Part shown: positions 1-64,000 of the stretch, in pieces
Position numbering within the stretch: position 1 is the first letter of the stretch
Layout of the letters: every line of letters begins with the position of its first letter
Assembly (NCBI GenBank): GCA_965287045.1
Contig: OZ336885.1
Span: 17,236,001-17,300,000 of the forward strand
DNA length: 64,000 nucleotides
Source: Carcharhinus amblyrhynchos
Lineage: Eukaryota
Reading direction: 5' to 3'
Translations under genes and position numbers: made by a program
The notes under the pieces: generated by a model
The model's database searches: none
What the model was told of the DNA's origin: nothing
Seen by the model: only the letters and a program-made list of their open reading frames with translations

Positions 1-84
1 GTTCCTCTCAATGATGATTCCTGTAGATATAAAGGCCAATCAAAATAATAAAAACATCTATCAAGGAAAATAAATAATAAAAAC

Positions 85-850
85 CATTACAGGGAGGCTG
101 AACAAACTAGGATTGTTTTCTCTGGAGAGGCTGAGGGGAGACCTGATAGATATCTATCTAATTATGAAAGGCATAATTTTGGTTGAAAGTCAGAATCTTT
201 TTTCCAGAGTTGAAATGTCTAATACTAGACATTTAGGGCATGCACCTAAGTCGGGGAATGCAATGGCCTAGTGATATTATTGCTAGACAATTAATCCAAC
301 AACTCTGTTTTGGGGACTCAAGTTCGAATCCCACCACAGCAGATGGTGAAATTCAAATTCAGTAAAATAAATCTGAAAATAAGTATCTATAGATGACTGT
401 GAAACCATAGTTGATTGTCGGAAAAACCCATCTGGTTCACTAATGTCCCTTAGGGAAGGGAATCTGCCATCCTTACCTGATCTGGCCTCCATGTGATTCC
501 AGAGCTACAGAAAGTGGTTGACTCACAAATGTTCTCCAGGGAAACTAGGGACAGGCAATAAATATTGGCCAGCCAGCAATGCCCATGTTTCACGAATGAC
601 TAAAAAAAAAGGTGAGGGGGGCAAAGCTCAAAGGAGACATGAGGGGCAATTTTTTCATGAATGGTAGGTGTCTGTAATGTACTGCCTACAATAGGGGCAT
701 TTGAGGGGCTTTTAGATAAGCACATGAATATGCAAGGAATAGAGGGGATAAGAATATTGCAAAAGGGATTAGTTTCATTTGCCTTCATGTTCGGCACAGC
801 ATCTCGGGCTGAAGGATCTGTTCCTGTGCTGTATTGTTCTATGTTCTATG
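85..850 (+). mobile_element. Old CR1/HER1 LINE 3' fragment, split by a SINE at 253-610
   Basis: Degenerate CR1 ORF2 C-terminal motifs (LGLFSLE..LRGDLI) and a ttctatg-type tail at ~835-850. Confidence 0.75.
253..610 (+). mobile_element. tRNA-derived SINE, non-HE1 family (here family C)
   Basis: A box tggcctagtga, B box gttcgaatcc, conserved body, 3' A tail; other copies across the window. Confidence 0.85.
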
Positions 851-1306
851 TTATATCTATTGGAATGTGGCAAGAGAAATGCAGCTGCATTTGCTGGTAA
901 CTTATGCGCTCAAACAAATACATGTGGGCGGTGTTTTTTGTGCCCTCACTGTGCATTTTGCGGAGGCAGCCCACCAGTCAATGGCAGGATGTTCTTGCTC
1001 CCATTGTTGTCAACAGGGCTTCCCGTTGGCTGAACTCTCTGCCACTTGTAATCAGCCATTGCTGGGGCCAGGACACCCCGCTGGTGTGAACAGCCAGAAA
1101 ATTCCAGCGAAAAGCTTTCAACAAGACCTGTAGAAAACAAAATAACGCAGTTTGGTATCATAAACCTCTGAAATCACAATTAGGTGCAATGCAAAGATCA
1201 TCATCTTTGTGAAATTAATGTGGTTATGTTAAAAGTATTTAATTGAAAACAGTGCTCAAGATTACGGAAGTTGTTTTTTTTTTGAAATCTTATTCGTTCT
1301 ATCAGA

Positions 1307-1616
1307 GGGTGGCACGGTGACACAGTGGTTAGCACTGCTGCCTCACAGCTCCAAGAAGCCAGGTTCGATTCCCAGCTTGGGTCACTGTCTGTGCGAAGTC
1401 TGCATGTTCTCCCCATGTCTATGTGGGTTTCCTCCAGATGGTCTGGTTTCCTCCCACAGTCCAAAAGATGCGTGGTTAGGTGCTAAATTCTCCCGCTGTA
1501 CAAGTGCCTGAGTGTGACGACTAGGGGATTTTCACAGTAACTTCATTGCAGTGTTAATGTAAACCTACTTGTGACACTATTAAATAAACTTTAAAAATAA
1601 ATAAACTTTAAACTTT
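1307..1616 (+). mobile_element. HE1-type V-SINE, tail type B
   Basis: Head gggtggcacggtgacacagtggttagc...ggttcgattcc, V-domain gggtttcctcc..ggtttcctcccacagtccaaa, tail ...cttgtgacactattaaataaac. Confidence 0.9.
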
Positions 1617-3524
1617 AAAACAGCTTCCAGTGTCTCTAATTAACCAGACACATGAAATTACTGCAACCAATAAAGATTCATAGTCAAAGTTATTTTATAT
1701 TTACTCATGTTGCTTCAAAAGTAAAGAAAAAAATGTTTTTCAAGTTCCATTAAGGATTTTTTTTACAGGTGACAGTTTCTGCTCTTGAACAACAAGTTGT
1801 TCAATAAACTCTGCACGTTCTATTATTATCGCAGATTAATTTCATAATTCACCCATTTTGGGTCTCTCAAGTGCTGGGTATTGCCTGGTGAGAGAATATG
1901 CCATTAGTCTACCTGAAATCAAAGGTTAAAACTTGGCAAAACTCATTAGCAACAAGTGCTTCAGAGGTAAATCACATCCAGCTCCTGCACGCCTGAAGAA
2001 TGCCGTTACAGGGAGAGCTTTACGCATCATTGGAAGGCCTGAGCTTGCTTTCAAACTGACGGTGAGTGTCATGAGCCAATGCGTGATAGGAATGTGCATA
2101 CTTTCATTCCAATGTCATTGGTAATAAATGCCCCAGGACTACATGGAATGGACATTAGTTCAGTACTGGCTTGAAGATCCTTTGTCAGAATAGAATGTGA
2201 GGCCAGTAGGTTGAGAATGTATGCTGGGCGTCCATAGGCAGCCCCCTCTCTCCCCCTACCCTTGCCAAAATCAGAATTGGATTTCAGGTTGGCACTGGGA
2301 AGAACTCGCTGATCCCAATTATTTTAATTCTAATATGGAAATATAATGTAAGATCTGATCAATTTGAATCAGAGTCATTTTGAGTTCCACCAGATAAAAG
2401 CTAATGCATGACTTTTGTTTGTGTATCCGGCTCCTGAGATATATTCCAAAAACTGACTCCACAGACAGACTTAGAACACAGATATGTATTTGCAGGTCTC
2501 ACTCTCTCCACTTTCTCACTCCTACTGCCCTCCCAGGTGGTCTCCAGCAGATCGCCAGGCCAATTCCCTTAAAGGAGCTGCACCCCTAATATACATAACA
2601 GTTTTGAAGCATATCTATAAACCATCCAGGGAATACATTATAAGCACAGATAGCTATGGGCACGAGAGGAATGGAGCTAATAGGGCGGTTCAGAGTTCTT
2701 GAAGACAAGTCAGGGAGGGGGACAACAATTGGCAGGAAAATCAAAGGGGGAGAGCTAGGTGGGGCTGGCAATGGTTTATAACATTGCTGTTGAACTGTGA
2801 GGAACACCCCAGTTTGTTATCGCTCCACCTTGGGTACATACCTTTTAACCAAACGTACTTTTTTGCCGGCAGCCTCCAAGAAAGGGATCCCTGGTTAGGC
2901 TATTTGAAGGCCGTGTTTTCCTGGGTACAGACCGGTGTTGCAAAGTGGAATTCAGAAATGCTTTAAGACTCTTGCATTTGCAAAGACCCTAACACTTCCT
3001 CCAGTTACGTTTCAGGAATATTGCACCACCTTGCATGCTTTGGCCCAGTTTTATGATTGTGTAACAGTGCAATGTCAAACAATCTCTTGGTCGATATGTC
3101 TCCAACTTCATTTCATCATCTCAAACTGATGGATAGGTGGAAACTATTGTGTAGGACTTGAAAGTAGCTGAGGAATATTCTAAATCTTCTGAAAATTGCC
3201 TTTGTGAGGAACATCTTCTGTTATGACCTTACTGAGATTTAGTAAATTACTTTGAATAACTTCATTACCTTGACAACAAACAGTAGAAGGTCTTCAGTAA
3301 CTAATGTTCTCAATAATCTTATATATCACAATAGCACACAGTAAGATCTGTTTTTTTAATGAAGCTATTACTTCCTGCTATCATTTTAATGCATCCCAAT
3401 TTGTCCCTATTCACATTAGTATACCAGACCTACAATGATTATGTAGCAAATCCCTCATTTATTCCTTCTTGAGAAAAGGCTGGCAAAGGTTCTTCAGTTA
3501 AATGCAAGCCTGAATATTTTCTTG

Positions 3525-3862
3525 TTCATAGGATCCCTATACTGCAGAAGGAGACCACTTGGCCCATCAAGTTGGCACCTATTCTCCAAAAGAGCATTTT
3601 GCCAGGCCCTATTCCTGTAATCCCACATATTTACCCTGCTAATCCAATTAGCATAGGCATCCTGGAACAGTAAGGGGAAATTTTAGCAAGGCCAATCCAT
3701 CTGACCGCTCATCTTTGGAATGTCGGAGGAAACCGGAGCACTTGGAGGAAACCCACACAGTCACAGGGAGAACTTACAAACTCCACACAGACAGTCAGCC
3801 AGGGCCAGTATTGAACTCGGGTTCGATGGAGCTGCAGGGCAGCAGTGCTAACCACTATCCTC
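3525..3862 (-). mobile_element. HE1-type SINE, CR1-tail type A
   Basis: Reverse complement of HE1 head, V-domain and HER1/CR1-like tail. Confidence 0.85.
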
Positions 3863-4299
3863 CATGATCTCTTTCCACTGTCCAGAAAGACAAAGCTCTG
3901 TAAAATTTATCGGGAATAGGTGGTTTTACCAATTTCCTTGTCATGTATGTGAGAATGTAGCCCTCATCAAAATAATATTGGTTAATTTAAAAATTCAGAC
4001 ATCAAGCTGTTTACAAACTATTGGGGATGTTATTTCAGAGCGATATTAGTCATTTCAAAGCTTGGGTTTATTTATTTTGAAAGAAAAATGTCCTGTTATA
4101 ATTTCCAACTTAGCACATTTAGAAGAAAATATTTCCTTTAAATGTGAATCATGTTCCATTGCTGAATTTAAATGAAGCTGACTATGTGAGTGTGGATTTT
4201 GCAACTTCTTCAGGCTAATTTGTTCTAAAGAAAGAGGAAAATAAGCCACATGATAAATACTTAGCTGAATTCCGCTTTTGGTTTGCTTGGATTTGCAAG

Positions 4300-4465
4300 G
4301 TCGGGACAGGACTGACATTAAAGAGAGAAACCACACTAATGCCTTCCTCAAAGATGCCTACGATTTGCAGATTGATGACGAGTTAAATGTCAGTGACCCT
4401 ACTGAACAGCTTAGCTACATTGAGTTGCACATGCCATCACAGCGACAAAAGGAGACAGAGAAAAG
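4300..4465 (+). CDS. Candidate coding exon of an unidentified gene; cytoplasmic-tail-like peptide with ITIM-like LSYIEL
   Basis: ttggatttgcaag|GT acceptor, AAG|gttatt donor; only the phase-1 frame is open (RDRTDIKERNHTNAFLKDAYDLQIDDELNVSDPTEQLSYIELHMPSQRQKETEK); unique sequence. Both splice sites are non-optimal. Confidence 0.3.
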
Positions 4466-4711
4466 GTTATTGGTGTTGAAACAAATATCTCTAAATACTT
4501 GGCTGTATCTATAATAGTCTCAAGTATTGCATCTTAACCGGCTGTTTTATGGCAGCCACTTACTTTCAAAGAAAAAAATTCCTGTTTCATATGTCAGCAG
4601 AGCGACATGAGGATAGCAAAGAAACAAAATAGACAAAAAGATGCATATTAGCAGAGGTATGAAAGTCTGTATTTCCTCCTTTTCTTGCCTTTACTCTGTA
4701 GTATTCCATAG

Positions 4712-4775
4712 TGAGATAGGAATGGAGCTACAAACTACATCAAATGGAAATACTTCCGCAAGCAGAAAGGCATGA
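4712..4775 (+). CDS. Candidate terminal exon following 4300-4465
   Basis: Long pyrimidine tract at 4672-4697. The AG at 4710-4711 is phase-compatible, giving SEIGMELQTTSNGNTSASRKA*; the AG at 4700-4701 would give SIP*. Confidence 0.2.
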
Positions 4776-5149
4776 TGCTATTAAAGAACAACATGTTTAC
4801 AGGGATAAGGCATGCAAAGGGAATTAGTCCTATGAACCGCAAATTGAGACCTGATGTAAGAAACAACATTGTCTCAGTTGTTTCTTCTGCAACATTCGTA
4901 AACACTATGGCCAGGACTTTGCATCCAAATTCACTACAGGTGCAAATGGTGCTCAGGAAGGTTGGGTATCTCACTTAAATACATTTTCACCTCATTAGCA
5001 GGCTTCCTGGTGCGTCGTCCCCTCCACGTTGGGTTCTCTACCTTCACCATCAGGATGCCATGTTGGCAAAGTGTAAAACGGGTTTTTTAAAAACAGGACC
5101 CAGGGAAAGGGAAGTGGCCACACAGTATCCTGGTACTATCACTTGCCTT

Positions 5150-5390
5150 TGCAGCGTGGCACCATGGTACTGCCCATGGCACTGCCCAATGGCAACCTGG
5201 CACTGCCCCATGTCACCCTGGCACTGTCCCCTGAAACGTCCTCTGGAAACATCACCCCGGCACTGCTCCCTGACACTGCTCCCCTGGCGCCCTGGCATTA
5301 CTATGTGGCACCCTGGCACTGCCCCACAGCACTGTCCCTGGCACTGCCCCACAGTACTGCCCCAGGGCACTCCAGCACTGCCCCGCCACC
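5150..5390. repeat. Degenerate minisatellite of TGGCACTGCCC-like units (~16 copies)
   Basis: Motif visible directly; explains the Cys/Pro/Trp-rich spurious ORFs at 5050-5455. Confidence 0.85.
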
Positions 5391-5904
5391 CTAGTGATTG
5401 CTGTAGAAAATCTCAACCAAGAAAAAGGTTAAAAGACCAAATGAGGGCTTTATAAACACTGAAATAATGTTCCAAAAGCTAAAATGAACTTGTTATTGTT
5501 GGAGATTTCTATCCCACTGATTTTCACCATCTTCGATTAATCATGTATTTGATTGAATTTACAGATAGTTTTGTATGTCCATTGGCTTCTTATTGACCTT
5601 GACTAAAGGCACCCTTTAGGACAAATCAAAATTAAATTTCTCTTTTATCATATCCTGGAAGAGTGCCTGGCTTACATCATAGTTAATGATTCAGAAATGA
5701 AATGATGGCTTTCAAATTTAAAATTACAGAGAACCGGATTTTAAAAGTTGTTTGAAGATTGCCATGGTGACGGCAATAGCATTAAGACCATTTTATAGTT
5801 ACATCATGGAAAATTTTCTCTTTAAAGAGCAATTGTTACCTGAAAAGAGTTCCAATGAAAAAAAATTGATAGACCTCGATATTTCAGGCAGCATTCTCAT
5901 GCCC

Positions 5905-6645
5905 TTAGTCTGGAGCAACGTTCCCGGGATAGCAGGACTGTCCTATATGAAAGTGGATTTGGGAACCGGGGCCTGTACTCTCTGAAATTTCAAAGAATGA
6001 GAGGTGGTCTCATTGAAACCCACAAAATACTGAAAGGAATAGACAGGCTGGGTGTTTCCCTTGGCTGGGGAGCCTAGAACCAGGTGGCACAATTACAACA
6101 CAAGGGGAATGCTACTTAGGACTGAGATGAGGAGAAATTTCTTTACACAGAGGGCTGTGAATCTTTGAAATTCTGTTACCCAGAAGGCCGTGAAATTGAG
6201 TAGTTTTTAAGCAGAGGTTGAGAGATTTGTAAATATCAATGACATGAGGGAATATGGGGGAATTGATAAAGGGGGGGCGGTTTAGAACAGAGTTGAGGAG
6301 GAACTTCTTCACTCAAAGGGTGGTGAATCTCTGGAATTCTCTGCCCGTTGAAGTGGTGGAGGCTGCCTCGCTAAATATTTTTAAGATGTGGGTTGATGGG
6401 TTTTTGATAAGAAAGGGGATTAAGGGTTATGGGGAGAGGGCGGGAATGTGGAACTGAGCCACGACAGATCAGCCATGATCTTATTGAATGGCGGGGCAGG
6501 CTCGAAGGGCTAGATGGCCTACTCCTGCTCCTATTTCTTATTTCTTATGTAAAGGCATTGAAATGGATGATCACCCAACATCATATTGAATGATGGAGCA
6601 GGCTGAATGGGCTAAAGTGACTATTTCTGCTCCTTCGTTCCTAAA
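5905..6645 (+). mobile_element. Old CR1 3' fragment with a young CR1 nested inside
   Basis: Degenerate ORF2 C-terminus; the old 3' UTR resumes at ~6551. Confidence 0.75.
6265..6550 (+). mobile_element. Young CR1 LINE, 5'-truncated
   Basis: KGGRFRTELRRNFFTQRVVNLWNSLP; near-identical to 10117-10754 and 12892-13915; TTCTTATG-type tail. Confidence 0.95.
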
Positions 6646-6685
6646 CAACTGGAAGTAGTGAAGGAGATAATTATCTATACTGGAA

Positions 6686-6990
6686 GATAGAATAGAATAG
6701 AATACCTACAGTGCAGAAGGAGGCCATTCGGCCCATTGAGCCAGCACCGACAACAATCCCACCCTATCCCTGTAACCCCACATATTTTCCCAATAATTTT
6801 CCTGACACCCCCGAACACCAAGGGACAATTTAGCATGGCCTATCCATCTAACCTACACATTTTTGGACTGTGGGAAGAAACCGGAGCACCCAAAGGAAAC
6901 CCATGCAGGCATGGGGAGAATGTGCAAACTTCACACAGACAGTCACCCGGGCCATGTCCCTGGCACTATGAGGCAGCAATACCCACGCTG
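6686..6990 (-). mobile_element. HE1-type SINE, type A
   Basis: atagaatag tail, V-domain and head in reverse orientation. Confidence 0.85.
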
Positions 6991-7434
6991 CCCCAATGGG
7001 AACCTATGTGCAGGATCATACTGCTGTTTGGTCAGTACCCTTTAACATTCTTGCTGCTGATTGGTCAACTGTGCAGAATAGGTGGTAATTATTTCTTGAG
7101 TAAAGAAAACCAGATGTCACTGATGAGAAGGCCATTTTCTTCAGGGATGATGTAGTCCATGTGAGGTGGAAACAATGTACAGGACGTTGACTCTTAATTT
7201 AGTTGAAGTAATTTGTGAGTGAGTGAGTAATAGGTGGACCAGTGTTAATCCATTATGAAGAAACTCTTGACTTGAAGTGTAGTCTTAATACTGGAGAGAA
7301 TTAATTTATATAAGGAATTTGTCAAGAATAAGAGATATTCTCAAGCTTGGGGTGGGTTGAAGACTCTGACCACTGGTCTTATGTTGTTTTGTCCTTGGTA
7401 TTCATCGAGAAGGCGTTGGAGACAGCTGGATGTG

Positions 7435-7660
7435 TCTGATCCTGTCAGAAATATATACATTTTAATTAGATTCCCTCTCATTCTTCTAAATCCCAGTGAA
7501 TACAGGCCCAGTTGACCCAATCTTTCCTCATAAAACAATCCTGCACCCCAGGAATCAGACTGGTGAACATCAACTACTTTCCCTCTATGGCAATGATGTC
7601 TTTTCTTAAATAAGGAAGCCAGAACCATACACAATAATACAGGCATGGTGTCACCAAAGA
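7435..7660 (-). mobile_element. CR1 ORF2 fragment
   Basis: YEERLGQLGLYSLGFRRMRGNLI. Confidence 0.8.
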
Positions 7661-8295
7661 GTTATAATTAAGCTTCATTAGTTACACAAATGTGTCAATG
7701 AGGTGAAGTCTAACACTAGGATCTTTCATTCTCAACTTACTTATCTGGAGCAATACTGGTGCACATCTATAGTGTTGTGGGTAATTTTAAATACAATGTC
7801 AAACATTTTGTCAGTGGTAAGACTGATAGGAAGTCCTGTCCTTTTGAGGAAACACCTCAAACTCTCAAGTTAATGTTCTTAAACGTACTTGTGGTAAACC
7901 ATATGCATTGCTCATTAATAATTATCATTTCTTTATCAGATTAATTGCACATGATCAACCATTGCAGCCAAAGACAAAGTGTGTATTGTGTCAGAATTAT
8001 GGGGTTGGGCAGGGGGAGGGAGGAGGATACAGCTCCCTCTTTGAAAACAATCTGGCTACAAGTTGCACTAAAAATTGTACAGAATTTTCAGAGAAGTTGT
8101 GGTTCAAGTTTCTGCCCAAACTCACAACAATCGCAAAAGTAAAAGCGTTCATACACCAACGCAATCAGGCAATAATTTCAAATGTAATTGCTTATATTAC
8201 CTGGCATTAAAAATATTCTGTGATATACCTAAGAATGGTGACCTCATGTGGTTTTATTGGAGCTGAAATTCAGTTTTTCACAAAGCAAACATTTT

Positions 8296-8470
8296 ATAGA
8301 TCATAGAATCCCTACAGTGTAGAAGCATGCCATTCGGCCCATCGAGTCTGCACTGACCACAATACCACCCAGCCCTATTCCTATAATACCACATACTTAC
8401 CCTGCTAATCCCTTGATACTAGGGTCAATTTAGCATGGCCAATCAACCTAACCCGCACACATATGGACTC
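8296..8470 (-). mobile_element. HE1-type SINE 3' half
   Basis: catagaatccctacagtg tail and body. Confidence 0.8.
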
Positions 8471-8639
8471 TTTTCAGCAAAAATATCTCGTGCCTCCCTA
8501 TGATGAACCTGATTTGAAATAATGGAGAATCTCTTCAAAAGCTACACAGGAGCATTTCCAAGTTTCATTTACGTACACAAGTCCATTTCTTAGTAAATTT
8601 AATATACTTCAACATCTTAAAATCTTTTAGAAGATGCCT

Positions 8640-8842
8640 GTTCTTCCCTGCTGCCGTCAGACTTTTGAATGGACCTACCTCATATTAAGTTGATCTTTCT
8701 CTCCACCCTAGCTGTGATTGTAACACCACATTCCGCATGGTCTCCTTTCCTTCTCTACATGCAGTATGCTTTGTCTGTATAATGCGCAAGGAACACTTTG
8801 TTTCACTGTATACCAATTCATGTGTAACAAATCAAGTCAAAA
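8640..8842 (+). mobile_element. Rex1/Babar LINE 3' end
   Basis: Matches the 3' end of the 17837-18368 copy (FFPAAVR, aatca tail). Confidence 0.8.
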
Positions 8843-9046
8843 TGTTTTTGCTCTTACACCCAAAGAAACCACTTTATTTTACGAACCTTCTTGAATGGCT
8901 CTGAATGGGTGCAATTGATGGAAATTTGTCCTGTTCATTAATTTATTTAGAACATGATGACTTGCGTGTGCATGGCCCAGCCACAATGCTATTTGAACCT
9001 GTTGTAAATGATGGCAGAACCTCAGTTTGTGCTGGACATATGGAAT

Positions 9047-9327
9047 TATAGAATCCTACAGTGCAGAAGGACATTTGGCTCAGGGAGTCTGCACCAACCA
9101 CCATCCCGCCCAGGCCCTATCCCCATAACCCCATATATTTACCCTAGCTACTCCCCCTGACACTAAGGGGCAATTTAGCATGGCCAATCCACCTAACCAG
9201 CACATCTTTGGACTATGGAAGGAAACAAGAGCACCCAGAGGAAACCCACACAGACACAGGGAGGATGTGCAAACTCCACACAGGCAGTGACCAAAGCCAG
9301 GAATCAAACTCGGGTCCCTGGCGCTGG
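9047..9327 (-). mobile_element. HE1-type SINE, type A
   Basis: Reverse HE1 body and tail. Confidence 0.85.
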
Positions 9328-10116
9328 TGCTCTTGTGCTCGAGATTTCTTGAACCACTTCAATACTTTGGCCAACTTCAGATGAAATGCCAGTGGAACCA
9401 AGCAGAAATTGTAACCTATAATGTTTAAGGAAATATCTTATGTTTAGATTTTAAAATACTGAAATTAATTAGGTTTAATGTATGAAGGTATTGAGTGAGA
9501 TATCACCCAAATTTATAGTGGGTAACAATACATCTGTTTCTTTTTAACATCTGCCTCAGTATTGTAAATGTACTTAAAGTCACCTAGTCATATCAGCATC
9601 TGACAGAATATATTCAATCATGTAATAGAAATCATACTAGCCGGAGCAGAAGTGCTTAGGTGAGCTATAAATTTCTGAAAAGTAGTCGACTTTGCTCTTA
9701 AAAGAAAATCTGTAGGGAAAAACAAACTTGGCAGTTACACAATAAAATCAATAGTATATTACAGCCACGCTTCCGCCAGCAAAGCCTATTGCCAAACCAT
9801 TGGGGAAAGTGCGGAGTATCACCTACAGCCTACACAGCATGTATACCGTCTGCATTTCAACATTCTTCCATTGACAACATTGGCTCGCGTTTTAACGGTA
9901 AATACCATTTGTAATTTTTACTTAATTTTTAAACTGCCTCATTTTTATTTAAGTTTATCTGTTTATTTATTCGTGTCACAAGTAGGATCACATTAACACT
10001 GCAATAAAGTTACTGTGAAAATCCTCTAGATGTCACACTGCGGTGCCTATTCGGGTACACTGAGGAAGAATTTAGTCAATGCACCTAACCAGTGCGTCTT
10101 TCGGACTGTGGGAGGA

Positions 10117-10754
10117 AACATAAGAACATAAGAACATAAGAAATAGGAGCAGGAGTAGGCCATCTAGCCCTTCGAGCCTGCCCCGCCATTCAATAAGATC
10201 ATGGCTGATCTGTCGTGGCTCAGTTCCACTTTCCCGCCCTCTCCCCATAACCCTTAATCCCCTCTCCTATCAAAAACCCATCAACCCGCGTCTTAAAAAT
10301 ATTTAGCGAGGCAGCCTCCACCACTTCAACGGGCAGAGAATTCCAGAGATTCACCACCCTTTGAGTGAAGAAGTTCCTCCTCAACTCCGTTCTAAACCGC
10401 CCCCCTTTTATGTTGAGGCTGTGCCCCCTAGTCCTACTGTCTTTTTTGAGCGGGAAGAGTCTTTCCACCTCTATCCTAGCCATCCCATTCATCATCTTAT
10501 ACGTCTCAATGAGATCTCCCCTCATTCTTCTAAACTCTAACGAGTACAAGCCCAGTTTATTCAGCCTCTCCTCATAGCTCAACCCCCTCAACTCCGGTAT
10601 CAGCCTAGTAAACCTCCTCTGCACTCCCTCCAAGGCCAAAATATCTTTGCGCAGGTGCGGCGCCCAAAACTGCACACAGTACTCCAGCTGCGGCCTCACC
10701 AATGCCCTATACAGCTGCAGCAAGGCCTCCCTACTTTTATATTCAATCCCCCTC
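10117..10754 (-). mobile_element. Young CR1 LINE, 5'-truncated, open ORF2 C-terminus
   Basis: ORF 10220-10807: RGIEYKSRE..LEYCVQFW..RRFTRLIP..LGLYSLEFRRMRGDLIE; (aacataag)n tail. Confidence 0.95.
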
Positions 10755-10826
10755 CAAAAAAATACCAAAGCACCCAGAGGAAACCTGCGCAGACACGGGA
10801 AGAACATCCAAATTCCACAGAGACCG

Positions 10827-10954
10827 GAGCTGGAATTTTAGCAGCCAGCTCGTCACGGGAATCGGAGCGGGCGAGGGGTGGACCATGGAAAAGGCTGTTG
10901 ACCTCGGGTGGGATTTTACTGTTTCAGGACGAACGAGGCGGTGAAATCCTGCCC
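10827..10954. mobile_element. ~125 bp MITE with GGGYGRGATTTT-type TIRs
   Basis: Imperfect terminal inverted repeats; body shared with copies at 15496, 20383, 46298, 49786 and 55549. Confidence 0.75.
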
Positions 10955-11379
10955 AGGGACTCAAGTCTGGAATTGAACCCGGGTCCCTGGCACTGTGAGG
11001 CAGCAATGGAAACCATTGTGCCATTATGCTGCGGTACTTGTCCTATCGATATTGGTAAAAAGCCACAGACTGAGGGGGCATATTTATGTGCTAGTTTTCC
11101 AACAAAATTTAGGCTCAGTTGCGTTTACACTGGCAGTTTTATGTTACTATTACTTGAATAACAGCTTGATACTTAAATAAAAACTACTCAATGTAAACAA
11201 GTAGTTCATAGCTTTTGCTGTGCAGCCACTAGATTTCCTGCAGAAAGGAAACATTTGTGTTTTATTGTGTATTGATGATCATTGAACAGTAAATTTGTGT
11301 GACAAATTGCAGCAACGTGGAACATGAAGGTGCAATCTAAATCAGAGGTTTCGATTCCAACCAAATAGAAATATTTCTC

Positions 11380-11740
11380 TTGATTTGATTTATTATTGCA
11401 ACATGTATTGATATACAGTGAAAAGTATTGTTTCTTGCGCACTATACAGACAAAGCATACTGTTCATAGGGAAGGAAACTAGAGAGTGCAGAATATAGTG
11501 TTACAGTCATAGTTAGGGTGTCAGGAAAGATCAACTTAACGCAAGGTAAGTCCGCTCAAAATTCTGATGGCAGCAAGGAAGAAGCTGTTCTTGAGTCAGT
11601 TGGTACCTCAGATTTTATATATTTTTCCCAAAGGAAGAAGGTGGAAGAGAAAATGACCGGGGTGCGTGGGGTCCTTAATTATGCTGGCTGCTTTGCCGAG
11701 GCAACGGGAAGTGTAGACAGAGTGAATGGATAGGAGGCTG
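11380..11740 (-). mobile_element. Rex1/Babar LINE 3' end
   Basis: (tgatt)n tail; reverse match to 17837-18368. Confidence 0.85.
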
Positions 11741-12408
11741 TTATCTGTGTGTTTTTTCTGTGTCTGTTACCTTTTGTGTTTATTGTGCAGTAATGAACAT
11801 ACCTCACCTGAGCATAGCCACAAATGAGTGAATCAGAATGAGAAAGGAATCTTGGCATTTTGGGTGTAACTTGACAAAATTATTAAGCTATCTTTATCTT
11901 TCAAATACTGACTAATGTGCTGTGAATTTCCAACAGTTGTTTTGATTTCACTCTTTCAGCATTTGTATCATTTTTCTCTCTACAAACAATTTGAGCATTG
12001 AGATAGGAATTCTCACTGTGAGATTGGTTCTAAGAAATTTTGCATGTGGGGGCTCAATTCTCCCTCAGCTTCCCTTCTTACTCTACTCAAGGGAAAGGTG
12101 AGTATGTGGTAAGTGGTTAAGGTCTATTCTGTTCCTCATGTTTAAAATTGCACGCAAATTGGTGGTAAGATTGATGAAATATATCAAAAATGTTACACAT
12201 CAAGGATAGCAGGACAGGTGATGTGTCAAGGCTGCAGTATGTGGGAGGTCATTGGGTAACATTGTGACTCAGGGCTAACCATGTCTGCAGTTAGTGCTTA
12301 CAACTCAAGGAACTTTGGTTCAGACTCACCGAGTGGGAGGCTGATCTGCAGACACTGCAAGGAGATGGGAAAGTTACCTGAATGTTGAGCATTAGCAGGC
12401 AGTCTTAT

Positions 12409-12857
12409 AAAGAACAAAGAAAATTACAGCACAGGAACAGGCCCTTCAGCCCTCCAAGTTGCTTGACTGAACTAAAACCTCCTACCTTCCAAGGACCATA
12501 CCCCTCCATTCCCATCCTATTCATGCATTTGTAAGAGGCTTTTTAAAAGTCACTATTGTATCTGCTTCCACTACCTCCCCTAGCACTGAGTTCCAGACAC
12601 CCACCGCCCTCTGTGTAAAAAACTTGCCTCGCACATCTCTTTTAAACCTTGCCCCCACACCTTAAATCTGTGCCCCCTTGTAATTGACTCTTCCACCCTA
12701 GGAAAAAGCTTCTGATTATTCACTCTACCATGCCCCTCAAAATATTGTAAACTTCTATCAGGTCGCCCCTCGACTTCTGTTGCTCCAGTGAGAACAAACC
12801 AACTTCCCCTCATAGCTAATGCCCTCCATACCAGGCAACACCCTGGTCAATCTTATG
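12409..12857 (-). mobile_element. CR1 3' fragment (aacaaag-tail subfamily)
   Basis: KLFPRVEESITRGHRFKV and 3' UTR. Confidence 0.85.
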
Positions 12858-12891
12858 ATAGGGCCTTCTGATTTGGCCAGGAACAGGAGGC

Positions 12892-13915
12892 CATAAAAAC
12901 ATAAGAAATAGGAGCAGGAGTAGGCCATCTAGCCCTTCGGGCCTGCCCCGCCATTCAGTAAGATCATGGCTGATCTGTCGTGGCTCAGTTCCACATTCCC
13001 GCCCTCTCCCCATAACCCTTAATCCCCTCGCTTATCAAAAACCCATCAACCCGCGTCTTAAAAATATTTAGCGAGGCAGCCTCCACCACCTCAACAGGCA
13101 GAGAATTCCAGAGATTCACCACCCTTTGAGTGAAGAAGTTCCTCCTCAACTCCGTTCTAAACCGCCCCCCTTTTATCTTGAGGCTGTGCCCCCTAGTCCT
13201 ACTGTCCTTTCTGAGCGGGAAGAGTCTCTCCACCTCTATCCTATCCATCCCATTCATCATCTTATACGTCTCAATGAGATCTCCCCTCATTCTTCTAAAC
13301 TCTAACGAGTACAAGCCTAGTTTATTCAGCCTCTCCTCACAGCTCAACCCCCTCAACTCCGGCATCAGCCTAGTAAACCTCCTCTGCACTCCCTCCAAGG
13401 CCAAAATATCCTTGCGTAAGTACGGCGACCAAAACTGCACACAGTACTCCAGCTGCAGCCTCACCAATGCCCTATACAGCCGCAGCAAGACCTCCTTACT
13501 TTTATATTCAATCCCCCTCGCTATGAAGGCCAGCATCCCATTCGCCTTCCTGACCACCTGCTGCACCTGCAGGCTGGGTTTTTGCAACTCATGCACAAGG
13601 ACCCCGAGGTCCCTCTGCACCGTCGCCTGCTGCAGTTTTTCGCCACATAAGTAATAGTCCTTCCTACCATTATTCCTACCAAAGTGGACCACCTCGCACT
13701 TGCCAACATTAAATTCCATTTGCCAGTTCCTGGCCCGTTCGCCCAGCCTATCTAGATCCTTCTGCAGACTCTCCACACCCTCCGCGCAATTTGCCGTTCC
13801 ACCAATCTTGGTGTCATCAGCAAATTTCGACACCATACACTCGGTTCCCTCCTCCAGATCATCTATATAAATGGTAAATAGCTGAGGTCCCAGCACCGAC
13901 CCCTGGGGCACTCCG
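12892..13915 (-). mobile_element. Young CR1 LINE, 5'-truncated (~1 kb)
   Basis: Uninterrupted RT C-terminal half with CpGs retained; cataag tail. Confidence 0.95.
12985..13914 (-). CDS. CR1 ORF2 reverse transcriptase, C-terminal ~310 aa (fragment, no native start)
   Basis: GVPQGSVLGPQLFTIYIDDL, KFADDTK and WQMEFNVGKC motifs within ORF 12985-14103. Confidence 0.9.
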   Translation of the reverse strand, partial: GVPQGSVLGPQLFTIYIDDLEEGTECMVSKFADDTKIGGTANCAEGVESLQKDLDRLGERARNWQMEFNVGKCEVVHFGRNNGRKDYYLCGEKLQQATVQRDLGVLVHELQKPSLQVQQVVRKANGMLAFIARGIEYKSKEVLLRLYRALVRLQLEYCVQFWSPYLRKDILALEGVQRRFTRLMPELRGLSCEERLNKLGLYSLEFRRMRGDLIETYKMMNGMDRIEVERLFPLRKDSRTRGHSLKIKGGRFRTELRRNFFTQRVVNLWNSLPVEVVEAASLNIFKTRVDGFLISEGIKGYGERAGMWN

Positions 13916-14607
13916 TGGGTGAGGCAGGAAAGGGGAGACAGAGAGCAGGAGCACAGGAGTCTTAGTCTCTGTAATTGTCCAATAGATTCTCTCAGTTTAT
14001 TTGAATGTGAGTGGGGGATGCAGGGCGGATGAGCTGACTGACTATGGCACTGTGACACAGGAAGACATTCAAGTGGGCAGAGCAAAAAGGAATACAGTAG
14101 CATTGGGGGGCAGTTTGATGAGGGTGTTTGACACCATTCTCTGCCGCAAAGAACACGAGATCAGGTGGCTGTGTTATCTGCCAGTGCCAGGGTTCAGGAT
14201 TTCTGCTCAGGGTTGGACAGGAGATTCCGCTGGGAGGGGAAGAGTCCACTTGTCATGGTCCATGTAGGTTCCAACAACATAGGTCAAACTGGGAAAGAGG
14301 TTCCACATAGAGACATAATCTACATGGCGAGAATTTTATCCTTTCCCCCAGTGAGTTCTGAGATGGGGTGGGGGGCCATGAAATTGCATAAATGGGATTC
14401 CAACCAGGCTTCTGTCTGTCCTGATCTGGCGGATGGATGACAGCTCATGCGAGGATACCAGGAAATGAAGGGAGTCAGATCTCGAGTCAGGGGAGGGTGA
14501 CCTGCCCTACCCTTCGTGCTCAGTCCCTGACACTTACATTTTTCTCCAGTTCCAGGGATGGCTTTGTGAAGCATCTCCTCCAGCCACTGCAGCTTTGTTC
14601 CTGGAGA

Positions 14608-14712
14608 AAACAAAAACAGAAAATGCTGGAAAATCTCAACAGGCCTGGCAGCACCCTGGAGAGAGAATAGAGCTAATGTTCCCAGTCTGGATGACTTTCC
14701 GTCAGAGCCTCA
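14608..14712 (-). mobile_element. Penelope-like 3' end (second family) with decayed hammerhead
   Basis: Homologous to 37645-37737; minus strand reads ctgacggaaagtcatccagactgggaacatt. Confidence 0.55.
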
Positions 14713-15495
14713 GCTCTATTGATGGTAATTATATATAAAAATAAGTATGTTATTCTCCGGTTACACAAAGCATTGGTGAGATCGCATACAATATACAGTT
14801 TTTGTCCCCTCATTTAAGGAAATATGTAAATACATTGGAGGTGGTTCAGAGGAGGTTTAATCCTCTGATATTATTGGTTGTCATATAAGAATAGGTTTTA
14901 CAGGCTGAACTTGTTTGGAAGAGTGAGGGGTGGCTTGATGAGCTATGGAAGTTCCTGAATGGTCTTGTCAAGGTGAATGTTGGAAGGGTGTATCCTCTTG
15001 TGGGTGTTTTAAAATTAGGAGGATGGAGATGAGGAGAAATTATTTCTTTCAGAGGCTTGTGTGACTTTGGAACTGTCTGTCTCAGAAGATGGGGGAAGTG
15101 GGGTCATTCATTTTTTTTTGAGGCAGAGATGGATAGATTTTTGTTAGGCAAAGGAATCAAAGGCTATCAGAAGTAAATGGGAATGTAGAACTTGATACTA
15201 AACAAGTCAGCCATGATCCCCTTAAATGGCTGAGAAGGTTCCAAGGGCCAAATGGCCTCTTCCCTGTTTCTATTTCATATGTTCATAATCAATTGGTTAT
15301 GAAGCAGACCAATATGCATACCTGCCCCAAAAATTGATCACCAAAATTTAACTTTTTGGAAATTGTTAGTGCTAATTGTGGCTCCCCTTGTGACCGTTCT
15401 ACTTCTTAAATGGGGGTGGATGGTCCCCAAATTATCCCCACAATTTCCCTTAGTTAGTGCTCCGAACGCAACCAGAGAGAAACAACTACTCCCAT

Positions 15496-15622
15496 GGGCG
15501 AGATTTTCTAGCCACATTCACCCTGAAACTGGAAAATCCCACCCAAGGTCAACAGACCTTTCCATGATACGCCTCTTGCCTGCTCCGATTCCCGTGTGAA
15601 GGTGGAACGGGAAAATTCACCC
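15496..15622. mobile_element. ~125 bp MITE
   Basis: gggcgagattttc ... gaaaattcaccc. Confidence 0.8.
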
Positions 15623-16079
15623 CTGTGAGTGAGAAAAGCACACCAGTGAGAAGTGGATTCACCTTTGCTGAAATCACTGTAGTTTTTCTAGAGCTTTTCA
15701 GGGTAATGTTCTAAGGCTCATTACATGGTTCCCCTACCATTTAAAGTGAGAAACTGGATTTTTAGTGGTAGTTCCTCTCTTTCTGTGTTATGATTGAAAA
15801 TTCCTGGCTCCAGTAGATCATTGCCCATGCTGGCTTGTAAGGCCTTATTCCAATTTCTCTGCTTTCAGTGTCCCAGAAGACTCCCACTGAGGGCTATTGA
15901 GGAATTATGCTGGAGACCTACAACCAACTGAAATGAGAAGCATGACATTTTGCAGTAGTACTGAAAGTAATTGTAGCTTTGAATGTCTCCGAATCTTTCC
16001 CAAGAATCCACTGGTGACCTTTGCCCCCTTCATCAGGCAGCATTTCACTATTGTACTCACACTTGCTTTTCCTACACTT

Positions 16080-16432
16080 CTTTTATTCATTTGTGGGACA
16101 CTTGTGTTGCTGACTGGCCAGATCCATTGCCTATTCCTAGTTGCCCTTGGAGGTTAGTTTCAGAGTCAACCACATTAATGTGGCTCTGGAGTCACATGTA
16201 GGCCAGACCAGGTGAGAATGGCAGATTTCCTTGCCCAAAGGACATTAGTGAACCAAATAAGTTTTTCCAACAGTCGACAATGGTTTCATGGTCATTAGTC
16301 GATTCTTAATTCCTGATTTTTTTTTATTGAATTGAAATTCCACCACCTGCCTTGGTGGGATTCGAACCCAGGTCCTCAGAACATTAGCTGAGTTTCTGGA
16401 TTAATAGCCTAGTGGTAATATCACCAGCCTTC
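16080..16432 (-). mobile_element. tRNA-SINE family C
   Basis: Reverse match to 253-610. Confidence 0.85.
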
Positions 16433-17836
16433 CTTGCTGTCTATGTGGTACCAGTGGCAGCTCCCTCATCATGGCAAAATTTATACAACATGCAGAAGAT
16501 GTGTACAAATCTGTACAAACAGCCAGGACTGGGCTGAGTCCAAACTTTTCAGAAGGCCACAGAAGGGTTGCTCAAGGGGGATGGCTGTCAGCTTGACAAA
16601 GTCTCAGGTGATGGAATGACCCTTAGTGTCGGTCAGCTGTGCAGCTATGCTCCGATCGTGTCCCATAGTTTAAAATGATAGCCCTTGTCACTCTGCAGCC
16701 AGCCCGTGACCTGAATGGAATAAAGAGGATACGGAACAATGGTGCAGGATGAATGAATCATTAATGAATTAAAGCTACCAGTGGGCCCCAACCACAATCC
16801 CTTTGTCCCCTCCTGTTTCTGTTGAAGCAGCAATTACCAATACAATTCCTTCTATTCTGTTTAATTTTGGTCTCAATGTGTGAGGTTAACTCTCGTGCAG
16901 GCTTAAGTTTTTCAGAATTATGCCCATCCCAGAGCAAATCTGCAAAGCTCTGCCCCTTTGCAATGTAGAATTCCATCAGTACCCACCGCTAATCATTATT
17001 TGGGATCATTAGTCACCACCCATAATTGAGAGTTTCTGTACTTTCACACATTAAAATCACGTTTTGTATGTGGGCAACAAATTAACTGACTTGAGTGACA
17101 TGTTCTCAGTTGAATCCGTTTAAATACTAGGTTTTGAATTCACCGTGAACTCAGTGGTCAGAAACCCGAGTCTTTAAAAGTGGCAGTATCACTTTCTCGG
17201 GAAAGCTCATTTTGCAGACTTCCACTCGAGGCGTAAGTCATCTCAAACAGGGCTGCATGGATAATTTACTCATTAGAACACTTTTAAGCTGTTGCGCCAG
17301 GAACACCTGGAAACATAAGACATTTAGCATAGGATGTCATGAGCCAAGTTTCCCAACGGCTTCACCCCAACACTTACACTTAAGAAAATGATAGGTTTTC
17401 AATTTAATCACGGTATCATTTTTACCACTTTGGAATTACCCCATTGATGCGAGAGTTGGTTTATATCAAAGTGAAAAAAAAGGCACTGGTGATTTATTTT
17501 GCAGGTTGATTCCTTGTTCTTGGTGGCATCGTACTTTAGTGCCCCACGCTACTGAGTTCCAAATCTCAGTTACAAGAATAATCTTTGTTTTATGGGGAAG
17601 TAAATCGGGACAACGGCTGCTGTTGTGTAGTCCCTATCAGGAAGCAAGGAGTGACTATGATAGCAGTCTGGCTTCAGTTGGCACAAGATCCACATTAACC
17701 AGAAAAACATCGGGTATTTATTTAGAAATATTTGTTTTTAAATGAACAGTTCGTAATGAATTACAAAGTATCTTAATGTCAAACTGTAGCCATTGTAAAG
17801 ATTTCACTGGATTTGTAGAACTGTATAATTTGTACA

Positions 17837-18368
17837 AGGAAATTTGGCTTGTCAGCTATGACTCTCAACAACTTTTACAGATGCACCATAGAAAGCATTC
17901 TTTCTGGTTGTATCACAGCTTGGTGTGGCTCCTGCTCTGCCCAAGATCACAAGAAACTACAAAGGGTCATGAATGAAGCCCAATCCATCATGCAAACCAG
18001 CCACCCATCAATTGACACTGTCTGCACTTCCTGCTGCCTCGGAAAAGCAGCAGGACCCCATGCACCCCAGACATACTCTCTTCAACCTTCTTCCATCTAA
18101 AGAAAGATACAAAAATCTGAGGTCATGTATCAACCGACTCAAGAACAGCTTCTTCCCTGCTGCCATCAGACATTTGAATGGACCTACCTCGCACTAAGTT
18201 GAGCCTTCTCTACACCCTAACTATGACTGTAACACTACATTCTACACTCTCTTCTTTCCTTCTCTATGAACGGTGTGCTTTTTCTGCATAGTGCGCAAGA
18301 AACAATACTATTCACTGTATACTAATACATGATACAATAATAAATCAAATCAAATCAAAATCAAATCT
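17837..18368 (+). mobile_element. Rex1/Babar LINE 3' fragment
   Basis: NFYRCTIESILSGCITAWCGSCSAQDHKKLQRV; RLKNSFFPAAIRHLN; (aaatc)n tail. Confidence 0.9.
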
Positions 18369-19209
18369 AAATACTGCTGATGTCTCTGAAATATGGCAAC
18401 TGAATTCATAAGAGTTATATTCCTCAGCCCACCATTCTTTGAAATGTAAGAGTAATCTTTTTATATTTATTCAAATTATTTCAGAACATAGCATTCTTTT
18501 AATCGTCACTATGGAAATTTCATTATGGAAAGAAAGACAATTCATCTTAAGGGCATCTGGATTATTAATGGAGAATGCTCAGTTCCCAGGCACACTGTCA
18601 GACTTCTCTACAAGATTTATGAGAATTTCCAGCGTAATAAAGATGCTACGTAAGAATTAAATAAGCTGCTTCAAAAAGTTAGTCATGGTCTTCAATCAGA
18701 ACATTTCACTGAGCTGAGGACGCCATCAAAGATTCAAAGAGCTGCAGGGCAGGAAGGTTTTTCTCCTGTGATCTATGTGCCTTGGAGCCTAGTGGATCCA
18801 ACTGAAGAGCAACAGCCAAGAGCTCTAATGACATTGACCAGAAGCACAGATAGTCCTGTTCCCAGATCCCAGTGCAAGGCCCTGCCAGGGGCTGGAGACA
18901 TGTCTGTTCCGGGTCAGGAAATTTGGAAGCCGCAACCCTGCAGCTGACACAGCACATCTCCTGCTCCCTGTGTGTTGTGCTTCCATGAGAAGGAATCATT
19001 CTCAAATCTAACCCTGGATCCCCACTTTCTTAACACTGAATGACTGAGTAGATTAGACTCAGGGAAGTGTTCCTAAAAGGATTGGATCAAGTCTGTCGTT
19101 CCTTTCTGTCCATTAAAGGAAGACTAATCAGATGTAGCTTCCTTCCTCAGATCTCGTGCTACTTCTGCTAAAATGTTGATGCGGGATTATACAGTGGATG
19201 TTGGGGCTT

Positions 19210-19460
19210 AAAACAAAACAGTAAATGCTGGAAATATTCAACAAGTCAGACAGCATCCCCGAACAGAGAAACACAGAATTAAGGGGTGGGATTTAACCAG
19301 CACATCTGCCCAATGTTCTTACAATCCAACCTGATGCCAATGGAGAATGTCCTTCTCCGAGTGTGCCGGTAAAATTCCGGTCAATGTTTCAGGTGAGCAA
19401 TCTTTTGTCAGGGTCACAGATGCTGCCTGACCGCTGAGTATTTGCAACATTTTCCCTTTT
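19210..19460. mobile_element. Decayed inverted Penelope-like end with a MITE (19283-19382) inserted
   Basis: aaatgctggaaatattcaac..cagcatc versus gatgctgcctgac..gagtatttgcaacattt inverted arms. Confidence 0.5.
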
Positions 19461-20382
19461 CGCATCTCTTACAAAAAAAGGCTACTTTGTTATAATTTTA
19501 GTCAGATGTTTCCGTTTTCCACCATTACGTGAGATGATGGGCGTTTTGATGATAATACCACAAGGAGATTTTGTGCCAATGATAATATAGGCCTATGTTT
19601 TCTGATGGCAGAGTCTGACTTCCTACATTCAAAATCAGCCGGGAACATATTCCCGTCGACTCCTTCTGCCCACTGCCAATCTAAGCTCCAATGAGCATTG
19701 ACAGGCTGCAGGTGTGACTGGTGTCCCCTCAGTCAAGAGGAAGTTCCGCCTTACAGAGATTGGCCAGCAGTTTTCTAGCCCCTGCAGCAACAGTGTTACA
19801 ATGGACAAAAGAGGAAGTTCAAGGAGACATGGGAGACTAAGTCCAAGAACGAGGGGCCCAGGTAAGTTCAAGGGTCTCAGGACGGGTAGGGTAGGGAAAA
19901 CCTAGGAGCAGGGGGGAAATGGGGGAGTTCAAATGAGGGGGGGAGGGTGCTGGAACAGAGGGAGGTCCTTAGGTCAGTGAACTTTAAGGGCCAGAGGGCT
20001 GGAATGTGTTTCTGATTTCAGAAGGGGACATCTGCTGGAGGCCTCGCCCTCCATTTCCCACCAGAGATTTAACTCTGTCATGTTTTGGGCTTCCCCCACA
20101 GAGGTGCAACCTTCCCACTAGCCTAAAAATTAAGGCTTGTCAATGAAAGGGCCTCAAATGGCCGTTAAGTGACCACTGAAGGGCCTGAATAAGGGAAAGC
20201 GCAGATTTCCCATCCAAGCCCTTGCCCATCCCAGTGTAAAACTGCTGTGTTTTCAGGGAGGCTAGGAACCCAGAAGGAATCCCCAATCCCTTCAATCTCA
20301 GCCATGGTCTTGCCTCCAGTTTCAATTGACTATGTCAATGAAAAACGAAATTAATCCAATTGTCTGTTCCTCCAGACATCTT

Positions 20383-20507
20383 GGGGTGAACTTTCCCATT
20401 CCGCCATCATGGGAATCGTAGTGGATGAAGGGCGGACCATGGAAAGGTCCATTGACCTTGGGTGGGTTTTTCTGGTTTCATGCTAAGCGCAGCTGGAAAT
20501 CCTACCT
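20383..20507. mobile_element. ~125 bp MITE
   Basis: gggtgaactttcc ... ggaaatcctacc; shared body. Confidence 0.75.
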
Positions 20508-21073
20508 TTTATATTTTTTAGCAAAAAACGATGACTACAGTGACTACGTTGTACTGGTGCCTGGAGTTTTCCCCAATATAACTGGTAGGGTTCCCTTTAT
20601 CTTAGCAACCTCTGTTAGAAAGAAATCTGTATTAACAAACACTGATCTGAAGCTGAATTACAGGCTCAAAATCCAATGTTGAGGAACATCTGTGAAAAAT
20701 TCTATCTGTTGATATAATTTGACTTTCATAACTCATTTGATGTGATGTCTCACCAAGGCTTGCTGCAAGTATTCAATCATTATATCATTATAAGGACACA
20801 GTTGAAGCCCTTAGTCCATCCAGTGAATACAACACTGTGCAAAACTTTTTTTAAAGATGCAAAACTCCAATCTTCAAGGTAACCATGTCCACCAATTCCT
20901 GTTGCTATTGCAACAGTTTACCTCCTCCAAATCATTCCATATTATTCCTCACACATATTGAATTTAATTCCTGGCACTTTGGCACCTCAATGTTACAAGC
21001 CATAATTTAAACGATCTCTGTAGATAATTGGCAGGTGGATCCCATGGAAGTGTAAAAGAAAAACACAAATTAG

Positions 21074-21320
21074 TTTTAAAGTTTATTAATTTGTCACAAG
21101 TAGGCTTACATTAACATTGCAATGAAGTTACTGTGAAAACCCCCTAGTCACCACATTTTGGCTCCTGTTTGGGTACACTGAAGGAGAAATTAGCATAGCC
21201 AATGCACCTAACCGCAGAGGAAACTGGAGCACTCGGGAAACCCACGCAGATACAGGGAGAATGTGCTGACTCCGCACAGACAGTGACCCCAGGCCGGGAA
21301 TCGAAATTAGGTCGCTGATG
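21074..21320 (-). mobile_element. HE1-type SINE, type B
   Basis: Reverse tail B and V-domain. Confidence 0.8.
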
Positions 21321-21466
21321 TTAAGGAACTGAGACCTGGAATGAATGACCCCCACCCCAGAATGCAACATCCAAGATGCAGGAATGTTGAACGAATGCCC
21401 AGAAATGTCAAAATAATTTTGAAATTTGGAGTTGATAAATAATCTATGGCACGGAAACAACATCAG

Positions 21467-21524
21467 AGAGATGGTCACAGTTGAAGAGATGGTCACAGTT
21501 GAAGAGATGGTCACAGTTGAAGAG
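21467..21524. repeat. Tandem repeat, 18 bp x3 (AGAGATGGTCACAGTTGA)
   Basis: Three perfect copies plus agag. Confidence 0.95.
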
Positions 21525-21842
21525 TTGGCCCCAGCAAAGACCCGGGGCAACGAATGGCTTTGTTCTGATCTACTCCTTTGTACTCCTTTGCAGGACTCCA
21601 TAATTCCAATTATGAGCCTGGAGCTTTTTGCTTGCATGTCTCGTAAAAATTTGCAGCTACAAATTACATTTCTTTAGCAGGGGCTCAGAAGCAAATATAA
21701 AACACTGAGGCATTGTTCAACATCAGAAAAGTAGTAAATCAGTTTAAGCGTTGTTATTGGTTGCAGCTTGTTTGGCCATAGTACAACTAACAGGAAGGAG
21801 TGATTAGACAAACATGTATTTAAAGACCAAAATTTGAGATAT

Positions 21843-23609
21843 GGGCTGGGATTTTCCTGAGTCCTTCACCATGGTTAGAGTATTGCTCTGGGGGTGTTGG
21901 AATGATGTTGGAAAAGGCGTGTAAGGTTGGGGTTGGGGGGGGGTGGTGGGTGGAGTTGGTGGTGGATGGTGGGGAAGGGGGAATGGGGGAGCAACATGGC
22001 CTGAGTTTATAAATCGATTCCCTGCTGGTGTGAAATTATGATGGGGACACCCATTCTGCCTATCTTGGTGTGTTGCTATTCATGCCAGAAGCTGTTGTAA
22101 AGCCATTTTGCACCCCATTCGTGGATTGCAGATAAAAGACTGACCAGAATTGTCCCCCACTCCCCCTCCATTCAATTATCCAAGCCACCAGTGGGAGGTC
22201 AGGACATAATATAGGACATAACCAGACCATCACGGAGTTCATATGTCAGGATTCACCTGAAGAAGGCCTGGGGCAGGTCATGGACAGTGAAAGATGGAGG
22301 TCTCCAGTGACCGTGAGCCCACAGAGACCATGTGACACATTGGGTGGGTAGAACACCAGCACATGGATCACAGTGCTGCTGGAGATCCTGGAACGTGGAT
22401 TTTCACGCCACAGAAGCTTCTGGAACATGGATCCTCAAGCTGTGGGAGATTCCAGGATGTGGTCTTCACACTGCAGGACATTCCAGGATCTTTGTTCTGC
22501 AGATGGTTGGCTGCCTGGGGTACGGGTGGACAGCAATGATCTGTGCTGGTGGTGTAGTTGGAGGGGAGGGGTTGGGATTAAATGGGGAGCTGTGGAATAA
22601 AGCGGTGGAGCAGGCGTGGATGTTAGGGGGTGCTTTTGAGGTTAGGGGTGGTAGGGGATCTGGAGAGATGCTGCGGGAGTCATGGAGTGGGTGATATGGA
22701 GTGGGCCATGTTGCAGTACAAGTGGGGAGTGTGCTGGTGTGGATAGGCGTGGGGTGGGAAGAGGGAAAAGGGATTCAGAGGGAAGAGTCCTTGTCAATTT
22801 ACGAATCCTGTGGGGAATTCTGAGAGAATTTTTGATCGGAAGGGAAGGTGAGGTTTAAAGGGGCCTGAGGGCAGGAAGGAAAGGATCATGCGATAATGGG
22901 TGAAGGGTGCTGAGGTTGTTGTTGGGGGCGTAAAAGTAAAGCTGGGTTCTGGAGGTAATCAGGATGAGAGTGGAGGGGCATTTCTGTTGCCATGGGTGTG
23001 AGCTCCTTGGGAAAGTAGACGTGCGAAGGAGGGTGATGGGTGAGGATTGCAGGGCGACTGTGAGGAGATCAAAGGTCACAAGAGGTCAATCTTTTCTGGA
23101 AGTGGGGGGCAGTATGGGTCGCACCGGGTGGTTGGGAGATATTGGGTTTTACCTGAAATGTCACATGCATTATGACCACTTGCAACTATCTGGAACTTTG
23201 AGGTGGAGTTCTGAGATGCTGCACAGTGATTGGGTAAAGCTGAAGAGGAACCTCAGCATTTAGTACTGACAATGTTAAAACATTTCATCAGATGAGTATG
23301 TGGAGTGCAAAGCCTCAATGTGTGCAGGAGACTTCTTGCACATTGCTCTGGCAAACAAGGGAGCTGCCAAAGATCCTTATCTCCTCACGCACAAATGATC
23401 CCAACAGACACACATCTGGCCTGGCTTGATGCACTGGATATGGGGGAGCGAGGGTGGTGAGCAGATGGCTGGTATGATGGAAGATAGTGTTGGGGAAGTG
23501 CATGGGCTTAAGGACCAGTAATCACAACACCACATCAGACCTCATTAAAGTCCAAGCAACATCCCCCGTTCCCGCCCCGATTGAGGCCTAGAATGGAAAA
23601 TCCAAGCCG
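21843..23609. mobile_element. Putative decayed DNA transposon with MITE-like TIRs (PIF/Harbinger-group?)
   Basis: gggctgggattttcc at 21843 and ggaaaatccaagccg at 23596; G-rich interior; weak frameshifted FHAT.SF..AVGD similarity at ~22400-22450. Confidence 0.4.
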
Positions 23610-24599
23610 TGTAGTTGCAAGCAAGGTTGACGCATAATTGTTGACCAGGCTATTTAACTCATTGCCACCAGAAATGCAGAGATCACCCAGTTTTCCCAAT
23701 ATTTCCCTCCGAGACAGAACACATCCTGGATTAGCAGGGGAATTGTTTATGTCTCAGCTCAGCTCACAATACGAAGACTACACAATGTCATGAACTTTGC
23801 GTAAATAAAGTGTCAATTCACTGACTGAGCTGAGGGAATAGCAATTCACATTCACTGCCAACAGTGACAGTTAATTCTTCCCAACTACAGCACTGTACTT
23901 TCTCAAGAAATATTACCCTTGGGTCCTGGCTTCTGCAAGAAAACAGATAAAAATGTGCAATCGCTAAGCAATTGGGAGTGTCCAACTAATTGTTCATTCA
24001 GGAATTTAAAACAAAACAGAAAGCAGTTCAAAATATGTTGGTCTCAATGGGATTTTTGGCAGGGAATGAGTAACATGCTGTAGACTGAATATAAAAATCA
24101 TGGGATAACACTTTACACCTGGATCTTGATTTTGCACTTCACGTTTCTTGCAGTGAGAGATGGTTTGATGGGTTGTAATTCAATACACAATAGCACCATG
24201 GACTTGAAGATTAAACTTTGGTCTTATTGGTCTTGTATATCTGATGCTTCTGCCCTTCTCTGTTTCCAGTGTAGAGAAATGGGGTTAGATGTGTTCACAA
24301 TTAGGTGTGAGAATGATTCTCCTGACAGGGGTCAGTTCTAGGTTGCAGATGGAAAAGTATGTCATTGATATGAGTTGAAGATTGTATGGCATTTGAAGCT
24401 CATTCTTGGCATTTTGTTCACATCGGTTTTTCTTATGTCCTTTGCCTTTTCTCAAAGGCGATAGCTCCTTGCTGATAGATAATATTATGGAGAGCTAGCA
24501 CTTCATCAGCACCTCATTCAAATAGTCATTTTCATTTGAGACACTTGACATCGGATTTTGTGGTTTTGAAATTGGACCAAAGGGAGTTGGGAAGGCAGA

Positions 24600-24865
24600 G
24601 AAACTACAATGGGTTGTGAATGAAACCCAGACCATCACACAAACCAGCCTCCCACCCATCGACTCCATTTACACTTCCCACTTCGGAAAAGCAGCCAGTA
24701 CAACCAAGGACCCAACGTACCCCAGACATATTCTCTTCCACCTTCTTCCGTCGGGAAAAAGAAAAAAGAGTCTGAGGTCACGTAGCAACCAATTCGATAA
24801 CACCTTGTTCCCAGCTGCCGTCGGATATTTGAATGGACCAACTTTATTTTAAGCTAATCTTTTCC
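24600..24865 (+). mobile_element. Rex1/Babar LINE fragment
   Basis: TQTSLPPIDSIYT..LFHLLPSGKR..FPAAV. Confidence 0.8.
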
Positions 24866-25499
24866 CATTACTTTTATGTATTCACTTCAAATGTACTCCT
24901 GAGATAGCAGTTTACTTGTGGAGTTTTATGGATTATTTAATAGCTTCCAACTGTTATAATAGGCTGTTCATAAAGTGGATAGGAAATGAAGGGTTGAGGG
25001 AAAGTGAACAGGTGAGCGTATGGGGAGTGTTTAAATTGATCAAAAGGTTTAAATTTCTATAGATTGTGAGGCCTTCCCAATACAGCTCAACCTTCTCTAA
25101 CAACTCCATTGGAAAAAGGTACAAAGATCTTCCCAACTCATCAAGGGTGAGCAAGGAGTTGGCATTATCCAGTGTTGAGGAATCTGAAAGGGTGGCCATC
25201 CTTAATAGTGCTCAGGTATGTAGGAATCAGAGTAGCAGAAGATACATATAACTGCGTGTGCTAAGGTGGGAGGATGAGATCAGAAGTCTTGAGCCCATCT
25301 AAGGGTTAGAGATCCAAAGAATGTCAACATGGTTTGTGTGGGCGGGAGTGTGACTAAGGAAATGCTCTGGTAGACAGGTCATACTGATAGACCAATGATA
25401 GGACCCAGGTAATGATAGGAGAGAAGCTATAATGCTGCTGAGGGCAGGGGTGACCAACCTTCTCATCTTGAGCACATGCGTGATGACGCTCCTGGCCAC

Positions 25500-26270
25500 T
25501 CTTTGCCTCCCCCAGCTCCTCACGTCAGTGTTTTGTGCTTACTCCACAGTGCCTGTTCGCGATTAGCATGTGGCACTGGTAGTAATCCTGAAATCAGTAC
25601 CTTAGAGGTCCACTTTTCAACTTGTTTCCTAACTCCCTTTCTTCTGCTTTTAGGACTTCGTTTTTTGCTTTTACTTTGTCTTTTATACCAATGTGTACCA
25701 CAACCACTGGCAATCCACTTTTCCCATCCAGAATGCCACACTGAGACATCCTTGACCCCAGCACCAGGCAATATACCATCCTAGATTCTCGTTTGCGGCC
25801 ACAGAAACGCCTATCTATTCTCCTCATAACTGAATCCCCTGTGACTATTGCAATCCCACAATTTTCACTCCTCTCCTGTGCAGCAGAGCCAACCGTGGTA
25901 CAACAAATTTGGCTGTCGCTGCTTTCCCTGGGAGGTCATTCTTCTCAACAGTATCCAAAGTGGTACATCTGTTCTGCAGGGGAATGGCCACAGAAGATTC
26001 CTGCACTGTCTGCCCGGTCTTCTTGTTCTGCCATTCCCTTCCTGCCTGTAAAGTCTTAGCCTGCAGTATGCCACTTCTCTATTCATGTTATCCATGAAAG
26101 ACTCCACCTGGTGGATCCTCCACACTGTCCCCAGCTAACACTCAGCTCTGATATTCGGGCTTTCAAGAGCTGCACTGGAGATACTTCCTGTGCACATGTT
26201 GTCTCCGGGCACTGGAAATGTTCCTGATTTCCCACATAAAGCAGGAGGAACACACCATGGCTCTTCTGCC
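25500..26270 (-). mobile_element. CR1 ORF1 (esterase/SGNH-type) remnant
   Basis: RRIDRRFCGRKRESRMVYCL..PVVVVHIG..ISGLLPVPHA. Confidence 0.8.
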
Positions 26271-26901
26271 AAAACTTACCCCTTTAAATTAAACCTTTTG
26301 GAAGGTATCAATTGCTTAATGAACATTCTTCCTTGGCCCACGTTACTACAGAAAACAGCCCTTACAAACTATAGACCATAAAATGAAGACCTTTCAGACT
26401 ATCAGTGATAAATACTTATTTGACTGGATTCACCCAGTGATCTGCTTTCACTTGCTCCCAGTCACTTTTAATAATGTCACCACCTCAGGAATTCCAAACT
26501 CCAAGCTAGCACTCAGATTTCTCATTGCGTTCTCAAGGGTTTTCCTATGGTGTGACCTCTTTGCTTTTATCAACAAGAATTGTCAGTAAGGATATTTTTC
26601 TCCAGTAGCTGGATCACCTTCTGTACTGTCTTGCAGCAGCACAGTGGTACCTTCTGCTGTGCCATTCGCTTTGGCACTCCCTGCTGGCTCTGCATCCCCT
26701 GAGCCTGCTCCTCCCCTCCCACATCTCTCTCCCCGCGACGATGCCTGCAGACACCTGACCTCCTCTCCCTTTTGTCCCTCGCTTCTTCCTCAGAGGAGGT
26801 GCCACCAGTGGAGCACACGATCCCCATCTGCTGAAAGCAGATAGCATTGTGCCATACACTGACGGATGCAATGGGCATATATGCCCCAACAGAGTTAAAA
26901 T

Positions 26902-27187
26902 AATAGAATCCTATACTGCAGAAGGGGGCCATTCAGCCCATCGAGCCTGCACTGACCACAAACCTGCCCAAGCTGTTTTCCCATAACCCCATGCATTTAC
27001 CCTGGTTCATCCCTCAACACTAAGGGGCAATTTAGTAATTCCTAATTTTGGACTGTAGGAGGAAACCCACGCAGACACAGGGAGAACGTGCAAACTCCAC
27101 ACAGACAGTGACCCAAACCGGGAATCGAACCTGGGTCTCTGGCACTGTGAGGCAGTAGTGCTAGCCACTGTGCCACCGTGCTACCCC
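26902..27187 (-). mobile_element. HE1-type SINE, type A
   Basis: Reverse head, V-domain and tail. Confidence 0.85.
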
Positions 27188-27562
27188 AAAACAAAGCAAA
27201 ACAAAAGAGTCCTCAAAACAAAGCTAACAAAACAAATGCTTCAGAAGCAAACTGAAGATATGGTCTGAAATATCAGCACTAAAGCAACAGCAAACTCTCA
27301 CCTGAATTGCTAACAATTCATACATCCATCGTTCTGGCTCACGCCTTTGATCCCACATGGAATGAATAAAGTGAAAAATCCGGATAGGCGCCTGCTCTTG
27401 TGTCAACCTACAGGAGAAAATTGTACAGGCTACATGAAATTCCAGTCGATGGCCCTTTTAATTACCTTAACTAGCTGATTAACTGTCAGTGTGTGTGCTT
27501 CCGACTCCCATGCATGCTCACCAACTGAAATATCGTGCGAATACCCAATGACATTGTACGCA

Positions 27563-27845
27563 CGCACAGTGGTTAGCATTACTGCCTCACAGCGCCAGCG
27601 ACCCGGGTTAGATTCCCAACTTGGGTCACTGACTGTGTGGAGTTTGCACACCTTCCCTTTGTCTGCATGGGTTTCCTCCAGGTGCTCCAATTTCCTCTCA
27701 CAGTCTGGTTAGGTGCATTGGCCATGCTAAATTCTCCCTCGGTGTACACAAACAGGCACCAAAATATGGCGATTAAGGGATTTTCACAGTAACTTCATTA
27801 GAGTGTTATTGTAAGCCTACTCGTGACTAATAAATAAACTTAATT
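27563..27845 (+). mobile_element. HE1-type SINE, type B
   Basis: Head, V-domain and tail B. Confidence 0.85.
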
Positions 27846-27874
27846 TCACTTTGTTTTTAATGTCTTCTCGCACA

Positions 27875-28237
27875 ATGACAGGGATGGATAGAGTAGAGGT
27901 AGAGACATTCTTCCCGCTTAGAAAGGACAGCAGGAGTAGAGGACACAGCTTCAAGATAAGGGGGGGCAGTTTAGATCAGAGTTGAGGAGAAACTTCTTCA
28001 CTCAAAGGGTGGTGAATCTTTGGAATTCTCTGCCCGTTGAAGTGGTGGAGGCTACCTCACTAAATATATTTAAACCATGGGTAGATAGGTTTTTGATGGA
28101 CAAGGGAATTAAGGGTTATGGGGAGAAAGCGGGAAAGTGGAACTGACCCACTTCAGATCAGCCACGATCTTATTGAATGGCAGAGCAGGCTCGAAGGGCT
28201 AGGTGGCCTACTCCTGCTCCTATTTCTTATGTTCTTA
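27875..28237 (+). mobile_element. CR1 3' fragment, sister of the young subfamily
   Basis: High similarity to 6265-6550; ttcttatgttctta tail. Confidence 0.9.
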
Positions 28238-28404
28238 CAATTTGATTTACTTCCAGGTCGGCAGCACGCCCAAGAATAACATGTAAAACTACGGCCTATG
28301 TTTCACTCTCCTCTGTTGTGTTACCTGATGCAGCAAACCCACTGATCCTTCTCTAAGAGCTTGGTCATTTCTTTCCTCATTCATGTTGGGCACAGCCTGT
28401 AAGG

Positions 28405-28640
28405 CTGACAATTATTTCATTCCATCCCTAACTGTCCTTGAAAAGGTCGTGGCGAACCATCACTTTGAATCGTTGTGATGTTGTCCGGTAGAGTGTTCCA
28501 GAATCCTGGCCAAACAACAGTGAAGGAAAGATGAAGTATTTCCAAGTCAGGAGTATCTTGTTCTGGCAATGTAGCTGTTTATATCTTCGCTGCTGAAGAG
28601 ACCTTTGGCTACTTTGAGCAGCAAAGGGTCTTTAAAGCTT
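28405..28640 (-). mobile_element. Old LINE 3' fragment, same family as 58457-59412
   Basis: ccatccctaactgtccttgaaaagg is the reverse of the shared tail. Confidence 0.55.
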
Positions 28641-28864
28641 GTTTTTGCTGGAGAAGGGGAGAAATCAAATAACAAGTGTTTTGAAGCAAGGAAAATACAA
28701 AACCAGATGTTCAATCATTCTTGCCATTTTATACGTCGGCCTCTTAAACTGGAGAAAAGACTCTATTATATTGCGCTTTACCATGCCTCTCCAAACCTTT
28801 GAGAACACTTCTCATGCACTAAAATACTTTGAAGTGGACCAACTATTGCAAAAGTAAACACAGA

Positions 28865-29160
28865 AGTCATTTTACACAAGGCAATGGACCCATTAAAAAC
28901 AATGAAATTATAGAGCTATTTTTGGCGATATTGGCTGAAAACTTAGTGGAAGCTGGGCCACCGGGAAAGCTGTCTTCTCAGAATAATGGCATGGGGCCTT
29001 TAACAACCTCCCACATCAGAACAGGAAGATAAGACCACCGTTTAACTTATCCAAGGGACATTGTACTGAAAGTCAGACTAAGGTGTTATTTTCGAGTCCC
29101 AAAGAGGGACTAGAGCGCACAGCCTTCTGATTCAGAGGCAAGATTGCTGGCTGTTGAGCA
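28865..29160 (-). mobile_element. Decayed SacSINE1-like DeuSINE
   Basis: ccttctgattcagaggcaag head and Deu-domain remnants, homologous to 51303-51657. Confidence 0.55.
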
Positions 29161-29720
29161 GCGAATGCAAAACAGTAACCTCACCAACTCAGGGAATCTT
29201 GGGATGGTTGTGGAGCAGATGGAGTCCATTTGACCCATCGTGTCCATGCCAGCTCTCTTGTGAGATCAACTCAACTAGTCCCACTCCTCTGCCTTTAACC
29301 TGTCGCTCTGAAAATCTTCTCTCTTTGAGTATTTATCCTTCACCCAATGAACTCTTTTCCTTAAAAGAGGCCAATGAACTCTTTTAAGATAACAACTGTT
29401 CTTTACAGACCAAAATTTTATATGGTGCAACTGTAGAGTTGTCTTCAAGAATGATAAAGGATACCAAAATCAATTATTATAGTTCAGCACATATCTGTTT
29501 GCCGAGATCCCTCTTGCTGTTGTTAACAGTGTTGTGTGGCAGACAGCCAGCAGAGGGACCTATTTAAGATGATCACATTGTGGCAGGGCCATAACATATG
29601 CACACATGAAGGAGTCCTGAAGAAATGCATCAAGACACACCCACAAATTACAAAAGATACCTGCTTTAATCATATTTCTTACACTGGATGGGGTGTTAGA
29701 TTACACAGTTGCTATAGATG

Positions 29721-30042
29721 GGAAGGCAATGATGTAGTAGCTTGACTACTAATCCAGAGACCCAAGGAAATGCTGTGGGGGCCTGGGTTCAAATCCCACC
29801 AAAGCAGATGGTGAAATTTGAATTCAATAAAAAAATCTAGAATTAAAACTCTAAGTTTGACCATGAAACCATTATCAATTGTTTTAAAAATCCATCTGGT
29901 TCATTAATGCCCTTATTTGGTCTGGCCTACATGTGACTCAAGGTCCACAGCAATGTGGTTAACTTTTAAATGCTCCAAGGGTTGGCAATAAATGCTGGTC
30001 TAGTCAGCAACGCCCACATCCCTTGAAAGAATTTTTTAAAAA
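29721..30042 (+). mobile_element. tRNA-SINE family C
   Basis: Matches 253-610. Confidence 0.85.
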
Positions 30043-30519
30043 CTAGAAATTATGGGTGGAATTCTCCAATCTTGGGCCATGCTGGGGGCAGGAACATGGA
30101 GGCTATCCCGCTGTGGAGGCCAACATGGAAACATGCCAAATCTTCCAACCCAACCTTATTAATTATTTACCTGGATGTTTTACACTGTATTGTGTGGTGA
30201 GACAGGGTAGATAGTATGTAGTCCATCCTCATGTCGAAGTGCTTATTGAAAAGGCGTCCAACATCACTGTCCCACTATTGAAGAAAGAAGGTGGACCTCC
30301 TGGAAATGAAGAGAGATCTCTGGGAGCACTGTGAGAATGGGGGAACGGACCTCCTGAGAACACAACTAGAACTTTAGGAACATTCTGAAGCTGAAAGATA
30401 GTCCCCCTCCATGGCACTGAATCTAGAAGGACTACCTGCAGATGTTATCCCTGACCCACTGATGTGGTATTCCGGGGTCCAGGGTTGTATGCAGCCTCCA
30501 TTCTGAACTCTGAAACTGT

Positions 30520-31128
30520 AGAATAAAGAGTAGGGATGTACTGCTGAGGCTGGATAAGGCTCTGGTCAGACCCCATTTGGAATATTCTGAGAAGTTTTGG
30601 GCACCATACCTGAAGAAGGATTTGCTGGCCTTAGAGGTAGTCCAGAGGACGTTCGCAAGATGATCCCAGGAATGAAAGGTTTGCCATTTGAGGACCGGTT
30701 GAGGACTTTGGCTCTATACTTGATGCAGTTTAGAAGGATGAGAGGGGATCTAATCAAAACTTACAAAATACTGAGAAGCCTAGATAGAGTGGACATGGAG
30801 AGGATGCTTTCACTAGTGGGAGAGGCTAGAACTCGAATGCACAACCTCAGAGTGAAGGGACGTCCCTTTAAAACTGAAGTGAGGATGAATTTCTTCAGCC
30901 AAAGGGACATGAATCTGTGGAACTCATTGCCACAGAAGGCTGTGGAGCACAGGTCAATGAGTGTCTTTAAAGCAGAGATAGATAGGTTCTTGATCGATAA
31001 GGGAATCAAGAGTTATGGGAGACGACAGGAGAATGTGGATAGGAATCATATCAGCCATGATTGAATGGTGGAGCAGACTCGATGGGCCGAAAGGCTTAAT
31101 TTTGCTCCAATATCTTATGGTCTTATGG
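30520..31128 (+). mobile_element. CR1 3' fragment
   Basis: ORF 30597-31064: FRRMRGDLIKTYKIL..NFFSQR..LWNSLP; tcttatgg tail. Confidence 0.9.
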
Positions 31129-31324
31129 AGGCAGTCCGAGGCATTGTTCAGATGAGTCCTGATATCTTCTTGCCACATTTATCCGAACCCGTTGCGAGTT
31201 GATGTGTTTTCCTCCCAACGTCTAGTGTACGGGTGGTTGGGTCTTGATCAGAATCTCATTAACAAGATGCAAATGAAGTGCCTGCTGATCTCTGGTGGGT
31301 TTTCAAACCTGCCATAGTGGGCAC

Positions 31325-31476
31325 TAGTGAAAGATCTGCCATCCTTACCTGCTCTGACCAATATGTGACTCTACAGCAATGTGGTTGACTCTTAGATGCT
31401 CTCTGGTGCCATTCTGGGATGGGGAATAAATGCTGGCCTAGCCAGTGACTCCTACATTTCATGAAAGACTAAAAAA
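31325..31476 (+). mobile_element. tRNA-SINE family C, 3' half
   Basis: Shared body and tail. Confidence 0.75.
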
Positions 31477-33344
31477 TGTTTGTAAAATTGCAGTTGCTTG
31501 CCTTGGTATGTGTTGCATTACAAGCACCTAAACAAATGTAACAGAGCATGCTCATGTATTACTCCTCTCAAGTAAAGCACCACTGCTTACTGGCATCCTT
31601 GAGTATTTCAAAGTCTTTTTCAAGTAAAGGTAGTGATAATTTGACTGCATTAGAAAATATTAAATCATTGTTGATTTCACCATTGCTGTGGAATGTCATT
31701 CAAAGGATATCACAACACTTAAAAGTTGGTTTTCCAAAATAATGCATCACTTGATTAAGATGTTCAGAACCCGAACAGTGTATTTATATTAGACAATCTA
31801 AAACAATGTTCCATTTATCACTGAAATGCAGAATTTACCTACAATATTCCTATCATTAAAAAATGTTTCATTCACGAAAGATTCAATGAATCACTTACTT
31901 AACATACAAAATTTGAAAGGAAGAGTAACAAGGGTGCTCTGTACATTTTAAACAATGAAAATTGCATGGTCAAATCTTTCCGTGACCTTACCCCTCCCTA
32001 TCACTGTAATCTCCTCCATCCCCTTAACCTTTCAAGATCTCTATACTCCTCTAATTCTGGCCTCTTGAGAATCCCTGATCCACCATTGGTGGGCGTGATA
32101 CAACACAGATACACGCGAGCAGCTATTGCCTTCCACAAAATAATTGACAGAGTTCCTTGCACTGCATTCATTCACAAAGCTGCTGTAGTATTTCGCTGTG
32201 TATTCAGTGTGTTTCCCATTTGGAGTTGCCAACTGTCCGTCAAAAATTTAATCAAAGCTTCAAGTGTCTGGCGCTGAAGTTTCAGTCTTTCCCCGAGAAC
32301 TTCACATCAGCTGAAGCGATCGGTTCATGTCATCACATTGTACCGCAGCTAATCAGATCTCCGATGATTTCATGCATTCTGATAACTCACGTGAAAGCTC
32401 CTTCACAGTAAAACCTCCCAACTTTCCAGAAGCTCAACTGAATAGTAAAAAAAGATGCTAACTACTTTTGCTTTCCTTCACTGGGGTTGTTCATAGTGGC
32501 TCAGTTTTCCTAATTTAAATTTGTCTGCTTAAAATGGACATGAGCAGATCTGGATGAATAGCATTGGCATCTGAACAAAATGTAAAGTTGGATTCCTGCC
32601 AAATTCTCCATTTTAACTCTCCCGAGGGGAGTCAACACCCGACCAAGGGAAGGGTTGCTCACTGGAATCACAGCTGTTCGCATCTTGCATGTCTTTGCAT
32701 ATTTCACAATCCGCTCATTTACAGTGAGCCGTGGTCTGCCCACAGGTAAGATCACATTGCAGCACATTCTACATCCCAAAGTGACATTTGTCCTATAAAT
32801 TAATTACTTCGCTGTGCACCTATTACGTCAGAAAAAAAAAGCATGATATTAATCTTCTCTCACATCCTTACGACTGGAAAGAGAGAGAGAGAGATGAGGA
32901 GGTACCTGGGAGAGATGTAGTTAAAGACTTAAATATATCCAGAAGGTAGAAATCAAGGGCTCAGTTTAGCAACATTTATATCAAGCTCCTACGGTGAAAT
33001 TGGGAGCCCAATTTAAAATGGTCTCTTATGATTCAGGAATCACAGCTGCCAGTTTAATAGTTTTTACAGCACTCCTTGTGGGCCAGGAGCAGCACGAAAG
33101 ACACCGACCTTCAGCTTTATGACTGCAGCCTCCCTCTTCCTTGCCGTCATGTTTGCCAGCCTCACCAATGGTCTCTGTCTTTCCTCATTACATTTCCCAA
33201 ACTACTCCCCCATACCCCACAAAACCAATTTTTTTCAGGACCAACCAATGCCCCCTCCCCTTCCCCACCCCCCCATTCCCCCATCACCACCATTCCCTCT
33301 CCACACAGCTCCCAACTCTCTTGCCACTGGTTTTCCCTCTTGGT

Positions 33345-33880
33345 TGATTCAGAGCAGTTTGACTATCTCGGATGATTGAAGGCTTGGAGGAGATTATAGA
33401 GATAGGGAAGGGCAAGGCAATGGAGGGATTTGAAATCAAGGATAAGAAGTTTGAACTCAAGTGCTCTTTAAACCTTGAGCTAGTAGCAACCAGCGTGTAC
33501 AGGGATGATGTGTGAATGTGATTTGCTGCGTGCTAATCTTGGATGACTTCAAGTTTACGGAGTGTAGAATGTGGGAGGGCAGCCAACAGTGTGCTAGAAA
33601 GCTCAAGCCTGAAGATAACAATGAAATGGATAAAGGGTTTCAGCAGATGATGACCTGAGGCTGGGGCAAATTATGTTTTTGTTACCAAGGTGGAAAACGG
33701 CAGCCTTAGTGATGGCATGCATGTGTGATTGGAAGCTCATCCTGGGGTCAAATATGACATTGAGGTTGAAAAAAAATGTGATTTAGCCTCAGACAGTTGC
33801 CAGGAAGAGGGATGCAGTCAGTGATGGGAAGCAGAGTTTGTGGTGGGGACCCAAGACAATGCCTTCAGTCTTCCTAAAAT
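33345..33880 (-). mobile_element. L2-like LINE 3' fragment
   Basis: Purine-rich degenerate L2 ORF2 end in reverse; a related plus-strand piece lies at ~31960-32080. Confidence 0.55.
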
Positions 33881-34517
33881 TAAATATTTAAGAGGAATTT
33901 CAGTGCCCCAAAGTATTTCTATATCTTCTCAGTGTTGTGTCTCTATGTTTTCCCTTGAGGATATTCTTTTTTAATTTATTTGCTGGCTTGCTGCTTTGTT
34001 TACATTTTTCCCAGTGTTTAATGTTTCTTCCTGCAAAATCCTTGTGGTTTTCTGTTGGAGTTAGAACAGGATTTCATCTTGAGCTGCCCTCACTGACAAC
34101 TATCATTGTGGCTGATGAATTTTGTTGTGTGCCTCTCTGTCACATATTATTTATTAAGAAGGCAAAGAGAAAAGAAAAACCCACTGCCCAAAGTCCAGGA
34201 GGATACCAAGGTTGAGAAGAATAAAAGATAGGGGGTAAATGAATAAATGTTGTTCAAGGTATAAAGCGGGCAATGCTGGAAATTTGCTACTGGATTGCCA
34301 ACATCCAGATGGAGAGAGATGGAAGGATGTTCAAGTATAGTAATTTCATCAGAACTGGAAATTGGGAGAGCAGCAATGCCCCAAGTAGAATAAAATCAAT
34401 AATTTGGGGAGTGATGAGTGGATTTTTTACATCGATACGATGCCATGTTAAATTTTGAATGTAAGCCTCACTACAGGATTTATACAAACAATCCAGGATA
34501 TCACTTCAGTGACATCT

Positions 34518-35008
34518 CTGCAGTGCAGAAGGAGAACATGTGGCCCATTGGGTCTGTACCAACTCTCTGATAGAGCATCTTACCTAGATATTATCCTTGC
34601 AACCCCACATATTTACCCTGCTAATTCTCCCTACCTATAATAGGAATTGACCATGCTAAACTGACCCTAGTGTAAGGGGGTTTAACATGTAAATGAGAGT
34701 TATGGGGAAAGGGCCTGGGTAGGATTGTGGTCGATACAGGTTCGATGGACCAAATGGCCTCCTTTTGTACTAAATGATTCTATTCTATGATTCAATACAC
34801 CTTGAGTCACTAAAGAACAATTTAGCCTGGCCAACCCACCTAACCCACATATCTTTGGACTGTGGGAGGAAACCGGAGCACCCAGAGGAAACCCACGCTT
34901 GCATGGGGTGAACATGCAAACTCCACACAAACACCCAAAGCCAGAATATAACTTGTGTCCCTAACGCTGTGAGGCAGCTGTGCTAACCACTGTGCCACGG
35001 CGTTGCCC
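34518..35008 (-). mobile_element. HE1-type SINE with an antisense HE1 3' fragment (34640-34795) nested
   Basis: Both orientations of the HE1 tail are visible. Confidence 0.8.
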
Positions 35009-35323
35009 GAATGCTGCACTGTCAGATGTGCTTTTTTTCAGATCAGAAGTTAATTCCAGGTCCTGCTTTCATAGAAAATGTCACATCAAACAATACAAGA
35101 GCAAAGTGTTTCAGCCAACATTCTGCCCTCAATTAATCCTATTATGGAATAGGATTCATTAATAATGAATCTAATTTAAAACCAGAGACTCCCAACAGTG
35201 CAGATTTAGCACATCGAGTCTGCACCAACTCTCTAAAACAGCATCCCCTCCAGGCCCTCCTTTCTATCCCTGTAACCCTGTGCATTTCCAGGTTTTAGTC
35301 CAACCTATTTATTTGATAATATA

Positions 35324-35363
35324 CTCATAAGCTTTCGAGGGGACTGCCTCTTCGTCAGGTGAA
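35324..35363 (-). ncRNA. Minimal hammerhead ribozyme (left-arm copy)
   Basis: Minus strand UUCAC-CUGACGA-A-GAGG-CAGUCC-CCUC-GAAA-GC-UU-AUGAG; the first helix I pair is mismatched. Confidence 0.7.
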
Positions 35364-35764
35364 TGGAGAGTTCTGGCCTCAGACAGAGCATATAAAGCAC
35401 AGACAGTTTAGAGATTACTGATTAAAATGCGAATCCTTACACCTAACCTGCTGTTCAAGACCTGAAGTGGCTGATAATGTGAGTGGAAGGAGCACTGATC
35501 ACAGTTTAAAGAGATATGTATTGTCTCCAGACAGTACAGTAAGTGAGGTTTTGCAAACCCAGGCAAGTCACAGGGGTTACAGATAGTGCGACATGAACCC
35601 AAGATCCCTGTTGAGACCGTCCTCATGTGTGCGGAACTTGGCTATCAGTCTTGGCTCAGCGACTCTGCGCTGTCGTGTGTCGTGAAGGCCGCCTTGGAGA
35701 ATGCTTACCCGAAGGTCAGAGGCTGAATGCCCGTGACCACTGAAGTGTTCGCCAACAGGAAGGG

Positions 35765-35974
35765 ACAGTCACCAGGCAAGACTGTTCCCTTCCTGTTGGC
35801 GAACACTTCAGTGGTCACGGGCATTCAGCCTCTGACCTTCGGGTAAGCATTCTCCAAGGCAGCCTTCACGACACACGACAGCGCAGAGTCGCTGAGCAGA
35901 GACTGATAGCCAAGTTCCGCACACATGAGGATGGTCTCAACAGGGATCTTGGGTTCATGTCGCACTATCTGTAA
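35765..35974 (+). pseudogene. Penelope GIY-YIG endonuclease C-terminal fragment (mirror copy on the minus strand of the left arm)
   Basis: TVTRQDCSLPVGEHFSGHGHSASDLRVSILQGSLHDTRQRRVAEQRLIAKFRTHEDGLNRDLGFMSHYL*; PVxxHF..H, E and GLN motifs. Confidence 0.85.
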
Positions 35975-36187
35975 CCCCCGTGACTTGCCTGGGTTTGCAA
36001 AACCTCACTTACTGTACTGTCTGGAGACAATACACATCTCTTTAACCTGTGATCAGTGCTCCTTCCACTCACATTGTCAGCCACTTCAGGTCTTGAACAG
36101 CAGGTTAGGTGTAAGGATTCGCATTTTAATCAGTAATCTCTAAACTGTCTGTGCTTTATATGCTCTGTCTGAGGCCAGAACTCTCCA

Positions 36188-36227
36188 TTCACCTGACGAA
36201 GAGGCAGTCTCCTCGAAAGCTTGTGAG
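36188..36227 (+). ncRNA. Minimal type I hammerhead ribozyme of the Penelope pLTR
   Basis: UUCAC-CUGACGA-A-GAGG-CAGUCU-CCUC-GAAA-GC-UU-GUGAG: intact CUGANGA/GAAA core, helices I and II, palindromic AAGCUU helix III. Confidence 0.8.
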
Positions 36228-37644
36228 TATATTATCAAATAAATAGGTTGGACTAAAACCTGGTGTTGTCAGACTTTTTACTGTGTTTACGCCAGTCCAA
36301 CGCCGGCATACCCACATCATGACCCTGTGCATTTACCATGGCTAATCCACCTAACCTACACATTTTAGCGTCGGGGGATTAGCAGAGTAAATATGTGGGG
36401 TTACACAGATAGGGCCTGGGTGGGATTGTTATCGGTGCAGACTCAATGAGCTGAATGGACTTCCTCTGCATTGTAGGAATCCTATGATTCTATGATCTTT
36501 TGACACTATGGGCAATTTAGCATGGCCAATTCACCTAAACTACACACCTTTGCAACACGGAAAGAAACTGGATCACCTGAAGGAAACACATGCAGATACT
36601 GGAAGAATGTGCAAACGCCACATAGACGGTCACCCAAGGCCAGAATTGAACCTGGGTCCCTGGCACTTGTGAGGCAGTAGTGCTAACGACTGTGCCACCA
36701 TGCCACTCCCATTGGGTGTGTGTTGGCTGCTCACCACTATGTTTACAATAGTGACTGCGCTTTGAAAGTATTTAATTTAGCTGTGAAGCACTTCGGAAAA
36801 ATTCTAAGGCCAATATACAGAATAATTAGAAGGTTCTCACTTCATTTGCCTGGGATAAGAATGGATGAAATTTACCTTAATAAGAATGTTACTGGAAAAC
36901 TATTGCATTGAATTTTACTGACATAAATCATTCCTGTATATATTAGAGTATCACAAGTTTACCTGCTGCAACCAGTCTTTACTTTGTAGTAAAATAATCC
37001 ATCATTTTCTTCACAAAGGCCATCATTAATAAGCTTTGTGAATTATAGGAAACGTCTTAATGTTTCTTAGGCTAGGTTAGCATTTATATATTTCTGGGCG
37101 GTTGCTGTGTGATAACTTGTCAGGCACCACTTGGAATCACATGAACACCTTCAAGTGGTCTAAATGCTAAATGCAATTGTAAGCTTATGAAGTTTAAAAG
37201 TATACGAAACTAGGGAACATAGAGACATGAATCCTTTTGGAACTAGATCAGCATGGCAGTTAGGTAGAAACACAAGAAAAAAATTATGACTGCCAAAATA
37301 TAGCACATTTAATTAGACATATGCAGCAAGTAAGTACAGAAAATGGAACAGAATTAACAAGAAAGGGACTTGGAAACAGTAATAGACTTGGCACCTCTGG
37401 TGTCTAGACAATGGAGTGTAGTAGGCATGCCCACATTTTTTCTAACCTTTGAAAGCACCTTAGGGTGATGAATGGAACCACAAGAGCTACCGATAAAGTT
37501 TAAATCAATGTCCTGTTAACTCACATTATATCCAAAGCCAAAGAAACTGATGGATTTTGGTACTCTGGCTTAGGATTTATCCATCTTTTCCAAATCTCCA
37601 GGCCGACAAATAATCAAACAGGGAAAATCACCAAAAGCCCAAAA

Positions 37645-37737
37645 GGGAAAATGCTGGAAAATTTCAGCAGGTCTGGCAGCATCTGTAAGGAAAGAAATGA
37701 GCTGACGTTTCGAATCCAGATGACCCTTTGTCAAAGC
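37645..37737 (-). mobile_element. Penelope-like 3' end (second family) with core-mutated hammerhead
   Basis: Minus strand GCU-UUGACAA-A-GGGUC-AUCUG-GAUUC-GAAA-CG-UC-AGC. Confidence 0.65.
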
Positions 37738-38218
37738 ATTTATTGCCTATCGCTGAGGGCATTTTAAAAATTCAACATCACTGCTGTGGATCTGGAGTTA
37801 CATGTAGGCCCAGCCTGGTAAGGGCAGCAGATTTCCTTCCCTAAAGGTCACTGGTGAGCCAGATGCATTTTCCAATAATTAACAATAGTTTCACAGTCAT
37901 CATAGTCCAAAGATGTGCGGGTTGGGTTGGTTGGCCATGCTAAAATTGCCCCTTTGTGTACTAGGATGCTTAGGTTAGAGGGATTAGTCGGTAAAATATG
38001 GGGGTAGGATTGTGGTCAGTGCAGACTCAATGGGCCAAAGGGCCTCTTTCTGCACTGAAGGGTTCTATGATTCTATGATTAGACTTTTAATTCCAGATTT
38101 TCATTGAAGTCAGATTTCACTATCTGCTGCAGGGGATTCAAACCCAGGTCCCCAGAGCATTAGTCTGGGTCTCTAGATTACTAATCCAGCGACAATAACA
38201 CTACGCCACAGCCTCGCC
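37738..38218 (-). mobile_element. tRNA-SINE family C with an antisense HE1 3' half (37903-38080) nested
   Basis: The family C body resumes at agacttttaatt (38081). Confidence 0.8.
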
Positions 38219-38569
38219 TTTTTGGAATATTTGGAATATTAGAATTATATAAATTTACAGCTATGCGACGTATCATGCTCTTTAATACAGTTACCTCAGG
38301 TTTATATTACTACCTATTATCTCCACGTTGTTGTGTGTCTTCTTAGGCCACAATCCCTGTTGTGGATTTTCCAGCGATGAGGGGGTACATACAACGGGAA
38401 ACCCCGTTGACAGCAGCAGGACCAGAATGTCCTGCCACGTACCAATGGTGGGCCATCTCAACCGCCGCAAAGTACACCAGGGATTCATCTGTTTCTCTAT
38501 TCTTTTCTCTCAAAATGGCCTGTGTTTCACCTACACCTTGTGGCAATGCAGTTTACGCTTTAACAACTC

Positions 38570-38855
38570 AAAGTTTAAATTTACTTATTCGCATCACAAG
38601 TAGACTTATACTGCAATGAAGTCGCCACACTCTGGTGCCTGTTCGGGTATTCTGAGAGAAAATTGGGCATGACCAATGCACCTAACCAACACATCTTTCT
38701 GACTGTGGGAAGAAATTGAAGCACACGGAGGAAACCCACGCAGACACAGGGAGAATGTTCAGACTCCGCATAGATGTTGATCCAAGCTAACAATCGAACC
38801 CAGGGTCTTGGCACTGTGAGGCAGCAATGCTAACCACTGTGCCAGCATGCCACCC
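38570..38855 (-). mobile_element. HE1-type SINE, type B
   Basis: Reverse head and tail B. Confidence 0.85.
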
Positions 38856-39171
38856 TGTGTAAAAAACTATTTTAACCTCTCTCCTCATTGGCAGATTTAA
38901 ATAGAAGATTCCACATCACTGACTTCCTAACTAGAGCAAATGCTTTTTTGCTCTTCACACTGTGGCTTCTGGGGCAGAGGTCTTCTCTTCTAGATACTTG
39001 ATGGTCCTTCTGCATGGTGCAATGGCAGCCTCAAGTCCCAATTCAGTCTTTGAGTGTTGATTCCTCAATTGCCAGGCCTGCCTGCCTGACCCCAACACAA
39101 TTTTTGAGAGTGTCTCAACATGGCGTTTGCTTCTCTCTGCACACCTGAGATTGTCCAGCATTCTCTGTTCC

Positions 39172-39361
39172 TGCTGGGCCTTAGTTATGCATGTCCTTCT
39201 GTAGGTTGTGGAACACTCACTTTTCCAGTACTACTCAGGCCTGCTCCTGCAACTATTTTTCCATTACCCCGATGACTGTGTTGGTGCCACTTCATGTTCT
39301 CGTCCAGTCCTAGAAAAACGTATCAACTATGCTTCTGATTTCCACCCCTCTTTCACCTTCA
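39172..39361 (+). mobile_element. Penelope RT fragment (copy 1)
   Basis: GP.YACPSVG.EHSLFQ..QLFFHYPDDCVGATSCSRP; homologous to 39643-39935. Confidence 0.7.
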
Positions 39362-39640
39362 GGGTGGCACGGTGGCACAGTGGTTAGCATAGCTGCCTCA
39401 CAGTGCCAGGGACGCAGGTTTGATTCCCGGCTTGCGTCACTGTGCAGAGTCTGCACGTTCTCCCCGTTTCTGCATTGGTTTCCTCCGGGTGCTCTGATTT
39501 CATCCCAAAGTCCAAAAGACGTGCCAGTCACGGTAAATTCTTTTACAGTGTGCCTGAATAGGGGCCGAAGTATGGCAACTAGGGATTTTCACAGTAACTT
39601 CATTGCAGTGTTAATGTAGGCCTACAGAAAAAAATAAAAG
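39362..39640 (+). mobile_element. HE1-type SINE, type B
   Basis: Head, V-domain and tail B. Confidence 0.85.
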
Positions 39641-39642
39641 AT

Positions 39643-39935
39643 GGGTGGCCACAGGTACTTGCACGGGGCCTCAGTTATGTCTGTCTTTTTGTTGTTTGTG
39701 GAATATTTACTTTTCCAGTCCAACTCAGGCCCGCTCCCACAACTTTTTTTCCATTACATCGATGAGTGCATTGGTGCCATTTTAGTCTCTCGTCCAGACC
39801 TAGAAAAATGTATCAGTTTTGCTTCCAATTTCCACCTCTCTTTCACTTTCGTATGGTCTATGTCCAACACTTGCCTTCCCTTCCTTGACCTCCCTGTCTC
39901 CATTCCTGGTGATAAACTGACTATCAGTATTAATT
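39643..39935 (+). mobile_element. Penelope RT fragment (copy 2)
   Basis: QLFFHYIDECIGA..FASNFHLSFTF..LPFLDL, the decayed YIDD and FLD motifs of PLE RT. Confidence 0.8.
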
Positions 39936-40269
39936 CCAAGCGTAAGCATCGTATGCCCAGCTGTGTGCAATCCCTAGACAGATGTCATTACTGCTCGCAA
40001 ACCATGCTTCGAGCCCAAGCTCAATAAATATTAGCATAAAAACAATACCAGTTGGGGAAAAGTCCAAACATACTTGGCTGTCAAAACACATTCTGTTATT
40101 TAATTGAGGTTTAAGTTTCAATGAAGTCCCCACTAAAAATGTTATCCACAGACATCCTGCTGAGTGATTGAATACTGATTCTGAGGCTTCCAGTACCATT
40201 CTCTAACAGTCCAGATGCTGTGGAGATCAGAGTAGCATGCATTCCCATTGATTTTAATAGAGGTTAAAT

Positions 40270-40690
40270 AACAAAGAACAAGAACAAAGAAAAGTGCAAC
40301 ATAGGAACTGGCTCTTTACTCCTCTGAGCCTGTGCCGATCATGATGCCATATCGAAACAACAAAAATAAATCTCCTGCCTTTATTTGGTCCATATCCATC
40401 TATTCCCTCCCTATTGATGTACCCATCCTGATGCCTCTCAAATGTTGCTAATGTGACTGCTTCCACCACTCTCTGCATGAAAAACTTCCCCCACACATCT
40501 CACATATGTATATCACATATTGATAGTGACTTTTAAGGGGCGTCTGGACAAATACATGAATAGGTTGGAAATAGAGGGATATGGTTCCCGGAAGGGTAGG
40601 GGGTTTTAATTCTACTGGGCAGCATGGTCGGTGCAGGCTTGGAGGACTGAAGGGCCAGTTCCTGTGCTGTAATTTTCTTTGTTCTATCTC
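40270..40690. mobile_element. Two divergently oriented CR1 3' ends (minus 40270-40500, plus 40527-40690)
   Basis: aacaaag tail on the left, ttctttgttct tail on the right. Confidence 0.75.
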
Positions 40691-42298
40691 CCTTAACTTT
40701 CCCCCTTAATGGAGCAAGGATAAAACAGAAGGTAATTTTGTCCAGTTTTTGTCTTGATGAAGTTCCCTTTGGAGCCCCACAGAAATCCCAGCAAACTCTG
40801 CAGCAGCAAACATAATGGCATAAGTTACGCACGCCATAATTTCTGCCATTTATTCACGGTAATAACAGTGTCATTGATGCAGGGCGTGCAAAAATTTGAC
40901 ATATTAAAAGCACAATCTCAGACTACTTATGAGAGTCATAAATATGGGGAAAAAATGTTCCAGTGCCCCAACATTGCCATCATTTACTTGGATTAGCACA
41001 AAGTTCACTCAAAATAAGCAATTAGAAACATCACATCTACTTATTGTTTTGGCTGAGAGTCCTACTGTTTCAACGCTTTTACTGTTTCTACACTCTGGGG
41101 TTGCACATTATGTTTTTTTTAGGCTAACAAGCTTGCCAGACCAAGTTTAAAGGAAGACATTTATAACTTGTTTTCTAACATTTTTTATGGTTCCAATATT
41201 ACCACCACTCTCGGAAATGGAGTGCGTTATTCAGAACAAGCCTTCTTAATGAACAGCTAATAAAAGCCTTTATCTCTAAAACACCACTGTATGCTTTAAG
41301 CATCATAATACAAAAGCGGAACAAATGAATGGAAGCAAAATGCAAAATGTGAAAAAGTAGGTGAGAATGCTGATCGTTTGACTTGATCGTTTTTGAGCGT
41401 ATTTTTAAATCTTAATCACCATCAGGGCTATTAACTCTCAGAAATCAGGGACCCATCAGTATTTTAAGATTACAGAAATAAAGTAATTGCCAATGTGAAA
41501 ATCGCAAACTGAATCTGAAAAGTCTGCACATAAACAGAACCAGCAAGCCTTGTGAAATAAGAGTTGTTCAAACTCTGCCAAGTCTCAGGGAGTTTTGTAG
41601 TGTTGAGGTCAAAAAGGTATTTTTGTGGGATTGCAGATGCCCTATTGGCTTGGATTTCACCGTTCACTGCATCTGCTGCTGACCTTAAGAAGGCTGTGCA
41701 GAAAGAGCCACAATATCTATGTGGCATAGTTTTCTCCTTTCCTGATGCCAGCTTGAATCTAGTGCCAATTCCAGTGGACCACCAGCCATGCACCACAGTG
41801 ATATCATCAACCTGGCTAAGCAAGCAATGAAATTGAAGCATTCTCACAGGCAGCAAATCAGGAAGAGCAGATTTTCTCACGTTTAAATTACAAAGAAAGA
41901 CATAATTGGACCATACATTTGGGATTAAGGAACTAAAATATCATAAATGCAACAAAAAGAATTGATTTTTTCAATCATAAAGAAGAAATTTGATATCTGC
42001 AAATTAAAAAAAAGTTTTGCAGGCAGTGAGCTTGGTTAATTATCATCTAAGTATGTCACTAAAAACCTGAGTCACACCTCAGTCAACAGGTGTAAATTTT
42101 ACAGGTTTTAACAGTGAAAATAATAATTTAAAACAACTTTTCTTCAGTGCAGTGATTTCTGCCTGATTGCAGTCTGGGGTAACTTCAACATTATATCCTG
42201 TAGGAAAGTTCAAAATCACTGATCGCAATTTCCATATTTACCTGTGCTTGTGTATGTTGGAGGGCATTGATTACAGTTCAGCAGATCTGAAGAAATCT

Positions 42299-42527
42299 TG
42301 TAGTCATACGTAGGTGAAAAGATGCTCATTTACCAGCTGAGAGAGAACACAACTCGTTTATTTACAGGTTAACCATTTGGTTGTCACCTTGTGGCTGCCA
42401 TCAGCTCCTGAGATGACTCAAAGTACAGAAGCCCACATTTACCATGGTGATCCCCCACCGTGCTTTCTGATTGGTTCCCCATGGCCTTTGCTCTACAGAT
42501 TGATCCTTAAAAGGATAATCACTAACA
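42299..42527 (-). repeat. 3' LTR of the Gypsy element
   Basis: Minus strand TGTTAGT...ACTACA termini, AATAAA at 42357-42362, adjacent purine tract GTGGAGGGA (42528-42536). Confidence 0.7.
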
Positions 42528-44084
42528 TCCCTCCACACCAAGATCCTTTATACAAATGTCAATACTCAATTTACACAGTCCCAGATATTCAAACATTTAG
42601 TACATGAATTTAGTCAATTACAAATTATGTCTTTCAGGGGGTTTCCGAATCCCTATGGAAAGGCGTAATACCTCTGTCTGGGGGGCTTCCACAGGATTGT
42701 TGTCAGCCAAAACTGCAATGACAGGTGCCTATTCAGGCACAGGGGGTTCAGTTCTATCTGTTTCCATGGAGGTGTGGGTTGTGCCTACCACAGGACGACC
42801 AGGCACTTCAGTACGAAAACAGTCGGCAACATTTCCTGGTGGAAATTTACTTCCTGGCAAAACTGGCTGCTGGGGCATCTCTCTTTTTCTCATATGGTCT
42901 ACATATTTTCAGAAGATTCTTCCTGGGACTGCAGCAGGCAACCTTTGTTGCAATTGACACCATTCACAATGCTTGACTAAGCTCTCAATGTCCGCATCAA
43001 TGCCAGGCCACCACACATAACTCCTGAGGAGCGTCTTCATCTCGAGATGCCCAGATGTGCACTGTGTAATTCCAATAGAAGCAGTTCTCTGCCTGGTACA
43101 GGGATAACTACTCTTACTCCCCAGCATATAACGCCATCCTGGCAAATTAAATCATCATTATGGGTAACAAATGGATTCATTTCATCAGAAACTGGCCCAA
43201 CATGTAAGTATCTTGTGTCTCACTTTGGATAGAAGTGGATCCTGACCAGTCCAGTACCTGATTTGCTTTGCCAAGAGTGGCAATGTGTCCAAAAAAGTTC
43301 AATGCCCAATTAGCTGTTAACTTGTAACAACACAAATACAGATGGTCTTGTCTGGGTTCAATACAGGAACTGTGGGTGCTGCTCTTTCTGAGAACTGAAC
43401 TGGCTGGATAATGCCCAGTTCTTCCACTTGCTTTAATTCAGTATATACTTTCCCTCACAAAGCATATGATGCTGATCCTGCCGTAAAGAACTGAGGGGTC
43501 GCCCCTGGGTCCACATATATCTTTGCTTGCAGGCCTTTTAGTGTGCCTAATTCATAATTGAAGATGCTCTCTTATTTATCATCAGTCTGAGCAATCCTCC
43601 CTCCCTCACTTGGAAAATCTTGGTCCAATTTAAGTTCTATTACCCAATCATGGCCGCGAAGACTTGGTCTTTCACCTGACGCTATGATTGCTGCGAGTTA
43701 GGCAGACTATTGCCTATAGTTTACAGGTCCCATTGCAATGCCCATCATTTTTATTGCTTCTCCAGTATAACTTGGACGCAGTGCTCTTTGAATTCAATGG
43801 GTGAATCCTTCCCTCAAGTACTGATACATATGTTCAGCTATCACAGTAGCTGATGCTCCTGTATTGCCTTCCATCTTAAGAGACTTCCCATTTACCCAGG
43901 AAATTACAGTAAAAAGGGCTAACTCGCCCGTTTTTGTATTAAGCAGTGAGTGAATATTTAAATCGTTGATGCTGGATTCTCCCACATTGTACACTGGTGA
44001 CACCTTATCTCACCGGCCACTCAGTAGACTTGAGTTGGCTCTGCACCTATGCCTTATGTAGCCTCTCCTATGGCAAAAAAAAAC

Positions 44085-44292
44085 CAGTAAGAAGTCTGAC
44101 AACACCAGGTTTGAGTCCAACCGATTTATTTGATAGCAAACTTGCAAGCTTTCGAGTTTTGCCCCTTCGTCAGGTGATTCACAAACCCTGAAAGCTTGCG
44201 AGTTTACTATCAAATAAATTGGTTGGACTTAAACCTGGCCTTGTCAGACTTCTTACTGTGTTTACCCCAGTCCAACACCGGCATCTCCACGT
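44085..44292 (+). mobile_element. Non-coding mini Penelope pLTR palindrome
   Basis: Arms 44085-44153 and 44190-44258, 3' extension to 44292, TSD-like CAAAAAAAA(A)CC on both sides; homologous to 36215-36321. Confidence 0.88.
44141..44177 (-). ncRNA. Minimal hammerhead ribozyme-like motif
   Basis: Minus strand UCAC-CUGACGA-A-GGG-GCAAAA-CUC-GAAA-GC-UU-GCAAG; core intact, helices weak. Confidence 0.55.
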
Positions 44293-44423
44293 CAAAAAAA
44301 ACCACTCAGCCTCCTTATACCTGTGGGATTCAGGGAAGTGCAGTAGTCCCAACATGGTAATTGTTCAGCACCACTTTGAAAGTAAACTTTACAAAGGGCA
44401 AAAGAGTTGGAATAGAACTTTAA

Positions 44424-44572
44424 TCATAGAATCTACAGTGCAGAAAGAGACCATTCAGCCCATTGAACCTGCACCAACAACAATCCCACCCATCCTCTTA
44501 ACCCTACATATTTACCCCGCTAATTCCCCAACACTAGGGGTCAAACTTAGTACGTTCAATCGACATAATCCA
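44424..44572 (-). mobile_element. HE1-type SINE 3' fragment
   Basis: tcatagaatctacagtgcag tail. Confidence 0.7.
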
Positions 44573-45159
44573 TAATGGCACTCCCAAATATTTAAAATAT
44601 CGATTACCCCAGATTTATTTTTACAGCCACGCTTTCTGGATGCGTGTGCAGAAGTTTCCCAGTTGCCTTTCTTCTTTCCCATGCTAGATGATATTTACCT
44701 ATCCGGCTCCAAACTGGTAGCTTGGAAAGTACTCCAAAAATAAAATCTGGCTTTTGGAAAAATTCTTTTCGGAAATAAAAACATCTGCATGCCTGCCAAC
44801 CCTTTAAAATTCTTTTTTTTATTAAAGTCTCCAGTAATTTATACTCTGACCCAATTTCTGAGGGCTGGCGACAGGACTTCCAGATTTTTAATATAGTTTC
44901 AACTGCAGGAAGGAAAGATTTGGTTAGTTCTTTTACTGTGCCAGTCCATCTGCTCACAGTTTCAAATCATAAATCTACAACAACGTGATTGAAAAAAATG
45001 ACACTGGACATTCAACTGAAGGCCTATGAATCAGGGGCTTTGGGCCCCAGATGGAAAAAAAGTGCTTTCAGATCTTTCTGTCTTTATGAAGTTAAATATT
45101 CAGAAAAATATAGCAAAAATGTTACGAAGTGATTCAGAAGAACTGGAGTAAGTTTCCAT

Positions 45160-45820
45160 GGATGGCACGGTGGCACAATGGTTAGCACTGCTGCCTCGCA
45201 GCCACCAGGGACCCAGATTCAATACCAGCCTTAGGTTACTGCCTGTGTGGAGTTTGCCCGTGTCTGCATGGGTTTCCTCTGAATGCTCCAGTTTCCTCCC
45301 ACAGTCCAAAGATGTGCAGGTTAGGTGGATTGCCCATGCTAAATTGCCCCTTAGTGTCCCAAGATGTGTCAGTTAGGGGGATTAGTGGGGTAAATCCGTG
45401 GGGACATGGGAAAGGGCCTGGGTGGGATCCTCTGTCAGAGGATCACAGTATCATAGAATCTACAGAGCAGAAGGAGGCCATTTGGCCCATGAGCTGCACT
45501 GACAACAGTCCCACCCAGGCCTCATCCCCATAACCCCACATATTTACAGTCCTAATCCCCTGATACTAAGGAGCAATTTACTGTGGCCAATCAACTTAAT
45601 CTGTACATCTTTGGACTGTGGGAGGAAACCAGAGCACCCGGGGGAAACCCACTCAGACATGGGGAGAATGTGCAACTTCCATACAGACAGTCACCTGAGG
45701 CCGGAATTGAACCCAGGTCCCTGGCGCTGCGCAGCAACTTTGTTATCCGCTGTGCCACCGTGCCGCCCAAACAGATTTGATGGGCTGAATGGCCTCCTTC
45801 TATACTGTAGGGATTCTGTG
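45160..45820 (+). mobile_element. HE1-type SINE with a full antisense HE1 (45449-45767) nested
   Basis: The plus copy resumes at cagatttgatgggctgaatggcc. Confidence 0.85.
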
Positions 45821-45934
45821 AGATTGGAAAATCATGGCGGAAGGCAGGATAGTGCCCTTTCAGGTTAAGTGGACCTCAATAATCTTCACTTCTTTTAACC
45901 AGTCGCTTCAGTTTTATGGCTAGAAGAGGGAAAG

Positions 45935-46290
45935 AAAGATTTGTATTTATATATGGTGCCTTCGCAATGGCAGGATGTTCCAAAGTGCTTCAAAGTCATT
46001 AAGTGTGTTTGAAGTACAGTCGCTCTGGTAACTAGCAAGCATGGCAGCCAATTTGCATTGAGCAAGCTCCCACAAATGGCAACATGATAACAAATTGATA
46101 GTCTGTTTTTGGGATGTTGATTAAGTCATAATATATATAGGGTAGGACGCTGAGAATAAATTCCTTCCCCTTCTTCTAATGTGGAATAGCTTACTGCACT
46201 TCTGAGGACAGGGGAAGCCTCAGTTTAACATCTCCTCCAAAAAAACACTCCTTGAGTATTGCACTGAAGTGTCAGCTTTGATTTTTTTTG
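45935..46290 (-). mobile_element. SacSINE1-like DeuSINE
   Basis: ggcagccaatttgc..gcaagctcccacaaa and gagtattgcactgaagtgtcagc Deu-domain motifs. Confidence 0.65.
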
Positions 46291-46297
46291 AATTGAA

Positions 46298-46423
46298 GGG
46301 CGTAATTTTCCCATACGGCCCGCCAGAGGAATCATAGTCAGCAAGACAGGACAATGTAAAGATCCATTAACCTCAGGCAGGATTTGCCAATCTTGGAGCG
46401 AGTGTGGCTGGAAAATCCCACCC
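46298..46423. mobile_element. ~125 bp MITE
   Basis: gggcgtaattttcc ... ggaaaatcccaccc. Confidence 0.8.
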
Positions 46424-46904
46424 GAAGTGTCTGCAAAGGTGCAAGTGTGCAACCCAAATGTTAACACTTTAAACATGCAATTGTCATGGAAAAATGGATT
46501 GCAATGCCTAACAGTTTTGATGTGTTATTACATCTAACAAGTAGGTTGTAAAATGTGGGATTGTTCTAGATTTTTGTCAGATATTATTCTCCTTACACCA
46601 GATGTCTCCACTTAAAATCAGACTTAAGAACATAACAAGATCTTGTGTGTCAAGACCAAAACCATCAATTATGCCCTATCCAAACCAATGGGGAATCATT
46701 CTCATACAAACATCTGTCTCATTTAACCTACTGATTCCCTATTTCACACAGCACAAACTTCCATCTTTGACCTACAGTAGAAAAAGTGTTGCTAATTATC
46801 TCTACAATTCTCAATCCAATTTCTCAACAGATAATAATCCAACTCCTTTTGAAAAATGCCAATTGACTCCAAATTACATACTTCCTCCAGTAGTTCTCAC
46901 ACGT

Positions 46905-47215
46905 ACAGCACGGTGGCACAGTGGTTAGCATTGCTGCCTCACAGCGCCAAGGACCTGTTTTCAATTCCTGACTTAGATCACTTTCTGTGCAGAGTTTGCA
47001 TGTCCTCTCTGTGTCTGGATGGGTTTCCTCCGGGTGCTCTGGTTTTTCTCCCCCAGCCTAAAGATGTGCTGGTTAGGTGCATTGGCCATGCTAAATTCTC
47101 CCTCTGAGTACCCAAACAGGTGCCAGAGTGTGGCAATTGGGGGATTTTCACAGTAACTTCATTGCAGTATGAATGTAAGCTGACTTGTGACACTAATAAA
47201 TAAATGTTAACTTTA
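46905..47215 (+). mobile_element. HE1-type SINE, type B
   Basis: Head, V-domain and tail B; sits in an old minus-strand CR1 remnant. Confidence 0.85.
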
Positions 47216-47504
47216 CATTTCTACTCTACACTTTGTCAAAGGGGTTGTTTGCACCTAAGTCATCTCACCCTATATCCATCAAGTGAAATAACCTGCTTAC
47301 TTTCATATTCTCAGTATCTTTCATTATTTTGAAGACTTCTAACCTGCATTCTGTTGGTCTTCTCTAAAATGAGAATAAATTTAGCCACGTGTCTGGCTTT
47401 GTAACTCTTAGCTGAAGCCATTTTGAAATGAGATGTCCAATGCTGCATGTTATTCTCCAGAATTGGCCACACCATTGATTTGCGCAGTGATAGCATGTTG
47501 AAGT

Positions 47505-47722
47505 AAAGTTTATTTATTAGTCACAAGTAATATAGCACATCATAACAGCACCTGTTCCGGTCAATGCACTTAACCAGCACATCTTTCAGAACATGGGAGG
47601 AAACCCATGCAGACACAGGGAGAATGTGCAAACTCCACACAGATAGTGACCCAAGTCAGGAATCAAACCCCAGGTCCCTAGCACTGTGAAGGAGTAGTGC
47701 TAACCTCTGTGCTACTGTGCCA
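47505..47722 (-). mobile_element. HE1-type SINE, type B (deleted)
   Basis: Reverse head and tail. Confidence 0.75.
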
Positions 47723-48109
47723 CTGTTATGAGGTGCTACCAAATATAGCTTGTTCTTATGTACCTTTATTATTGTCTTAGACAATGATCAATAAGCTGTC
47801 TCAAATTCATTTCCTTTTTGGTTTTTAACCAATGGAAAGTTTTATGTTGTATATGCATTTGCAGTGGTAGAATCAGACAGAGTTAGTATGGATTTGCAAA
47901 AGAGAAATCATGCTTGACAAATCTACTGGAATTCTTTGAGGATGTAACAATGGCTGCAGGACTTACAGGACATCACTTGAGTTGACCATGTAATTGCTTG
48001 GTTGAGGGATGGCTGTGGACTGCTGCCATTTTGCATTCAGACTGCCTGGCCAGGCTCCCAAAGTCCAGAGTCTGTGGGCTTAACAGTCAGAGAACCTTTC
48101 CCCTCTTTG

Positions 48110-48645
48110 TCACTGTTGCATGAGGCCTTCCCTCCCATTCATTTCCACTTTGGGTTGCAACAAGCACTTGGTGACAGGGATTATTGTTCTGGTGCATCTG
48201 GCGAAAATTCTCTGTGTTGGCGAGGGTAGACCCTCTCTTGTCAGATTACGCAGACTAAGTAGAGTGGCATGGAAATCTATGTTGCCAAAGAGGCATTTTT
48301 CGAGGAGGTGCTTTGCTGAACGTACTGCCCGCTCCACCAAACTATTCAATTGTGGGTTTAGGGAACTGCTTGCAACATGTTCGAAGTCCCATGTGTATGG
48401 GTGCAAAGGCCTTGAGTTCCCTGAAGATGCCATGGAATGCCTTATGAAACAAAGTGTCTCTTCCGCTTTCCAATTACTGTGGTGCTCTTCATGTAAGGCA
48501 AGTAATCAACTTCATACCACCCTGAGAATGAATCTACAAGGACCAGATGTTGTCTCCCATTCCATTCAAATATATCGGTTATGATGAGTGACCATGGAAG
48601 GTCTGGAACCTCCTGGTTCTTTGATTTGACGAGGTTTGAATGTGT
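48110..48645 (-). mobile_element. Gypsy integrase core remnant (second family)
   Basis: PDLPWSLIITDIFEWNGRQHLVLVDSFSGWYEV; HVASSSLNPQLNSLVERAVRSAK; frameshifted. Confidence 0.85.
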
Positions 48646-49785
48646 TACATGCCGCAATTTGGCTGTGAGCAATGTTTAATCTTGTGAGTATTTCACCTAT
48701 TTCCATGAACTGTTTACCCCAGTAATCAAATTAAGGACCAATTTTGGAGCAGCCATGGGCCCCTAGATGTAAAGTCAGTTAAGTGCACAAAAATGAGCCA
48801 TAATAAATTTTTGCCCCAATGTTGCCATGAGCTAACTTTCTAAATCTCTCAGTTGTACCTCCTTTCACAATGAAGTATGAAGGCCCAAGGGTCAATCATT
48901 AATTCAGAGCTAGCACTGCTCATCGTCTTCTCAGGACACAAGCATTTGTGCAGACTATTAACACTCTGACTGAATCTTAAAAGAAAAATATACCATCATA
49001 AAGGTTAATAAATCTTGGTAGTTTCCAGAACTTGTGTGGTATAACTACAATATGCAATGGGGAACAGTGGTTTTCTGGCATGTATATCGTGTGTGCAGGA
49101 AGTCTACGCACCACAACTATGTTCATTTAAACATATCTGTGCGTCCCCCTCATTACAGAAGAGCGCTAATCACCTAACTCTCTTCAGTTTTCTCTCAGTT
49201 TTTCATCATAATTGCAGCTGTAATTATATACTCCCAAAGTATGTTTCATTCTCAACACAGTTTTCATGTTTGTGTTCTCAGCTCTTCCATTTTTTCTGTA
49301 TCTGATCTTCAGCAGTTTACCTATCCCTCAATTACATGGTTTTCAACCTCTTCCTCTATCGAATTTTGACAAACCTTTTGATTTTATTTTGAACTGCCTG
49401 ATTTCTGCTGCCTTATCCCTTTGTTTGAAACTGGGTCCTTGAGTTTCATTCCCAGTGCTGGCGCGCAGAGTTAGAAAATTTTCTGGAGTTTTGGAGTCAG
49501 GCCCCCAAGCTACGCATCCAGATTTCAGGTGGCCACTGGGGCTCCAGGTTGCCGAGGCAGGCTTATTCAAAGGCCCACCTTGGGATTTTGACCCAGTTGC
49601 ACCGTTAAATATAGGGCCCCTAGCCCTCAACTCTCTCACCCACTCCCTATCCATAACGACACATGCCAACTCAAGCACTTCCATACACCCCATGACAACA
49701 CATACCTCTCCACCCATTCCCAATGTGCCCTCATATCCTCCATGTCAAGCCATGCCTTTCCACTTACTCCCAATGACCCCTTATA

Positions 49786-49919
49786 GGGTGAGACTTTCTG
49801 GCTGCCCTCGTCCCAAGGCTGGAAAATCCTGCCCAAGGTCAATGGACCTTTGCATGATCTATTCCCTCCCCCACCCCCGCTACGATTCCTGTGGCAGGTG
49901 GGACAGGAAAATTCTGCCC
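49786..49919. mobile_element. ~130 bp MITE
   Basis: gggtgagactttc ... gaaaattctgccc. Confidence 0.8.
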
Positions 49920-49994
49920 AGATTCTCCAACATTTTGGTCCAGTTGTGCTAATGTATTCACAGTCTGTTGAGTTAAAAAAAAACACCAACATTA

Positions 49995-50360
49995 TTTTTC
50001 TTAATTTGCTCACGGGATGTGGGCATCGTTGGGTAGGCCTGTCTTTATTGTCCATCCCTCATTGCCCTTGTTCAGAGGGCATTTCAGGGTCAACCACACT
50101 GTTGTGAATCTGGAGTCAAGTGTAGACTGGACCAGGTAAGAATAGCAGATTTCCTTTCCCAAAGGACATTCATGAACCAGACAGGCTTTACAACAATCAG
50201 CAATGGTTTCCTGGTCATCACAAAACTTTTTAATTCCAGAGTTTTTTTTTAATTGGATTCAAATTTCACCACCTGCCATGGTGGGATTTGAACTTGGGTT
50301 CCCAGAGCAGTATCCTGGGTCTCTGGATTACTAATCACTGACAATACCACTACTGCCCAA
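49995..50360 (-). mobile_element. tRNA-SINE family C
   Basis: Reverse match to 253-610. Confidence 0.85.
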
Positions 50361-50664
50361 GTCTCCGACTTCAATTCATTTTATATAGGGACAACCGTTG
50401 TGACATTTTCACTGGTCTACCACACTGGGTCTTCAGCTCCTGTGGAGGAGATTAGGGATTTGAGTCTGATGGGTGATCTCTGAGAGCTGAATTAATAGAT
50501 GATCAGTAGTTATCTGGGTTGATAGGTGAATACGGCATCGCTTGCCTTTTCGATGTCATAGGTGGCTGCTTCGACTGTGAAAGAGGTTGCCTCTGTGAGG
50601 CGATGATTGCACCTTTGTTCCATCTCACCATATCTTTATCTGTTTGAATGAGGTGGGACCATGG

Positions 50665-50905
50665 AAGTAGAAACATAGAAAAACTACAGCACAATACAGG
50701 CCCTTCGGCCCACAAAGTTGAGCTGAACGCGTCCCTATCTTAGAGATTACTAGGCTTACCTATAACCGTCTATCTTACTAAATTCCATGTACTTATCTAA
50801 AAGTCTCTTAAAAGACCCTATCGAATCCACCTCCACCACTGTTGCTGGCAGCCCATTCCACGCACCCACCATCCTCTGAGTGAAAAACTTACCCCTGACA
50901 TGTCT
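50665..50905 (-). mobile_element. CR1 3' end
   Basis: aaacatag tail, KFFTQRMVGAWNGLP; related to 60397-61168. Confidence 0.8.
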
Positions 50906-50977
50906 CCAGGTATCTCCAGACAGTGATGTCTGGTCAGCTGTGTGTCACAACTCAAAGTCCCAAAGCAATTTATAGCT

Positions 50978-51303
50978 GGGGGGGCGGCATAGAGGTACTG
51001 TCGTTAGCACTGCTGCCTCACAATGTCAGGGATCCAGGTTCGATTCCTGGCTTGGATCACTGTGTGGAGTTTGCATATTCTCCCTGTGTCTGCATGTGTT
51101 TTCTCCAGGTGCTCTGGTCCCCCCACAGCCAAAGATGTGAGGGTTAGGTGGATTGGCCACGCTAAATTGCTCCTTAGTGTCAGGGGGACTAGCTAGAGTA
51201 AATGCATGGGGTTATAGGTTAGGACCTGGATGGGATTGTGAATCAGGACAGACTTGATGGGCTGAATGGATTCTTTGTTGCAGTGTAGCATTCCATGATT
51301 CAA
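50978..51303 (+). mobile_element. HE1-type SINE, type A
   Basis: Head, V-domain and CR1-like tail. Confidence 0.85.
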
Positions 51304-51657
51304 TGAAGTACTTTCGGAACTGTTGCAATGCAGAAAAGACAACAGCCAATTTGCAGAGAGCAAGCTCCCACAAACTATAAAGAAATATCAACCAGATAGT
51401 CTGTTTTATTGCTGATGGTGGAGGGATAAATGACTCTAGGATAGCTCCTCTTCACTTCTTTGAAACAGTGCTTCCCTGCGAGGATGAGTGGGGCCTTGTG
51501 TTAACATCTGATTTGAAAAGTTCTGCTCTGATCGTGCAGCACTCCCTCATATCAGTACTAGAGCGTCAACCTAGATTTTATGCTCAATTCTCTGGATTTG
51601 GACTTGAATTAATGACCTTCTGATAAAGAGGGCAAAGTGCTACCAATTTAGCCACAC
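51303..51657 (-). mobile_element. SacSINE1-like DeuSINE
   Basis: Reverse tRNA head (ggacttgaa..ccttctga..agagggcaaagtgctacca..agccac) and gtgcagcactccctca Deu motif. Confidence 0.7.
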
Positions 51658-53429
51658 AAGACTGGTAAGGCCATGTCCACAATAAACTTAAGTATAGGCG
51701 TTAGAAATAATCAAAATGAATAGCTTACCACCATTATGAAGATATAATTGATAATTGAGAGAGAATACTTGCTCATTAGGGACACTTTAGTATTCTTCAT
51801 GTAAATAGAATCCTATTGTGCAATGCTATAGCCAATTCCAACAATGAGACCTTTGCGGGTTTCAGTGAAGCAACACTGTCAATCTAATTAGGCTTCTTTA
51901 TACATCTTTGTGAAAGTCTGGGAATGAAACTGAATAGTTTAATTAAGAGGTTTTGCAGATTTGATTCATCAGTAGCACAGAAACACCAGAAAGTGAAACA
52001 AAGGCAAGAAGGATCTTTGTAATTAAGGCACTTGTCCTTAATCCAGAGACTGCAATTGGAGCTCAGCATTAATTCATTCATGCATTCGCCGCAATAGCAA
52101 GGAAGTCTCACCGTCACGATGCCAGCAAGGGAAACTTTGCGCATTATTTGTTATTTTAATATCGTCGCAACTTCAAAATTCTGCGTATCCAAGCAACCAG
52201 CATCTGAAACAAATCATGGAAAAAGCATTGGGCTGCCTTACAAAACCCTGCATCCAGGGTGCAACCAACAATGCACCTTATACAGACAAGCATAAAAGAA
52301 ATCATTCTTTCACAAAAGTAACTTTTAAACCCTTTAAAAGTACTTTACTCAGACAGTATGGTCTGGCCAATAAGTGCTAATTGTTCAATCCAAATTGCAA
52401 ACATATTTTGTTCCAGTCTTCTTTGATTTTTTTTTCAAATTGGCCATCTCTGTTGGAACAACGACTGCAGCCAATTGTACACTAAACTGTTTTTTTACTT
52501 CCCTTTTCATTTTTTTTTACTTACAGGACAACTAAGCCATAGAAGTACGGAAAAATAGAAGCCTGGAGTCAAGAAACAGCAAATCATGTACCAGTTCAGT
52601 AACTATTGTAGCTTAATCCCAACTAATTAACTGGTTAGTCTTTAATGAGGATCTTTACATCAGTAGCACTTCAAAGAATTCATTTAATGACTAATGACTT
52701 GGTAGTTTACTAAACTTTAGTGTAATAGCAATTAACTTTCCAACATTTTTCAGGAGCTTTGACAAAAGTAAACCACATTACAGTAGTGGTCAAATGTCAA
52801 CCTCCCTACTGTTCTGCATAGTCAAACATGTAGTCAGTCACATATCCATTCAACCAGTCACTCAAGGCAGTCTCTCATCCATCAAGCACCTACACAAATT
52901 CTTTCACCCACCAATTACTCATTGGTGTAGTGATGTGTGTACCCCCGTTATGCTAAAGGGCAGAGTTCAGTGCCAGCTTCTGATGTGGAACTTACGATGT
53001 GTAGATTGCGAAAGAATGGACTAGTTATACTGGCAACTCATGCAAACACATCTGCAAGACAGTACCACACGTGCATAATGTTCATACAATGGCTAATAGG
53101 AAACAGAGTTTGAAAGGTGGCATTGATCTTTGGAATGAAATAAGTGAGGCAAAAGATCCTTCCAAATTCAAAAATGTTTAAGTCCCACTTGGCGGTCTGG
53201 ATTTTATGGTTCCCCCTGCATCCCACACCCACCCCCCACACAGGTGTGTTTTCAGCAGGAGGTTGGGGAGAGGCACATCCCCCTTGTAAAATATGACGGG
53301 TGGTAGCACACCGCCTTCTTGTCCACCCTGACCCGTTCCCTGTAATACAGGGAGGGGAAGAAGGCGCCTAATAGCCTGCAGACCCTTGAAGTCCTGAACT
53401 GCCAAATTAAGGCCCTCGAGCTGTCTCCT

Positions 53430-54175
53430 CTGCAATAACATGCTGCGAAGTGTTGCTGCAACTGTACAAAGCATTAGTGAGACTGCACTTAGAATATTGT
53501 GTACAGTTTTGGCCTCTTTACTTGAGGAGGGATTGGGGATGGGTTCAGAGGAGATTCACTAGATTGATTCCAGAGATGAAGGGTGAGATCTTATTGCCCA
53601 TTCACACCACACTCCCACTGTGGTGATTTTGAAGAATTTGGTGGCCAGCTAAATCTCTGTTCACTGTGAAGAATGGGAAAATCAGATTGGCGTGAGCAAT
53701 GTTAAGATTTCGGCCAAGGAGTTTGTCTTACACGAGACATTGGACAGTTTCGGCCAATACTCTCTGGAGAGTAGAAGAATGATGGACGAGCTAAATGAAG
53801 TGTACAAAATGATTGTACAAAAGATTGGCAAAGTAGACATGGAGAGGATGTTTCCTCTTGTTGGGCAATCTAGATGAAGAGGTCATGGTTTGAGCAGAAG
53901 GAGTGGCAGATTTAAAACAGGGATGAAGAAAAATTACTTCTCTCAAAGGGTCAGAAGTTTGTGGAAGTCACAACCCCAGATTGTGGTGGATGCCAGGAGT
54001 TTGTACAAATTTAAGGAAGAGGTGGACAAATTTTTAACTTGTAACGGTTTGAAGGGTTATGGGGAATGGGCAGGTAAGTGGAGTTGAGGCCAAAATGAGA
54101 TCAGCCGTGATCGTATTAAATGGCGGAGCAGGCTCAAGGGGCTAAATTGTCTACTCCTGCTCCTGGTTCTTATGC
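53430..54175 (+). mobile_element. CR1 3' fragment with a MITE (53581-53715) inserted
   Basis: YSLESRRM..NYFSQRV..; the MITE gggtgagatctt...aagatttcggcc is flanked by AA on both sides. Confidence 0.85.
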
Positions 54176-54797
54176 TATGGCCTTTACCTGTAAATAAATA
54201 TGTTGTTTTTTCTCTTAACTGGTGAACAAGAATTATCACAGAAGCATTGTGAAAGGTGTTGCATATTTGTGGGTTTTGTCTTTCTACACCTGCATGCAGT
54301 AAGCAGAGTGACTGTAACAATGGCAAGATTGAAGGCCCAATGCTGATTCTCGAAGGATAATTATTCAAAGCAATCAACTGATGTTAGGAAAGGGGCTACA
54401 AAGAAATTGCAACTTTTACAAATCTGTGGCTAATCTCACCCTCCAACTACCCCTCTCTCTAACTTCCCCCCATTCCTCACCAATACCCCCCCCCACCCAG
54501 CTTTCCTCTCCCAACCTCCTCTCCACTCTCCAACCACCCACCGTCTTCCCATCCCCACAAACACATCAATTCTCACCTTCAGGCAGCTTCCTGATTTCCT
54601 AGCAAGCTTTTCAACAAAACAAATTGGAACCAAGAAGCTGCCCTGAGGTTGGAAGGAGCAGCAACAACTAATGAAAGTGACACTGATGAACCGGTGAACT
54701 CCCAGCCTGACAGATCCATTTTTGTTTAAAGTTGGTCTTTCGGGTCTGCACCTCTGGCTGCTCAGCGTAGATTATGAAAATCTGTTGGCGACATCAA

Positions 54798-54966
54798 ATC
54801 CAAAGATGTGTGGGTTACGTTGATTGGCTATGCTAAGTTGACCCTAGTATCAGAGGGATTAGCAGAATAAACATGTGGAGTTACGGGCATAGGGCATGGC
54901 TGGGATTGTGGTTGGCACAGACTCAGTGGGCCGAATGGCCTGTTCTGCCCTGTAGGGATTCTATGT
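54798..54966 (+). mobile_element. HE1-type SINE 3' half
   Basis: ccaaagatgtg..gggattctatg. Confidence 0.8.
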
Positions 54967-55548
54967 TTGGGGACAAGCAGCTCGCACTCCCCACTCCCAG
55001 ACCATGAACCCTGATGGTTTGGTACCATGTATGCCCCTGCTCCTGGGCCCTATCTAATTTCATACCCCCCACCTGGCCTCCTAAAACCCAATCCCCCAAT
55101 CCACTTGCCAGTCTCCCTGGGTAACACAATCCTTCCCACTCAAAAGGCCTGAGACTTACCTGAGTCCAGTTGCCCTCGATAATCTTTGTAGAACTGTTTG
55201 CAGTCACAGCAATGGCCACAATTCAGACTGCAAACAGCAGCAGGTTAGCAGGCAGCTCTCAAGTTTGGGTCTTTTTCCCACTGAGAGTTGGTAACTCCCC
55301 TCTCTGCTTGCTAAGGCCACCCACAGCGCCATATCACTGGGGCAGCCATGTTTTTTTTTAAGTTGGTAGTTTAGCAAGCAATCTTTCCAGCAGGACAGCG
55401 AAAAATAGGCTCGACTGTAAAATTCACCCTTATGTTATAGAAACAATATAGCAAAGACAGCCGGTAGATATTGGTAAATTCCTATCTTGCAGTCAAATCA
55501 TCTCTCAGATGGTTCAGAAGATATAACTTCCAATTAACAAAAAGTTGA

Positions 55549-55680
55549 CGGATGGGATTCTCCAGCCACGCTCGCCCCAAAACCGGAGAATCCCACCCAA
55601 GGTCAATGGACTTTTGTGTCATCCACCCCCCACACCCCCACCCACTACGATTCCTGCAGTGGGTGGTACAGGAGGATTGG
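55549..55680. mobile_element. ~130 bp MITE
   Basis: Shared body cccaaggtcaatggac..acgattcctg. Confidence 0.7.
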
Positions 55681-55686
55681 AATCGC

Positions 55687-56240
55687 AGAATTCCTACACT
55701 GCAGAAGGAGGCCATTCAGCCCATCCAATCTGCACCCACAACGATCCCGCCCAGGCCCTATCCCCATGACCCATGTATTTACCTTAGCTAGGCCCCTGGA
55801 CACTACTGGTCAATTGAGCCTGGCCAATCAACCTAACATAGTGTAGGGAGGCAATGGCCTTGTGGTATTATCGCTAGCGCATTAATCTAGAAACTCAGCT
55901 AATGTTCTGCGTTCGAATCCCATTATGGCAGTTGATGGAATATGAATTCAATAAAAAATATCTGGAATTAAGAATCTACTGATGACCGTGAAACCATTGT
56001 TGGTTGTTGGAAAAATCTATCTGGTTCATTAATGTTCCCTGGGAAAGGAATTCTGCCATCTTTACCTGGCCTTGCCTACATGTGACATCTTTGGACCGTG
56101 GGAGGAAACTGGAGCACCTAGAGGAAACCAGCACAGATATGGGGGGAATGTGTGAGCTCCACACAGATAGTGACCCGATGCCAGGATTGAACCCGGGTCC
56201 CTGGAGCTACGAGGCAGCAGAGCTAATCACTGTGCCACCC
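55687..56240 (-). mobile_element. HE1-type SINE with a 3'-truncated antisense family C SINE (55846-56085) nested
   Basis: HE1 resumes at acatctttggac. Confidence 0.8.
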
Positions 56241-56622
56241 TCCATAAAACAATTTTAACTTGAACAGAATGGTATTCCTGGGAACACTAATTTTCCTGAA
56301 AGAACAAATCCATTTAATTTTTTTTCTTTTATTACCCTTGCACTTACCTGCCAAATTGAACGTATTTAACTTGTTACCATAGCTAAGGCTGGCAGCCTTA
56401 AATATAATGCGCACAGAACATTCCGCAGGGGGTGGGAGGGAGGCGCAATGATTTGGGACAGAATGCTAATGTTACTAAAGCATAGTTATTTTCTATGCAG
56501 ATTGAAGCATGTATAGTCTATTACCTCCTCCAGCACAATTGGCAATACTTGAACATTATAAGAAATATGGCTCAAAGAAAGCAAGAAAGACCAATATAAG
56601 TAATTGCGCACCATGATATTGC

Positions 56623-57430
56623 TGATTTTGATTTAATTTGATTTGATTTATTGTTGTCACATGCATTAGCATACAGTGAAAAGTATTGTTTCTTGTGCGC
56701 TATGCAGACAGAGCATACCGTTCATAGAGAAGGAAATGAGAGGGCGCAGAATTTAGTGTTACAGTCATAGCTAGGATGTGGAAAAAGATCAATTTAATGC
56801 AAGGTAAGTCCATTCAAAATTCTGAAGGCAGCAGGGAAGAAGCTGTTCTTGAGTCAGTTGATACGTGACTTCAGACAGAAGAAGGTGGAAGAGAGAATGT
56901 CCGGAGTGCGTGGGGTCCTTAGTTATGCTGGCTGTTTTGCTGAGGCAGCAAGAAGGTTAGACAGAGTCAATAGATGGGAGGCTGGTTTGCATGATGGATT
57001 GGGCAACATTCACGACCTTTTGTAGTTTGTTGTGGTCTTGGGCAGAGCAGGAGCCATACCAAGCTGTGATAAAACCAGAAAGAATGTTTCCTATGGTGCA
57101 TCTGTAAAAGTTGGCGAGAGTCATAGCTGGCATGCCAAATTTCCTTAGTCTTCTGAGAAAGTAGAGGTGTTGGTGGGCTTTCTTAACTATAGTGATGGCA
57201 TGAACCAGGGCAGGTAATTGGTGATCTGGACAGCTAAAAACTTAAAACTCTCGACCCTTTCTACTTCGTTCCTGTTGATGTACATAGGGGCATGTTCTCC
57301 TCTACACTTCCTGAATTCGATGACAATCTCCTTCGTTTTGTTGACATTAAAGGGGAGAGTATTGTCGCCACACTAGTTCACCAGATTCTCTATCTCTTCC
57401 TGTACTCTGTCTCGTCACTGTTTGAGATCC
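56623..57430 (-). mobile_element. Rex1/Babar LINE 3' fragment (longest copy)
   Basis: (tgatt)n tail; reverse match to 17837-18368, extending further into RT. Confidence 0.88.
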
Positions 57431-58018
57431 AATATAATTGCATTCAATGGAGAACAGAATGCATTGCCTAATGTCAGATAAAATTTCATTCTGAAATTCC
57501 TATTGACAAAATTTGCACATTGTCATGCTGTTAGCCCACAGCAATGGCTATGCAAGTATCTTGTACAACATAAAACAACCTCAGTTAAATAACTTTTGAA
57601 ATACAAGCTAAATTCAGCAATCCCAAATTAATTCCACTGCCTCTCCCATACCCTGGCAATTTCCATTAAAAGATGCAACAGTCTCTGACCCAGTCACACT
57701 GGCAAATAATAACTCGTGTTTACCCTCTGCATAAAGAAATCTCTCCAAGACCTGTCCTCACCCTCCTACTGACAATTTTACACTGATGATCACTGATTCT
57801 TCAGGAAGGAAAACTGCCAACTTCACCTGGCCTTGCCTATATGTGACTCCAGACCCACAGCAAGGACTGCAACTGCCCAAAACTGAACATTGTATTCTAA
57901 CTATGGCCCAACGATCTTGTAAAATGTTAGCATTGCCTCTATACTTATTTTTCTGTTGTCCCATTTATAAAACCCTTTATTCATCTGCCATCAAACTTCA
58001 ATTAAAAGTTGAATCTCC

Positions 58019-58153
58019 GGGTGGGATTCTCTGACCTTGTCCACACCCGCCCCGCTGCCAGCAAGAATAGAGTGTTGGGCACTCAGCCAAATCTCCATTC
58101 ACAGCAACGTGATCAGAAAATCCCAGTCCAGGCAAAGTTGGAGAATCTGTCCC
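58019..58153. mobile_element. MITE, second subfamily (related to 53581-53715)
   Basis: gggtgggattctc ... gagaatctgtccc. Confidence 0.7.
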
Positions 58154-58456
58154 ATTATCCCACAAATCTCCATTCTGTTAACTTGCCTACAGGTCTTCCA
58201 GCTGCTTAACAAATCCCTCATGTGGCATCTTCCTATTTCAATATTTTATTCCCTTCGCTCAAGTCCTAATCTTCATACGGGAGAGAAATAGTTGATGTAA
58301 TACCAATCACTAGGATGCATCAGTTCAAACCCTTCTCCACTCTGAGGAGTATTCATTAACCCTATATTTCCTGACATGAATCACTGTTCATTGCTTACTG
58401 TTAATTTAATCTTAGGTCATGTGTGTTTCAGTGTTACAGTAGGCCTGAGTGCATGG

Positions 58457-59412
58457 ACTTAAATAAGGAGCTCCTCAGGGTAGTGTCTTAGGCCCCACCA
58501 TCTTTAGATGCTTCATCAATGTCCTCTCTTCCATCACAAGGTCAAAGTTGGGGTAATTACTGATGATTGCACCATTCATGACTCCTCAAATGCTGAAGCG
58601 GTCCATGTTCAAATACAGCAAGACTTGGACAATATTATGGCTTGAACTGACAGGTAACATTGCCACCACACAGGTCATACAATGACTATCCACAACAAGA
58701 ACCATTGCCCCTTGACATTCAATGGTATTTCCATTGCTGAATCCCTCACTATCAACACCCTGGGGGTTACAATTGACCAGAAACGGAACTGGACTAGCCA
58801 TATAAATATGGTAGCTATAGGAGCATGTCAGAGGCATGTGATGAGCAACTCTCTTTTGACTCCCTGAAGCCTATCCACCTTCCACAAGGCATAAGTCAGG
58901 AGTGTGATCTAATACTCTCCACTTACCTGGGTGGGTACCATTCCAACAACACTTCAAGAAGATTGATACCATCCAGGACTAAGCAGCTTTCTTCATTGGC
59001 AAACCATCTACTATCTTCAACATTCATTCTCTCCACCACTGATGCACAGTGGCAACAATGTGTACCATCTATTAGATGCCTTGCAGCAACTCACCAAGAC
59101 TCCTTAGCATCTACTGATCCCATAAACATTCACATCTAGATGGACGAAGGCAACAGATTTATGGTAACACCACTACCTGCAAGTTCACCTCCCACACTCC
59201 ACCTTGCCTTGGGAATATATCATCGTTCCTTCACTGTCGCTGGGTCAAAATCCCAGATCTCCCCCCCTAACAGCACTGTGGGTGTACCTACACAACATGG
59301 ACTGCAGCAGTTCATGAAAGCAGTTTACCACCTATTTCTAATGGGCAATTAGGGATAGGTAATTAACGCTGGCCTAGCCAATGATGCCCACATTCCATGA
59401 ACGAATTTAAAA
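58457..59412 (+). mobile_element. Decayed non-LTR (CR1-clade-like) LINE 3' ~950 bp, partner of SINE family C
   Basis: PQGSVLGPTIFRCFIN RT motif; tail gggcaattagggatagg..gctggcctagccaatgatgcccacattccatgaacgaat. Confidence 0.75.
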
Positions 59413-59439
59413 CAGGCTTTTGAAAACAAATTAGCTCAT

Positions 59440-60260
59440 TGAGTATATCCTAACCTTTTGGTACCTGTTCAATTCAGATACTTCAACCAGCTTCCTAATC
59501 AAAGGTTTATCCACGTGCCTTTACTTATGAGAAGAACAAAGTATGGACACAGATATATAATGTAACAAACTTTATTAAATATAGTTAACCTGTAAATTAC
59601 CCATTATGTATACAAGAAAACACCCAGGATTCGGCTATACTACCCATAAAAATGGCTTGGTAAGCCCTAGATCCGGTCTGTGAGGCCTTTGGCTCCTCTT
59701 CATGAAGATGATTCTGGCTGGCTGTTTCTTCCTTGCTTACTTCCTTCCTTCTCTGATCTGGTCTGGTCTCGGTCATCGAGTCTTCGCTGTCAAGGCGTCC
59801 GGAACTCCTATTTTTATCCCCCTGTCGCCTCCTGCTGTTTCCACCTGCCCTTTGGCCTTCTGCCAATGGGGCTTTAGGAGGGGGAGGTCTCAGCACCCAA
59901 TGGTCCAGTTGATGACCTGTTGACAGGACGCCTGAGCCCTCCCTGGACACCTTGGAGTCTGACCCCATCTAGCCAGTAGACAATAGGCCTGTGCATATCA
60001 AATAGGTGCGGTGATCACTCGATGGGTTGTCGATAGGGCAAATCCAGACATGCCCTGGCAGCCTGTCTGAGTTCTATATATCTGAACTTTGACCAGGTCT
60101 GATCTTCTTCAGGCTATTTGCTAGAGCTGATTGTAGTTTAATTTAGAATGCCCAGTTCTTTAATTTCAAATGGTCTAAGTTTATTTTGGGCTCAGCACCT
60201 CATGAAACTTTTGGTTTAATCACAAGCAATAAAAGGACTTTAAGTTTTTGGGTTTCTCCA
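59440..60260 (-). mobile_element. Possible solo LTR
   Basis: Minus-strand GATAAAAA TATA-like box (59811-59818) upstream of AATAAA (59571-59576); TG..CA ends are possible but no TSD was found. Confidence 0.3.
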
Positions 60261-60396
60261 TCTGAGAGCGGTCATTCCTGGGGACTGTTACCGTGGAGCA
60301 CTCCCAAGGCTGTCACAAAGAAATGTGCACAGCAAAGTTCTGCCCAATCTCTTCCAACCCTATACTTTAGTCCAGGCTTTCACCTGGTCCATTTGT

Positions 60397-61168
60397 AGTG
60401 GTCCATTTTGGCAGGATCAATAGGATGAAGGAGTACAATATCAAGGGTAGGAGTCTTAGCAGTGTTGAGGAGCAGAAGGATCTTGGGGTCCAGGTCCATA
60501 GGATGCTCAAATTGGCCTCGCAGGTGGAGGATGTGGTCAAGAAGGCATATGGTATACTGGCCTTCATTAATCGAGGGGTTGAGTTTAGGAGTCGGGAAGT
60601 AATGCTGCAACTTTATAAGACCCTTGTCAGACCCCACTTGGAGTACTGTGCGCAATTCTGGTCGCCTCACTACAGGAAGGATGTGGAGGCTATTGAGAGG
60701 GTGCAGAGGAGATTTACAAGGATGTTGCCTGGATTGGGAGGCATGCCTTATGAAGATGGGTCGCGAGAGCTAGGTCTCTTCTCCCTGGAGAGATGAAGGA
60801 TGAGAGGTGACCTGATAGAGGTTTATAAAACGTTGAGAGGAATGGATAGGGTGGATTCTCGGATGCTATTTCCCAGGGCTGAAATGGTCGCTACGAGAGG
60901 ACACAGGTTTAAGGTGCTGGAAAGCAAGTACAGAGATGTTAGGGGTAAGTTTTTCACTCAGAGAGTGTTGAGTGAGTGGAATCGGCTGCCGTCAGTGGTG
61001 GTAGAGGTGAACTCAATGGGGTCTTCTAAAAGACTTCTGGATGAGTATATGGGATTTAATGGGATTGGGAGTTACAGACAGTTCTATGGCTTGGTAGGTA
61101 TGGATGTGATCGGCGCAACTTGTGGGCCGAAGGGCCTGTTTCTGCTGTAGTGTTCTATGTTCTATGTT
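60397..61168 (+). mobile_element. CR1 3' fragment
   Basis: ORFs 60398-60796 and 60800-61150 are separated by one stop: LVRPHLEYCAQFWSP..MRGDLIEVYK; (ttctatg)n tail. Confidence 0.92.
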
Positions 61169-61189
61169 CACATGAAGCACCTCGCATAG

Positions 61190-61385
61190 CATTTTCTCAT
61201 TTGTCACACCAAATCAGCCCAAGGTCCATCTGAAGACTTTACCAATGATTGTAAATCAGGAACTGTGCTGTCTACTGCTGCCCACTAAAAACCTGAGTGG
61301 AGATTTTGCAAAGTTAATCCACAGAGGACCTTATTAAATCACATTGGCCTGGGTTTGAACCGGGTCCCAGAGGTGAAAGGACCCT
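61190..61385 (-). mobile_element. Possible ancient LF-SINE-like relic
   Basis: Minus strand CCTTTCACCTCTGGGACCCGGTTCAAACCCAGGCC resembles the LF-SINE tRNA head (recalled, not aligned). Confidence 0.3.
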
Positions 61386-63764
61386 TTCGACTTTTTTAAA
61401 AAAAAACAAAATAGACGACTGTTACATATTTTCAGAGGAGATTATTTTGCCACATCGATTTAGATCTAGAAAATTATCTACAAATCATTGTTCAGCATTG
61501 TCTCCCTCATTTTGATCACATGCCAAAGTGTACAATTAAACACACTCGCATTGTTTCTGCCATCTGATGCAGACCTTCAGAATTTTAACCATGCGCAATG
61601 CAAACGTAAGAATAAATTGTAGACTGGCTTGGGATTTGCTCAAGATCTTAGACCCTACTTACAAACCGAAGATAAATTTGGAAAACTTGATATTGGAACT
61701 GACCTTTACAGCTTGCCAAACATGTGTTGTGACTTGCATAACGTTATGGTGTAATATCTGTCACATGTGGTACTTTCAATAAACTTTTACATATCACAAA
61801 TAAATGCCTGAGATGAATCTTTTCAGCGTTGTTTGCGAATCTTGATGGGACAGGGCGGATTGTTGCTTTTGATGTGACAGAATACTATTCCATCATTCCG
61901 TCAGTTCTGCTGAAATGGAATGTTGAATATCCTCCACATATGGATACGCTGAACAGCTCCGTCACTTATTTGAGCCACACTGCCTGTATCTACACAATCT
62001 GTCCATTTTCACATCCAGAAACAAACCTGGAGCCCATCATTTTACGACACGGTAATTTATAGTCACCTCGTTGCTCTCCCTCACACGAATGGAAACACTG
62101 TTAACCATCAGACCCTCACAATGAATTGCTCTCTATGTAGAAACTGGAATTCGGTAACATTTTTTTCACACAAAAATAAATAAGAATCACACACGTAGCG
62201 CTCCCATGGCCTCTGAAGCATTCTTTCTTCTGCACGCGCCTCCCCAGGTTATTTATGTTAAATTATGGTCGCTGCAGCATAATGTGAAAATCAAGCAAGT
62301 GTGTGGGGCCAACTGCCCTGATTTGAGCAGCTAAATGAGTTTCAGCAGCGGGTTGGTTAGCCACACTACAACGGTATGAGTTAGCCATTTGGATTTACAT
62401 TTCAAACATGTCTCTGTGGTTCGCAGCTGTCCCCCTAACCCAGCTGGAGAACAAAAAATAAACTTCTCACAGTGTAAATGTCAAACTTCTAACAGGATGG
62501 GGAGAAAGTTGCCAAACAAAGCACTTCCCTTTAACTGGAAATGCTGTTTGTGCGCAAAAAATCTGAAGCCAAAGGGAAAGGCTACAGTAGAATTTCATAA
62601 ATAAAGTCAGATCTTGTCAAATTGCGTACAACATTTGTAGGTTCTTTTTTCCCTCCCATGAACACAACGGAGTAAGCTGAAAATCATGTGTCTTCTGGAA
62701 AAGAAGTGCCAAATGGGAAAAGGAAATAAGCAACGTGGGCACACTTTAAAGCGTATACCTATTTGTAACAGTAAAGGTCAAAGTAGTTCAGATCAGTGTG
62801 TATTTTTCCAATGGTTTCCAGTGTAGCCTTTGCAGTTCCATTGGTATTGATGTAAGTAATCCGCAGATTGTCGTTTCTCTTTCAACATGGTGCAACTGAG
62901 TACGAGTCTGTTTGCAATTGAATTTGTAACATACTGTTGCGAGCCACATGTGTTCATGGTAAATGCTTTCAAGTGAACATTGCTTGGGGCATAAGATATT
63001 GTTTACAGTGAGGTTTACAGTCTAATCCTTGTGTGCGTGTTCCCAGAGCACATTAGAGAAAAATGGAATGCGATAAGTTAGAATAGCTGGCCAATACTTT
63101 TACCCTGCTTTTGTTGCCGGGTGCCAATGCCCATGAGTCAGGGCAGGCCAGAAGGAGGCGGCCATAACACCAGCTGCTGTTCAGCTGGAGGATGGTGAGA
63201 CGATGCGGGTGGTAAGTGGGATCAGAGTTTGGTTACAGCAACAGCTGCAGTAACAGAATGGCCAGCAATCTGGGCACGCAGACCAACATTGCTGACAAAA
63301 ACCTATTTCTAAGTTATTGGTAGTGTTTCTGGAAGGTGGACCAGCGACTAACTGTAAACCCACCACAAATTCTCATGTTTTCCTACTTAAAGAAGTATCA
63401 GTGCATGATATGTTTATCAAATCAAGGCTGCCAACAGTATGAAGATTAACAATGTGATTACTGGCAATCAAGATTTCCAACATAGTTGTCAAGGATTAAT
63501 TCATATGTTGCTAAAAATAACTGTAGTATTCTGACATCTCATCAATCAAAGCAGAGAGGTGCTTGAAAAAGTCCATAAAATAAGAATAAAAGTCTTAAAC
63601 ATTGTTTAAAATATGATTTCTTTAGACTGTTCACTGGATACTCTGTTCATTACTTTCAACTAAAGAGAATTTAGCCCAAAATAGACAAATATGCCCCTTT
63701 AAACGACTGAGTAACCTCCCATTTACGTGTCACACTTGAAATAGAATCGTTGAATAAAATTGCA

Positions 63765-64000
63765 GAATCCCTACAGGGCAGAAGGTGGTCGTTCAGCCCA
63801 TCCAGACATCGACAACAATTCTACCCATGCCCTATCCCCATAACTGCACATATTTACCCTGCTAATCGCCCTGACACTAAGGATCAATTTAGCATGGCCA
63901 ATCAACCTAATTTACACATCTCTGGACTTTGGGAGGTATCGGGAGCACCCAGAGAAAACCTACACAGTCATCCGAGTCTTGAATCGAGCCCAGGTCCGTT
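63765..64000 (-). mobile_element. HE1-type SINE, type A (runs off the window)
   Basis: agaatccctacagggcag tail and V-domain. Confidence 0.8.

What the first reader, a model, noticed from the sequence alone, without database searches (positions are those of the whole stretch)
35288..36321. ~975 bp palindromic Penelope element with a hammerhead ribozyme on each strand
Seen: two ~483 bp arms differing by about 10 substitutions and one 1-nt indel by eye, a 9-nt spacer, a 13-bp TSD, a GIY-YIG C-terminus, and CUGACGA/GAAA cores at 36188-36227 (+) and 35324-35363 (-). Known: PLEs often insert with inverted pLTRs and carry minimal hammerheads that act as dimers. Inference: a read-through transcript from either strand carries one hammerhead near its 3' end plus that ribozyme's own antisense copy near its 5' end. 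A ~480 bp hairpin (Dicer/ADAR substrate) would then compete with self-cleavage. The DNA could also extrude a cruciform.
Basis: partly seen in the sequence, partly recalled or inferred. Interest (0 to 1): 0.72.

Follow-up and report, generated by a model that had tools for sequence, protein, structure and literature searches.

The report
Mirror-image Penelope-like retrotransposon stub
This is an ordinary mirror-image stub of a very abundant Penelope-like jumping gene, likely written from both ends of one staggered DNA cut; its two ribozyme motifs are passengers predicted to be locked up in the hairpin, and the one fresh point is that the family's insertion sites share a symmetric DNA motif.

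Summary
The palindrome is real: 478-bp arms with 10 substitutions, a 13-bp target duplication, an endonuclease C-terminus and one minimal hammerhead per arm. It is a 5'-truncated, head-to-head insertion of a Neptune/Nematis-type Penelope-like element (PLE), and this layout is the family's norm: 51 of 71 sampled loci have it, and the genome holds 28,337 exact copies of the 3' end. The layout, the one-sided tail and opposite-strand hammerhead pairs are in print, and this scan has reported such stubs in other genomes. The extra 60 bp on the right is the known PLE tail. The RNA story is weak: transcription is untested, the hairpin (-993 kcal/mol) would bury a motif that needs a sense partner, and the left hammerhead has a private break in stem I. 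Copies support twin priming: one long plus one short tail per insertion, either arm reaching further. I found no paper on one feature: a symmetric target motif, TG-N-N*-[12-13 bp]-CA mirror, met in 13 of 15 held-out sites. The two arms here also differ at two family-polymorphic sites, hinting at two RNA templates.

The parts
35270..35274 (+). Left half of the symmetric target motif (TG at -4/-3 before the duplication)
   Evidence: Sequence; family motif
35275..35287 (+). Left copy of the 13-bp target-site duplication, inside an older dispersed repeat (SINE-like)
   Evidence: D19; D4 shows the host repeat resuming at 36330; same 13-bp cut at an independent insertion, L168
35288..35765 (-). Left arm: last ~58 codons of the ORF, 3' UTR and pseudo-LTR; ends at position 0, about 21 nt short of the family's usual short tail
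35323..35364 (-). Left minimal hammerhead; private G-to-A at 35328 breaks the first pair of stem I
   Evidence: (0 of 164 arms)
35764..35785 (+). Centre: 5' end of the right arm, with the element's native 6-bp stem and 9-nt loop; the arm junction lies in 2-7 nt of microhomology here
35764..36263 (+). Right arm: endonuclease C-terminus (stop at 35969-35971), 3' UTR and pseudo-LTR
   Evidence: family ORF
36155..36189 (+). TATA-like and initiator-like motifs 30 nt apart (predicted pseudo-LTR promoter; consensus recalled, not from a call)
   Evidence: Sequence; 5' ends of copies cluster at -65 to -92, next to it; inference
36187..36228 (+). Right minimal type I hammerhead: stem I 36187-36192/36223-36228, core 36193-36199, extra A 36200, 4-bp stem II, palindromic AGCU in place of stem III; predicted cut after 36222
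   Evidence: definition from PMC4209133
36264..36323 (+). Long tail (+58 to +60), ending in the ATG that opens the ORF in tandem copies
36322..36334 (+). Right copy of the 13-bp target-site duplication (first 2 nt shared with the element end)
36335..36339 (+). Right half of the symmetric target motif (CA at +3/+4 after the duplication)
   Evidence: Sequence

Best explanation
This is a 5'-truncated head-to-head insertion of an abundant Neptune/Nematis-type Penelope-like retrotransposon, likely made in one event by twin-primed reverse transcription from both ends of a staggered cut, and its hammerheads are passive copies of the family's pseudo-LTR motif that a read-through RNA would bury in the hairpin. 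Steps: (1) the endonuclease, likely as a dimer, nicks both strands 13 bp apart in a symmetric site (TG at -4/-3 and CA at +3/+4 around the duplicated stretch; motif shown, nicking inferred). (2) Each 3' end primes a cDNA on uncleaved element RNA that runs from one unit's 3' end into the next unit's start; one starts at about +55-60, the other normally at about +18-25 (end positions shown, priming inferred). (3) Both cDNAs stop after about 500 nt and are joined head to head through a few bases of microhomology (junction shown, joining inferred). (4) Repair leaves the 13-bp duplication. The arms have since aged separately.
For: Family: 1,875 exact 33-nt hammerhead cores and 28,337 exact 25-mers of the 3' end, reversed-pattern controls 0; ORF with RT then GIY-YIG, DKG, CX4CxxC linker and CCHH. 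Layout: 51 of 71 loci covering the first 100 hammerhead hits hold a contiguous head-to-head pair. Tails: of 64 pairs, 49 long+short, 12 long+other, 3 others, 0 long+long; 16 of 16 held-out pairs have one long (53-68) and one short (13-31) tail. Duplications found in 58 of 64 pairs, 12 bp in 24 and 13 bp in 14. Target: T in 46 of 52 and G in 48 of 52 half-sites; both half-sites in 13 of 15 held-out sites with a duplication, control mean 0.35, max 3; an independent insertion hit the homologous repeat site with the same 13-bp duplication and much shorter arms. The short-tail arm reaches further 5' in 22 pairs and the long-tail arm in 16, which a single cDNA folding back cannot give. Junction overlap of 1-5 nt in 36 of 67 pairs. 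Uncleaved template: 33 of 7,000 copies lose the base before the cut site, 16 of 30 inspected being junctions. The anole PLE protein cuts and extends both strands, starts at two internal RNA sites matching the tail, and uses uncleaved RNA (PMC11167929).
Against: The left arm ends at 0, not at +18-25, which the two-site model does not explain (L168 has the normal +21 at the same target). The biochemistry comes from a Poseidon-clade protein that prefers ATT sites and shows no strand difference in start site, not from this clade. Arm 5' ends are correlated (29 of 47 within 35 nt, shuffled mean 11.3, max 20), which suggests one template, whereas this locus's arms differ at two polymorphic non-CpG sites, which suggests two templates or later conversion. 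No read was seen spanning both junctions. 20 of 71 loci show no contiguous partner arm within the DNA fetched.
Confidence: 0.85

Rival explanations
1. Fold-back (self-priming): one cDNA, or an antisense template, folds on itself and is copied back, giving the second arm.
For: Proposed for rotifer PLEs from palindromes at inverted junctions (PMC3846280 passages). The junction here sits in a native 6-bp hairpin, and at this locus the long-tail arm is also the one reaching further 5'. Arm ends are correlated and arms mostly share subfamily alleles.
Against: In 22 pairs the short-tail arm reaches more than 15 nt further 5' than the long-tail arm, so neither arm contains the other. The arms here carry alternative family alleles at 36046 and 36076.
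Confidence: 0.1
2. A functional RNA device: read-through transcription makes a 480-bp hairpin that gates hammerhead cleavage or feeds Dicer/ADAR, kept for that role.
For: The hairpin is predicted on both strands. The hammerhead fold is under selection in the family (stem II pair 2: A-U in 161, G-C in 54 of 220 motifs).
Against: No sign of locus-level selection: each arm has 6 differences from the family majority in 478 nt, like other copies (median 1.3%), only 1 shared, and one breaks stem I. Minimal hammerheads are inactive as monomers and weak as dimers (PMC4209133) or need the element protein (PMC11167929). The layout is a by-product seen at most insertions. A passive dsRNA effect of the whole family on its own silencing stays possible and untested.
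Confidence: 0.04
3. Assembly artefact (a read chimera or a collapsed fold-back).
For: Inverted PLE structures trouble assemblies (PMC8557442 passage). No contig spanning the junction was listed.
Against: 10 arm differences including distinct family alleles, an asymmetric tail, an asymmetric centre, a 13-bp duplication in register with the family's target motif, and an independent insertion with the same cut.
Confidence: 0.01

Closest known systems
EN+ PLE insertion with inverted 5'-truncated pseudo-LTR and one-sided 30-40 bp tail (PMC3846280 and PMC8557442, passages read)
   Same: Head-to-head inverted copies, one target duplication around the whole unit, tail on one side, hammerhead in the pseudo-LTR.
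   Different: Both arms are short 3' stubs; tail difference here is 58-60 nt because the left arm lacks its last ~21 nt (family difference about 37 nt).
Neptune/Nematis clades of PLEs (PMC8557442 passages)
   Same: C-terminal GIY-YIG with CCHH, DKG motif, and the CX2-5CxxC linker that Penelope/Poseidon lack.
   Different: Neptune is described with a microsatellite insertion bias; the sites printed for this family are not microsatellites but share a symmetric TG...CA motif. No tree was built, so Neptune versus Nematis is open.
Minimal dimeric hammerheads of metazoan PLEs (PMC4209133, parts 1-2 of 4 read)
   Same: Type I, extra base between 9 and 10.1, G10.1-C11.1, palindromic 15.2-16.2, no stem III; the paper already notes dual motifs 100-700 bp apart on opposite strands.
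   Different: Cut triplet is CUU; the pair here is about 830 bp apart; left copy has a stem I mismatch.
Anole Poseidon PAc in vitro (PMC11167929, parts 1-2 of 4 read)
   Same: Two internal start sites matching the tail, both strands extended, uncleaved RNA used, predicted dimer.
   Different: PAc is Poseidon clade, prefers ATT, and its ORF starts inside the hammerhead; here the ATG lies about 100 nt downstream of the cut site, at the long-tail end. The paper does not treat inverted insertions or duplications.
L1 twin priming (recalled; PMC2837659 seen as a search listing only)
   Same: Two primers from the two target nicks, microhomology junction, one duplication.
   Different: In L1 the second primer starts at a variable internal site, so the pieces do not overlap; here both start near the same RNA point, giving a palindrome.

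Membership tests
EN+ Penelope-like element | Single ORF with RT followed by C-terminal GIY-YIG endonuclease | tested here: met
   Family copy L110: RVT_1 E 7e-10, GIY-YIG 24.3 bits over cut-off 22.6. The locus itself holds only the last 62 codons.
EN+ Penelope-like element | CCHH motif with two cysteines between GIY and YIG; conserved R, H, E | tested here: met
   VY..RCKKGC..WYIG..R..EH..EH; Y61, C65, Y74, G76, R85, H89, H105, E135 invariant in 8 of 8 sequences; the second cysteine was not listed as invariant.
EN+ Penelope-like element | Tandem or partial-tandem units forming pseudo-LTRs | tested here: met
   L110 has two sense hammerheads 3,014 bp apart with the tail running into the ORF start.
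EN+ Penelope-like element | Inverted 5'-truncated copy, one-sided tail, target duplication around the unit | tested here: met
EN+ Penelope-like element | RT phylogeny with PLEs, sister to telomerase | not tested
   No reference RT set on hand; no tree built.
Penelope/Poseidon clade | Absence of the CX2-5CxxC linker between RT and EN | tested here: not met
   CX4CxxC present, three cysteines invariant in 8 of 8; criterion from PMC8557442.
Neptune/Nematis clades | CX2-5CxxC linker upstream of GIY-YIG | tested here: met
Neptune/Nematis clades | Placement by RT tree (Neptune versus Nematis) | not tested
   No tree built.
Neptune/Nematis clades | Microsatellite insertion bias (described tendency, not a strict criterion) | tested here: not met
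   The 64 sites printed and 15 are mixed sequence by eye; no formal microsatellite count was run.
Minimal type I hammerhead of PLEs | CUGANGA, extra base, G10.1-C11.1, GAAA, palindromic 15.2-16.2, UH, stem I | tested here: met
   Right arm meets all; left arm lacks the first pair of stem I. Family covariation in stem II.
Minimal type I hammerhead of PLEs | Rfam hammerhead model match | tested here: not met
   No hammerhead family at E<=10; expected for motifs without stem III (inference).
Minimal type I hammerhead of PLEs | Self-cleavage as a dimer | not testable with these tools
   Needs an assay.
Non-LTR retrozyme | Head-to-tail tandem non-coding units, each with a hammerhead | tested here: not met
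   Units are head to head and carry ORF sequence; definition from bioRxiv 10.64898/2026.07.22.740005, part 1 of 5.

The most novel reading that the evidence does not exclude
This shark PLE is a sequence-specific, two-fold symmetric integrase: a dimer cuts sites with TG at -4/-3 and CA at +3/+4 around a 12-13 bp core, leaves 3' overhangs, and its two RTs start at two fixed points 37 nt apart, exactly one per strand, sometimes on two different RNA molecules (as at this locus). The palindrome is then the normal product of PLE integration, and the genome's thousands of copies are a ready-made map of the reaction.
Probability: 0.5. Interest if true: 0.58.

Novelty: new member of a known kind. Interest (0 to 1): 0.3.

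Why it matters
The locus itself is ordinary. Its family bears on an open question that PMC8557442 names: how PLEs form inverted structures and tails. A defined symmetric target, a 12-13 bp stagger and a one-long-one-short rule give exact predictions for the in-vitro system now available (PMC11167929). If even part of these hairpins are transcribed, the family supplies its host with many long double-stranded RNAs against itself; that remains untested.

Tried and rejected
Rfam scan: no hammerhead match. Bacterial promoter scan: not applicable to this host. Sequencing runs: no RNA holder listed, which is no evidence on expression. Contigs of four DNA runs laid on 34300-35600 were swamped by repeats and no listed piece bridged the junction; a lay of RNA runs on the right flank gave no result, so transcription stays open. 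Host gene: 150 of 314 non-repeat ORFs of 48 aa or more scanned with Pfam gave only an integrase zinc-binding hit at 42912-43151; 164 were not scanned, so an intron setting is neither shown nor excluded. Protein Atlas gave no answer. PDB: only weak hits (T4-type endonuclease II, E 1.1 and 0.004). Gene conversion between the arms: not seen, 1 shared of 11 variant sites. Hot spot of 5' ends at the hammerhead cut site: rejected as a main route (33 of 7,000); a small excess over the next base (20) is not excluded; the third control was void because that position is a subfamily variant. My first label, Poseidon, was dropped after the linker motif was found. One search had an offset error in the tail reference and was replaced. 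Rows dropped before counts: overlapping duplicate loci (L011/L012 replaced by L120; L144 duplicate of L126), pairs without a duplication (target analysis), multi-piece loci (end-correlation and allele analyses). Cruciform extrusion was not modelled.

Full report
OBSERVATION. The inverted repeat is there: arms 35288-35765 and 35786-36263, 478 nt, 98% complementary, with a 13-nt direct repeat at 35275-35287 and 36322-36334. The right arm encodes the last 62 residues of an ORF. Both arms carry CUGACGA...GAAAGCUU; Rfam finds no hammerhead, but stem I (6 bp) and stem II (4 bp) form on the right arm, and the predicted cut falls after 36222. The insertion is about 1,035 bp, since 58-60 bp of family sequence follow the right arm.

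WHAT IT IS. The genome is 2.92 Gb; the 40 best of 1,253 candidates match the whole or nearly whole arm at 97-100%. A 33-nt hammerhead core occurs exactly 1,875 times and a 25-mer of the 3' end 28,337 times; reversed controls give 0. Locus L110 holds a unit of about 3 kb between two sense hammerheads; its tail runs into the ORF's ATG. [quoted passage not shown] By the criterion in PMC8557442 (passages) this linker marks Neptune/Nematis and excludes Penelope/Poseidon; no tree was built. The closest named homologues are from sharks, 82-91% identical. The element sits in an older dispersed repeat (families D1-D5; I recall it as a shark SINE, from no call).

THE LAYOUT IS THE NORM. I fetched 71 loci covering the first 100 hammerhead hits on contig C1; 51 hold a contiguous head-to-head pair. 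With position 0 at 36263, arm 3' ends fall at about +18-25 or +53-62. Of 64 pairs (52 from that set, 12 from the similarity search, this locus included) 49 are long+short, 12 long+other, one each short+short (apparently a parsing miss), short+other and other+other, and none long+long; 58 have a duplication, 12 bp in 24 and 13 bp in 14. In 16 further pairs picked, all have one long and one short tail. Arms of 400 bp or more on both sides are a minority (3 of 47 two-piece pairs), so this copy is on the long side. The layout and tail are described in PMC3846280 and PMC8557442 (passages), and opposite-strand hammerhead pairs in PMC4209133. This scan has noted such stubs in other genomes at least eight times.

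TARGET SITE. Rebuilding empty sites showed a symmetric motif. Among 26 sites with a 12-bp duplication, T stands at -4 in 46 of 52 half-sites and G at -3 in 48 of 52; the flanking positions lean to C and G. As the motif was read from those data, I tested it on new loci: 13 of 15 with a duplication have TG and CA on both sides of a 12- or 13-bp register, against a mean of 0.35 and a maximum of 3 in 3,000 controls with the same freedom. This locus fits with 13 bp. An independent insertion on C24 hit the homologous repeat site with the same 13-bp duplication, a normal +21 tail and arms ending at -34 and -28. Three full-text searches listed no paper on such a motif; the papers read give ATT for the anole element and microsatellites for Neptune. 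Subscription journals, Repbase Reports and supplements were not seen, so it may be in print. Two look-ups in the scan's notes found nothing on it.

HOW IT FORMS. The head-to-head order means each arm grew from a target 3' end facing inward (inferred). Simple fold-back of one cDNA needs one arm to lie within the other; yet the short-tail arm reaches further in 22 pairs and the long-tail arm in 16. Twin priming fits, and the anole protein does extend both strands from two internal sites that match the tail (PMC11167929). Junctions overlap by 1-5 nt in 36 of 67 pairs; here the join lies in the element's own 6-bp inverted repeat. The two arms' 5' ends are coupled: 29 of 47 pairs end within 35 nt (shuffled mean 11.3, max 20); outside the hot spot, 11 of 21 end within 50 nt (shuffled 5.0, p 0.002), though the rank correlation there is weak (p 0.055). 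Arms mostly share subfamily alleles: 19 of 182 comparisons at seven polymorphic non-CpG sites are discordant (10%), against 47% for shuffled partners and 1.1% (116 of 10,963) at other sites. The tenfold excess suggests that some pairs use two RNAs, switch template or were converted later; mutation hot spots could add to it. This locus is discordant at 36046 and 36076. Many 5' ends cluster at -65 to -92 (31 of 94 in the hammerhead-selected set, 13 of 32 in the unselected one), beside TATA-like and initiator-like motifs, which likely marks the RNA start. Arms as long as these need a template that reads from one unit's end into the next start.

THE HAMMERHEADS. The fold is conserved in the family: core and extra A are fixed by the search pattern or invariant, and stem II pair 2 is A-U in 161 and G-C in 54 of 220 motifs (overlapping loci may repeat a place). 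It matches the minimal dimer type, inactive alone and weak as a dimer in vitro (PMC4209133). Templates were rarely cut: 33 of 7,000 copies lose the base before the cut site, about half of them true junctions. At this locus the left motif has a private change at 35328 (0 of 164 arms) that breaks the first pair of stem I; the right motif has only a loop change. In a read-through RNA the sense motif is paired with the other arm on either strand, -993 and -997 kcal/mol against -9.9 and -7.1 for the hammerhead folds. An RNA started at the predicted promoter would run outward and carry the motif without its antisense copy (inference). Nothing here shows transcription: no RNA holder was listed and a partial scan found no host exon.

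ARTEFACT? Unlikely: arms differ at 10 sites, each arm is 6 of 478 from the family majority with 1 shared, the ends are asymmetric in the family's way, and the duplication is in register with the target motif. No read across the locus was seen.

UNEXPLAINED. The left arm lacks about 21 nt of the short tail. Three other arms end at -2 to +4 (L067, L069, L136), so a minor start site, re-cutting or a later deletion are all possible.

VERDICT. A real, ordinary insertion of a known kind, with a known layout. The hairpin-versus-ribozyme idea is geometrically right but untested and probably without function at this locus. What the family adds is a symmetric target motif that passed a held-out test, a strict long/short tail rule and a hint of two templates. 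Interest 0.3.

Noticed in passing
window 44086-44294: A second, older (85-86% identical) head-to-head stub of the same family, arms -74..+19 and -53..+56, with a duplication of about 12 bp flanked by TG and CA.
   Followed up: partly
L168 (G000:C24:19680555-19683604): Independent insertion at the homologous site of another copy of the same host repeat, same 13-bp duplication and orientation, short arms.
   Followed up: yes
L136 and L155; L038 and L147; L110 and L111: Pairs of loci with the same or nearly the same duplicated target inside a repeat but different arm lengths, two of them in opposite orientation: repeated use of one target sequence.
   Followed up: partly
L091, L092 (C1:87995300-87999300, C1:88094800-88096500): Two four-piece insertions with the same internal breakpoints (-132, -547/-360, -547/-318, -132) but different targets and swapped tails: a complex palindrome that seems to have been copied again as a unit.
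   Followed up: no
G000:C11:58609775-58609948: Four copies of a 27-mer that begins next to the hammerhead cut site, spaced 49 bp apart: a tandem micro-array.
   Followed up: no
L171, L180: Junctions at the cut site that join through the GTGA shared by the two strands of stem I, so stem I complementarity can itself guide the join.
   Followed up: no
P0005, P0010, P0014, P0015, P0019-P0021: Shark gene models (NOXP20-like, cytochrome P450, septin 5a, XRCC5, a 7TM receptor) carry pieces of this element's endonuclease region: exonised copies or annotation errors.
   Followed up: no
window 42912-43151 (-): Integrase zinc-binding domain (PF17921, E 5.7e-9), a fragment of another mobile element.
   Followed up: no
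window 10220-10837, 12985-14160, 30591-31064, 60371-61150: ORF fragments that look like the 3' end of CR1/L2-type LINE reverse transcriptases (label recalled, not tested).
   Followed up: no
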